Positions 1-64,000 of a stretch of 64,000 bases of DNA are shown here, piece by piece; position 1 is the first letter of the stretch, and each line of letters starts with the position of its first letter. The stretch is taken from assembly GCA_030141605.1 (NCBI GenBank), contig JAQGDQ010000172.1, forward strand, positions 381,695-445,694, written 5' to 3'. The position numbers were made by a program, and so were the translations under genes. Source of the stretch: Tubiluchus corallicola (taxonomy: Eukaryota > Animalia > Priapulida). The notes under the pieces were generated by a model, which had not been told where the DNA came from, did not search any database, and saw only the letters and a list, made by a program, of their open reading frames with translations.

Positions 1-2230
1 AATTACAAAAAATAAGAACAGAAATGGCACAGAAGAAACACATAACTGAATAAGGACAAAGTGATCAAGCAAGAAGAATAACAAAGCGGTGGAATGTATA
101 AAATGACAATGGAGGCTGGATTAATAAGATTTAAAAGAATTTGGGAATTAAGAAGAAGGGCAGAAAGAAAGAGGAACGTTGCACTATAAGGGACAATGAG
201 AAAATGATTAGTGACTGTGAAGAAATAAAAAAATACAGGAACTATTGCAAAGAATTACTTACAATGAAAACAAATTTCTAAAGTTGAAGAAATGGTGAAT
301 AAAATTTTTAAACAAATTGTGAGAACTAGGAAAACAATGAGAAATTAAAGAAATTACAATGGAAGAAACAGAAGAAGCTGTTAAGAATTTAAAAAATGAA
401 AAGCAGGGGATATGCAAGGGTTGACAAGTGGAAATGATAAACAGATTATATATGTACGACGTGATCTAAAGCAAAGCATATAGTTACATTTTAATAAAGT
501 AAAAAATAATTATTATGGAGTTCCAAGTTTGTGGAAAGAAATGAAAATAAAGTCGTTAACTAAAAAGGCGGAAGTAGACATGACATAACTAATAGAAGAG
601 GCATATTTTAACAAATGGATTAATGGAGTTATTTGAGAGAACTCTGCTGAAAAAATGAAAATTTTTTAGAAAATAGAATAACACAAAATCAATGTGGTGG
701 ACGAAAAAACATGGGAACAGTGTATCATATATTTACTATAAAAATATCATTTTATAGGCTAACCAAGTAACATATATGGATTGGATAGGAATTTAAAGTG
801 ATTTTTAGATACTTAAAAGTGTTTCAATAAACTATGGCTGGGGGACTGTTTAACTGAAGTATGGCTGAAAGGAATATCACCTGAAGAAATAAATGTGATA
901 CATCATATGAAAAAAGAGGGGGAAGCAAAAATTGAGTTACCAGTTGGGGAGGAAACACAGAGGTTAGAATTAAGTGAAATTGCGCAGCAAGGGACAGTCT
1001 GGGCTACCAAGACTGTGTAGTGTAACAACAGCTAGAATAAATAATGTGGGAGAAAATGTAAATGTGGCTATCGGATCAGAAAAACGAACAAATGCCAAAA
1101 TAGATGTTGATGATACCATAGGTATGGGGGAAATGAACAATTGATCAGTATGGCAAAAATTTGTAAATATTTTGAGCAAAAGAAAAATTTGCTTTTAATA
1201 TTAAGAGTCGCAGATATTAAAAACAGTTTAAAAGAAGCAAAAGAAATATAAAGAAAATTATACGGCAATTGTAAGAGTAAGAAGCGAATAATTTCTGAAA
1301 CAAAATGGTACAAGTATCTAGGAGATCGGAGAAAAGGTCGGAATTTTGGTAAAAGAAAATTAGTGTGGGGTAACATAAAGAGAGTTGGGGAATATGCTGT
1401 GGAAACAAATATTACATTTGACTGAGACAGTAATTACACCAAGTGTGATATACAACAGAGAAATTTGAGAGGAAATAACAAAAAAGAGTTAAAGAAAATG
1501 GAAAAAAATATAAAAAGGGATGTTACAAAAATATTTCTACAGAAGGCATCAGCAAGTTATTGCGGAATGTTGATAGAAACAGAGGTCTGGCCAATGGAGC
1601 AGCGGGTAGATTATAAAAGGTTATGTAGTAATGTAATTTACAATCTAGTAAATTCAAAAGAATCTAGAGATGCTTATAAAGCTATGAAAGAGATGTGGAG
1701 AAAAGAAATTAAAAGTGGTTGGACTCAGACTATAGATTGATTAGCAAAAAATATGATTTAGAAATACAAAATGACTATTTTAATACAAGTACAAAAATCA
1801 TCGTGGAAAAAAACAAGTTAAAGAAAGTATAAGGAAAATAATAAAAGAAAATGCCGCGGAAGAGATAAGTTTAAAAACAAAGTTAAGATTTCTGCAGTAT
1901 GAATAGGACAACCCAAAACACTGCATAATAGACTTAACACCAGAGTAAATAAAATGAGTGCCAGAAATGAAATTAAATTTTTACCACTAAATAATAATTA
2001 CAAGAGCTGGTTTAAGATTTGAGGTGTCCATTATTATAAAAAGGAAGAGGATAACAGCGAGCATCTGTTTGATTGTGATATGGCTAAAAACAGTACCAAA
2101 ACAAGAAAGAAATTTCCAAGAAATGATAAAGTCAGATGATCCAAAAGTGCTAAGGAAATATTGCTGAAAATAGAGCAGATGGTTGAGGACACAATGAAAC
2201 AATGAGCACTGAGATAAAGCTCCAAAAAGA
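1..2230 (+). mobile_element. Decayed non-LTR retrotransposon (LINE) ORF2 reverse-transcriptase region, probably extending beyond the window's 5' edge
   Basis: Purine-rich, frameshifted RT-like motifs: QCGGRKNMGT (~690), QGTVWAT (~990), WYKYLG (~1305), TVITPSVIYN (~1430). Confidence 0.8.
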
Positions 2231-2934
2231 AGAATAACGGAAAATAGATTATTTTACAGCAATATTCAGTGCGACACATAAGTAAATTCTTTAGTGCATA
2301 TTTGATTATGTGTCAGAATGCGTGGACACCGAGGAAACCATGAAACAAAGAAAACAGAATGAAAACCAGATTTAGAAGAACCCTCGGTAGCTTTTTTCGC
2401 TACACACATACATTTGAGCAATCATTTGTCATTTGATCAATTTCACAGTTTCTCTCTTTCTCAAAGTTTTCTATCCTCTCCTTCACTGGCCTGTCTGTTA
2501 GAATCTTTTGTTCATTTGCTCATACTTGTTTCTTTACAATAAACTGTGGAAACTCAATAAATGTGGTTGCTTTATAATTTGTAAGATCGTTTTTCTCATA
2601 CATGTATTTTATTGTGGTATAATATAAAATAATAATCACGTTTTGTAAGGCCTGCTTAATTTTTGTGATAATGTCTTGCATTTATGCTATGCTGTCTGGT
2701 ATTATTTAAGTGTTCGTGTTTAAGTGGTCCAAAAAGAAGAATTAATTGAAATGACTAGAATTAACTAACAGAAGTGATATAAAGGCCATGACGAAAAAAC
2801 TCATAATAACACCAGCAATGATAATGACACCAAAGATGTTGATGATGACGATCAATTTCAAATGGAAATAATTTGTGAACTCGATAAAAGCAGCACAAAA
2901 CAGTATAACAGGTAATTTTGCTTACGAGTATCAT

Positions 2935-2998
2935 CTTTATCACCATCGTCATCGTCGTCGTCATCACCGTCGTCGCCGTCATCGTCATCATTATCATC
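2935..2998. repeat. (CGT/CAT)n trinucleotide repeat
   Basis: Direct inspection. Confidence 0.85.
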
Positions 2999-4150
2999 CA
3001 TGTATGTGCTATGACATTACACTTGTTAACAGCATGTACCACTTGTTGACGCCGAGCACTTCTGTAACTGCTTTCGATCCACGCTCCTTCCAATATAGAG
3101 CTGTACTTTTACTTGCTAATTAAATCCCGTCAGCAGTTGGATTTTCTTGTTGATTTAAGAGCTTGATATTTTCTTATAATGCTGTAGAAAAAAGAGATAC
3201 CTGGGGCAACTGTAATGCATGTCTAGGAAAAAATGTAGTCTTCTCATTAGGATTTACTTATTCTATGGGTCTTTATTTACAACGTCATACAAATTATCAT
3301 TCGACATTCTGTCATTCCATTTGATACCTAATATCATTCTCTAGCGACATCTTTGAAAAACCTCTATTTCTTTCTATTGTTAGCTTTTATTGTCTATAGT
3401 TAGGCAATGTGTAAAATAACAGGTTCAACTGAACTAGAGAAAATCTGTTGTTTTTGAAAACCACCGTGAGATCTGAGTAACAGGCTGTAGGACAATGCTG
3501 GAATTCTCCTCTACATTTTATGTCAGCTTTAATGTCTAACAACCTGAAAACTTATTCCTTCGCCGTTACCAAATATAGGTCATTTTAATCAAACGTAACA
3601 GCTTCCCAATGTAAATCATTCCACTTTCAGGGCACCTGTAAAATAAAACTGGGATTAGGTTTAACCTGCACTTAATGTTGCTGCATTCGAGAAAGTCGAA
3701 AGCATAGAAGTCATCAAAAGATCCTTGGATATCAAATAATGAAATGTGACTGCCATGTAAACACGACTGAATGAATTATAATCCCAAATGCGCGAGTATG
3801 GTCGTGTTTTCACTTCTTATGCCGGGTTCAATGTGTTTCGCTTTTTCCCTTTTTCGCTTATCACGTTTTGGCTCTTACCTCACACCTCGGACTCTTAAAC
3901 AATCCCAGCTTTCTTAACCGTATTATTGTCTCTATCACAGGCGTGTACCTACACAAGTTTTCTAATTCTAGCTGGGCTTCCGCGTTTGCATATGCGACAA
4001 ATTAAAAAATCTAAAGTCGACGCATAAAAAAATCAGCCTATAGGCCTACATACTCATAGATTCGCATTGTTCCGGATAAAAATGGAGTAGATTAATGCTG
4101 AGGACGACCTAGCTGCTTATGCCTATGTGCAGTGAAATTGGCGTCGGTTT

Positions 4151-4250
4151 ATTCTCTAAACTTATCCTTTCTTATTTCTTTAAGACTGATATAAATGCTC
4201 ATTCTCTAAGCTTATCCTTTCTTATTTCTTTAAGACTGATATAAATGCTC
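4151..4250. repeat. 50-bp tandem duplication (2 copies, 1 mismatch)
   Basis: attctctaa(a/g)cttatcctttcttatttctttaagactgatataaatgctc x2. Confidence 0.95.
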
Positions 4251-5663
4251 ACTGCCTACTCTAACTATACACAAAGCAGTACATAAAAATAAATTCGAAA
4301 TCAGTACAGTAATATAATATTACTACGCTCTCATTATACATACCGTACATTGAAAATAATAATAATCATGCTAAGGAACAGTGAATGATGCATAATAATA
4401 ATTATTATTATTAAACTGACAACAATATTTAAAACAATTGGCAAACCTATTTACACAAATGCATTTTACGTAAAGAAGCCTATGGTGTGAATTAGTTGAC
4501 TTAATAAAGCGACTAAGTAAGTTATAATAAATACCTACATATTTACACTGTATGCATGAACAATAAATAAATGAATACATACAAAGTAAAGTAAAAATAA
4601 ATGTATGTTGTAAATACGACTATAAATCAGATTATATAACTATAAGTGTAACAAATCGATAATGTTTTGATTAACATTAAGTGATGCATTGTTTTATTTA
4701 TTGTGCTGTTTGCCATTAACTTCATCAGTTATATATATCACCCTGTTCTGTTGACTAGAGTAGAGAAAATAATTTCATACGTTTGAAAACTTAGAAAAGA
4801 AACAAATTACCTGTAAAGAATACACATTGCACTGTATATTCTATAAAACAAATATAATACGAACAATTTATCTCGGTGTATTGCTCGGTGATCATAAATA
4901 ATTGGCTAATTTATTTTGAAATTAAGGAGAATATAATATCAATGCTCTTTTACAGAATTTATTTTAAATGCTTAACTTTGCTGTGTTCGTCTCGTGAGAA
5001 TTATCTTTTGTGACACGGAAAGTTTAAATTTCAAACGAGGTGCAACAATATAGCCGAATTCTGTTAATAGTATAATACATAGTTCTTTCATGAAGTATTC
5101 ATGAATAAAAAATACGACCTGTCTATACAAATATTTTCGCAATCTAATATGTAGTCTATCATTACTTAAAAAACTGCGTAAAGACAGTAATTTGACTAGA
5201 AAGTAGCTTTGGTGATTATTGTGCAGAAATGCATTATTTAAAGTAATTTAACAAAATAACAACTTAATTTAAAAGTTAAATTGCGTGATGGTATAAAACT
5301 TTACAATTTATCACACGATAATAATTGCCAGCAATGATGCCTGAAATTCAATGTATTAATATCTAATTAATAAATGTTTCTATTACTTAAATATAGATCT
5401 TATACACAAGGTACCTATATTACGGCGCATCTTCAACTTTGTACTTACTAAATGTGTAAAGGTGGTACCTATAAGCATATAATTTTACCTCATAATTGGT
5501 AGCCCCACAACCACAGAAATAAGCCACAGGGATCATTATAGCTATTACTATATAAATTATCGATTCTCATAACACATGTATACAATATAACCCATATGTT
5601 CGTCAATATTACAGATTCTGTATCAAATTAACAGGAAAGTATCCATAGATATATCTGATTACT

Positions 5664-5835
5664 TCATCTGCTATAGCTGCGGCTACGGCTTCGGCTATAC
5701 CATGGTGTTATTGAACGGCTACGACTGCGTGAGTATGATGCTGACGTCCATGACCCATATGGGCTCCAACTGCTCTCATCATCTGAAGGGGTTGGGGGCG
5801 TTTCTCTTCGGTAGGGCACAGGTCTCTTCCTTGCA
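5664..5835 (-). CDS. Srrm234: Terminal exon: second half of eMIC (S-ARKRPVPYRR) plus RS tail, TGA stop
   Basis: Acceptor TTCTAATTCTAG|T GCA AGG AAG AGA CCT GTG CCC TAC; corresponds to ORF 5664..5852. Confidence 0.92.
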
Positions 5836-8800
5836 CTAGAATTAGAAACCAATAACTCTGCATTAACTCACACTACAAAACACAGAACAAATCTGGACTA
5901 AGAGTGTTTTTAAAACTTTATAGTTTAAACTGCAATAACGAAAATATGGCTATAGAGACTCTGACTAGGACTCTACCGATTTTAGATGCGAATGAAATAA
6001 ATAATGAAAAAAATACATCATTATTATGGTCTTCTGTATGTTTTCTTTTTTCTATTAAAATAACAACTTTACTTAAACCCTAAAAGCAAAGCATTAAAAA
6101 AACATCCAGGCTTCTCGACTGCAAACATATAGTCTTCATCATTGGACTGTTTTGTGTTAGAAGCCATGTAGGTTTATATAGGCTAATTGCTTAGAGTAAG
6201 TGTACATATGACTAGAAGCCCATTGATGAGGTGTAAACAATGCAGATACAGCATTTAGACAGAAAGTACAATGGTACTATAAAAATAAAGATAATTGAGA
6301 TTGAGTTACCTTGCATATCGAGACAGGGCGCATTATTGTGTACTGATAGACTTTCTTCCTTTAAATAAGAGATCATACTTCTGCCGCTGAACAAACTCGT
6401 GACTGCAGTCATTTCAGTACTGTCTATGCTAGAGCTAGAAATGACTGTGATCTCTTAATTAAAGAACGTCTGTCAATGTACAGCAACAACCCCTCCTTTA
6501 ATGTTCAAGGTAGTTCAACCATCTTATCTTTGTTTTCATAATACCCCTGTACTTACTCTAAATAGTTGTTATATCTACTTATTTACATACCTACCTCATC
6601 AATTGGCTACTAATTATGCATAAACTTACTGTAAGCAGTTAGGCCTATATAGACCTTCATGTCACACAAAAGAGTCCACTGCCAGCTTTTTGCAGTCGAA
6701 ACTTTTGGACGTTTTTTGTGCTTTGCTTGCTTTTCTTTGAGTGTTTTGCAATGTTGTTACTTTAAAAAAAATATTCATTCACTGTCTGTTTACTGGTTTT
6801 CCTTTTTTACCTGAAACTGATAGACAGCAGTATGTTGAAATGTCTTTGTGTCTTTCAAATCTGTTTACTTGTACACCCAATTTTCATAAGAAACGCAAAC
6901 ATATATATGTGCAATTACATCTAGCAATATCATGAAATCCACATGCAGTTATAGCAACATAGCGACAAACTAAGTTTTACTGATAGTCTGTCTAAATATT
7001 ATCTGTAAACTACAATGTTAGTGTGTTATTGTAGACTAAACTGGCGACATTTGCAGAAATTGCATATAATTATTAGTAGGCTACCATATTGTAAATGACA
7101 GCATATAACTAACCTTAAGTAATAATTTTGAAATGGTAAGTGCACATTGAATAGCACTCAACGGGTTTGCTATTTGTAGTTAAGTGCTATTACAGTATTA
7201 GTCACTTTATTAGTGTTTTAGTCGCGATAAATTAATTTTAGTTATTAATTCTTATTACATATATTTAATTAAAATATTACTGCTCGTATATGCCTCATTG
7301 TATTGCTTGCGTATAGGCTAGGTAAATCTGTAAAAAAAACAATTTTTACGTTGAAAAAATAAGTAATAACTTTTGTTATAACGAGAAGAAAATCAAAATT
7401 TTCCTCATTATATTGTAATCTACAGTTCGTAATAATTTTTATGCAAACCTGGTGATTCTTCTTCTGGATTTGAAAGACGGTGAAACTCTTTTGCGTAGAG
7501 GGCGTCGCTTTCTTGGACTAGTTGAACGACTGCAAGTTGCTGAACGAGATTGCCTGGCCCTAGATGCTGATCTTGACCTTGACATCCTAGCTCGTGACCT
7601 TGACCTTGACGAAGAGTGATGACTACTTATTTGTGACCTGCAAATTCACCAAACCACTGACATTACAATTTTTGCTTTCTGTGTCACCTTTTGTTAAAGA
7701 TGTTTTTTTCTGTGAAATCTGGCACCTGACGATTAAAAAAATTGATAATTTGTGCAGAAGATTTATTAGAGATGTTCATTGGGATAAACTTTTGGAGAGG
7801 TTATAAAAATAAAAATAGCAAGATTTTACTTACTGAAACTTTGACTGCTTTGACATTGAAACTTTGACTCAAAAATAAGAGCATCATTTAGCAGTTAATC
7901 AGCAAAAAGGATGTGAAATGGAGAGGGAAGAAAAATAACAAAAAGTACAGGAGGAAATTTAGAAAGAGAGAGAGAGAAAGAGAGAGAGATGATAATACTG
8001 AATGCTCAAATCATGCCCAATGTGGTCAGAATCAGATGCACAACCTCAATTATAGCAAAACACACAGTATGCTCTAATTTTAAATAACTATTTCATTCGT
8101 ACATTAGAAAAACATTATTAAAACACAGCTTAAATTAGTTAACACAATATTTTTGACGTGGTCGTCATTTTGATTTTAATGAATTCTCATTGTTTTATTT
8201 TTGTAGGAATTGCACTTAGCAATGAAATCACTACTTGTAGTATTTTTTCGACAAGTGACCGTAGGTCAAAGATCTGCCAATCTCCTGTCAACTTATACCA
8301 TTCATTTCACCCTATCGAGGCTTTCCTTTGATACACTAGAAGCTAGCGTCGTTTGATGCTAAAGCATTTGTCTCCCCGAACCCTGCTTTGCCCCCTAGTT
8401 GGGTCACACGACAACCCGTTTTGCTGAAATTTACACCGTTCAATTCGTCTCATTGAAACTTTTCATTTTATCTCCTGCAAGCTATTGTCGATTTACATCT
8501 GAGCCATTTCCGTCCTCACCTCCAAATTTTGGTTTTTGCCCTCTAGCGGAAAGTACTCCAATATCTACGTGCCCATATTCAGCCATGCGCAAGACCTTGA
8601 TCCAATTTAGTCATATGCTAAAAATTGTAGCAATAGCTCAAAAACTTTAGGAGCAGATAGAACCTAGCGAACCTATCCCGTTCGCTCTGCAACGTTTCAC
8701 CCGGCATTGTCGGGTCACTACCTACATAATTCTTTTAACTTAAGGAGTGCGCCCTGTGAGTTTTGCGTCCCTAGCCTTTTACTGCTGCTTGGCAATTTTT

Positions 8801-11800
8801 TAAAACCCTGGGGTGCGCATTTACCCCCAGGTACCTAAATACTTGTGAAAAAAATAAAAAATATTCTGAAATACCTGAAAGGAAGAGTTGAATCACAATC
8901 GTAAAATTGACCTTCGTCTATTGACATTAACCCCTTGATTAGATGTCAAAGGTCAACCTATTGCTGCCCTTCTCCCGTCCAGAACTACCCTCCCTGTGAG
9001 TTTTGCAAATTTAGAATGCAAGGCTAATGAGCGAAATGTTTGTGGTGTGTAAAAGTTAAATAACTGTATGAGATTCAAGAAGATTTTTTTAGCAAAACTT
9101 TAATTATACCTCGAGCGAGATCTTGAGCGACTCCAGGTTTTTGATTTCGATTTTGCTGCTCTCACTGTGTGAGGTGGCGACTGTGATCTTGATACACTCC
9201 TGCTCCGCGGCTGTAGCTTATAGGCAACTGGAAGAGGAGGCGGTGAATTACTCGGTGATTTCGCCTCCTTCATTTCTACTAACGGCCTAGGAGAGATATC
9301 TAGAAGCGGGGATGCCAGAAAGGTAAAGGGAGAATCCCAACCGTTTACCTTTTCGTTTCGAGATGACGTATTTGATAAAGGAGGCGCATTTCTTGCATCT
9401 AAAGGTATTTTTAGTTTGCTTGGTGTGATGGACCGTGTACTTCTTGCTGAAGCTGTTGAAGACCTCGAAGAGTCTGATGCAAATCGAGACCTCATTAACT
9501 GACGTATTTTACTGCTCGAGGTACTGGAAGTAGACCTAGAGGAACGCGACCTTGATCTGGACCTTGACTTTGATCTTGAATTTGATCTTAATATTGGTTT
9601 AAGTTTAGGGCTTGAGCTTAATATTGAACGTGATCTGGAATGCATTCGTGGAGATTTTCTCTTATACTTTGCTTTCTGGACTGTTGCAGTTAAGTTTGTC
9701 AAAGTCTTTCTCTTTTCTCCAGAAACTTGTAAAAGTGGCGAATTACTCTGAAAAATATATTATGTAGTCGTAAATGCTGATACAGACATCAGGAGCTGAT
9801 ACAACAAGGTTTCCAAAACGAAAAGTAACAGAACTTACCAACAAATGCTGTAACCATACCACTATTATACCATACAAAGCCAATAAGTAGGGTCATACCA
9901 AATTATAGCGGAAAAGTTGGAATTATATAAATATAATGACATGTCACAATGATGAAATCCAGATTCATTTTGAGGTATTTCTTCAGCATGCCTCAGAACA
10001 TCAACATAATAAACCTTTCCAGCGATTGATGATGATCGTGAAAGGGTCAACGGCTAAGTGTACCAAACAACTTATTCGTGTACACTTGAAACGCCTCGCA
10101 ACCCATGCTATTGTAACAGTAACAGTTTTAACAGTTACATAGAACCTTACCTAGTTCATTTTTTCTTATTCACAAGCAAGATCCTACTAGTAAGTCACTC
10201 TACTCACAGACTAATGAATAATTAAGTAAAGTCCACATAAAACAACGGAAGTTTACTGAACTGATGTGCTTTACCCCTATGGCCACATGTCACGTGGCGG
10301 TTGTAGTTAAGACCGCTTGTGGTACACTCAACCTTTGACCTACAGCAACTGCGCGTGTGAAAAGGCTTATTTAATTTCTACTGCACTGTTCCTTTTGAAA
10401 CACCCAGTATAATACATAATGAAAATATTCATGTAGCATGTACCTGTCTAGAATTTGAAACGCCACATTTTCCATTTTCAGTCTTGACGTCTTTTTCTAT
10501 TCCATCAAATTAATGTTCAAGTAAGTTTTACATTAACACAGCCTACCGTGAAAAGGTCACGGAGTCGTAACATAATGCTCTATTTAGCAAATTCGCTATC
10601 GTGACTAAGTCATAAAAAGTAGTCGTTCAATGATGCTTTCTATTTCGTTATTGACGTTGATTAAACACACTATTGTGAATTATGGTATAACTTACAGAGT
10701 GCATGATAATTTACAAATTTTCATGAGTTCATCCAAATTAGCCTTGGACTAGATGTTAGACTAGATGTTGGACTAGCATTAGATGTTTAAACAGTAACAA
10801 TATATAGATAATAATAACAACAATAATGCGCTCACTAACTTTTTCAGTTGTCTTTACAGCTAAGTAGGTTTTCTGTTGAAACTCTGAACATTTTTTTTAC
10901 ATTTCTTAACAATGAAAGATTTTTTAAGCGCCATATATTGTATTCGATAAATATCATTACGTACACTATGATACAAAATTTTCGGCAGACATACTTTTGA
11001 CTTTTCCACATTATGAGAATGACTGTGATTCCTGCTTGAAGATTTCCTTTTTCTTTTAGGCTTTTTTCTTTTCAGCAACTGAAAAGCAATACAAAAAAGC
11101 ACATTATATCAGGAGCAGTGGAGTTGCCCAAGTAAATGCAGGCATAACAGTTTTTGTGAAACAGTGGACTGTTTACGTATACTGTAGTATGACTCTTGAA
11201 ATTTGTAACTTTTATTTTTTCTTGTAAAAAATGGCCGTCAAACACTGTCAACCATTTTCTCTCACTTTAGAAATAATTGAGGCATACCTTTCCATTTTCG
11301 TCTCTTTTGCGAAGATGATCACCCTCTCTTCGTCTGCGCAACTTTTTTGGCTTCTCACCTGAACCTTGACCAGTTAAACTGCTGAAACGATCAGAGAATT
11401 GATCTGGATCAGCTAACAATGCTACAAATCGCCTAATCAGTATTCACAGTATACTTGGTTTGGTGTAACACACAACAAATTACACATTTCGTCTCAAGTC
11501 ACCTCATCTCTCAGATCAGCTCACCTCATCTCACGTGCCTTACTTCATTTGACATAAACTGAAATGCTCACTCATTTTACCGTTCTTTTCTCTGTGTACT
11601 CTCACTTCACATTTTCTCCCTTATCTCACATGGCTTCACGCCTTCAATTCCGTACCTCATGATCTGATTTCGCTAGACCCCATTTTTTCTCACGATTTCA
11701 TTTCTCATCTCAACAGATAATCAACGGTTAAATTTAGGAGAAAGACGGCTCTGAAAATTTGGAGTTCAAGATTCGAACTCCGAGCCTTGCGATATCAGGT

Positions 11801-14800
11801 CACAGGTCACACGTTTTATCTAATTGGGTTATCAACCAACATGGCCTGAATTCTCGTACTTATCACGCGCAATAAATCAGAGCCACCTTTTCGTAGTAAA
11901 GAACAGCTAATTAATTAGTAAGGTTCCTTTGGGTCCTTAGCAGGGAACACAAATAAAGTACATACAGCACCAGATTACAGTACTTATATAATGGACAATT
12001 AAATTTAGAAGGAAGAAATTTAATTTGAAATTTATATTATATGTAAATTCCAAATATACATGTAGCTTGACTCTAATAATTTTTTTATTAATGTTTAGTG
12101 AAAAGCCATTGTACTTTTTTAGATAGCCTACCTTTTGCAAATTTTAATTAAACGTCTTTTTTTCCTTTTGTGTTTGTGGTCACCTGCCCTGTATACATTA
12201 AATATCCCCTTGTAAGTGCAGGATTGTAATTGAAAGTTTCAAATAAAACACAGAAACGCACATTTTTAATGAAATCTACTAGATAGTTATTTTACAATAC
12301 AGTACGTAAAGGAAACGTAGCAGAATTTCAGCTCACAGTAGATTTTCAGTGAAGCAAACTGAAAATACATTCACGACAGTGAAATTGATAGAGAAATTAA
12401 AGAGAAGGCATGCATTAATGTAAGTGTGATGTTTGACGGTACTCTTTTCAGAAAGTTGTAGAACAATACCTCTAAATTGAACTGAATTCATAAGCAGCCA
12501 GAAAGTTCGGCTTTTGGCTGGATTTAAATCAGTGCGCTAACTGGTTTTTTTAACAGACTCCATTACAGACACTGTAAACCCACAGCAATACAATGAAATT
12601 AAAAGACCAAAAAACAGATACATATAATTATAGGAAAACTAAAAGGGCATGCAGACAAGAGTGTGATATTTAATTAGTGCAAAAATATGGACTGCCTACT
12701 ACATATTTGAGGCGATTTTTACTTTTTTATACAGCTTAACGTGCAAAAAACATTCTGTCACTTTCAGAGCACAGCAACAAAAATTCTGATTAAAAGCTCT
12801 GATCCTATTATTAATAACAAATGAAATCGATTAGCCGTGGAATAAACACTTTTTCTTCAACGAAAATAAAAAAATCGCTTACTTTCTACATGGAAGATTG
12901 GTTAAGATGTACACCCAAAAACCAATTAAATACGTTCATTTTGTAATACTGACTACTTTTTATAAACATTTCAGACATACAAATCAGCTCTTCCACCTTT
13001 ACTTAGCTTTTATAACAAAAAAACTCTCATGTGCTCAGGGCTGGATTACCCTACAGTCTGGTATAGGCTTCAGCCTAGAGCCCTTCAAGTATGGGGCCCA
13101 TACTTTGCTTTGCTGACTTTAGAAAAGGAGGCCAGGAAATCTGAAAATCCAATTTTAAAGTAGCTTCTCTTATGAGATAAAGAATCTCTGTTTGAGGCCT
13201 TTTATTTGAGACAATGAGCCTCTGTTTGAGACCGTTTATCAGAGATGTTCCTCTCTTTGAAGCCCTTTATTTTAAATAAGGGGCCGCAGCTGTGCAAATG
13301 TTGCTAAAATATATCACAAGTAAAAATATTCGAGACGAGTACGAGCAAATTAGAGAGTAGCTCCGTTTGAAAGGAACCTCATAATTTCATTAGCCTAGGC
13401 CCCAAAAGGTCATGATCTGGCCCTGCACGCGCTACACAAATGTGCTTATTGTAGGCCTATATTATTGTGACGTTTACAATCACAAAATAATTATGATGTA
13501 ATAGGAAATCCACAAAACAGCACCTGCGCAACAAGCTGTCCATTAACTGTAGAATATAATTATGGAAGAAAGAGTTATGTATGCAACAAAATGTTGACTT
13601 TTGAAAACCGTCAAAATATCTCATCAAAGGCCGCAATAAGACTCCATAAATCTTTCCAGCGAAATTTGAATATTACATTCCCCACACTTGATGTCCGAGA
13701 ACTTGTAATTTGGCTGTTAATTCCGAACGCTTTTTGGCGTGCACATATTTGGTATTTAAGAAAGATTTGCGACGAGCAATTCAAAATTTATCTAATTTTT
13801 ATAAAAACACAAAATTCCAAACGCTGTACATCATTAAAAATACAAAAATCATACCTACCACCATACAAAGAATTGTCATCATCTGATGTCGTTTGCGGGC
13901 TAAGGTATAGTAATAAACTGTTATAAAATGAATTATTGCACACCGCTTTAGAATTCCTAATGTCTATGTAATGATATCGGCTGTGTGCATATTTAAAACC
14001 AGTAAACGCAATGTTATGACTCTGTAAAACAACCAGCTTCACCTATTTAACTGTATTTACAGTGTATTTAAAAGAAAAATGCTAAATAATTCAACAAAAA
14101 ATAAGCCAATGTATAGCCACTTTTAAGTGTTTTACACGGATCACACCTGAAACAAATTGATGCAATATGCAGAACATATAATAGTTAAAAAATATTATCT
14201 ATCAGTTATTATACTGTCATGGATACGTTAATCGCAAGCTTACCTTATTTTATATTTTACACGTTTTTTCTTGCGTTTTATTTCTGTAGACCCGTCAACA
14301 TTCTCTGCATTATCACTCGTATTCCTCTGTTTCCTTTTTGATAATGACCTTGACCTGGATGCTGATGTTGACCTTGACCTAGTAATATCATAATTTCATT
14401 ACTTTGTGCGATTGCACTATAACGTTTTTGGGTCATATGTGTTACATTTGTGCTGCTATCGCAGTTTCTTACGTTGTCACTTCCCAAAGTCTCCAACGGG
14501 ACATTGAATGCCTTGCATTAGTTCGATTTTTCCTCCTCCGTCACCCTTTGTAACAATACACTGCGTTAAGTGTAGCTTCCAGTATCTCAAAATCCCAAAA
14601 TTTAATTACCTGGCCTAAGTGTATGATCTTGGAAGCCATCCTATAGTTAGGGCAACCAATATCAATGCAAACACCTTGTGACCAATTGTAGAAAGTGCTA
14701 CAGTGTGGCACCACCTAATCAAATATGTACCATTAGAATTTTCTAAAAGGTCAGCTCCTAAACATCGGCTCTTGTGTATAACTTTGGGTAAAATTGTAAA

Positions 14801-17800
14801 GATAACAAAACGGTAACGGTGTGATACAATAAAAACAACAAGCTGCGATCAACAATATAGCTAACATATTATTTCTGCATATATTTTTCCTCAACTCGTT
14901 ATCTAATGGTAAACTATAGAATGTAGAATATTTATTAGATGCGTGCAGTGGAATCTACTGGGTGTACCAAAAGTCCCAAATTATTTTTAAAAAGCATTTT
15001 AATTTTTCAAGAGAAACCAAATGACAATATAGTTGTTGAGTCTACCAGTCACGAGAATATTGACGGCATCAAAACTGACTTCATAGGTCTATTGTAGCGA
15101 TTTTCACCTATGTGTGTCATGCTCTTTTTTGTATGTAGCCAATGCAGCGAATTAGTACTCTACTCTGTTCTGAGGAAAATAAAAATGTATACTAAACAAG
15201 ACTGAATTAATTTAGCTCCAAATCCATGAGCGCAACGCCATGACCGCGTTTACACCTGACTATACCTTGCCGAGAGTGGGTGACTTATGTCAATACGTGT
15301 AAATTACTACTCTCCATCATTACTAATCAGTGAATCAGTACGTACGGTTCTCTTGACTAATTAACAGTTTACTGTCTCGTAACTAACGACGAGTTTAGTT
15401 ACTACAGTTTTAGAGTCATTCATTGCTATGTATTGAAATCCGCCATCACGACGGCGTTTGTGACTTGACTGTGCTTTGTCAGATGTCACTGGCCCAGCCC
15501 TTTTTAATTACTGAGTACTAGTTTTTCACGAGATCATTGCCGATTAGCTCAGAAGAAACTTGAAAACTAAATTAATGAGGGACTTGTGAGAAACACCCTG
15601 TACTGATTTTGAAATGAGCATACCTGGAGCGCTTAAGTTTGGCTTGAATGTGCTGTTTTTGGGTGTCTGATTTATCATCGGTGTCATCATATTCATCGTC
15701 ATCCTTGATTTTAAGTTTTGTCGCTGCTGGGGAACACGACAAGTTTCTATGCTTTGACCCTAACCTACAGATTTATTTAAAAACTTTAACCATGTCTGGA
15801 TTATTTATTGTATTAATACAATAACGCATTTACAGATATCTTACAGATCGAGTTGTTTTTGTTTGAGAAATAATCAAAAGATATTAATGCATAAAGCAGA
15901 ATATTAAATTAAATATTCATGCAATTACTGTAAAGACAGAGGGTTATTAATTCTCAACAGAACAGAGATATTAATAATAAAAACACTAACGGGTATAGCA
16001 TTTTAAGTGGGTACCAAAGAAAAAAGTTACTACCACATCCAACAATTGAAATTACACCGTTTCAACTATTTCCAGAATTTTTAGCGAAGAAAACTTTAAG
16101 AATTTTTTCTGAAAACGTTTTTCAAACACCCTGTTAACTACCAACTTACCCTAGATTTGAATCCAGAACGAGCAAAGAATTAACAAGGGGAAATACTTAT
16201 TAGAAATATATTGTCATCACAAAAACTATTGTACGAAATTTTATACAAAATGACATATATCTGTGGTAAAAATTTTAGTTAACACAAATTTAATACACAT
16301 GATTTACGACACTGATATGTTATATGTTGCGTATTTTTGTACAGTAATACTTATTTTTAGAATAAAAGAATTCATCGCAATTTACAACAAAATAGTGAGC
16401 TATTTCAGAGCTAGATAAATAACATAAGAAACTAAATGTACGTGAGCTTAGCCCTGTTGGAAAAAACTAGCAGGGATATTTACAGATAAGCTGATTTTTG
16501 TTCTTTGCATTGACTATTAAAGGAGAAATAAAATTAGACCTGCTATTAAGCCTGCCCATGCATTTATTGAATTTTATTACTGCGTTTTATTTATTGAATC
16601 GAAAAGCATATTATTGAAACTAGCCGAATAAGCGGTAAGCCCAAACAAAATTTTGTCTTTTTGAAAAATACAACCATAACTATATATCTGTGCAACAGAC
16701 TGCTCATGCAACAGGCTTGAGCAGTCTCGCAGTGTTAAACTAAAATGTCAAATATCAGCTATTACGACATTGCGTTGATTTAAAAGCTATGTGCTGATTT
16801 TTTAACTAATAAGTTTATTTTCAATCCACTTAACAAAATTATATTAAGTTTGAATACCTTATCGTTTTGCTTGCTTCGGTTTCAATTTCACTCAATTTTT
16901 CTGAAGGTCTAATCTTTCTGAAATGTTCCATATAGATGCTAGTAATACTCATACATACATTTTTATACTTACATAGAATTTTAGCTTAAGGGCAAAAAAC
17001 TATGTGCCTTCTTTTATCCCCATTTACAATTATTTATAATTTTCAGTTTAAATAGTTTATTCGATGTCAGTAATAGTAAATTAAACTAGGAATCAGTAAA
17101 TTATATTTAAACGTTGAGGCGATTCAGACGGTCAGAAAGTGTTTTTTGAAAACAAGCATGTTGCCCTATACATTTTTCATAGTTCTTCCAGTCTTTAAAA
17201 TATTGTAAGTGTAACAAAGATAAACATATTAAACAACAAACAATAAATATAAGAAACCCTAGTTGTTTTGTACAGAGGCTTGTAAACTGACTATAGTTAT
17301 ACTTACAGGCCTACACATTTTGAAATGTTAATAACAGTTTTTTTCACATTTAGTTAGATAAAAAATTGATAAAAATATGCAGAACGTGCCATTAACATTG
17401 AACAACAAAATTAATTATGGCTTTTCAGTTAAACAAATTGCTGTTGTTTTTCAATCATATTTTTGTAATAATATTTTATTATGTTGGCTACCTTTTAGCA
17501 TCTTTGACCAAGTGATGATGCATACGGCGTTTTTTCTCTTGTTTGTTTATATCTTCTAGTGACTTCCTGTAAATTAACGATGTAATCATATAACTGCAGC
17601 GACAAGACTATTACTCACAAATTTCCTGGTAAAGAAATGTCAAAGAAAATAATTGTTGAATTTCTTGTAATGTTGAACATCTATTCTTAACTGGTAGAAG
17701 CAAAGGTTTCATTCAATTTTTCTAGCAACTTTTTATTATCGAAGAAAATTTTTTATAAAATACAGTGATAAAGTTACTCATAAAGTTTGACAAAACTTGT

Positions 17801-18605
17801 TTCATAACTCGTTATCTAGTCAAAGGTCTGCGAAAACGTTCATGTCTGATACATAAATTGTAAGTTTTTTAAACCATTCTAGATAATATTCTCATTTGTC
17901 TGGCTTTACAAAATTAAAAAATTAATGAAACTATTGAGCCGTTCTAGCCACATTTTAACTAATAATAATAATGATGATAATAATTTTTATTTGAAGTCGG
18001 CTTTTGTGTGAACAATTAACCTGAGCTCAAGGAGCTATTATCGCGCATTTTTAACCTAAACACCACGCGCCAGGCGAGGCAACAGCAGGTACCATTTTTG
18101 AAGTCTTTGACCGGCCGCTGTATCGAACTCACAACCTCCCAGACGCAAAGCAGACGACGCGTTACCAATAAGCTAAACCGACTCGTCTAGTTCAGAGAAG
18201 TGTTATAAGGCATAAAATACGCTTTTAACTACTATAAATGCAAAAAAAACATTTCAGCAAATCAAGTTTTTAATGTACTCACTTTAGCAAGTTTTCCGTG
18301 GAAATAGGCCTACTTTTCTTTCTTTTGTCTTTAATGAGAGGTTTTGCATAATCTTTTTGATAAATTCTGGAAGGAAAAAACATAAGAATAACTTTCATTT
18401 AACAGTGACTGATTACAGAAAGCCACCATTGCAGAAAAAATACTTTTAACGTTGGAGGGCTTAATCACAAATTTATATTGTTAAAACATTTAATAAATTT
18501 TTGTAATGAACAAATTCTTATAACTTACATCGTGATCTCATCACTGCTAGCTTTAAGGTTATCTGTTGCTCCTACAGAGGAATTTCTTCTAGTTGGGTTG
18601 TCCAT
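5664..18605 (-). CDS. Srrm234: SRRM3/SRRM4-like (Srrm2/3/4 family) RS-rich splicing factor with C-terminal eMIC domain; spliced CDS join(18605-18529,15764-15624,14378-14244,11381-11288,11078-10995,9747-9110,7637-7449,5835-5664), 1530 nt, ~509 aa
   Basis: Eight exons with GT-AG boundaries and compatible phases (2,2,2,0,0,2,2) give one continuous ORF from MDNPTRRNSS to SRSRSYSR*. The last junction reconstitutes RRRIT-S-ARKRPVPY, matching the SRRM3/4 eMIC core (RRITSARKRPIPYY). RS repeats throughout. Start codon and 5' exons are less certain. Confidence 0.88.
6115..6699. mobile_element. ~585-bp imperfect foldback palindrome (old MITE-like element) in the intron that splits eMIC
   Basis: Arms ~6115-6378 and ~6447-6699 are reverse complements (tcgactgcaaa/tttgcagtcga; ttgatgaggt/acctcatcaa; ctttaaataagagatca/tgatctcttaattaaag). 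Confidence 0.8.
7449..7637 (-). CDS. Srrm234: Penultimate exon (189 nt, phase 2-2): RS repeats and first half of eMIC (RKRVSPSFKSRRRIT)
   Basis: AATTTGCAG|G TCA CAA ... ATC ACC AG|GTTTGC. An in-frame TGA just upstream fixes the acceptor. Confidence 0.9.
7834..7867 (-). other. Candidate frame-shifting (poison) microexon, 5-34 nt depending on the AG used
   Basis: ~120-nt UC/pyrimidine tract, three TGC motifs, first AG at 7869-7868, TCA|GTAAGT donor. Confidence 0.55.
9110..9747 (-). CDS. Srrm234: Large RS/SP-rich exon (638 nt, phase 0-2)
   Basis: TTTTTCAG|AGT AAT TCG...; contains the 200-aa ORF 9100..9702. Donor TCGAG|GTATAA is in phase 2, matching the next exon. Confidence 0.88.
10995..11078 (-). 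CDS. Srrm234: Basic exon LLKRKKPKRKRKSSSRNHSHSHNVEKSK (84 nt, phase 0-0; NLS-like)
   Basis: TTGCTTTTCAG| acceptor, AAA|GTATGT donor, open frame. Confidence 0.82.
11288..11381 (-). CDS. Srrm234: Exon SLTGQGSGEKPKKLRRRREGDHLRKRDENGK (94 nt, phase 2-0; NAGNAG acceptor)
   Basis: TCGTTTCAG|CAG acceptor, AAG|GTATGC donor, open frame. Confidence 0.8.
11755..11850 (-). mobile_element. Degenerate tRNA-derived SINE head
   Basis: B-box-like GGAGTTCGAATCTTG on the minus strand with a decayed A-box region. Confidence 0.35.
13036..13425 (+). mobile_element. hAT-type MITE
   Basis: TIRs CAGGGCTGGATTA / TGATCTGGCCCTG. Flanking 8-mers CATGTGCT / CACGCGCT look like a TSD with CpG decay. An inverted second copy lies at ~30371-30825. 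Confidence 0.8.
14244..14378 (-). CDS. Srrm234: Exon SRSTSASRSRSLSKRKQ...KRKKKRVKYKI (135 nt, phase 2-2)
   Basis: Donor AAG|GTAAGC. The acceptor TTACTAG| is weak but is bounded by an in-frame upstream TGA. RS content. Confidence 0.78.
14958..15600. mobile_element. Tc1/mariner-type non-autonomous element
   Basis: TA-CTGGGTGTACCAAAAGTCCC ... GGGACTTGTGAGAAACACCCTG-TA: imperfect TIRs with a TA TSD. Confidence 0.65.
15624..15764 (-). CDS. Srrm234: Exon LGSKHRNLSCSP...DDDEYDDTDD...KLKRS (141 nt, phase 2-2)
   Basis: TCTGTAG| acceptor, CAG|GTATGC donor, open frame with an acidic patch. Confidence 0.78.
16150..16150 (-). other. Candidate 1-nt microexon (TAG|G|GTAAGT)
   Basis: CTAAT/TTAAT branch-like motifs, pyrimidine tract containing TGC, then TAG-G-GTAAGT. 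Confidence 0.4.
17961..18185 (-). mobile_element. tRNA-derived SINE with Meta-domain-like core
   Basis: tRNA-like head (TAGCTTATTGGTAA...GAGTTCGATAC), core AAAGACTTCAAAAATGGTACCTGCTGTTGCCTCGCCTGGCGC, (TTA/TCA)n tail. Confidence 0.75.
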
Positions 18606-18606
18606 T
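18529..18606 (-). CDS. Srrm234: Exon containing the putative start MDNPTRRNSSVGATDNLKASSDEIT (78 nt)
   Basis: Strong TTTCTATTTTTCAG| acceptor and GAT|GTAAGT donor. Only one frame is open, and it matches the downstream phase 2. Confidence 0.75.
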
Positions 18607-19267
18607 CTGAAAAATAGAAACATACCTTCACATACCGTTAAAATGCAAACAAATTAGGATGAAATTTGGCACAAAACTAGGATGTGTAATTAAAAATTTT
18701 TCCGGATCGAAAAGCAAATCTTAATGAGCTTAGTAAGCGTACATCGTTTAGAACATCTTTTAGGAAACCTAAAATATATACCAAAAGAAAATGACAAGTC
18801 AACAGAGCTCTAAAGGCTTAACAGAGTAATTGTAGTTAGTAACTTGAAATAAAGTACAGACAATGCATATAATAATCCTAGAATATAATTTCAGTCTCAA
18901 ATTCTAAACTTGGCGATACGTGTTAAAGTTCAAGTTACGCTGATGAGGACTTTGTGATTAAAATGCTGTCACAAAAATGCATTGAGACTTGGATAATTTA
19001 GTTTTACTTCTACAATCATAATGGCAAGTATTAAGAGAGTACTCAATTTCTTGGCCTCTATGGTTTTCCAGATGACTCAGCCTATATTACACACTGATCT
19101 GATGGCACACATTCATTAATAATAATATTTTCTGATAATAATCTTTGTGTAAGCTCGTAGCCCTGGCGAATCCTACTGTGTTTTTCATTGGCTAAGCGGG
19201 ACGGAATACCGTTAGATTCGCTAGGAGCACGTGGCGTTCCGGATTGTTATCACTGCAGGTGTACCTA

Positions 19268-19335
19268 ACAGTAGCCGAGGGCGGACTCAGGTGCAACAGT
19301 AGCCGAGGGCGGACTCAGGTGCAGCAGTAGTCGAA
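19268..19335. repeat. ~28-bp GC-rich tandem repeat (~2.3 copies)
   Basis: acagtagccgagggcggactcaggtgca repeated. Confidence 0.85.
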
Positions 19336-20456
19336 AGAGATTCAGGCAGCGATTAGTACTAAATATAGCAAAATCCAAATTTGTTAAACATAAGCACTTT
19401 TATATTATCCCAATTCCAAAATATTTTTTGTGATATCAGTTTGCTTGATGACAAAACAGTAAATCACGCGACTATGAAACGCATACCACAGTAAATTTAA
19501 AAGGCAAATATTTTGATGTTGATCTCTCAGTTTTATATACATTTATGCGCTTAAATATTCTGGAATTATTTGGCAAATAGTTTTTTGTGCAAATCGATAG
19601 TTATTAATACGAGTTATTGTTACATTATTGTTATATATTATTACATATCCTTTTCATACAAGCTTAAAAACAGACCTGTTTCTTTATTTGCTCGACAATG
19701 CCTTCCTCACTATCCACACTTATACATATGATCAAAACAACTCCTAAAATGAAAAAGTATTTTGACTAATTATTATTACCGTTTATCAAAAAGCTACAAT
19801 GTTAGCATTAAAAGAACCACAAATAATACGTTGAATATTTTTTGTATGAATAGTTCCTAAAATTACAAGCAACTATAATCTTTTACACCATTGTATACTA
19901 CAAAAGCCGTTGATTTCAAATTTAATTCCACGCAATTCTTACAGCAAGCAAAAGCTGTAGCCCTTGTGTGCTGTATGAGTGATTATTGCAAGCACAAGAT
20001 CGATAATGTATCGATTCGAAAATGTAAATATAGGCTATGCTTTACCCAGCTACCGATACTTGTGTGTGACTACAATGACGTTGTAAAACAAAAAATCTCA
20101 AGAACAATAACATTGATTTCTGAAATGATGCTTTTTTCTTAATAATTTATTTATTAAAATGTTCATGAACGATTAATCATGAAATTTCGTGATGCACAAA
20201 TACTGAAAGCGAAACAGCAGGCAAATGTGTTACAATAAACAAGTTTTTAATTTCTCTATCAATTAAGCTTTATCGAACAATTATTATTGCAAATTGTTTG
20301 ATGTCTATAGGCCTGCCATCGTGGTAAAACAAAGAATATCACTTAAAGATACCGTGCGCACCTATAGTAACACTGCAGCCTCCTGTTTTTCTCATTTTGC
20401 CAATGGAAAACATATAAACTTATTGATGATTTGCTAGAGCAAAAATCCATACTTAC

Positions 20457-20533
20457 CATTCTTGCGGCCCATAAATGGTACTCGTTTTTTCAGCACCTAT
20501 TTGTTTTTCATTCCATCCAGTACACTTTTTCAT
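20457..20533 (-). CDS. Candidate upstream exon / alternative N-terminus MKKCTGWNEKQIGAEKTSTIYGPQE
   Basis: Consensus ATG|GTAAGT donor; ATG-initiated open frame ending in phase 2. Confidence 0.45.
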
Positions 20534-21289
20534 GCGAATGTATGAGAGAGAGAGAGAGACAATGGAGCTGTTAAATATGGACAGATGTTACAATAATTTG
20601 CATAAAACGTCGCGCGCATGATGCAGTAGCTTCTGTACAGATCAATGAGATGCTATTGATCGTAATTATTGTGTATTCCTGCCGCTAGACGGAAGCACAT
20701 TGCAGTTCGCCCAAAGTTGAATTATTTTCTTAAGTTTTAAACGAGAAACAAAGCTCGTCGTACTTCCGCTAAAATTTATGCATAACCAATATTTGACGTT
20801 AATATTGTCTAGCGTGTTGCGTCTTTTGTCATTGAACGTGTGTGTTAGCAACTTTTTTGCCAATATGACACAATATTAGAATGTCGCATGCAATTCGTAA
20901 ATAATTCTATAAATAATTACTAATTTCACTGGTGTTTTGTTGAATTTTATAATTGTCCGAATTTTGGCCTATAATAAAATTAAATCGATTGGGCTTATTA
21001 TTATGAAAATATTATTATTACACCTTCGTATTGATGTTATTGTGATAATTAATTTAAATATTTATTTTTAAACAATATGTACTAATTTATTTCGTTTAAA
21101 TATTAGCTTCATAACATCAACAATTTTTCGGAAACATGTTGATGTTTGCACCCGTGTTGCTTAGTTTTTGAAGGTGCCTGTATGTTTCTATATTCATGAA
21201 TGGCACTAATTACTTAAACTTATAACAGTAATGAGCCATTGCCAAAGTACATAAGTGAACTATAACGAAGACCATTTGGACTATGATCC

Positions 21290-21590
21290 ACTTTCATTTC
21301 ATGATCCACTTTATTTCACTTCACTTCATTTCACTTCATTTCGCTTCATTTCACTTCATTTCGCTTCACTTCACTTCACTTCATTTCATTTCACTTCATT
21401 TCACTTCATTTCGCTTCACTTCACTTCATTTCACTTCACTTCATTTCATTTAATTTCTTTCACTTCAGTTCACTTCACTTCACTTCATTTCACTTCACTT
21501 CATTTCACTTAATTTCATTTCACTTCACTTCATTTCACTTCGCTTCACTTCACTTCATTTCACTGTACTTCACTTCATTTTACCTTACCT
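21290..21590. repeat. (TTCAC/TTCAT)n pentanucleotide microsatellite
   Basis: Direct inspection. Confidence 0.95.
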
Positions 21591-23239
21591 CGCCCACATC
21601 ACCACATGTTACTTACCACACCTCGTCTCTTCTTGACTCACTTCAGTTTTACCTAACATTGTTCACTTATTTTAAGGAACTTCGTTTCTTAGTCATTATG
21701 CGAAATATAGGTCCATATTTCACCGAACATTTCAGCAATGATACTTATTGCATAACCTATGATTACGTGTATATCTCCTTTCACGTTGTGGACATGAAAG
21801 CTTGCAAGTGTTAAATACGCTTCACCAATGTATCGTACTGAAGCCACGCGCTGGTCATGCAATCTATCTTTTCGTTTCACTAATCACGGGAAAGATTTAG
21901 CTCAGCAATACGCTACTCCATTTGATAAAATGGCACAGTTACGTCTAATGAGTAGAACAGTGTCATTTTCTTAAGTAAAATTCTCTAATGTTTCTCAGCT
22001 TGATCTCTTAATGGGTATTCCATTAAACCTCTGAACGTACTCCTTGCTCTTCTTGCAGGCCAATGCATGCAGTCTCGACTGTATTTCATCATTTCTCAGA
22101 TATCAGAATGTTGTGTGGTTGACGTTTAGGAATTGTTTTGGCTCTTATAGAGATAACTACGACAAAAGATAAAGGTATTTTTAAAGCTAGAAATAGCATC
22201 ATTCTTTTAGCATGGCAACAACTCACGTACGATAAAATACTATAAGCTCAAATTGCAATGATGGGAGTTTGATATAACAGCACATGCGCACGTTTGGTTT
22301 GAAGGTCATAAGTGAAGCCTAACAAGACAGTAATTACAAATTTTGTCTACATGACGTTTGACATGAAACAACGTAAAATGTGTGGGCGGTTGCCTAGAGC
22401 TGCGATGAAACGAAATTGATGATGACTCTTTGAGTACAGTGTTACACCTTGACGAGTTAGGCCTATAAGTCAGTTTTTCGTATGTAAGAATTAAAGAAAT
22501 GTATGTAAAATCCGATTAAACGATAAACACTACAGTCGGCCACCTCGCTTTAAACAAAAAATATATTATTATATTAGCTAAACACTAGGTTAAAATTTCT
22601 CATATAAATTTACTGAAATTTATGTGGCATTTGAAAAACTTCTTCTGTTACTCATTAGACTATATTCGTTAGTTTATATTCTTTGCTTTGTTTACTTTCA
22701 CAGGGTGAGATAATCTAACAAGCCCTGCTTTTTGATTGCCCCGCAGCGCATTTACATTTATATATAGGTAGGCACGAGTGTGAGGCTTTTTTGATCAGAA
22801 ACAGTAAACAAAATATACCGTGTTCATCGTAGGCCTTTTCATTGTATTTTCGTACACAAAATTGTTGTAAATGTGTTATGTGAAATAAATGACTTATGAT
22901 TTATTGTGACTTACTAGACCAATACATAGAATGTCATATATCATGGCCAACTCGCAACTTTCCAATCTCGCGGGCGTTTTTTAAATGGGACTTTGTAAGA
23001 AAAAGGAATATTACATCTGCTTTTCATCCAATAATATAATTGTTTAGTTGAATTTTCTAAAATATCATAATCGAATGCATGAAAGTATTAGTTATGAATA
23101 TAAATTATATAGCCGTGCCAAATAATTTCCGAATTGCTTTTTCATTATGCAAAACACCTTTATATTGTTGTTCCACTTATTAATCTATAGCTTAACTTAG
23201 TTAAATTAACCTACCTCGATTCACTGAACTTTCTTAAGC

Positions 23240-23845
23240 GAGATGCATATACTTGGGTTAGATTTGTTAACGATATCTTTAGCTTTACCGGATTTTGGCA
23301 AATCTGGGATAATCAGCACAATAACAATATAAATAAAAAAAATTGTTGCAAACGCTTAAATTAACATTTGAAAGTAAGTATTTATTCAAATTGATAGATG
23401 ATATCAATAGAGTATCTAATAATGAAAATCCGGAAGGAAAAAAGTTGAGAACCTACTGCAAAGCAAAAAACGGTTATGGAAAATTATTTGCTCACCAACA
23501 TTTTGACTCCAAAACTAAAACAGCTTTTTGTAAACTATGAATAAGTGCCCATAGTCTAGCCATTGAAACAGGCACGCATCATAAATGGTACAAGTTACCA
23601 ATAAACGAAAGAATTCGTAGACAACTAAGAGGAAGATGAATTGCACATGATGCTTTTCTGCCATATATATAAGCATAGTAGGCAGAATATGTTCGCACAA
23701 ATTAATTCTTTATGTCCTGGTTTTCTAGATATGCCTGGTAAAGATAAACTGATTTTTCTAATTGGGACCAATGATGTGGATATTTTAAATATAGTGTGTA
23801 ACTATGTAAAATATTGCTTTACAAATAGGTCAGGAATTTAATTGT
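23240..23845 (+). mobile_element. 3' end of a decayed non-LTR retrotransposon ORF2
   Basis: KLRTYCK..., ISAHSLAIETG and EDELHMMLFC C-terminal motifs, with frameshifts. Confidence 0.75.
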
Positions 23846-24124
23846 TGATGTCTAAAGGGATGCTGCACCAATAGTTTAAATTTTGTGTTTATATTATTTT
23901 ATATGGGTATTATACAACAACATGTGATATTTGTGAATGTGTAAATATTTTGTTTTTTTATAAATGCTTTAATTGTACTCTTGTGAGCGTGTGCGTTATG
24001 TAAAGGAGGGCAAAAATTTGTATTAATATTTGTATACGTGTTCTGCTATCCATTGAATATATCAAATATATCAAAAAATATTAAAGGAGTAGTACGCAGT
24101 TGAAAAACCAGTTGAAAAGAATCT

Positions 24125-24480
24125 ACCGTGCTTCATCAGGCTTCTTGATTTTTCCTGGATCCTCCACATGGCGCCAGCATCTTTTTGTATTGTTGTTTTT
24201 ACCAGTGTCATATGTTGGTTGGTTGTACAACGGCTGATATCGTGTGGTAAGATATTCTTTGGGTGATGTCGATACTGGTTCGTTTTGTAACTAGGTGACT
24301 TTGTTCGTACATTTGTTGATGTGTATTCTCTTCGATTGCCTTGCTGATTGTTTCAATGGGCACTTGCTACCTGTTGGATACTTGTAGGGGCATTCTAATC
24401 AGCTTTGGAGGAACGTGCTGAGGCTGTTTGGGTTATCGAGTCCAACTAACTTCCAGTAATTAACGTACTGACACCAAAAT
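24125..24480 (-). mobile_element. Possible Penelope-like element 3' fragment
   Basis: IHINKCTNK-like tail and CCTGATGAAG end motif; heavily decayed. Confidence 0.3.
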
Positions 24481-27400
24481 GCCGTTAAACCCAATATGAA
24501 ATGATGACTTGCCACCCATGCAAAGACTCTTTCAGTATGGGTTTTTTCGTTGGGCGTACAAACCCAGTTATACAAGTCCTATGTTTTTTTTGTTAAAATG
24601 TGTAAACATTCCAGTTGTTCGGGGGTTATGGCGACAATTCGTATGGTTTGGTTATACAGTTTTGCAGCTTATGATGAACTATACGGATGTATTTGCTTTC
24701 GTCTACGTTTACATTGCATATAATTTGTCATAAACCTGCAGGATCTATCAGATCTACAGTCGCCTCATTTGCTGACTTAGAGCAATGTCACTACCATAAC
24801 CGAAGCCACAGTTGCAGTAATTGCACCGTTATATGGAGATCAAACAAACCAAAAGAGGCGCTGGCGTTATTGTTATTACAGCTTTAAACAAAGAAAATAT
24901 GTAACTTTACGTAAAATCCCCAAAACCCAAGTTTTTAGAAAGTCGGAAGCTTTGATTGCTAAGGGTGCCTCGTGGTACACAGTAATAAATTACCTCAGTT
25001 AGAGAGTCACATTCAAACTGAATTGTTTCTTACGTTTTTCAATATCACGATTTTTCTGCGTTATTTGCGCACTGAATAACTTATATATCCGATTAAATTA
25101 TTGAGAATGTTGTAGTCGTTCCTTAAGTCATTTAAAGGGCAGTACAGCCTGTCTTTTGTTTTGTTTCCCTTCCCTCCTTAAGTGAATTAGGAAAAATAAT
25201 TTAATCAAGCCTAGCAAAGCACATAGTTTTTTGCAAACGTTGCACAACGTAATTCTTTTTGGGCAAAAGTTGTGTAAAAGAAAAAAGTTATTTTAAAGAA
25301 AATTTATGGCTTTTTTACCAAAAATCAACTTCAGACAGAACCAGTGGCTTTGAAAATCGCCCAAAACAACGAATTCATTTCAAAAACATTGAACAAAGAA
25401 CCAGAACCATGGTTCAAGAATTTTTAACAAAATCTTTCCATGCAAAGCCCATTGCCTTTTCACAAAAATAATCGAGAGCAAAGTCCTAAAGTAACTGAAG
25501 CAGTAATAACATCTTCACCACGTCAAATTGCCTTCATCCGTTTTAATCAGCTTTACTTTACTTATTTCTGAAGGTTAAACAAACCAATGAAGATTCACAT
25601 TGATATTTAACCCATAGTCACTGCTCACTATAATAGTACAGGAACATAGTTCACTTTTTTGCAAAACAAAAATTCTGGCCTAGCCAAAAATTGGAATCAA
25701 TGTCTTACATTTTAGCCCCGCCAATCTCGTCCAGTTGTGTGAAGTAACCAACTGAGCTCCAATCATCAGATCTCTACATCCTCTATACCCTACTTCATCA
25801 CATTTACTGTATTTTTAAGAAGTCAGAAATAATACAACAGTGTTTTATGTGAAGCTCTGCAAAGCCAACTGCCAGTAAATCTTTCTATACAGGTAATGAA
25901 AAGAAGCCAGCAATTGATTAAAGGTAAATGCATAGTTCAAGGTTCTGTATAATGATGGAAGTTTGTATACAGAGAAATAAATCAGTTTCATAGCTGAAAT
26001 TTAGTGAGTTCTTTGCATGAGATTAAAATTTGATATTTTTACAAAAGAATGTAATAACATGACTATCAGAATAACATTCACTGGATAAATGTATGTACAT
26101 GCTATTGAAAATCATGACTTATTATAATAACGTCATAATCAGTTAAACAAATTGATAGAATCATGAGCTTCACGACATTGATCACTATACTCCTTACAGC
26201 TTTCCCACCTTTCACATCGTCATGTCCTTCCTCCTCCTCATCTTCGCCCCAGCCAGGCATTGAGTTTCACTACAAGCAAAACTTGTCCCAACGACAGACA
26301 TAGTAACTGAAAATTGTCCTAAGTGAAGCCTACGCCTTTCTTATCCGAAGCGAAACTCTACCTGCCTTCAATGAAGCGCAAGGCAGTAGCTGGCGTTATG
26401 ATGATGAACATGATGATAGACACCGGGGAAGTGAGATAAAACCGCAAGCATTGTGCATCTGTAACTCTTACAGTTCAGAATGCTAGACAGATATTGGCGA
26501 GAAGCTTGGTAAACCTGAAATACGTATATGTGTGTATTAATCAATAGCAATCATCGAGCTGAGATTAGAAAAAAATCAATACAAGTTCTGCATGGTAAAA
26601 ATAATAATAAAAGTTATACTGATTAGTACTTGATGATAAGAAAATCTATAAAACTTTATAACCTATCGTTGGTTAATATTGATGCACGTTTCTAGTTTTT
26701 ATTTTTTTATTTTTATTGAGTTATTATGGAACGTACAAAGGCGCAGGCGTAACGACGGGCATTATAGCAGCAAGGCACAGAAGCGCATGCATTCTCTATA
26801 ACCGCAGTTACTGCAAAGCTGATTGCCTAAGTATATTAGTGACTGCCTGCAACAGTGCGAAATTAACTTCTGGAAGCCTAAAAGAATCATTTCACTGGAC
26901 GCTTTGTCGATCTTTTGTAAGTGCATGGAAAAAGACGAAAGGAGATAAGTACACTATTCAGGTATTTTGCACGTTTACAGATTTCTAAGGATGATTCTTT
27001 ATTTGTTCGCTTTCCGTAACAAAGTAATTAGTTTTCTGAGAAATAATCCATGTAGTAGCATAAGTTATGAATAAGCTATATAAATTTGCTAGCGACACTT
27101 TAATTACTTATTCATGGAAAAATGCAGTTCACGTCCAGGCGTCGGGTCACATGCACAGTTAATACAAGCATTACTGGATACGAATATTTACAAATAAAGC
27201 CATTCTCAAAAGTCAAGTAGGCAAGCAGGCAATCATGCAAACAGGTTGCCTGGCAGAAGGCAGACAGGTAAGTAGGTAGGCAGATAGGCAAACAGGTAAG
27301 GAGGCAGTAGACGAGTAAACGAGCAAGCAATCAAGTAACATCTATTGCTTATTAAACGAACGTGTATTAAATTATTTTTACCACCTATTAACCTTCGGGG

Positions 27401-27746
27401 TTTGTGATTGAAAAGTTCAATGGTTAAATATTTTCAACAAGCAAAAAGAAATATTGTTGTCCTAAATCTGGACATAATCTTCCTAGTCGATAGAGCTTAA
27501 CGGCGTTAAATAATGACGAAACTATTTGTACCACAAATTGCACCCGCCGTAACACAATAAGCTAAAATTATTCTGCGACAAAACCACTGTGAAAAGTGTG
27601 TGATAACATAGTTATACTAATACTCTGTCATCTCATTCAAATTCTAAGAAAGCTGCTGGATGAACTACATACTTATCTAACGTTCTTAAGAATCCTTTTA
27701 AACTTTGTATTGTTCGAGATCAATTAAGTGAACACGTTTTCAGAGT

Positions 27747-29052
27747 TACTTAAAAACCTTGTTAATTAAATACAGCATTTTTAGAAAACGCAGCCTATTT
27801 AATTTTTGTGTAAGATGTTTTGTTACATAAATTAGCCAATTATGTCCTATTCTCGCACAGATGTTTTCGTTTATTCGGGCTATCTGAACATTTGATTATA
27901 CACATCAGTGATTTGCGCCCTGTCTTTTGTGTTCAACTTATATGGTTTCAGGATTATTTTCTTATTAAGCCGTATGCGTTTTGTTGTATCAGCATTACTA
28001 CACATATTTAAGCATGCGCATATATATATATGTATATATATATTTGTACTCAACGACATACTTTATTTATTATGTTGAAAATTCTGGCTGTACCGCAACT
28101 TCTTTTTAAACATATTCCCAAAAACGCGGCACTGGACTGGGCTCAACCGACACAAATGCCTTTACCCCATTTACGTAAGTGTACATCGTCTCTTGACAAC
28201 TGAAATAGACGGAGTGGTATTACATATCATCAGTGAAACAGATTTCCTGCCTGTCGCCCATTTATTTACTAACAAGGTTTGACGTTACTTAACTGCCATC
28301 GCTAAAATAAGCACGGTGACCACACAGTTATCTCAGCTTTTTGTCTTACCTTCGCTGACCACAACGTAAAGGAAACAGATAATTTATATATGAATCTGGA
28401 CTCGAAGGGATAGGGCCTCGCTCATAGGAAGAATTGCTTGACCAGCGAAGGTGACCAGCGTGACACTACCGCCTATTATAGGCCCTCTATGCTTGAGATG
28501 GAGTAAGAACTTGATGAAAACTGGCACTAATCACGACACCACTCTGGTCTTAGTTCTTTCAACGTAAAAGCTCATATCACCCATTCAAAAAGAGGAATTA
28601 TTTACTGGAAGATGTGCAGTTCGAGATAAAGGCAAAAATGATACAATGTATTTGCCATCGTTTTTCGGTTTTTAAAAAATCTGATATCCAAGTAAATTCT
28701 TGTTTTTTTTTAAGTAAATTAATGTTAGAATCAGCGAGCGTAGACCTTTATCATCAACCATATCATTCAAGATAAATATAAATGTCTAGATATACATGTA
28801 GTAATACTTATACAACAAAGCGCATACAGCATTGATAACAAAATAATCCTGAGACCATATAAGTTGAACACAAAAGACGGGACACAAGTCACTGATGTGT
28901 ATAATCATACCTGAGATAGCCCGAAGAAATGAAAACACCTGCGTAAGAATAGGACATATTTGGCTAATTAGCACAAGAATATATTCTATACTAAAACTAA
29001 TAGGTTGCCTTTTCCAAAATGTGCTGTTTTTTAATTAACACTTTATTTAAGT
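27747..29052. repeat. Inverted repeat pair (~260-bp arms at ~27747-28010 and ~28790-29052, ~780-bp spacer)
   Basis: ORFs 27820+ and 28786- share IIHISDL-PVFCVQLIW-QDYF, and the arms match at nucleotide level. Confidence 0.85.
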
Positions 29053-29399
29053 GTGAAAGCAAAAAAAGTGAAATAAAGGACAATGTGAAATTTTTCGAGA
29101 TGTTATGCCACTTGAACTAAATAAAATTTTATGCAGTAACTATCATAATGATATTGGTGTAGGAGACAAATAATTTCCAAAATTTGAAGAGAAGTTGTTT
29201 AAGTTTTTGATGCACAAGTTCCAAGTTCTGTTATTAATGTTAATTGTTATTACTTAACAAATCAGAGATGCTGGATTTATTTTAAGCCAAATGATGTTTC
29301 AGATCACTGGTGTGGTTTATCATCAGGTGAAAAAAAGAGGAAAGGGGAAATATTTAGTAGCTTAATGTGATTATTTTCCCCGTTTTTCTGTTGTTTTTA

Positions 29400-30266
29400 C
29401 CCTCATTATATGCAGATCGGTGTATTAAATCATTACGAGCTTCAAAACTAGGTTGTTACGTATATTATAAGTATGCAAGAATTGTTTGTTATGCCGACGA
29501 TATTTTATTAATGGCTTCTAGTATTAATGTTCTGCAAAAAGTTCCAACAATATGAGTTATATGCTAAGACGTGGGATATTACTTTTAATAGTCATTACTA
29601 TTGTGTTTTGGTGACAACACAGCTATCGCAACAAATATAGTTTAGATGGATGCAATTTAGTTAAAGTTAGATATTTAGGATACGATATTGTATCAGGAAA
29701 AGAATTCTCGTGCGATTTAACTAGGCTCAAAAGAAATATGTACTGTAAAATGAACAATATTTTACGTACACTAGGTAAACGAAAGTCGGAAATGACAACA
29801 TCTTTTTTAACGAACACTAGCTGTTTACCAACTGTAATTTATACTTCAGAAGTGAGGTCAGTGAAAAGTAGAGACTTAGACACTGTCAAAGTTGCGTGGA
29901 ACACTGAAAACGATAGATTGCTTCAGTACTTCTGTAATATGATGCCACTAAACTATTTAATCGATTTAAGAGAACTTATATTCTATATAAGTCTTATGCT
30001 TCACACAGATAGCTATATTGTTAGAGTCCTCTATGAAATTAATAAGCTAGATCAATCGTTCGTACGAAATATAAGACACCACTGAACTTGTCTTGTATTA
30101 ATGCAAAACGTCTAGTAGAAAATGAATTTTTTTGTAAGAACCTAAACACCAGAAATCTTATATGAAATAACAAACTTGTATATATTGTACTTTATTTTAG
30201 ATGTGAATTTTTTTGTGTTGTATTTTTATTGTATTTTATTGTACCCTTTTTGTGATGTACTGTATC

Positions 30267-30350
<84 letters not shown>

Positions 30351-30351
30351 T
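29400..30351 (+). mobile_element. 5'-truncated LINE (L2/Crack-like) RT fragment ending in a (TTA)n tract
   Basis: SKLGCYV...YADDILL, VRYLG, CLPTVIYTSE motifs; (TTA)n at 30267-30351. Confidence 0.8.
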
Positions 30352-30370
30352 ACAGAATGCACCAACTAAA

Positions 30371-30825
30371 ACATGGTCCGGACTTATTATTCTCTTACCA
30401 TTAGGGTTATGACCTTTTGAGGCCCCCAGGTTAACGAAATTATGAGGCCCTTCAGACGAAGCTATCCTCTAATTTGCTCGCACTCACTCTTCTCGAATAT
30501 ATTTTACTTATGATGTATTTCAGCAACATTTGTATAGCTGGAGACCCATAATTCAAATAAATGGCTTCAAAGAGGGCCCGTTATCTTAAATAAAGGACCT
30601 CAAACAAGGACCCTTTGTATCAAACAAAAGGCCTCAAACAGTGACCCTTTCTCTCAAATGAGGAGCCACTGTAAAATTGGATTTTCAGAGTTTCTGGCCG
30701 CCTTTTTTGCAGTTGAAATTTTATTGTAAGTTATATGAATTATTCAACAACGCAAAGTATAGTCCCCCAAGCTTGAGGGGCACTAGGTTGTAGCTTATGC
30801 TAGCCTGTAAGGTAAATCAGCCCTG
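30371..30825 (-). mobile_element. Second, inverted copy of the hAT-type MITE at 13036-13425
   Basis: Reverse-complement similarity along its length; ends AATCAGCCCTG. Confidence 0.75.
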
Positions 30826-33800
30826 CTCACGATACTTATTCTTAGGAAGCATTCATTGAGTAACATGAGTTTTTGTGGATGCCAGTAAAGTGAATGTTGT
30901 CACGCTACATTTAGAGAACAATCAATTCACGTTGTAATAAAAGCAACTTTGCGTTTTGCTACGCGTTCATAAGTGAGACGGTGAAAACATGTTCCAATAT
31001 TAGCCCTAATGAGAACTAATAGCTTGCCTCTGCATCAAAGCTTTATTAACCTTGAATCAAATTTAACCACGTTTAGCAGTTTGACGAAAGCACTAAAACT
31101 ATAGTGTATATAATAACTAAACGTTCCAACAGACTTTATCGCAACTCTGTCCAGACGTGGGGCTAGTTTTTCTTTGTAACGTTGAAAATCTTACTAATGT
31201 ACAGGTATTTTAGCTCAAGGACGGCGTAACGAGAAGGAAAAGTGGTAAAGAACATATTTTTGTGTTGGATGACTAAAATAAACAACTTTTAAAAAGTGCC
31301 TGCAATTTTATACTTTGACATTTCAATATAGGCATTTTTTCAAAATAACCACTCTTCAAACGTGTAAACATTCATATTACAAAATATTAGACATTAATTT
31401 TAAAGCGTATAATATGTCTATACGATCACTAAGTTTGCGTGGAGATATGAGACGAGGGATTATGCTGGGTGGTAAGGGTGTGAGCTTGGCTGGACAGTCA
31501 AATAACTCTAGACTTAATTAATAAACGGACGGGTGACTATCGGTTGAACGGCGTCATCTGCCCTACTACCCCCATTATTTATCTCTTTCAAGGGGGGGAG
31601 TATACATTTGCAAATGTGATTTAGATACCTTCCGTCGATTCACTGTCTCATCTTAAAAATATCATTGATGTTGTAATTGTTAATGAACAAGGTTCCGATC
31701 CCGCCTCAATTACCTTGCATTAAGCTAGTCTGCTGTCGATTGTTGGGTAGTGATCTGTGACAGATAAAGGACAACTGACGGGCTTTCAAGCTACAGTAGC
31801 TAAGAAAACGATGTGTTCTGCTCAAGAATTCACTGACTAGACCCACTCGTTCGGGTTCGAATCCCACTCTTGTCGGAATGCTTTGAGGCGCTTGCTACTT
31901 GTACAAGACTCTTCCGTCGTCATCCGAGGCCTAGTCAGCCTTACTTGAAAACCCGAAGGATAACGCTTCTCAACGACGCACTAGCCATCTGAGCTTCGTG
32001 TGTGCTGAGGCTTCGTAAATACCGTGCAAATGCCGCAATCATTTATCCCAAAGCTAGACACGTCTGGGGGCATTCTCCTTCTTCTTCTCGCTCTTGTTTC
32101 CCCTCCTTAGGAGCGTCACATATTTCCTGTAACAAGAAGAAATATAAAACATTTAATATTCAATATTATATGTAGCATACCATCACTGCTGCCAGCCTCA
32201 AATGAGAAGTTAGCGTTGCTGTGGCTAGAAGGAATATTGACAGCTTCAGCCTCGCTGCATCTTCTCGCGTATAGGCAGAATCTTAGTGAATATCTGGACC
32301 AGATAGCGTGGACACCGTGGAAACAACGAAACAACAACGCCGAAGGACGTGAACCCTAGTTTGGCATAGTTAACTTAGTCTCATCTTATCCTTAACCCAA
32401 GCCTCTAAGCAGAGGCGAGGGAATGAGCAATGCTAGGCTGTGTTAGTGAATGAATGGGCGACCGATAGAAAAGCTACTTCTACTAATGTCATTCACACTT
32501 CCCATCCTTTTTCTCTGTTGAAAGAATGCTGTACGTACACACCCATCTGTGGCTGCCAGTTCAATATTTGATCCTAGATAATGGGAGTCACCTTGATAAT
32601 GAGCAAGACTCTAGTCTCAAGACAATATAGAATAAATGCTAAAAATCGACTTGTGCGTTAACTTCTAAACCGTAATTATAAAAACGCTAGATAACCTGAA
32701 AGTAACCGTAGCATAGTTTGAAGCCAATTATACTTCTCTTTTAATGTTTACTTATGTTAGCACTAATTAGGCGTCCAACGTACCTAAGGATGCACGGTTT
32801 AGGCCCGTGTTGTAGTACAAAGTTTTAATTAACTAATTACGCTACTGCATGTGGCAAAATCTGTTTGATTCGCGTGCTTCAAGGAAACGGTTTCTGCGTG
32901 TAAGTGAACCTTTTTCTATAAAATTTACGCACAAAGCTATCTACATCTTGGATATAGAATTACAGTAACTGCAGCAGTTTCGCCGGTAAAAATTGCATAA
33001 TAGAACCTGTGGGAGTTAAGATTACGTCGTATATAATCTTAACCAAGCACTTAAACGGCGTATCAGTTCTTTAATTTACTGAGAAAAGGTAAAATCCTTG
33101 CAAGTTCATCAAGCCACAGCTTTCACGCTGCTTCACGCAGCATCGGGATAGGTTTAAGGGAAATAGGTGTTATAAATGGCCAGTTTGTTGCCCTCGAATT
33201 TGTAACAGCACAGGCCCAGACGTTCCCTTTTCCTCTTCGTCAAAAAACAGACATGCACAAGGGCAGTCATTACCTGTTGCTTATTTATCCCCTTTTCTAG
33301 AACATTTATATTACGCTTTGCCAAAGCTACTTATGATGTATTAAATCTTGTGATGTTTTGGTATATATGTATTAAATCTAATGGTCTTTTGCCTACAGCT
33401 GTTTATATAACTAACGCTTTGGAAAATTGATTATGGTGTATTAAACTTGGCTATAAGAGCATTGCCTGTAAGTATTATTCAGCGTCTGCTTGTGTATATG
33501 TAAGCTCCTGAACTCGGCCAGTAGTTCAAAAAGACACTTGCACTTATTTTACGGTTCATGCCAAGAATTCAACATTTAAACATTATATGTTTTGTAATGG
33601 AACTCGACGTTACCTCGCTTAGCTCGCACGTTTAGTGGTTTAATCAGTATTTACGATGATGACGTCAGTAGCTGAAGAACTGTAATGGGTGAACCTCAGA
33701 CTCTGATGCTAAATTATTGCAGTAGGACTATACGATTGCCATCATTAAGCTGATACATTTCACACTATTTTTAAACCCTTATTGAAATTCAGAATAAGTA

Positions 33801-35039
33801 ATAGACTCACTTGTGGACGTATAATGCGCTGGTAATGACTCGTCAATGCAGGCGTTGACAACAGATATAACAATGTTTAGAGTGCGCTATCTAAGACTTT
33901 GTTTTAACCATAAGTGGCCATTTTGCTAACATCTTTTTAAAAAATATGCAACACTCCGATTTTTACGTATTTTTTTTGAGTTCTATACTCAACGTATGAC
34001 TTCGTTGTCTTGCATATGTTTGCAAAGGGCTGCATCAAACACATTCAATAGTATTAAACATTATTTGCTAAAACAGGCCGTCAAATGAGCAAATTATCTG
34101 GAAAAGGAATCGAGCGAATGTTGCTGAAAGTTATAGATTTGGCGCCCATAAATACATGAGTAAATAAATATAACTAACGGATACGTTGATGATGTTCAGC
34201 TTTTTGTTTACCCTCATAATTAATCTTTCTAAATTTTGGCAGATTTCGCATTCATATGACAATAAGCGGCATACCTTCACATTTGAATTAAAACTACAAA
34301 ACAGTTTGTACTGCCTTAAGCGTGTGAAATGGGCACCAAATCCCATTTTTAAGTAACCAACATTTTACTTTAGTGTAGTTTTTGTAAGTAAATTGTAGTC
34401 TGGTTGCATTGATGGTTAGTGAAATTCTGGTTTGTCTAGAGTCACCTACATTAAGGTAGATTCTACCATTGAATGCTCCATCCCCGTCTGCATGGTAACG
34501 AATTATGGAAAAAAATCGACTACAAACTTAAATTTACTCCACAATAGTAAACTATAGAAAATCGACTACGCTTATCCATCCATTTATTTTCCAGGCTAAG
34601 AATTATTAACTTTGGTTAAGCACACACTGCTACCACTTCCATTCGTCTTCCCTCATCTATTGTTTCAAAAACATACCAGCCAGCAAATTTACTTTATGCA
34701 ATCACAGTTTTTGTTCAGAACTTTCTCACCAAATCAGCTTCAAGGATTTAGGTTCCAGTCACACATGCTAGTTTTGTTTCTTGTTAGTGGCAGCTAGACG
34801 GACTCCTGCAGCAAAGAAAAATAAGTTTTATCATATTAATTTAGAAACGTTTTTAAAGGAAGACCGGACAATTGTTTAGACTCAATCTCATTTTAATTTA
34901 CTGCTTAAAACATACATTTTCTTGCCTATAAAAGTTAACAATTGTTCCTTGTATTTGAATAATTAGCTTAGAAAGTTATTTAACGGCAACCGATCACAGC
35001 TATTGCCTACGTCAGAAACTAACCACAGTTTGTGCAATG

Positions 35040-35240
35040 GCAGGTGTCTTCCCTTGCGCGTCAAGCACATTTGCATACGTGTTACAGTACTGCCTAAACG
35101 CATGATGTCCCGAAAAATGGGCTTTTTATCATATGACGTCATGAAATTTACACAGCAGTTCATGATCATGGTTATCACGGTACCGCCTTCTTTTTGTCGG
35201 GTACGCGCACGTGACAAAAAGGCGCCGTTGCCAATCTTAG
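35040..35240. promoter_or_regulatory. CpG-richer cluster of TF motifs (candidate promoter/enhancer)
   Basis: E-box CAGGTG 35041, octamer ATTTGCAT 35069, CRE TGACGTCA 35134, CACGTG 35208 and CCAAT 35231 within 200 bp. Confidence 0.4.
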
Positions 35241-38200
35241 TAGATTCACTGAGCAGCAGAACTTGAAAGTTTAACGAAATTTGAGTATCCGAGGTAATTA
35301 TTATTTAATCTAATCTTTGGTTTCAAATAAGCTATTGTGGTTTTCAATATTTTAGAGCATTCTTTATTCTGAACTCGTGTTTACACAACCATCCGGTTTT
35401 CCTTTAAGGTGCAATTAACGACTCTTAAATTTATAATAAATATTACTTTAGAAAATTTGTTAGGTATGTACTGATGTAGGCATAAAGTATATTTAACAAA
35501 CAAAATTAAATAAATTAAGTACTGTATTGTATGAATATACAGGCAATCTGTAAAATACAACGTGCTCAACGAAATTATAAATTTTAAGGAATGCACGTGA
35601 TCTTTCTTTCTAAAAATTTTAAATAGCGTTTTAGTCGCACGAAGTGATTAAGTTCTAAGGAAGAACGGCGGAGAAAACGTTCAATTGATCCCTTTTTCAA
35701 TAATTCAATTACGTAGTCTTTTCATATTGCCACTTCTCTAGATTATGACAAGTTTTATTTATGCTGTAATGAGATTAACTTTGGAAAACGGGAATAAATT
35801 CTAAATCAATTCGCATCTCAGATCTAATGTGCATCATCTCACAGAGAAATATTGGCAAGGCAAAGCACTGCAGTAAGGCGTTTTGTATAGGGGGGTAGTG
35901 GATGGGAGCAGATAAGGACTAAGAAGCCAAGGAAGCAGCGCTGGTTCGCTTTTAAAATTGAAAAAGAAAAGACTCGTTGTGCAATTGTCTGCTAGCCAAT
36001 ATCTTCACTTCGTATAATAAGGAACAAACGTCAGTGTAATTGTCGTAAATAATTCTGGATCCTCTGGGTTTGCTGCAGTAATATGTTAGTAAACGTACTC
36101 GTGATGTGTGTTAATTTTTCTCAGCGTTAATTGATGATTTTCAAGCGGGATGAAACCAAAATGTTGTTTACTTGATGTACAACACATGACACAGTTTAGC
36201 CATGAATTTAAGTTTCTCTAAACTAATGAAACGTAAATCAAATTATGAACAGTAGCCGCCACGCCCCACGAAATCAGACTAGTTATTTAGTTTAGCAGGA
36301 ATGGGTACCAGCAGCAAAAATGGCTTCGTTAAGAACTAGGTTGACAATCCCGTTATGATCCGACCATTTTAGTTTCGTGATAATAATAATCGTGTTTTGA
36401 CCAAGTTAACTATGTGGAAAATGGGTGAACAAAGAGCTCGAAAGTGAACAATTTTGTCCCAAAATACTTACTACAGGGGCAAGATGGGCTTTGTTTAAGA
36501 GGGTTTAACTTACTACGTACGCATTTCTGTCTGCACGAACAATGAATGCATTCTAGTAGCCCCTTGGGAATTCAATTCAAGAGCGTCTGTTAGTAATCAA
36601 ATTAGGAAACTGTGAAGTATTATCAGTTGGAATTAAATAAAAACCCCATTTAACCTAGCACTGCAATGTCATTGTCACGTATCGGCGAGTCGCGCTCTCG
36701 ATATCTGGCGTGCTAGACGTGTTGTTAGTTGATATCAATCTGTTTTTCTTGTGTTGGATTGTTTTTAATTCAATTTGTCAACACCAGTGCTGGAATTTTC
36801 TAGCACTGTCGTTTTATACCTTGTGTTGGGTAATACGAATTTAACCTTGAGCACTTTGTGAAAAGTAACTAAAATGTAAAACGCCTATCCAAGAAAAGTA
36901 AATACCATATTTCCAAATTATACTATATGCAAACTAAAACTCATTCGTGCAATTAATTTTGTTTTAGTAAAAACGTTTAGGCTAGTTTGTCAGTGTTGTT
37001 TAAAATTTAAAAATTTTAATTTCTTTAAATTGAAAAATCCAAAACGGCTGCCAGAAAGTCGTAGAATATTAAGCTTTTCATTACATAGTTGTATATGAGC
37101 TTAATATAAGTATTATAGGTATTCCTATTATAAGTAAGCAGTTTAAAAAACATTTCGCTTGGTTTTCTTATCCAATGCGCTTTTCTCCCGACAGAACTTT
37201 TAATAAATCGCATTGATTCTTTTGCTTATTAACTCTTTTGCTTCAGCTTGCTTCTATAATTGGAAGAATAGAGAAAAACAACTGACAGTCGTGAAAACTA
37301 ATAAGACTGATTTAAACTAGCGAGTGTAGCTAAAAGTAGAAAGTTGATCGAGAAAGCAAATGATGACAGTAACGTGACAAAGCTGTATAGCTAACCTCTA
37401 CCTTTAATTATACAAGGAAGGTGCTGATTTCGCAAAGTGCACACTGTGCAGGATACCGTTGGGTTATCTAAAAGCACTGTTTCACAGCTGTATGGTTAGA
37501 GGTCATTATAATAAGGAATGCTTTTTTCACTTCAGCTCAATTCAATTCTTTTTAAATTCTGCAAATGGCACATAGGCACATAAATCTGTGTTACTCTCTG
37601 ACACTCATTGCCTATAGACGAGAACTCACTATTTGACTCTCGAGAACTCGCCGAGGCGTTCACACTAGTAGCTCGTAGGAAATCAACTCGCAGCAACTGT
37701 CGAAAAAATTACTTTAACTTACCGACAGTAACTCGCAAAGCAGTTCGCTCTTACCATTTTGCTGTCAGAAAGAAATCTGGCCACAGAAAAATAGCTAGTC
37801 TGAACGCGTCGTTAATTAGGTGAATCACATATTTGAGGGCGCTAAAAAATAGCGTAATCTGACGATGCCCTCACATTGTTTTACACGTATCTTAGTGTGT
37901 ACATTACCAAAGAAATTAAAACTAAATAATACTAGCAAACTTTAAAATTTAATATCAAAGTCAGTAGGAGGTTAACTCATAAGGCATTGATGTTGGCAAC
38001 GACAAGAATAGTTTTGAAGAATACGTTATTCAAGTTGTCAGGAAATGACAGCATCAAAAGCACATGGTACTGAAAGCGACCTTGAATATAAAGAGTAGGT
38101 GCTCCGACTGGCATAGAAGCGGGTTTGTGAATATAATGCCATGTCTGTACGTTCTTATGTACCGAATAAATTTTAATGAAGATACTGTATATTACAGTGA

Positions 38201-39124
38201 CAGTATAACACGAAGAAGGGGCTTTTGACAATAAAATAATAAATTCAAGTATCGCGCGACTTTCCTGACATGTACAAGCATTGAATGCACTAACCTGTAA
38301 TGTCTTAAGAGCACTGGCTGGTTTAACTTGAAATGTTCTGTCGCGTGTATCAGTAATTTCATTGGCATAACCACGTGAATTACTAAAGCTTGAAATGTGT
38401 ATCATTCAAGATGAAACAAAGGGGACATTAAATGGGAATCTAGATGTTAATAAAAAACGCTAATCCTCGCTGTTGTTGCTGTTGTCATACTGCAGTATAT
38501 AAATATGGATTGCAGACACATTCCTTCTTTAATTACGTTACTAAAACTAATGTAGGTTACAAAGTGTCACTTCGTAAAGACAATACTGTCAAGTTTAACA
38601 ATATACAAAGTATTCAGAATAATGTAGATTGCGTTGTGCAAATAAACAGTATGAGCTTTTGTTAAGATTCTTACTAAACTATGTAAACTATTGAACTTGA
38701 GCACCCATTCGTTAGCACAGGTCACCAAAGCTAAATCATTTTAATGCAATTTCGATTGTTTTCCCAATGCTGATTTTATCTGTTTTTATTTTGCAAAATA
38801 AATATCACATAATAATTATAGGTCCTTTATTATTTATTTAATCCATATAGAATCTGTAGCATATGAGTAATTAACTTGATCCAATCTTCATCAAATTACT
38901 AGACCTTCTTTCTTATTTTTCATACGCCAAAGATTCCGATTCTAAAACAACCGAATTTTTATTTTCATATATTCGCAAATCTCAGTTAATTTGTTTAGTT
39001 TTTTACGACTTCGTGTCAAGTTTTCTGGAACATTTTTAAGAACAAAGTCTTTCCAGCGCGTTTTTTGTAACAATTAATCTCTGCTACCTGTCTACCTAAT
39101 TACCAACCTACTTATCTACCTGCC

Positions 39125-39245
<121 letters not shown>

Positions 39246-42200
39246 TGTTGTGCCTGCCAATTTGTTTACACCCAAAGCGACTAACACCGGCAGCGATGAT
39301 AACCTTCTACATTTAATAACAACAAGCATAATAAAAAATATGCTTTACCAAATAAGATACTGTGCAGCGGCTGTGCACGTGAGCCAAGAAGTGTTCACCT
39401 GGGGCCTTCGTGCAGGTGCATTTGCAGCCTGCACTTCATTAGTAAATGAGAACTTACTCGAATAGCACATTGTCACCCTTTGTGAATCGGCAAAAACTTG
39501 ATTCGTTCAATTAATTTTCTACAATAGTAACTTTCTTGGCTCTATTGAATTTGTTGTTGATTAATTGTAATACATGTCATTACTAAAACTCATAACTGCA
39601 TATCCATAGATCTTGTAGCGTATGAGTTATTGACTGTAGACTGCTCTGCCTAAAAATGATACCTTTCTACTGTTTATGTTCCTGTTAAAGATTTTAAATG
39701 TGCTGAAATACACCTTCAAAAATTTAATTAAACATAAGCTGAATTAGCCCTGTCGGGTACAATTGCCTTACTGCATGAATCTAATCTGTAACACAAACAA
39801 AATTTTAATTAGATCTTAAGAATTTTATGTAGGGAAGTATAATAACTAAAACTATGCAAATAAACTATTGAAAGTACAGGTGATAGCTAAAATGATACGT
39901 TGCTTAATAACAATAACTGACAAAGTTGTTATTGTTAACATTAAAAAATTCTAGTAAAATTCTTAACCTTTTCTACTCGTTTCATCTTCGTGTATGAATG
40001 TTTTAATATTGGTATCTGTAACGCCAATTAAATGCTTCAAATAGCTTATAATTTAAATTACGATGTTTTAAATAATTTATTATAACAAAATTTGCTAAAG
40101 AGGAAGAAAAAGGAATTTCGAAGCATATCCAAAAAAATTTCAATACAAAGTTATATTACTTAGCATTAGCATTATGCTTACCTGTTTAAAATGGCAAAAA
40201 ATCTTAATAATTGAATATGTTCGTGTCAACTGGTAAAACGGAACTCTGTTACCATCCCAGTGTGCAACACTGCCTCAAGAAAAAAACACTATTGAGCTTA
40301 CTGACAAAATAAAGTAATTTAAACTTTTGCTTAGTTACCAGAGAGTGTGCTACGGATTCTCTGATCACTTTTTTTAAAACTTTATGCAATGTTACCTAAA
40401 CTTTCAAACGTCAAAATGGCTGCACCTAACGGTCATCGCAGGAGTTTAAATTTACATATTTTATACAGCGTTCGCTGCTAAAGTAAAGCCCTGTATGCAA
40501 TAAAATAGCACGCAAGTGATACAAAAGGTTCAAGGGTGAGTTTTATTTATGAAGAGCGTTTTCTGTGATTTAAGCATTCTTGCACAAGTTTTGTTATTTT
40601 AATTAAGCTTCCTCCGACTGAAAGGAACTTTTAATCTCAAGTATTTTATACGTCTGACCCAAGACCAGACAGCAATTCTTCCATGAATCTCAGTCAGCAG
40701 CTGCATTTTGTAAGCGGAAATTATCGCGGCTTTTTCCATAATCACATCTATATTATTACCTGCTGCTTTTTATGTTAATGTGGTTGTTTTTCATTAGATG
40801 GCGAGCATCTCTACGCTTTTAATACGCCGTCTTTTCATTGCACAGTAATCTCTCATGTAGGCATCGCACAAATCACGTTTCTCTAGGGAACGACGACCAT
40901 ATTTCCAGCTGTCGCTTATAGTCCATTCGAGTTGTAGTAAACGCATCAAGCCCGTCAGTAGAGTAATTGCACATTTATATCAAAACAAGTCAGAGATTAG
41001 TCTTCGACGAGTCACTTAGGAGGATAAATAATGACGCACATGTACAGTTAACCCTGCAGCAGCCGATTTTAGTAAATGTACCTATAATTAATGAGGTATA
41101 CCTTTAGGCAGTACTTCACTCTACAAATCAATTTTCATTTTTAATCCTAATTTAATATTTCGTATCTTTAGCAAAATTAACACTCATGGATTTTGAGGAT
41201 GCCTTCTTAAAAAATAACATCACAGCGTACTAGTGACATTAGTGCCAAATGCTACATCTGCTGTCTATGCTAATGCCAATAGCAATAACAAGTCACTAGT
41301 CTTGATCAAGTAATAATGCTGATTGCGTAAATTTTCCTATAATTCATTTCCTTTTTGTAAGCCCGGATCCAGCACTCAATGGCAGTGTCTTCTTACTGGC
41401 GACCCGAATTTAGTTAATTGTAAACGATAATGCTGTAGGATAAGATACTAAACGTGCGGAGGTGACTTCAGCAGATAGCGTTGCTCGAGCAGGTAGGCAT
41501 CTTTGGCAGATAAAAGACGAAACCACCAAGAAGTAGTTTTCCTGGCCATGTACTCCCCAATCAACTTCATGACTAGACTCCCTGTTGCTTAGCTTTGGTC
41601 ACTAAGCTCACGCTATGACCATATAGCAAAAGTTCTTAAAGAAATTTTAGTGCAATTTAATTTCTTACAAGACAACGATCATCTTCTACTGCGTCTTTTG
41701 TATACTACTGCAAACTCTATCATATCCAACTCTAATTACATCTTTCAGTTGCACCGTTTCAGAGAGCCAAGCTGTGATAATTTGCCAATTTGACCTAACG
41801 CTAATCATTGCTATTTAGACTAATCATTACTTCTCGGTGCTGCTATTTTTATTTGACACTTTAGTGTGTTAGCTAGTTCTTTTCGCATTAGAATTCCGGC
41901 TAAAACAAATACAGGATACTTAAATTCTATTCCTTGTTTCTAATGGGATGGGAATACTTCCTAACAGAATAAGAAGAGTTTGCGAAACCAATAGAGAAAC
42001 TTAAAATTTGTTTCTCTAGAGAGAATTAGAAATCTTCGCCTTTTGTGGCTTTTTGCGAAGAACTTGCTCAAACTCAGATATCGTTATCAATTGAAGATTT
42101 TAAAGCACTCTTTAACCGAACAATCTGTGTCGACTAATAGAGACGGATTTTCGATCCGCCATTTTTAAATCAAGAAGGCGGCAATAATTTTCGAAAATGC

Positions 42201-42780
42201 CTAAAGCTATGTGAATCCACAATGGATCGTCATTTTCTTAGTCGCAGGCTTTTTTTCGAAAATAATGATGTTACCGTTCCCTTGAATTAAAAATCGGATT
42301 AAAAATCTGTCTGTTGATGCAAAATTAGTTTTACTATAATCTTCTGAAGTTTCAAAACAACCCATTGGTAATGTATGGAACACTTGGCTTTTTAAAAGGT
42401 TATTACTAGGGTGTGTGGTTGTCTAATCATTATAATTATTATACGTCTGCCAATGAAGTGAAAAACTTAAGGCATTTATTAACCATTGATTATTAAGAAG
42501 AGAAAGATGGCGAAGCAACGTCGCCTTTTTTGCACCAAAAGCATAATCTAGCTCGAAACTCTTCCTCCTGTAGGTACGCCGCCGAAAAACCATCTTCGTC
42601 AGTCATTGTACAGCTCAGCACTTAGGCAAAAGTATCACATATATAACTTTAAAAATTTAAAAAGTTTCATATAATAAGGGTAAACGTATGTAACAATACG
42701 ATTACTCTACTAGAAGTATGTGCGAATCATAGTATACCATACTTTGACATAGTATTACTCAAGAGTAAGTACAGTTCTAA

Positions 42781-42975
42781 TGGCGCGTTCAGACGTAGAG
42801 ACTTCTCTCACAACTTGTTGCAAAACTTCTCTCTGAGAGAAATTGCCAAGCCGTTCACACGTTGCAACAAGTTGCGAGAGAAGTTGCCAACCGTGCACGC
42901 CTTGCAACTTTACTCTCTCTCAGAGAGAAGTTGCCCAACAAGTTGCGAGAGAAGTCTCTGCGTCTGAACGCGCCA
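42781..42975. mobile_element. PIF/Harbinger (Tourist-like) palindromic MITE
   Basis: TIRs TGGCGCGTTCAGACG / CGTCTGAACGCGCCA, flanked by TAA on both sides; near-complete hairpin. Confidence 0.88.
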
Positions 42976-45900
42976 TAACTCTATTCATAGATAGAGTTTT
43001 AACTTGTAGCAGTGTTCTTGTGAGTAGTGTTGTAAATAGTGATTATTTGTTTTATTCAGAATTATATAAAAATTCGTTAAACCTAATATTTTTAAAGTTA
43101 TGTAAATAGTAATTGTTCATGTTTCTTGTATTGTATTGTATCAGAAGAGAATGTCCTTAGGACTGCAAAATATGCTTATAAGATTTTTAGAATGAGGCAA
43201 AACAAGATATATATTTAATACATGACTTGTCCATTCAGGTATATGTTAAAATTCCATATTATATATTTTCTTTTATTTGATATTCTATGTAAATGAACTG
43301 CACAGTTATTATGTGATAAATTTTCATGAAATTGACTTGTAAGCCCAAGTGGGCTGGAAACAGCTTTAATAACATTTTACAGTATTAATTAACACATGAA
43401 TTATTACATTGTTATTATCATATGTTTATGTCAATAAAGATATTCAATCAATCAATCAATCAAAACTAACTGTTACTGTTATGTATTATATTGTGTTGTA
43501 TACTTACAGTTATTATATTTGCTTTAGTTGCTATCAAAACGTCGCTATCAAAAGAAATGAAACTGCCTGATTGCTGCTTAGCCTAATAGTTTATTTATTT
43601 TTATTTAAAGTTATTTCAGCACATAAAAATGCTATATAAAAAGTTAAAATTTACACTAAAAGCTGAGAAACACTACATTGCAGTATTAAAAAAACTACAA
43701 ATATATACAAAAATATAATAAAAGTATATACAGAATTTAAAACTACCAACTACCTAGCAACCAAACGTAAACATTCTTCTGTGTATTCATGTTTTACAGG
43801 TGCCTGTAAAGATTTCAATAGGGTTAGTAACCGTATTCTCTTTAACAATTACTTTAGGATAGTTAGGTTACTTAATTGATGGAACTAATTACATTGAGAA
43901 AAGCACAGGCAAAATTGTCGTTCTTGCATATGTGTACTAAATTTTTTAATGTGGTGAAATAAATGTGCCATTTCACCATTTTATTCTTTCGTTTTTTTTC
44001 AGATGTTTTGTGTTGTATGTCAAACAACACAACAGCTACACAACAACACAAGTCGAACTTGCTACAGTTATTACGTACGTACCACATTAGTAAATATATT
44101 TGTCTTGCAGTAATGGTACATTTCACTAATTTCGTTTCTCTGTGAGTGACAGTTCGTCGGATGTGACCACTAGTCAGTGATCTACAATTTATGGCAGAAA
44201 CGCCTTGGAAAATTTTCTTTGTCTTCTCCAGTAGTCAGTAGCTAACGACTGGAACAATGGGGACAAAATTCACACAAATACTGGTAGGGAGCCAAATTCA
44301 CTAAAGGTGTGTAGTAACCCAACGGGTGTAGTGTACTCTTAGTTTTCCTCAGACTGTAATACTGAACAACAAAACAAACTTAAGGTTCGTTAAGACGCGA
44401 ACAAATATGAGTTAAGCGGAAGTCAAAGCCTACTTTGGCCTACTAACGGGGCGCCTAACCTGTGAACCAAATTTGTGACAATTTACAAATTCCTCTTGTA
44501 ACAAACGCTAGATTTTGTCTCACTGTTTATTTTAGCAGCTCTTGAAATATAATTACTCCATTTAAATGTTTCACTTTATCATGTGCTGAAGTGAAATAAA
44601 CGATGATAATAATTAAGTAGTACACTACAATCCGTATGCCATTATCATTTTTACAACTAAAGTGTTTATGGTGCGTTAGCAAGCAGCAGCTAAAAACATT
44701 TTACAACATTTTTATAAATAAAGTGTTTGTGGTGTATTAGCAAGCAGTAGGTAAAGTAACATGCAGCTTGCAAAAATGAAACGAAATAATTATGTTGTTT
44801 CCTTTAAAAGCCTTTTCTCTTTAACAATATCGTGTCACGGAAATGTATTGGCTTGTATTAAACTATCACTTATTATCCTATGGTTGCCCAGACATAAAAT
44901 ATAAATGTCCAATTTTGAAAGCGATTTTGTCTACGCAAAGATGCTTTCGAATTTGAATATCTATAGACTTTCATGTCCTTGGCGACTGACACGGTCACAT
45001 GTCAAAACCATCGCCTTTTATTGGTTATGAGGCTTCGACGAAACCATTTATCTGGACAGCCAGCTTGCATTTGCATTATTGAACTGTCTTTGGTGACTGC
45101 AGTAAATTTAACTTGGGCAAGGAATATGCTATAACCAAGGCGTCTGTTAATCTAGTAGCTACTTAGTTAGCTAATTATGTAGCCCTGCAATGTAATGAAA
45201 TAAACAGATAGTGATTGATGAGGATAATGATTTATTGACCCGAGAGATTCTGGGGTACTTACTTAAAGCAGTAATCATCACAGGCTTACTGAAAGCCAGC
45301 AGTCCTGATGGACTATGTGCGTCAAAAATCTGCAGTGCATTAGGGCCTACATCTTAATTCACTGCATGACTTTGAAGTAATTGTAAAAGGACCTCGAATG
45401 GTTGTTCGTCCATTAAGACATTTTTATAAATACTGTTTCAAATAGTATTTTTTCGGGAAAACTTAGAATAAAAAATAAGTATATAGCTTTGATTAAGTAA
45501 CTTGCGCACAAAACGTAGTTAAATGCTTAAGCAGCAAAATTGCTTAAATTTTATTCATACTCTTGGTACATCAAATAACAATAATTATTCATATATATGA
45601 CATTTATAATATGTGATAAACGACAGCGCCCCAGACTTGAAGGTGCCGTAGTATCCCATTTATTAATAATGCATGTAGATATAACGACTGTTATAACTGG
45701 TTATAACGATTGTTGAAATGGATTTGCTAAAATGGCAATAAACGCAACAGTAACAAAATGCAGAAAAAATATCAAAGTAACGAACAATAAACAGCACAAG
45801 AGATATAGATTGCATGTTTAAAAATACAACATTTCGACTTAATTATATCAGAATTATTATGATATATATTATGAATAAGATATTCTATGATTCTTCTTAT

Positions 45901-46739
45901 AATATGATTTTTCAATAACTTAACAAGAAGTCATTTACTACCAATTATTTGTAATCATCCATTCCATAGAAAAGAGTTCAGACAGTGCGTTTGTCTTAAT
46001 AGATTCAATTAGTTGTATGTTGACATGTTGCTTCATTTGGCAAAAAAGTAAGCGATTGTCTCTAATGTTGCATTTCCTTCCGAGTTTTCAGTTTACTTTC
46101 CCGTTTAACGCTCAAAGGAAGTATTTGGTTATGTTCCGACTGTCTAATCTCATTTTTCATTAATAGAATTATTTGCATGGAGAACATAGAGGGTTTTTTC
46201 TACTTCTGAACAAATACAGATAGAGAAGTAAATAATCTACCGATGTGTTTCGTTTCGTTGCAACATTGTAAACTTTTGACTTCTTGTTTATTATTATAGA
46301 ACGCACTTTGAGCAAAAAAACCTAGCTGTCCAAGTTGTTAAGGATTTTAAGGAGAAAAATCAGGAATGTCAAAACTTCTTGGAATTTAATTAAAACTCTC
46401 AACTGTCATTTGACGGCAGTTAATTGTGGAAATGTTGGCCCATCTGTGTGGCATTTCACTAAAATTCTTAAAGCAAGCAATGGTTGTTCAAAAGAGTATT
46501 CTGGGCGCCTTAACAGTTTGTACATAGTGTCCAATAAGTTTATATCCAAGTTTTAAGTTTATTAGAGAATGTCCAAATCGAAAATGACACTGCCACGTTT
46601 TGTAAACCCTTAAATTTATCTTTAGCTTTGTTTTCAGTTTCAACTTTATGCACGACTTTTAGCTGCTGAGTTTAGTGACTAAACTGTTCACTAAACAGCA
46701 TAAACAGCAGGTAATACTATGCCACTAATACTGCGCATT

Positions 46740-47040
46740 GAATAACACTGTGATACCGGTTGTACCAACTTAAATGCCTCGGCCATACCATCTGCAACGA
46801 TTTGAAAAATAATGAAGATATCGTGAACGAAACGCACTTATTCTATGTCCGTATTAATATTTTAATAAGGAAGCTTAATAATTGCTCTGCTAATGTTAAA
46901 TCCTGTCTCTTCAAAATTAAGTGTTGTACCTTCCATTGTTTTTCACTGTGGGTTAATTTTGAATATGTTCTAGAGAAACTTAGGGTGTCATAAAACAATC
47001 GTATAACGGAATTTTTTAAACTTAAATGTGATTGCTTACA
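46740..47040 (+). mobile_element. LINE (L2/Crack-like) RT C-terminal fragment
   Basis: LKCLGHTICNDLKNNEDI...FYVRINILIRK...VKSCLFK. Confidence 0.7.
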
Positions 47041-48877
47041 GTGGTGGCTCGTAGCTAAAATTAGTGGGAGTGCTGCTTCAGAAAAATTTTAGCCATTGTT
47101 TTAATACTGTGCAAAACGTAACAAATATACGTAATTTTAATGTTGCAGTTATATTTGTAGATCGGGTGTTGAACGACCTCTTTTCTTAACTGCAACTTTC
47201 TCGTGGAGAGACAACTGTGAAAAATTAAGCTGTTGTAGCTCACTTACAGTCACAGAACCTATTTCTTGGGGATACAAGGCGTACATCTATACTCTTATAT
47301 TAATATTCTTGGTATATATATATATATAAGATTCGAGGCTACAGCTTCGACGAGGGCACCATTTGCGACGATCTATACATCAAACGAAAGGTCTCGATCT
47401 AGTGTCGTCTCATTGGGGGTTTATTTTTCGAATCGGGCCCACCGGGAGGAACGCCTTAGAAAACTGCCGACGCAAAGGCATTGTGCTGACGTCATCCATT
47501 ATTGCTTATAACTTTAATTCAGCAAAAAACTGCTTTGCGTTAGGTAAGTAAACAAACAGTAGGCAGGATGTTACGGGCTTTGTGTTATAAATGAGGACTA
47601 GGTAGAATGTTCGCGTATTATTGACTATACGTGGTTTTTTACGCAAAATCTTTTGCGGGGCCTTTGCTAGTTATTAAATAATTTATGATTTAAGCGCACA
47701 CCCTAGGTTTACACTTTATCACATCCAAGAATATGACAGTACACGGTACACACGTGTGGCAATTGTTACTGTGTTAGAGACAGTACTTTTCTACCTAGCA
47801 GCAGACGCTAGCGTACAGCGTGTAATCTTAGACATGTGCGCATGGCCGCATTTGCACAACAGCCAAACACCACGTTGCTTGGGCTGAGAAGCAAATTGTA
47901 CTTCCGTCACGTGGGCCGGTTTAAAAAAAGAACTCAAGAGAAAAGTCTTATTATATTGAATATTGTCGATAATAATGAGTGAAAACTGGGGGTGCTCCAG
48001 TACCACAATACCTATACACGAGCCGCCACTGATTGCAGTGTATCTCAAATGTGTATGTTTTTTGTGTGTGTGGACGTCCTTCTTATCTGGCGTGGGTAGC
48101 TTTTAATATTTGTTGTTGTTGTTGTTGCATATATTTGGTAGAGTTAGTTTTTTATGTGTTTGTCACAGTTTGTGAGGTAATTTATCTTTTTAGTGTATTA
48201 TAATTATGGCAACTTTAATGCTGAAATAAAAAGTGAATTGAATTGAATTGTTCTCATCCGTTAGATGTCCATTTCGTTTTTACCAAGATCCTTATGGGTC
48301 ATAATGAGTGCTCGATTATTCAGTTATTTCTGTATTATTTAATAAGTTTATGAATTATTAAGAAAGCTAAGAAATTCGTATAAATGAAATAGACGTGGTC
48401 TGGCAACCACTTATGATCAACGAGTGTATTAGTAGTTCTAATTAATATTAATTGTTTTTTTGCAATTTTTTTTGAAAATTTGCGCTTAATTAAGTATGAT
48501 TAACGTCAAGTATTGTGCTGACTTTGTATAGTTTAGCGTTAAAAAGTCTAATGTTTACCGTTGCTTTTATTCTTAGCAATTTCATTTTCATCATCTCCTA
48601 AACAATATTCGAAATGCTTTTGTTTATATTTTATTTTGATACGTACCGGTCTATTATTTATCTTGCAACTGTTGTTGGTTTGATTAGTTCTTTGGTTGGT
48701 TCGGTAGTTAGGTGTTTAGTAGCCTGGAAAGTTTCAACTAGCTAATCAGTTAGCCGATCATTATTTAGTTGCTTGTTCATTGCGCTATTTCCAAATATCA
48801 TTCCCAGCATTTAGCCGCTTTGCACGGAATGACAACCTCGTGTCTGGCCCCATTAACAACCTGATTAAGTAACACCT

Positions 48878-49110
48878 ATAGGAAGGAGTTTACAATTCCC
48901 CACACAATTTAAATACACTAACCCTAACCCAACCCTCATCCTGACCCCAACCCTAACCCTAACCCTAATCCTAGCCCTAACCCTATCCCAACCCTGACCC
49001 TGACCCTGACCCTGACCCTGATCCTAACCCTAACCCTAACGCTAACTCCATCCCTAATCTACTTCACGAACTAATTTCTTGTATGCGGGGATTTGTAAAC
49101 TTTAACCTAT
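48878..49110. mobile_element. Short inverted-repeat element enclosing degenerate (CCCTAA)n telomere-like repeats
   Basis: Arms gtttacaattcccc / ggggatttgtaaac. A related copy at ~53793-53890 shares ccctaatc-acttcacgaactaatttcttg. Confidence 0.75.
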
Positions 49111-49599
49111 CCATAAAACCGGCCTGGGAGAAAAGCGGAATAAATTCTTCTTAGGAAGGTGAAACGTGTACTAACTTCAAATTTTACAAGGTTGTAGAAG
49201 AGGATAATGTCGACAAATATGCAAACTTTGAAGCTTTTGCTTCAGAAGTTATAGTTCTGAATTTGCATTCCACATCAGCGAAACGCTATACAGAGTGTTG
49301 AACAGCACCAAATGTGGTATGATCATGAATGGCTTCGATGCAGCTAATTGTTACTTACAGGAAGGTTTTTGTCAAGATTTTGTTTAAAATGCGAAGTCAC
49401 CTATTTAAACTCTCGTTGCACTTCCGGTATATAGCGGAAATTCATGGCGCTAACGGAAAACTAGTCGTTAAGAGATGATGTAGCGCTACTGAATGCAATT
49501 TTTCAAAAGTGCCAGAGTTTTGTATCTTATTCCGCGAAAATCTAGATGAATCTTTCAGGAAAAGCAAGCTCGGTGACTTAAAAGAGTATTACGATACCC

Positions 49600-50595
49600 G
49601 TTGGGTTAAGTGACTGTTCGGTTGTAAATGTTACGCGTTCAAATACCCTGAGGTCTTCATGTAAGCCTCCCTTAACCGAACAGACCGGCGGCCTTCACGT
49701 AAATTCACTTAACCAAGCAGATAGACTGCCGTTTACGTAACCCTAACTTACACGGCGGACTAGTCTATATATAATTTAATTTGAATTTATTTCACATCAC
49801 ATACAAACAATAAAGACAAACGTTCATATAATACAAATGTTTACATAAAAATCATCAAATCAATGATGTGGGGAGACGCTGAGAGCCAAAATTACCTACT
49901 TATAAGCGCCTATCCAAAAGTAAAAATCTATTTATGTCTACAGCATCTAATCTAGTTTTGAAAAGTTTTGTGGTCTGCGCTGTTACAAGTGGAAATCCAT
50001 TTACTTGTGCGGGTTAGCTATTCCAGATAGGGACAACCCCGTTCGAAAAAGTCGCCAAAACCTTTTTTCAGTACGTCTAACAAAGAGTTTGAGTGAATGG
50101 TTACTTTTGGTTTTGTTGGCAATTGCTTTAATAAAAAATTTTTTTAACCGAAGAGACTGACGAGTCTTTACGTCTTTAGGTCTTGATAGATTTTCGCGTA
50201 AAGCTCACTTAACAAAACTGATTTACAGATCTTACCTCGCTTAACCAAAGAGACGCGTAGGTCTTTATGTAAGCCTCGCTTAACTGAACAGACTGACAGG
50301 TCTATTCGTCTGGAGTCTCACGATATCTGTTTGGTTAAGTAAAAGCTCGGTTGTAAATATTGCTTAATCAATACTGAGGTCTTCCCTCAAACTTTGCTTA
50401 CACAACAAACTGGCAAGTCTTCGTGTAAAATTCGTTTAACCTTACAGTGTTACAGATCTTCACGTAAACATCGCTTAACCGAACGGACTGAATGGTTTTT
50501 AGCTAAACTTGGCTTAACCAAACAGACTGACAAGTCTTCACGTGAATTTCGTTTAACAAAATAGAGTGACAATTCTTTATCTGATTTCGCTTACG
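49600..50595. repeat. Degenerate ~39-40-bp minisatellite interrupted by a LINE 3' end
   Basis: Unit approximately cttaaccgaacagactgacaagtcttcacgtaaacctcg, in >10 diverged copies. Confidence 0.75.
49775..50140 (-). mobile_element. CR1-like LINE 3' end inserted in the minisatellite
   Basis: Minus-strand FSNGVVPIWNS*P motif at ~50010-50050. Confidence 0.6.
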
Positions 50596-50823
50596 TCCTA
50601 TTTTAAGTCCTATTTACACCGTGCGCTTCTAATGCATGAATCAGACGCATACGTTCCGATTCTGACGCATGGTAAGCAGAACGCAAAAAGGAAGGTGGAA
50701 GGAGGAAAGAAACAGTGTCAACGCAGGCATCACTGTGAACTTAAACCTGCAAAGTAAACTGGCAACAGTGACATCGATTAAACAAGATCGCCATGTGGGA
50801 TTTGGCTTTATTGATTTTTGAAG

Positions 50824-50824
<1 letters not shown>

Positions 50825-50858
<34 letters not shown>

Positions 50859-50891
50859 CGCGCGTGCGCGCGTGCGTGCGTGCGTGCGTGC

Positions 50892-50938
<47 letters not shown>
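50825..50938. repeat. (GT)n/(GCGT)n microsatellite
   Basis: Direct inspection. Confidence 0.97.
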
Positions 50939-50942
<4 letters not shown>

Positions 50943-51599
50943 GTAAATCATTCAATATGTTTAATAAAGTAAATATCATTTTGATTTAAATCGATTATTT
51001 AGATCATTTAAATTAACACTTTTAAATAATGTCTTTTAATAATGCGAATTTTCATTTGGATGATGCAAAGAACGCATTCGTCTTGGACCCCCGTCTAGGA
51101 CGCACTGTGTAAACAGGCTCTTACGTGGACTAGTCATATCAGACTAAATATGATATAATGCTATTTGTATCCACTTTAACCTTTTAGAATAATTATCACA
51201 CAGTCAATATGCATATAATGTGACCACATCAAAAATGCATGATTCGGCATGGTAGTTGACTGCATACCAATATTCCATTATAGGAAAATTAACCTCATCA
51301 AGAAATCAAACAATTACAAACTGAGTGCTCGGAGCTTTGTGTTGCAGCATATTATTATTCAGAAATGGTACATTATATTGATTTGAGTTGGATTAATTTG
51401 CAATTGTAGTAAGAGGATTCATTGTCCGTTGCCACTAGTTACTTGTATTGTGTTGATGAAAAATAAACAAAATGTGAGTTCATATGTAGTCTGAGCAATT
51501 TATTATTGCCCTAAAAACGAAAATTAAATAACCGCTGTAAATGTTGAATTTTAAACTGTTTTAGATTTATTAATTTAAAAGAATCTTTACGTAGGACTA

Positions 51600-52053
51600 G
51601 CGGTGATCAGCAGTTACCATGCTTTACCGGTTTTCGGGGCTTAACTGGACCTCCACATGGCTACCCAATAGCTAAGATGTGAAACTATTCTTGTGAAATA
51701 GTTTTTCACCTGCTTGATGTTTCGGTCCAATCGTATCATAAGAAGTGTTGCTTTTCGTTAGATGACTGGAATGATGTCGACATCTTGAAACGTTGTGCTT
51801 TGCAACTAGATGAGCATGGCTCGTATGTTTTATGTGCAGTCTTTTCGATTGGCTAGCTAATTGCTTCAACTGACCCTTGATACGTTCATTACCTTTAAAG
51901 GATTCTATTCAGCTTGGAAGGAGTATAGTGCCACTGCTGGGGTAATGGCAGCATAGCAGAATAGTCAGCTAACAGCTTGAGTATAGGGGCGCCACGTGAA
52001 GGGTTCGGTTAAGCTCCGAAACACAGAAAAACATGGTAACTGCTGATGACCGC
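51600..52053. mobile_element. ~455-bp element with ~90-bp imperfect terminal inverted repeats
   Basis: gcggtgatcagcagttaccatg ... catggtaactgctgatgaccgc. Confidence 0.7.
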
Positions 52054-53792
52054 AGACCTTGCCTTATTGCAGCAATTAGAGATTTCTGTGAATTTGTTTT
52101 CCACCTGCGCGGCGTTTTACATTTTTCCTCTTTAAAAACAGTCAATAATCAGAATTCGAATCTTGCCATTGCTCTCTGACGGTCACATAGGTCTCCTGTT
52201 TTCTCCTTCCATCCTTGCATTTAATACCATGTATAATTAACTCTTTCTCTTGTCTGTTGTTTCTCTCTCTCACTCTCTCTCTCTCAGACGTAAAATCTAA
52301 GAAAGTATAGGCGGGTTAGCACTGTGTTATGGTTTGTTTGTATAAGCAATGTGCAAATAAATACTATTTGCTTAAATACCAGACACGCTATAAAATTACG
52401 GAAAATTTATTACTTCTTAACATCATAAAAATAATGTTTTACGAAAATTTATAAATCGCCAAGCATAAAACAGTAGAACACATTAGCGGAGGAGGTGTGA
52501 AAATTCGGTACTAAGTGGTAAAAAACTTGGACAAAATTTTAACATTTCTCGAAATTTTAATAAAATTTCATTTAATGTGATATTTATCGTGACACAGTCT
52601 TGCATCTACATATCTTATAAATCTTATTAGTAAAAATTGTTGTCTGGCGAATACATCTAATGAACGTGGATTATTGAATAAGACGTCAATACGTCTTGCA
52701 TCAAAGTTACAAACTCTAGCTAGATTTTTGGCACATACTAACAGAATTTACCTAATTCAGTAAAAAAAACGGAGCATACAAAAACGTGTAAGAAATTCAG
52801 TATAATTTTGTATCGCAAGCTTAGTTTTTATATTAGCCGTTATAGAAAGGCCAGTCGTCAATCAAGATAAATAGTTATGTAGTAGAGTGCCGGACGAAAC
52901 CAAACGCTAGACTAGTTCCCTCCCTCCTCTATGTGCGTTTGCAGAAATATATCAAGTTTTATTTTAATTGCCTGCTTTTTTCTTATAGCCATGCCCCGTT
53001 CAAAACTGAAGTAGCGCAGTCAACATGTATACGACACTATACATTTGTCAATTAATGTGTCAATACATGCACAGACTGAAAGCTAATCTAGGAAAAAACA
53101 ACCTAACAAACGTCCATTACACTTAGCATAAAGTAATTACCAATTTTACGTTCACTTGAGATGCTGTTATCCAATTTTGTCTCTGAAATATCCGAAGATT
53201 TCTGAAACAGAAAATTTTTAACATCAACTTGGATTCGAAAATGCGTGATGTCACTAAAGTAGAAGTAGCCTTCTTATGCGGAGGTAGTTCTCACTAGCTA
53301 CCCAAGACCTACAACCTAGATTGCTTTATCCTGTAAATTATCAATTGTTTTTTTTCTATCAAGAACATTAATAATTGACCACCAATGACCTTAAAAATGT
53401 TCAAGGCAGTCCAGACAAGGTTGCATGTCAGAACCGGACACAATATGTTGCAGATTATTTACCATCAATATTCGGTTCTTATCCAGAAATAGTCTAGCTG
53501 AGCTATCGAATGGTAGATTCTTAAAATATCTCTTTTTTAATGATTTTGTTACGTTTATGAGTGCTTAGAAATCGTAGATCTTTCAGCACTGCTATTGACC
53601 AAGTAAAACATTACAGGTTTTAAGCATTACTTTTTAATTTTTTAGTTGTAAGCGCTACTCATTTGATCCAGACAATTTAAACGAAATTTCAATCTGTAAA
53701 TTGTTGCTTGTCACAATTTAATTGTTCACTGGAAACAAATCTAACTAAATCCATGTTAATTGGCGTGTTCACACATACACTTGAGAAGGAAT

Positions 53793-53890
53793 ATACAGTT
53801 CCCCACATGCTCTAAATACCCTAACCCTAACAAAACCCTAACCCTAATCCACTTCACGAACTAATTTCTTGAAGGTGGGAATTGTAATCT
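53793..53890. mobile_element. Shorter copy of the CCCTAA-containing element
   Basis: Shares a core with 48878-49110. Confidence 0.65.
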
Positions 53891-55589
53891 TGAGCATACA
53901 CTTCTAATATTTCAAATCAGTGTTTTTGTATAGAGTCCGCAAGAAGAATGAGTAAAATTGTTTAACCTATTTATTTGTTCAATCTGATGATATTAACCAA
54001 AATTGGCAAAAAGCATCGCCAAATGAGCAGCTCAACCGCCGCTGTTGTCCTGAGTAATAACATTACTCAAGTGAGGTAAACATTAAGTATGTTATACATT
54101 CAAATCTGCTCTAAAAGTAATTGTATATTACATCGTTATAGCAGTAGATTCAGTTAGTGATGATCACTTTAACATAATTACGCATTTGCAAAAACAGTAT
54201 CAATACCACAGCCAAAGACACTTCCTACGGAAAACGAAATTAAAGTCTTGTTCATATGGCTTAGAATTAATCAAGGAAGTAAAACCAACAAACTGCTAGT
54301 ATAATAAACGAAGTGGCGTTTCGCAAGCATAAATTTCCCTGCGCTAATTATCATGGAAAATTTTGGACCTTTAACTGAAGACTTGCTTAAAGTGAGAAAG
54401 AACCCAGAACGTGATGCAAAAGTAGCAAGACGTTTACTGCTACTACTCGGTTATAAAATTCTCTGTAAAAATAGTAAAAAAGTATTTTGCAAGATGGTTG
54501 CTAGATCAAAGTTTCTTATGTTATACGCACACTTATTCCGAATATTCTTTGTCCCTTCCTTCATCCGTTAGAGTAAGAAGAAATTTTATGATAAAACACA
54601 TCTCACTCATAGACTTAGATATAGACATTTTTTATTTATCTCCTAATTAACACCAGAATTACAAGATAAACAATAAGTGCTATAGTTAATTAACAATTGT
54701 GATAAAAAAAAGTATATAAAAGAAAGTGTCAGGGGTGCATGAGAAGGGGTAGCGAACGATCGATTGGTCATCAAAGTCAGGTACCCTTCTCAGAATAATG
54801 TAAATTATAAAAAAATCATAGCGTCGCTATAGCATTATTATAATTTATAGAATAGAAGATAAAATCACTGTTACTGAAAAATCTAGGGGGAACAAACTAT
54901 CTATGAAAGACGAGGTAACTAAATAGACCGCATGGTATGGAAGCAAAGCAATAAAATGAAAATATTAAATGGCACTCAAAAAACCTGTAAATTATATAAA
55001 TAACTGTTTAAACTATAAAATAAGGTCAAATCAGATCAAACCAAAGAAGAAAAAAATTATAATTGAAGAATCAAAATGGAAAACCAAATCTGCATGATAA
55101 AAGGAAGCTAAATAAAATGGAACGAATATGCGATGTTAATATTCTGCCAAAAATATCAAGGATAATGCTGAATAAAGTGTGGAACAAGAGAACTTATGTA
55201 AAGAAACACAGATGAAATAAACATAATATGCAAAGAAAACTGAATGACCAAATAGACTATAAGTCAAGAAACATAATATAATAAAAATTAAGGATAACTT
55301 GAAACAATGTGCAAATAACATAATAAGATGAAGATATGTAATGAGAAATACAGAACATGTAAGCGAAACAAAAGTGGAGCAACAAAATATAATTTTTATC
55401 ATATAACTGCTGGAGTCAATTAAAAAATATTTAAGTAAACTCATTTTTAATGTAATTGGGCGTTTTTGGAGAAAAAATGTACCACAACAATATAATTATA
55501 ATTAATAAATTAGTACAAAGGAAAACATTAAAACTAATTAAAATTATTATTTACAAGTAGAACTTAGTAGATAGAATAACACGCCATAA

Positions 55590-56880
55590 TTAGAGATAAG
55601 TATAGATTTATATTTGCACATCAAATAGCTAAGGTGCCATTTTTAAGTTCAACGGGTAAATTATTCCACAACAATGCATCTTGATAAGTCAGTGTTTTTG
55701 CCCTTTGTTAGTATTAAACCTTTGAACGTAGTAGGTTTGGTTACTAGCAAATCGTGTATGATATTCGTGTACATTGATTACAGATTTATAGCAATTCTGA
55801 AAAATTTCAGGACACATATTATGGTTGAACCTATAAAAAAATGTTTCCAACTCTGGTTTATACAAGTCCTGAAGTTTTAAGATTTTTTGTTGATAATATA
55901 AAGGTGTAACGTGGGCTCTTCTACTTGTATTTGTCCAGGGCTTAATAAATTTAGTTTGATTAGGGGATGCTGATCCATAGATAAGTACGCTATATTCTAA
56001 ATAGAGGAAGATTAAGGAATAATATAGAAGTTTCTTCGAATTATAATTCACGAATTTCCTAATTTTTGCAAATATACCTGTAATTGTACTAGTTTTATTA
56101 ACAATGTATTATACATGTGCTTTCCAAAAAAGACAGTAATCTATCAGTACTCCTAGATATCTTATTTGTTGCACTTCCCATTGTCAAATTTAATGTCAAG
56201 TTTTTTAGTTTTCTTGAATTACCAATCATCACATACTTGATTTTGGAATAGTTTATGGCCAGACGATTTGCCCTCATCCATAGATCTACCTTTGCTAATT
56301 TACTGTTAAGAAATTCTTCTAGCTGATTTATGTTAGTATCAGAACTGAAGGGGTTAGTATCGTCAGCAAGAAGTCTGGTATGTAATTGAGCATTAAAAGG
56401 GAGATCATTTATGTAGAGTAAGAAAAAAGGGGACCAGGAGTTGAGCCTTGTAGAACACCACATTGTACATTTAGCAGTTTTAGGTATTTATTAGCGATAG
56501 ATCTTTAGCGATTTATTAGCGATAGATATTCGGTTGAGTAAATACGATTGCAGTAACTGAAGAGAAAGGCCTCTGATACCGTAGTGTTAAAATTTGCCTA
56601 ATAAGATATCATTTTGTATCATGGCCTTCGATGGGTCTAAAAATATGGCATATGTGTAATCATTTTAGTCCATATTAAGTAACAGATTATCTACAAGTTC
56701 TGCAAAGCTAAGGCTGTGCTGTATCCTTTACGAAACCATACAAGTGACAGTAAAGATATTGACCTATAGTTAGTGGCGTTGTCGGGGTAATCGCCTTTAT
56801 AAATAGGAATGATTTTAGCTGTCTTTAGATAATTGGGGATTCTAGAGTCACTTTTTCTTGATGAAGCCGATTACCAATAC
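55590..56880 (-). mobile_element. Decayed CR1/L2-clade LINE ORF2 (RT); 3' UTR may extend to ~54630
   Basis: KTAKIIPIYK, FLDPSKA, FLLYINDLP, LLADDT, YSVLIYGS and LWNNLPVELK motifs, with frameshifts. Confidence 0.88.
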
Positions 56881-57774
56881 CACATAGTTGCTGGACTCCT
56901 AAAAAATTCGGAATAATAAAATGTAATGCGCTGTGCATGAGGAGCCCTGAGATCGTCCTTTTAATTATATGAGGAATAAAATTTGATAATGGTCAAATTT
57001 AGATACATGTTAATGTAATCCATTTTTTCTGGGCTACAAATATGACGAAGACCAAACAGCATAACATGTAAGACCTGAGCCAAAGCACATTGCGGATTGC
57101 CACACATACTGCACAAACCATACTTTGGAAAGGACAAGCCGCATAACCTGCACATGTCGCGTAAATGTGAACCTGCTTTAAATTAAGGAAGTGTAACGAA
57201 GTGTTGTACAAATTTTTGAAATCCTGCGTTACTTTATGTTACCTGATGCCTTGGCAATATCACAAATGTAATTCCTACTCCATTCGATTATGGTAATATT
57301 ATTCAATACTGTAATTGTGTTATCTGGTGGCGTACAGTGGCGTTAATTAGCTCACTGTGGAATCCTGTATAGGGCTGCAGGGCTGCCATCGCCATAAAAA
57401 CACGTATTCACGCATCTAACAATTCTCTATTCTTAGCAAACAATCCTTGCATAACATGTAACTAACGTCTGCTTCTTTCGGTATAATATAGGTTTGCTTG
57501 GTTTCAGATTAAAAATACTATTCTAATTACCCCCGGCTTAGCATTGCCCTTAGTCGTGATCTCTGAATATCCTGATACATCATTAGGCTGGCGTGAATAG
57601 CTTGCACCGGGGTGGACGAAGTTTATTGGCATGCTGTGACTGCTTAATAATCTAAGAAGATACTTTGTTCCAGTTTGAACTGGCAGACACATGGTTATCA
57701 GTTTTTGTTTGTTGTTCACAAAACCAGTAGCCATAAGAACTGCACAAACTGGATTTGTCTATCAACATGAACGG

Positions 57775-57985
57775 TCCCCATCGTCTCCAAATTGTCACCA
57801 TCGCGGCATGAGCCATCACCGTCGCTGCACAAACTGTCATTATTGCCTCACGAACTGTCACCATCACAATCGCCCCATAAACAATGATCATCTCCACCAG
57901 AACTATCATCATCGCTCCACAAACCATCGGCACACAAACAGTCATCATCGCCGCACGAACCATTTCCATTACCGCACAACCATTG
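57775..57985. repeat. Low-complexity CAT/CAC/CGC-rich degenerate repeat
   Basis: Produces spurious His-rich and Met-rich ORFs in several frames. Confidence 0.7.
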
Positions 57986-58239
57986 TGCGTGTATGTGTAC
58001 ATGAACTTTAAGATATGCTTAGAATATAAAGTAACGTATCTATTTAGTTTATTGTTTAGTGAAGTTTACTTGATTTCACTGCCTTATAATGTCATTGTGA
58101 ACTAGGAAACTTCTACTATTAAGTATGAAACAACAACAGCCAACGATAACATCACCATTGAAGTTTTAAAAAACAAACAGAGAAACAAACAAACAAACAA
58201 ACGCGCACACGCACTTTCACACATAGGAACACACAGATA

Positions 58240-58283
58240 CGCACACTTGCGCACCCACGCACGTACTCACACACACGCATACG

Positions 58284-58329
<46 letters not shown>
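58240..58329. repeat. (CA)n microsatellite
   Basis: Direct inspection. Confidence 0.95.
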
Positions 58330-58333
<4 letters not shown>

Positions 58334-61300
58334 TTAACGAGCAAATAAACGTATCGTATTTTTATTGCATTTTTAATATTTTTATTTAAGCTTAAATATA
58401 ATGTATAGCTTATACTCTAGGAGATGAAGTTCAGGTTTTGTTTGTTCAAATCTTTAATAAAATGTTATTGCTATAAGTGGCAATTGTTGCTATTGTGTTT
58501 CTAACGAGATTAGCATTTCCAAAGGATAAATACATTTAGCCAGCTATTTTCAAGATGGACGACTTGTCAAAAATAAAGGTTACAGTCGATTTCGTTTTGC
58601 AAGAAGCGCATAAAACTAATAAAACCGTGGTCGTTATAGCCTGACAATCAAGAAGTAGCTTAATTTTTCTTATTCTGCAAATTGCACCATTAGCACTCAC
58701 TTTTCAGCGTTAGATTTTCTGACAATAAGATTACTTACGTGGATTACAATGCAGACTAATTATTGCAGAAAAATGCTCGTATTTAACTAGACTGTATGGG
58801 ATTGTATGTAATACGGTAATGGCATCCAAGTACTTATATGAACTGACCTTGCTACGAGACCTTTTTGTATCTATTGCTGGTGCTTTTGCTTATTAAAAGT
58901 AAGTAGCAGACATTGTAGTTGAATTTACTCGTGTCGTTTAATAATTCATTAATAGTTTATTTATTCCAAGAGCAGAGTACAGACGCCTGCAATAACTTAT
59001 AGAAAAATACACAATATAGAAATAACATGAGAAATACTCTTATCTCAGACATATCCTAGCGATTAATGCAGCACAAATATTTATCGGCTCTAATCAGAAT
59101 GTGAACTTGCTAGAGCAGGCAATATGCAGAAAACTGGAGTGCAGGAGGTGCAAGATAAAAGGAACTGAGTGTGAAGATGTGGTGAGAAAGATTATGAAAA
59201 ATGAAGAATGACAAGGTGTAGGCATTACATTTACATTAAGATTTTAATAATGTTAATCAGCCATAGCAACCAACACAAAGAGATGCAAAGAGGTGGTAAC
59301 TGGGCACACTCAACAGGTGTCCCCGGCTGCGATCAATCGACAAAGCGTATGCAATAGGCGTATGATATGACTGATGGTAACTTACCATCAATATGATTTA
59401 ACTTATCATTATAAATTTATACAATACTGTATATTGTTATTTACACAAGCTAAATCTCAATAACATAGTGCAAACCGCTACCTTGGCCAATGTAAAACAA
59501 TAAAGTGAGTTATCAGCTTAGAAAAAGAAATGAATGGAACGGAATAAAATAAAATAAAGCAACTGTTGTGGATTTTAAATAAATTGAAACAAATAAACTA
59601 GAGACTATTTTTATGCCTCACACTCCCAATGAATCTATAATGTTCAAGAAAACATATTTTACTGACAGCTGAGCATGAGGATCATGAATACGCGTTCGCA
59701 AAAATATAAATTAAGTTATTTTTGCCCCTCATAAAGTAGGCCTGATTTTTCCCAATTCATCACAGTAAACACTTTTCAAAAATACACAAGTCTACATGCA
59801 AGGACCGGATTCTTTTAGTTGATGATGCTTAATTGCCATAATTACTGGTGCGTCACAGTGAAATAAAAAAGGCAATAAACATGGACGTGTGATTCACAAT
59901 ACAACTACATTAGATAAGATTTAATGTACCTAGAAATTCTCATTGTAGCATCTCATTGCTCGTCATGAATAAGTGACCAGTGTAGTTGCCGTAATAATTT
60001 TCCTTTGGGTGAAGGATGAATTCTTCAAAGAATGGTAGACGCAATCAGGTACTTCGCACGTTTATAAATGAATACAGGTATGCTGCACCGTAGCAGAGTA
60101 TATATGCCGTTTGAATGTCATTAATGAATGGGAGGACAGTCATTTCTTATATGAAGCACGACTTTACACCTTACTGTACATTCGATAGGAAACGTGCTAT
60201 TGTTCAGAATCAATTGAAGCAATCACATAAGCGCACGATAGTCTAAAAAAATTACACATTCACTTAGACTCGAACCTAGGACCTTCCACATTTAAGGCAG
60301 CTATACTAATTACGCCACAAAAAAACTCAGACTTTCCAAATTAGCTACAATTTTCTTCTGTGATTCTTGTTCAGAATGTTATGTGAATGTCATTGTTTCC
60401 TAGTAAGATAAATTTATAAATGGGATTTACATCTCGTGCAGCTGCGCTTCGCCACAAATGATTTATTCTTAGTAATGATTGTGGTCATTTCCACCCAGTT
60501 CCCGGGGATCTCACAAAATAATTGAACTCATGGGAAGAACATGAAAGTAAACCGAACGAATAATTTATAAATTTGTACTCTTGGGTGGACCACACCTGAT
60601 TATTAGAGTTGTCTTTAAAATGTTCTGTTGGTTCAATTACAACATTTGTCAAATCTTAACACAGCGTGGGACTTAAGTTCTAAAATGTCTCTGACGTTAG
60701 ATAAAACAGCTAATACAAACTAAGTTTCATAACGAGCGAATCCGTCTGTGAAACAAACATTCAGCAGCAACCATGCCGCCGTATTACGCTTGTCGTAAAA
60801 TGTCCTTTTGCAATGTTTGTCGGCGTCTTTTTCTGCCAAGATGATTAAAAATGTAAGACAGCGGCTGTCGTTAAAGATCATGGGTCAAGCTGTCGAAGGT
60901 GTTTCATTTAACTTCAGTCGACAAATTGCCAAATCTATATACTTGATCAGCTTAGTTAAAATATTCACTCCCACACAAAAAAAAGTTTTCTGGATAGTTT
61001 TTTCGAACATTGCAAGGCAGCTAAAGCAAATTTTAAGTGACTTTTTTCATATTTAGGCCATGTTGGACCACATTCCAATTTTTAATTGAAAATTGATTTA
61101 ATGTTTAATTTAAGTCTGTGCTGTTGTTAACCAAAAAAACGGCAAGCTTGAGATCGGTTTAACGTGGCATTAGCATCTAACCACAAAATTTTTATTTTCG
61201 CATGTACGAGTGGATGACGTTTATTCTCCGTTTACCCGCCTTCCCATCTATTTGCTAATGTTCTTATACTTGTAATAAAATTGTGTGCACGTCCAGATAA

Positions 61301-62346
61301 GGACAAAAATACTAAAGCTAAAGCCAACTGAATAATTCAATTTGGATACGGGTACCAAAACGTTGATGAAAAATAAAGTCGACTTGAACCTATACCACAT
61401 TACATCAACACTGTGTAGCTGTTGAAATTACTGCCTCTTACAAAATTAAGCTGAAAAATTTACCAATACTTTAATTTGTTTTAAGCAAATAAGTAGTGCT
61501 GTCATTGATTAAAGGAGCTAAATCGGGAACACTTACTGCAAAACAAAATTACTGTAATTAAAGCGCTTTTAATTTTCTGTGCTGAATTTGATTGATTACA
61601 AACTGGTCATGCATATGAAATTTCGCTATGGCACTATGCGTCATACGTGGATTAGCGCCCATTTTTAGCGCTATGCAAAGTCTCATACAGCAAGAATAGA
61701 CCATAGTATTTTTACTGAATTTTAATGCAATTGTAAAATTATCTTAACAGACAAAATGCCCTGTACCTTAGATGGAATGAATCAACAGAAATATATACCG
61801 ACATTTGATACATAACTCAATAGACTCAGTGAGAAGAAAAAACTAGATAACTTGAGTGCAGCCTGAATCTTGTAAGCTCATAGTAATTGTGTCAGTTCTA
61901 TGCAATAATGCAACGCAAGAACCCAAAATGCATATTGTGATACATGATGTAGAATTACGCTCATTTATTAAAAAATCACAAGCAACAAATCTTACTCGCA
62001 TCGCTAAAAACCTAGTAATCGGTTTCAAGTAAACTTGCAAATACAGAGAAAAACACAAAAACGTGTTGAATTTGAAGAGCATAACATTTTTAAATATATT
62101 AAAATACCGGAAATTAGCACGACGCTATTCAACGTGTTCATGAAGCGAGTAAAAGCAGTATACAGTGATTGAAAAAATTTTATGTAAAAGCGCAATGTAG
62201 GTTTTATATTATTTTCGTATTTTCACAAAATATGTTTTTCATGTCCATAAGGTACACTCGGTGCATTTTGGAAACGCTACACTGACCCGTATAGCTAAGC
62301 AGAATGTAAACTTAGAAGAAATTTCTTAGTGATCAGAAAATTACCA

Positions 62347-62358
62347 CTGCTGCTGTTG

Positions 62359-62411
<53 letters not shown>

Positions 62412-62485
62412 ACTACTACTACTACTGCTACTCCTGCTGTTGCTGTTGCTGCTGCTGCTGCTGCTATTGCTACTCCTGCTGTTGT
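62347..62485. repeat. (CTG/CTA)n trinucleotide repeat
   Basis: Direct inspection. Confidence 0.95.
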
Positions 62486-63699
62486 TTCTTTATAATTTGC
62501 TATTTCAGAAGTGTGCAGTGCTCGAAATCTTTTATCTGGATTCTTCGTAAAAACCAACCATAATTTAAGTCACGAAAATGGTGAATTACAGGAAAACATT
62601 CGCGAGCTTGAACCAATGTTTCTCCTGATCTTAATGTTGTCTTGATGGTAATATGTCGTTAAAAAATCATTGTGAATCAACACATCCTATTGAACAATGT
62701 CAAAGCGAATCATTAATTACCGAGTTTTCAAATGCGTATGAAATATTTGCATCTCACAAGATTTTACGCCATTATTTGCATGATGAAGTGTTTAAGGCAG
62801 AATGTGGCTCTGCAAAGGGCATATCGCTTGCGATAAATAATTGTTCGTGATTTATTAAGTCTTTGCAGCGTTTCAGAAAGGTTAGGCTGTTTTTGAAAGG
62901 TTACTTGCTCTTCAGTTTCACAATTTCTTGCATTGAATTTGGTTTCTTACGTTTCTTTACAACGTACGTTTCAGTGTAGTGCAATAATTTGTTTCTAGTG
63001 CACTTAGTAATTACTTTTACCAGGAGTTATCTAAAAAGGCCTGATTCAACTCACCTATTATTATTATACAGGATATCTCAGAACCCGTATAGATTAATTT
63101 AACCTATATGGATTAATCTAATTTTCAAATTTCTTTATACCTGATCGACTGATGGCGTTCACCTTGTGGTAAATTCTTGTTCAGTAGTTCAGAATTTTCT
63201 TGAGTGTACATTTGACGTTCGACTCAAGAGAAAGTTGATAGCATCAGACTTGAAAGCCAAGTTAGTGAGGAATTTCTGAAACACTCTAAACTCGCCTGTC
63301 TAATTTAGACTGTACGTAAATTTATTAAGCTAAATTATAGAACTGAAATCCTCAGTTGAAAATGAGAATAAAAAACGTATGGGCGAAACCAGTAAACAGC
63401 TTTGAGGAAACTGTTGTAAAAGGAACCAAAGAGAAGTAGCTGGGCACAATTACAATCCAGTTATATGATAAACAGCAAAACTACTTCATAGTTTTGAAAC
63501 ACCCGAGAAAGACCCTATGATTATGAATAGTCTACAAACTGTTGTTGTCGTTGTCGTTGTCGTCGTTATTGTTGTAATAGCCACAATGGCGTTGTTGTTA
63601 TGTATGTGTGTATGCGTGCGCGCGTGCGTGCGTGCATGCGTGTGCGAAAGCTTTTTTTGAGAGTTGTAACTAAAGATAATGCTGGCCAGGTAAGATAAA

Positions 63700-63845
63700 T
63701 TTATGCGTTGCTGAGAAACGAAATCCAACACCTCACGAGTTTCTCTTTAGAAGCTTTACCAGCCTTCAGCTTGATGTATGTGACAGGTGTCACAGACCCA
63801 TTAGAAAGAGCGTTTCGTAAAAAGAGTTTGTGCAAGCCAGGCCAA
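63700..63845 (+). mobile_element. Possible Penelope-like element fragment
   Basis: YVTGVTDPLERAFRK resembles the PY-x-G-S-x-L-R linker between RT and GIY-YIG. Confidence 0.3.
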
Positions 63846-64000
63846 ATGAATTCTAGTAATGAGATACAGTTAAATATATTTATTTTTCATTTTATATCAG
63901 GTCACCTCACTACATCAGTACAGTTAGTACGATAATTATAAACATTATTTACAAAGATGCACAATTTACCATGAAATTATTAGTAAGATTAATTTAACAA

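Follow-up and report, generated by a model that had tools for sequence, protein, structure and literature searches.

Neural microexons that depend on the eMIC of SRRM3/4 carry a published cis code. They are preceded by a long AG exclusion zone, UGC motifs lie near a very weak 3' splice site, and long UCUC-rich tracts and a CUAAY branch point are found upstream; the median eMIC exon in fly is 31 nt (PMC8797185). UGC was present between the branch point and the AG in 74-79% of targets and was important, if not strictly needed, and minigenes showed no major consistent effect of UCUC motifs (10.1101/2024.09.17.613571). Microexon inclusion responds to the dose of SRRM3/4, and too little or misplaced eMIC leads to neural defects in mice, fish and flies (in work that includes PMC8797185); the fly work indicates that eMIC dose needs tight setting (PMC8797185).

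Some eMIC-responsive exons lie within the regulators' own genes. Table S2 of PMC8797185 lists MmuEX6021616 of mouse Srrm3 (20 nt, 'eMICsens') and DmeEX0003159, 3161 and 3162 of fly Srrm234/CG7971 (30, 109 and 30 nt, 'eMICdep'). The mouse and fly calls were made by knocking down or deleting a gene that may be the host of the exon, and the table gives neither the productive isoform nor the protein impact. The exons stand there as table rows, and feedback is not discussed with them in the available part of the paper. No Srrm4 exon row was present among the 26 matches listed in the same supplement, and no srrm3 or srrm4 exon row among the matches listed in the zebrafish supplements (12 of the 18 files of PMC9303857; PMC13281805). 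A different switch is described in fly Srrm234, where a proximal last (poison) exon separates isoforms A/G from C/F; it is used outside neurons, and Elav/Fne repress it (PMC8797185).

In our literature search, which left most subscription papers, including the founding eMIC paper, outside its reach, we found no report that SRRM3/4 regulate themselves through a poison microexon and no description of how eMIC dose is capped. The literature covered, in part, also comprised 10.64898/2026.09.14.751627, PMC12626424, 10.1101/2025.04.24.650407, PMC10551640, PMC13326754, PMC12221596, PMC13542418, PMC4387716 and PMC9303857. Poison-exon feedback is already known, as are eMIC-responsive exons in Srrm genes (from the published table); reading these exons as a feedback loop appears to be undescribed in the literature searched. 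If true, a poison microexon targeted by its own regulator would give eMIC dose a simple thermostat.

We modelled the host gene of such a candidate in the window (the whole stretch of DNA analysed, 64,000 nt). On the minus strand, a 13-exon model from an ATG at ~18605 to a stop at 5664 gave an unbroken product of 613 aa, high in Ser, Arg and Lys (RS-rich). All 12 introns of this model were GT-AG, and the modelled acceptors were CAG or TAG in 13 of 13 cases. The exons next to the candidate, and the last exon, are the following:

9110 to 9747, minus strand: RS-rich coding exon of 638 nt with a phase-2 donor (GTATAA), upstream of the candidate microexon; from the gene model and two X2 contigs (see below)
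7449 to 7637, minus strand: penultimate exon of 189 nt, presumed to code for the first half of the eMIC; from the gene model, and joined to exon 9110 in an X2 contig
5664 to 5835, minus strand: last exon, coding portion only, presumed to code for the second half of the eMIC; from the gene model

We observed that the best named match in the ESM Atlas for each of the last two exons was the SRRM4/PF15230 cluster (scores of 0.83 and 0.79, which fall below the lead line of 0.9 and make these matches leads and no proof). The last junction of the gene model reads RRRITS/ARKRP, which we take to be the eMIC core motif. Pfam gave no match for any of three single exons, and no relatives of the gene's protein came from three single-exon protein searches or one phmmer run; the sole phmmer match, P0001, was an unnamed repeat protein that we judged unrelated to the gene. 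From its sequence, the 13-exon gene is likely the animal's SRRM3/4-type regulator of neural microexons. To our knowledge, SRRM4 is without the N-terminal cwf21, unlike Srrm234, SRRM2 and SRRM3. Four short cwf21-type patterns were absent from the six frames of the window (a weak test), and the 613-aa model may be a dedicated SRRM3/4-like paralogue in a genome that appears to be AT-rich and invertebrate, or upstream exons may have been missed. Two upstream exon candidates (20540-20460 and 19743-19676, minus strand) had no in-frame placement in the model; the short upstream reading frames within them are not continuous with the main one, and they are possibly 5' UTR exons. A (TC)8 repeat (20559-20544, minus strand) lies just before them. 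A 53-nt exon-like segment by a repeat (10496-10444, minus strand; TAG acceptor, CAG|GTACAT donor) was dropped from the model, since it breaks the frame.

The contigs at hand were of two kinds. The X1 contigs were DNA-like, covered introns and may stem from the very source of the window, while the X2 contigs came from what we guess to be an RNA run of a relative (same species label, tissue not given). X2 was ~89% alike in the upstream exon, where two contigs cover 9108-9423; these differed from the window at 40 positions, and 18 of the 24 differences listed were at third codon positions. One X2 contig of 193 nt runs from 9274 through the donor of exon 9110, and its last 28 letters are the start of exon 7637 (24 of 28 agreeing). 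This 28-letter end had a single match of at least 19 in the window, and six candidate exon starts scored 3-8. The contig confirmed the junction 9110 to 7637 of the gene model and established that the skipped, productive form exists in the relative. Inclusion of the microexon was seen in no read or contig among the X1 and X2 contigs, which as assemblies drop rare and NMD-prone forms, so that the skipping contig is no test of inclusion. No X2 contig lies over 7410-8540, which, with rare forms dropped in assembly, does not speak for absence. Another X2 contig aligned at 4651-4798, so that a long 3' UTR, conserved in part, is suggested to reach ~900 nt beyond the stop codon. In X1, raised depth and many contigs marked multi-copy elements at ~8260-9100 and 9960-10530, in the introns flanking exon 9747-9110. 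Metagenome scans for relatives gave 596 pattern matches, none of them confirmed, and none of the four loci from a DNA-pattern metagenome scan was similar to the window by blastn.

The candidate site sits 196 nt ahead of the penultimate exon, in the intron between exons 9747-9110 and 7637-7449. Its features, as read from the DNA letters, are:

7870 to 7997, minus strand: AG-free run, 128 nt, 79% pyrimidine, which includes the TC repeats and the TGC segment
7966 to 7989, minus strand: interrupted (TC)n repeat (7989-7980 and 7977-7966), UCUC in the pre-mRNA
7881 to 7904, minus strand: three TGC starting at 7904, 7893 and 7883, which are 35, 24 and 14 nt before the first AG (7869-7868)
7834 to 7867, minus strand: candidate poison microexon as set by the first AG (GAG), 34 nt long
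7828 to 7833, minus strand: donor GTAAGT (TCA|GTAAGT), first intron base 7833, U1 duplex of -7.2 kcal/mol
7824 to 7829, minus strand: overlapping weak donor GTAAAA (TAA|GTAAAA), four bases on from donor 7833, -4.0 kcal/mol

An earlier note on this DNA had reported TC repeats, three TGC and a GTAAGT donor at 7833 on the minus strand, and all of these were found where it had placed them. It had also described an AG-free pyrimidine tract of ~120 nt; the AG-free stretch is indeed that long, but its 128 nt count the TC repeats and the TGCs, and the pyrimidine tract ahead of the first TGC is ~85 nt. Ranked by pyrimidine content, the AG-free run came first among the 100-nt windows along the minus strand of the whole stretch (0.84). 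Depending on the AG, the exon would start at 7867 (GAG), 7861 (AAG), 7847 (AAG), 7844 (CAG) or 7838 (AAG), which gives 34, 28, 14, 11 or 5 nt; the sole CAG acceptor comes after three other AGs, and 37 nt separate it from the nearest TGC. Among the TGCs, A7899 (CTGAT) and A7895 (TTAAC) are branch-point candidates (as motif matches only), and no CTAAY branch point was found at the microexon. The candidate exon has an exact 13-nt direct repeat (copies at 7869 and 7846, 23 nt apart), and its length may have changed recently. RNA folding of 7790-8010 was no better than that of shuffles (z -0.70), and we therefore propose no structural mechanism.

When we compared the site with the published eMIC 3' splice-site features, four of the five were present and the CUAAY branch point was missing. 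The AG exclusion zone, at 128 nt, was longer than at any modelled acceptor of the gene (3-88 nt); overlapping TCTC/CTCT numbered 21 in 150 nt, against 0-3 at the gene's other acceptors; the UGC motifs lie near the 3' splice site, at the spacings given above; and this splice site is weak by its AG triplet (GAG or AAG, against CAG or TAG at every modelled acceptor). At 5-34 nt, the exon would also be very short, as eMIC microexons are. The likeness to eMIC targets that the earlier note had drawn, from UGC near the 3' splice site and UC repeats upstream, fits the cis code of PMC8797185. SRSF11, named there as binding such UC repeats, would be a putative factor at this site. Elsewhere in the gene, an 84-nt coding exon (11078-10995, minus strand) has an 88-nt AG-free zone and TGC 8, 21 and 37 nt before its AG, and is a possible second, in-frame eMIC-sensitive exon.

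By U1 pairing, donor 7833 ranked 16 of 703 intronic GT sites (15 were as good or better), and the gene's three donors without G at -1 are all of the GTRxGT type, like this one. With donor 7833, all five AG forms shift the frame and lose the presumed eMIC. The premature stop falls at 7625-7623 or 7629-7627, in the penultimate exon, and in all five forms it is 174 or 178 nt before the last junction. Under the 50-55 nt rule for NMD (PMC13542418), the predicted stop of each of these forms lies far enough ahead of that junction. The translation of the 34-nt form, with a stop before the eMIC, had been given in the same way earlier; ours agrees, with the stop in the next exon.

The reading we tentatively favour is one of negative feedback, in which the likely SRRM3/4-type regulator carries at this site, in its own pre-mRNA, a poison microexon that eMIC activates; this is possible, if somewhat short of probable. 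The signature, the donor-7833 frameshift and the position of the stop are in the sequence itself, and the skipped junction is seen in the relative; that the exon is spliced, favoured in neurons, dependent on eMIC and coupled to NMD is inferred. Without eMIC protein at a high level, the splicing machinery would pass over the weak GAG/AAG acceptor, and full-length protein would be made. In neurons, the eMIC protein would build up, be recruited at the UGC motifs and help U2AF/SF1 to define the short exon with its GTAAGT donor. A fraction of transcripts would then take in 34 nt (or 28, 14 or 11 nt), any AG choice with donor 7833 being a predicted frameshift. These transcripts would go to NMD, or would give an RS protein without eMIC, and eMIC dose would be capped.

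The alternative that survives best is that the site is an unused look-alike, in which a decayed TC microsatellite gives the AG-free run, a chance GTAAGT stands behind it, and splicing is at noise level or nil; we consider this somewhat unlikely. Microsatellites, of TC and of other kinds, are common in the window (in the transcription unit, the sense strand has two TC-repeat sites, including 7966 to 7989, and no GA repeats), the first acceptor is a GAG, 11 loose pseudo-microexons were found in the 14 introns of the gene examined, the 13-nt internal repeat suggests unstable sequence, and the X2 contig of the relative skips the site. However, beyond the TC repeat the pyrimidine run goes on for ~90 nt (67 of 91 nt are C or T). 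Of 7,100 AGs, 1.3% had three TGC within 40 nt and 1.2% had GTAAGT within 35 nt. Real tracts that reached 80 nt with 70% pyrimidine or more numbered 11, and only the candidate's own had a donor behind it. The candidate alone among the loose pseudo-microexons combined pyrimidine content above 0.7 with three TGC. Four loose microexon-like spots on the minus strand (12358-12337, 17625-17619, 9861-9839 and 19970-19943, of 22, 7, 23 and 28 nt) have GTRAG donors and lower pyrimidine, with TGC at 19970-19943 alone.

We also estimated how often the combination arises, using a composite scan (AG-free run, pyrimidine content, TGC and a donor within 35 nt) over 128 kb (both strands). At two stricter settings the candidate site was the only one found, and two looser settings gave 5 and 7 sites. 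Markov sequences of order 3 and order 6 (6.0 Mb each) contained 0 composites when the strict setting was applied; the next looser one gave 14 and 16, with an expectation at the looser setting of ~0.03 per 12.8 kb of the gene's introns; these figures are to be read with thresholds chosen with the site in view and with Markov models that under-produce microsatellites. The candidate site is more than chance would readily give, and not beyond chance.

We regard it as quite unlikely that the site is a real poison exon with a different control, one that is spliced in outside neurons, or in precursors, so that eMIC stays off, and that PTB- or ELAV-type proteins repress in neurons. The fly Srrm234 poison exon, skipped in neurons through Elav/Fne (PMC8797185), is a model for it, the UCUU/CUCU tracts are PTB motifs, and the skipping X2 contig fits. 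The fly exon, however, lies between two eMIC exons, a role better suited to another exon of this gene:

7206 to 7327, minus strand: candidate proximal alternative last exon, predicted from sequence only, with a U-rich CAG acceptor, a stop after three codons and AATAAA at 7211

In addition, the Elav motif TTTNTTT occurs 0 times in the 193 nt upstream of the candidate microexon and 2 times in the 196 nt downstream, and the weak GAG acceptor would make a poor default-on exon. Between the donor of the first eMIC exon and exon 7327 lie 121 nt, and use of exon 7327 would cost the protein the second half of its presumed eMIC; read-through from the penultimate exon into the intron would also meet a stop after three codons. 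In its predicted form, exon 7327 is a closer match to the fly Srrm234 proximal exon than the candidate microexon is. With exon 7327 in the place of the known fly switch, the gene may have both that switch and a microexon brake.

A third reading is an in-frame neural microexon spliced at donor 7829 (15 nt from the CAG, or 18, 9 or 3 nt), which would add a few residues to the RS region and leave the eMIC intact. With this donor, four of the six AGs would give stop-free exons of 18, 15, 9 and 3 nt; the earlier statement that every usable AG gives a non-3n exon thus stands for donor 7833 and fails for donor 7829, though the latter is a weak site. Most eMIC microexons are frame-preserving, and two of the three fly self-target exons are 30 nt. 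The GTAAAA, however, falls below all 13 modelled coding-exon donors (U1 duplexes of -4.2 to -10.7 kcal/mol, one of these donors having later been left out of the gene model) and overlaps the stronger GTAAGT, and we give this reading little chance. About as little chance is left to a 164-nt pyrimidine-rich poison cassette (CAG before 7997, CTGAC branch point at 8026, donor 7833) with the tract exonic, whose CAG and CTGAC resemble the gene's ordinary acceptors and whose own stop would lie 250 nt before the last junction, but whose CAG has no pyrimidine tract ahead and a GAG 7 nt upstream, and which leaves the TGC cluster unexplained.

We favour the eMIC-activated poison microexon because the composite is unique in 128 kb and rare in simulation, because four of the five eMIC features are present, because donor 7833 fits the gene's pattern and all five AGs give non-3n forms positioned for NMD, and because of the mouse and fly precedents, the tight eMIC dose in fly and the same logic in SR proteins. 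Against it are the GAG at the first AG, where the gene otherwise uses CAG or TAG, the missing CUAAY and the X2 contig that joins 9110 to 7637; the 15 other GTs that pair with U1 as well or better, the 10 other loose pseudo-microexons and the TC microsatellites elsewhere in the window; and a gene identity drawn from Atlas scores below 0.9 and a presumed core motif, with precedents from knockdown or deletion of host genes. As a candidate, the site is a real, well-formed feature of the sequence. The eMIC-responsive exons of mouse Srrm3 and fly Srrm234 make self-targeting plausible, and also less new.

Compared with SRRM3/4 (eMIC)-dependent neural microexons, the candidate shares the long AG exclusion zone, the UCUC tract, UGC by a weak 3' splice site and shortness. 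It differs in that most of these microexons keep the frame, which the candidate would break, and in its lack of CUAAY. Like the mouse Srrm3 and fly Srrm234 exons, it is a short exon within the regulator's own gene; the 20-nt and 109-nt ones are also non-3n, and the fly eMIC-dependent exons lie 5' of the eMIC exons by coordinates, as the candidate does. Inclusion was measured for those exons, whereas the candidate is known from sequence, and the place of the mouse exon relative to the eMIC exons is not in the table. With the fly Srrm234 proximal exon, it would share a post-transcriptional removal of the eMIC near the 3' end of the gene, but that exon is found between the two eMIC exons, and the candidate is placed in the preceding intron, with its predicted activation in neurons. 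Conservation is a mark of SR poison exons. As in the AS-NMD poison exons of SR proteins, a splicing activator would favour inclusion, within its own transcript, of an exon that brings in a PTC (PMC13542418), the difference being that the candidate is a microexon read through the eMIC code. More broadly, eMIC regulators across bilaterians could cap their own dose via a frameshifting microexon under their own eMIC code, an undescribed feedback loop on the neural microexon programme of which the candidate, the mouse Srrm3 exon of 20 nt and the fly Srrm234 exon of 109 nt would be parallel or homologous cases, here in a cwf21-less paralogue that keeps the proximal last exon; this wider comparison we consider unlikely as a whole, and offer it as a conjecture.

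Follow-up and report, generated by a model that had tools for sequence, protein, structure and literature searches.

In an AT-rich stretch of 64,000 nucleotides of Tubiluchus corallicola DNA (the window), the minus strand carries a single G between a TAG and a GTAAGT donor, within an intron of a gene resembling Srrm3/4. This arrangement raises the question of whether the base is spliced as an exon of one nucleotide, which the initial annotation had proposed as a frame-switching poison exon, or whether the donor closes a longer exon, borders a retained intron or is a chance motif.

The transcript data were assembled contigs from two runs, X1 and X2. X1 is DNA-like and comes from the same species, while X2 (13.2 Mb) is RNA-like judging by its spliced joints, its RNA status being presumed, and comes from a relative about 12% diverged in coding sequence. 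X2 records have a mean length of about 188 nt, and 30 of them aligned to the window; X1 and X2 both leave out 16178-16480, and X2 also leaves out the exon 15764-15624, gaps that count neither for nor against any reading. A 12-exon model on the minus strand runs from an ATG at 18605 to a stop at 5666-5664 and encodes 597 amino acids rich in Arg and Ser, with a long Arg/Ser-rich body ahead of a C-terminal domain; exons beyond 15764 were placed by splice signals and frame only, save for X2 cover of 9108-9423. The exons that bear on the site and on the identity of the gene are these:

18606-18529, minus strand: coding exon with the ATG at 18605; joints in one X2 contig, open frame
18366-18283, minus strand: coding exon, 84 nt; X2 contig joints, open frame
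17566-17492, minus strand: coding exon, 75 nt; X2 contig joints, open frame
16858-16917, minus strand: true upstream neighbour exon, 60 nt; splice signals, open frame, X2 contig extending to about 16916
15624-15764, minus strand: predicted downstream exon, 141 nt, with a shifted-frame stop TAG at 15749-15747; outside X2 cover
7449-7637, minus strand: predicted exon, the end of which encodes the first part of an SRRM_C/eMIC-like domain; weak Pfam match, Atlas SRRM4 cluster at 0.79
5664-5835, minus strand: predicted last coding exon, with the remainder of the eMIC-like domain and the stop; Atlas SRRM4 cluster at 0.83

The host is likely to be a Srrm3/4-like gene of the eMIC type, although each line of support for this predicted protein is weak alone. 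The domain is split by an intron, and for both of its exons, taken separately, an SRRM4/PF15230 cluster was the top named Atlas match, at scores (0.79 and 0.83) that count at lead level only. Pfam aligned the first part of the domain to positions 31-55 of the 67 in PF15230 (10.5 bits, E=1, below the cutoff of 27), which was the sole family match for that peptide and the one relevant weak match in five queries. None of seven longer single-exon queries matched a Pfam family, four single N-terminal exons (24-46 aa) gave no Pfam match, to the cwf21 domain or any other, and sequence searches with the predicted protein returned no match. The C-terminal domain of the model also agrees with what we take to be the vertebrate eMIC motif.

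The spliced contigs correct the surroundings of the site. In one X2 contig, 18541 is connected to 18366 across the expected 12 letters and 18282 is joined to 17565 with canonical ends; the contig then runs to about 16916. The initial annotation had joined 18529 straight to 15764; as the main form this junction is ruled out by the X2 joints, since three exons intervene (18366-18283, 17566-17492 and 16917-16858), and the junction probes designed on 18529 would fail because the real upstream edge is 16858. All three intervening exons are multiples of three, so that phase is unchanged, and the early stop predicted for inclusion of the G holds at 15749-15747, falling at codon 105 (104 amino acids made) instead of codon 32.

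The motif at the centre of the question was read correctly at every base, on the minus strand from 16205 to 16144, which is the sense strand of the Srrm3/4-like gene. Its parts are as follows:

16205-16199, minus strand: branch-like motif
16164-16205, minus strand: branch-like motif with a set-back pyrimidine tract and TGC (TGC at 16174-16172)
16151-16153, minus strand: TAG, the acceptor for the one-nucleotide option, behind an AG-free zone of 43 nt
16150, minus strand: G, the candidate one-nucleotide exon and also the final base of all longer candidate exons
16144-16149, minus strand: GTAAGT, a consensus 5' splice site that is likely in use, judging by its sequence and by an X2 contig that starts at 16177 as modelled

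The TAG is preceded by a pyrimidine fraction of 0.40 at -5 to -14 and 0.75 at -15 to -34, with TGC at -24. The cis features of an eMIC-dependent microexon are present at the site, in the form of a strong 5' splice site (GTAAGT, 16149-16144), a set-back tract, and a UGC between branch point and AG. The sequence rules out a zero-length, recursive splice site at 16150, since one base separates AG from GT. An origin of the stretch in a repeat is likewise ruled out: its other self-matches in the window are no longer than 15-34 nt, and the known repeats there have depths of hundreds to thousands, unlike the site stretch. Exact-match scans of metagenome contigs gave no matches.

In number, the bare core is unremarkable and inside the chance range. 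YAGNGTRAGT occurs four times in the window against 1.66 expected (four or more in 7 of 100 shuffles), and AGNGTRAG 15 times against 11.5 (a count reached in 21 of 100 shuffles). The TGC, the set-back pyrimidine tract and the long AG-free zone, however, come together at just one of the four YAGNGTRAGT sites, 16150. This full layout was defined, with thresholds fixed post hoc, as the core with a TGC, a pyrimidine fraction of 70% or more at -15 to -34 and a stretch of 30 nt or more free of AG; order-4 Markov sequence totalling 30 Mb contained five cases, or 0.02 per window and 0.002 per gene length.

The layout is the main argument for the reading in which the TAG is used and the single G is included. 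The donor would then remove the 385-nt downstream intron first, joining the G to the 141-nt exon, and the upstream intron would be removed afterwards at the set-back tract, possibly with eMIC protein bound at the UGC. A set-back tract, TGC at -24, an AG-free zone of 43 nt and a consensus donor together reproduce the layout of SRRM3/4 targets (10.1101/2024.09.17.613571, available part), and the chance of about 0.002 per gene length, given its post hoc thresholds, points the same way; spliceosomal exons of one nucleotide do exist in plants (PMC8831610, available part). Against this, the response to SRRM4 falls as exons shorten, in tests that went down to 6 nt (10.1101/2024.09.17.613571, available part), and no alternative one-nucleotide nuclear animal exon stood out in literature listings. 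YAGN precedes 2.5% of donors by chance (1,479 simulated donors), and the gene has two further YAGNGTRAGT sites on its sense strand, which indicates that the core arises easily. Nor does frame logic lend the one-base exon any support, as the frame is open without the G and broken with it. We regard this reading as unlikely.

The same donor can be paired with other acceptors, which would give exons of ordinary size:

16150-16260, minus strand: candidate poison exon, 111 nt, with CAG, a T-rich tract, ACTAA about 18 nt upstream and an in-frame stop; read from the sequence, no RNA joint
16150-16195, minus strand: candidate exon, 46 nt, acceptor edge 16195; early stop
16150-16225, minus strand: candidate exon, 76 nt, acceptor edge 16225; early stop
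16150-16410, minus strand: candidate exon, 261 nt, acceptor edge 16410; early stop

The 46-nt exon (AAG at 16198-16196) had been named in the initial annotation, and is present and frame-shifting as described there; the acceptors of the 76-, 111- and 261-nt exons are additional. An acceptor matrix trained on only 13 sites does not separate the options (1.1 for 16260, 0.2 for 16150 and a top score of 5.9 for 16410), and we favour the 111-nt CAG exon because it has a T-rich tract with a branch-like motif close by. The choice matters little for the outcome. When every AG between 16857 and 16150 was paired with the donor at 16149, 33 of 33 gave a stop by residue 99-152 of the 597 modelled, far ahead of the eMIC-like domain and with seven modelled junctions following exon 15764, so that the functional result is independent of the acceptor used. 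Read-through into the intron likewise stops early, at 102-128 amino acids.

Further evidence comes from the X2 relative, in which one contig lies across the donor:

15912-16177, minus strand: intron stretch inside one X2 contig (267 nt); spans the donor into the intron, no loose end

This contig differs from the window by 18 substitutions and three gaps. Divergence is 6.8% (18 of 266) over the intron at 15912-16177 and 12.3% (60 of 488) over the four listed coding pieces (p=0.017, one relative), and the same contrast gives p=0.066 when gaps are counted. The 15 listed substitutions and all three gaps fall within 15946-16102, leaving none in the 44 nt from 16103 to 16146 (about p=0.013 if changes were evenly spread, a post hoc figure). 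Three substitutions near the ends of this contig are unlisted and might fall in the TAG or the TGC. X2 contig depths are 71.1 on the intron and 50.9, 35 and 32.5 on exons, values that we do not take as a ranking of abundance.

An unspliced contig running across the donor into the intron is the sole direct RNA observation here, and it suits a reading in which the donor is rarely used and the conserved hairpin region (described below) favours intron retention or intronic 3'-end formation at the AATAAA signals at 15809 and 15777, yielding a short or nuclear-held transcript that lacks the eMIC. The downstream acceptor at 15765 is indeed weak (pyrimidine fraction 0.40, with the lowest leave-one-out score, -1.2), and read-through ends early too, in an intron that holds two AATAAA signals. 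On the other hand AATAAA is frequent in AT-rich DNA, the contigs give no transcript end, and the start of the contig at 16177 would have to be a chance polymorphism; we think it improbable that retention or 3'-end formation is the whole account.

That start deserves attention. Logan builds its contigs as 31-mer graphs and reports those longer than 150 bp (PMC12424806, available part). Neither the X1 nor the X2 contigs show a joint at 16150 or at one of the candidate acceptors, but the expected junction contigs measure 60-143 nt, below the reporting size, which makes a joint at 16150 invisible in them, and a one-base bubble was likely collapsed by the assembler; the extra-G junction is thus absent from contigs that cannot reveal it. 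Position 16177, by contrast, is the exact 31-mer graph break expected if the donor at 16149 is spliced to 15764. We modelled ten isoform mixes, of which four predict a break at 16177: those with the 46-, 76- and 111-nt exons together with read-through, and that with the downstream-first intermediate of the one-nucleotide exon. All four have the donor at 16149 in use and genomic sequence still attached upstream, whereas mature one-nucleotide inclusion alone would break at 16885 and the upstream-first intermediate at 16152, which is not the break observed. The start at 16177 probably means, then, that splicing from the donor to 15764 takes place with 29 nt or more of genomic sequence remaining attached upstream. 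For the single-G exon the downstream-first order is in keeping with 58% of SRRM4-dependent microexons, which splice downstream first (PMC10250204, available part). The evidence is one contig from one run; a break at one given base has a chance of about 1 in 150-200, as estimated from the mean X2 record length, and the same break would also follow from a polymorphism at either 16178 or 16147.

The donor also lies within a predicted fold:

16129-16188, minus strand: predicted hairpin, 60 nt, in which the tract and TGC pair with a stretch that holds the TAG, the G and the donor plus the 20 intron bases that follow

Over 16188-16129 the fold has an energy of -21.4 kcal/mol and a z of -3.44 (1 of 200 shuffles), with borders chosen after the fold had been seen. 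Most of its stem pairs stand at a probability of 0.8-1.0 in a 500-nt context. More stable folds occur in the gene in 27 of 2,574 windows of 75 nt and in 8 of 850 GC-matched windows. Its outer 3' arm lies inside the stretch unchanged in the X2 relative. The partner of a purine-rich donor side would presumably be pyrimidine-rich regardless. An Rfam scan of 15700-16900 gave two matches only (E of 1.1 and 4), on the opposite strand and far under the gathering scores, and no snoRNA or miRNA.

Two further structures lie nearby. At 16700-16780 on the minus strand, in the same intron, a second stable hairpin (about -24 kcal/mol per 75 nt) may be the remnant of an inverted repeat. The weak acceptor at 15765 lies 40-60 nt downstream of a perfect 20-nt palindrome (15805-15824) that overlaps an AATAAA; the wider region around the palindrome folds in the ordinary way (z -0.46).

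Might the site be a functionless chance motif, with the X2 contig an ordinary pre-mRNA of a slowly evolving stretch? Core counts are within chance, about 2% of windows would carry the full layout by chance in a scan that was large, and the positive evidence consists of one contig and a predicted fold. For chance alone, however, low divergence, 44 unchanged nucleotides, a break at the predicted base and a hairpin would all have to coincide here, in a stretch that is not a repeat and has no long self-match in the window, and we hold this to be quite improbable.

The site is likely a switch in the gene of a splicing regulator, acting through a poison exon or through retention, and the exon closed by the donor at 16149 is likely of ordinary size, with 111 nt as first choice, rather than one base. 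The reading we prefer, at a probability that we judge to be roughly 0.45, is that of a hairpin-gated alternative donor that closes an ordinary poison exon, with the adjoining intron often retained, and that acts as an off-switch. The hairpin would hold the donor mostly shut, so that the exon is skipped and full protein made, or, with the donor still shut, part of the intron might be kept, giving a message that is dead or detained. Once the donor opens, the intron 16149-15765 (385 nt) would be removed, an upstream AG would complete the stop-containing exon, and the message would be predicted to undergo nonsense-mediated decay, with the net effect of limiting eMIC protein. The 16177 break, the lower divergence of the intron, the z of the hairpin and the 33 of 33 early stops are all in favour of this poison exon, and three of the four mixes that predict 16177 involve the longer exons; the downstream-first one-nucleotide intermediate, however, predicts that break equally well. 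The poison-exon reading has to treat the microexon-like layout at 16151 as partly coincidental. Of the original claim of a poison exon, what stands is that any use of the donor stops the frame, that the donor is probably used and that its surroundings are conserved; the one-nucleotide exon itself was not seen.

A bolder proposal joins hairpin and single G. The eMIC protein would open the hairpin in its own pre-mRNA and promote inclusion of the G by downstream-first splicing, leading to frameshift and decay, and so would form a negative-feedback sensor beside a 7-nt frameshifting candidate two exons upstream. This we find the most doubtful of the readings. If a one-base, eMIC-driven exon were true, it would lower the size limit of regulated exons in animals to one nucleotide and would amount to direct self-feedback of a microexon regulator.

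Genes for SR proteins and spliceosome components contain poison exons that introduce a premature stop when included (10.64898/2026.09.14.751627, available part). The candidate here resembles them as a conserved non-coding element in a splicing-factor gene whose inclusion would give a premature stop, but here conservation comes from one relative, and self-regulation and nonsense-mediated decay are predictions. A closer parallel is Drosophila Srrm234, where a terminal or poison exon controls the gene: the gene is of the same kind, and an optional stop-bearing exon blocks production of the eMIC domain (10.1101/2021.02.24.432780; PMC8797185, available parts). The fly exon differs in being large, at the 3' end and controlled by Elav/Fne, whereas the element described here follows codon 99 of about 597 (10.1101/2021.02.24.432780, available part). 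SRRM3/4-dependent neural microexons share with the site a strong donor, a set-back tract and a UGC between branch point and AG (10.1101/2024.09.17.613571; PMC10250204, available parts), yet in the material available they mostly preserve frame in mammals and were tested down to 6 nt, while the candidate is 1 nt and frameshifting. The one-nucleotide exons of plant APC11 and VPS55 (PMC8831610) and of Fusarium CYP621A (PMC12940212) likewise place one base between AG and GT and are missed by aligners, but there, as far as the available parts of both sources go, the base is required for full protein.

In flies, misexpression of the eMIC harms tissue (10.1101/2021.02.24.432780, available part), so that its dose must be tightly limited. 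The control described for the eMIC in non-vertebrates, in the portions of the literature available, acts at the 3' end of the gene; if an invertebrate Srrm gene also carried a conserved off-switch in its 5' part, control would act at two levels. A literature search, with the 2019 paper defining the eMIC and most subscription journals beyond its reach, returned no regulated one-nucleotide animal exon and no self-regulation of Srrm by a microexon, and the available parts of PMC13281805 and PMC8378409 hold nothing on self-regulation or one-nucleotide exons.

Other features of the gene were observed along its length. At 20570-20457 and 19743-19676 (minus strand) lie two probable 5' exons, each with a good donor or acceptor; the upstream ATGs in them are out of frame with the ATG at 18605 and possibly begin upstream open reading frames. 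The 7-nt candidate exon mentioned above, at 17625-17619 (minus strand), has a strong tract and a GTGAGT donor but no TGC in the 45 nt upstream; its inclusion would bring a stop after 79 amino acids, and it is skipped in one X2 contig. High-copy repeats lie at 18040-18200, 10050-10360, 13160-13400 and about 22700 (X1 depth of hundreds to thousands), the first of them resembling a tRNA-derived SINE. At 5875-5836 (minus strand), the acceptor through which the eMIC-like domain is completed faces a competing AG (5874-5873), which lies 37 nt upstream and has a comparable tract. The sequence at this AG can also be read as AG-T-GTGAGT, yet the downstream intron would then be just 36 nt; use of this AG would stop the protein at 543 amino acids, inside the domain, a possible on/off switch of the eMIC by alternative 3' splice site choice.
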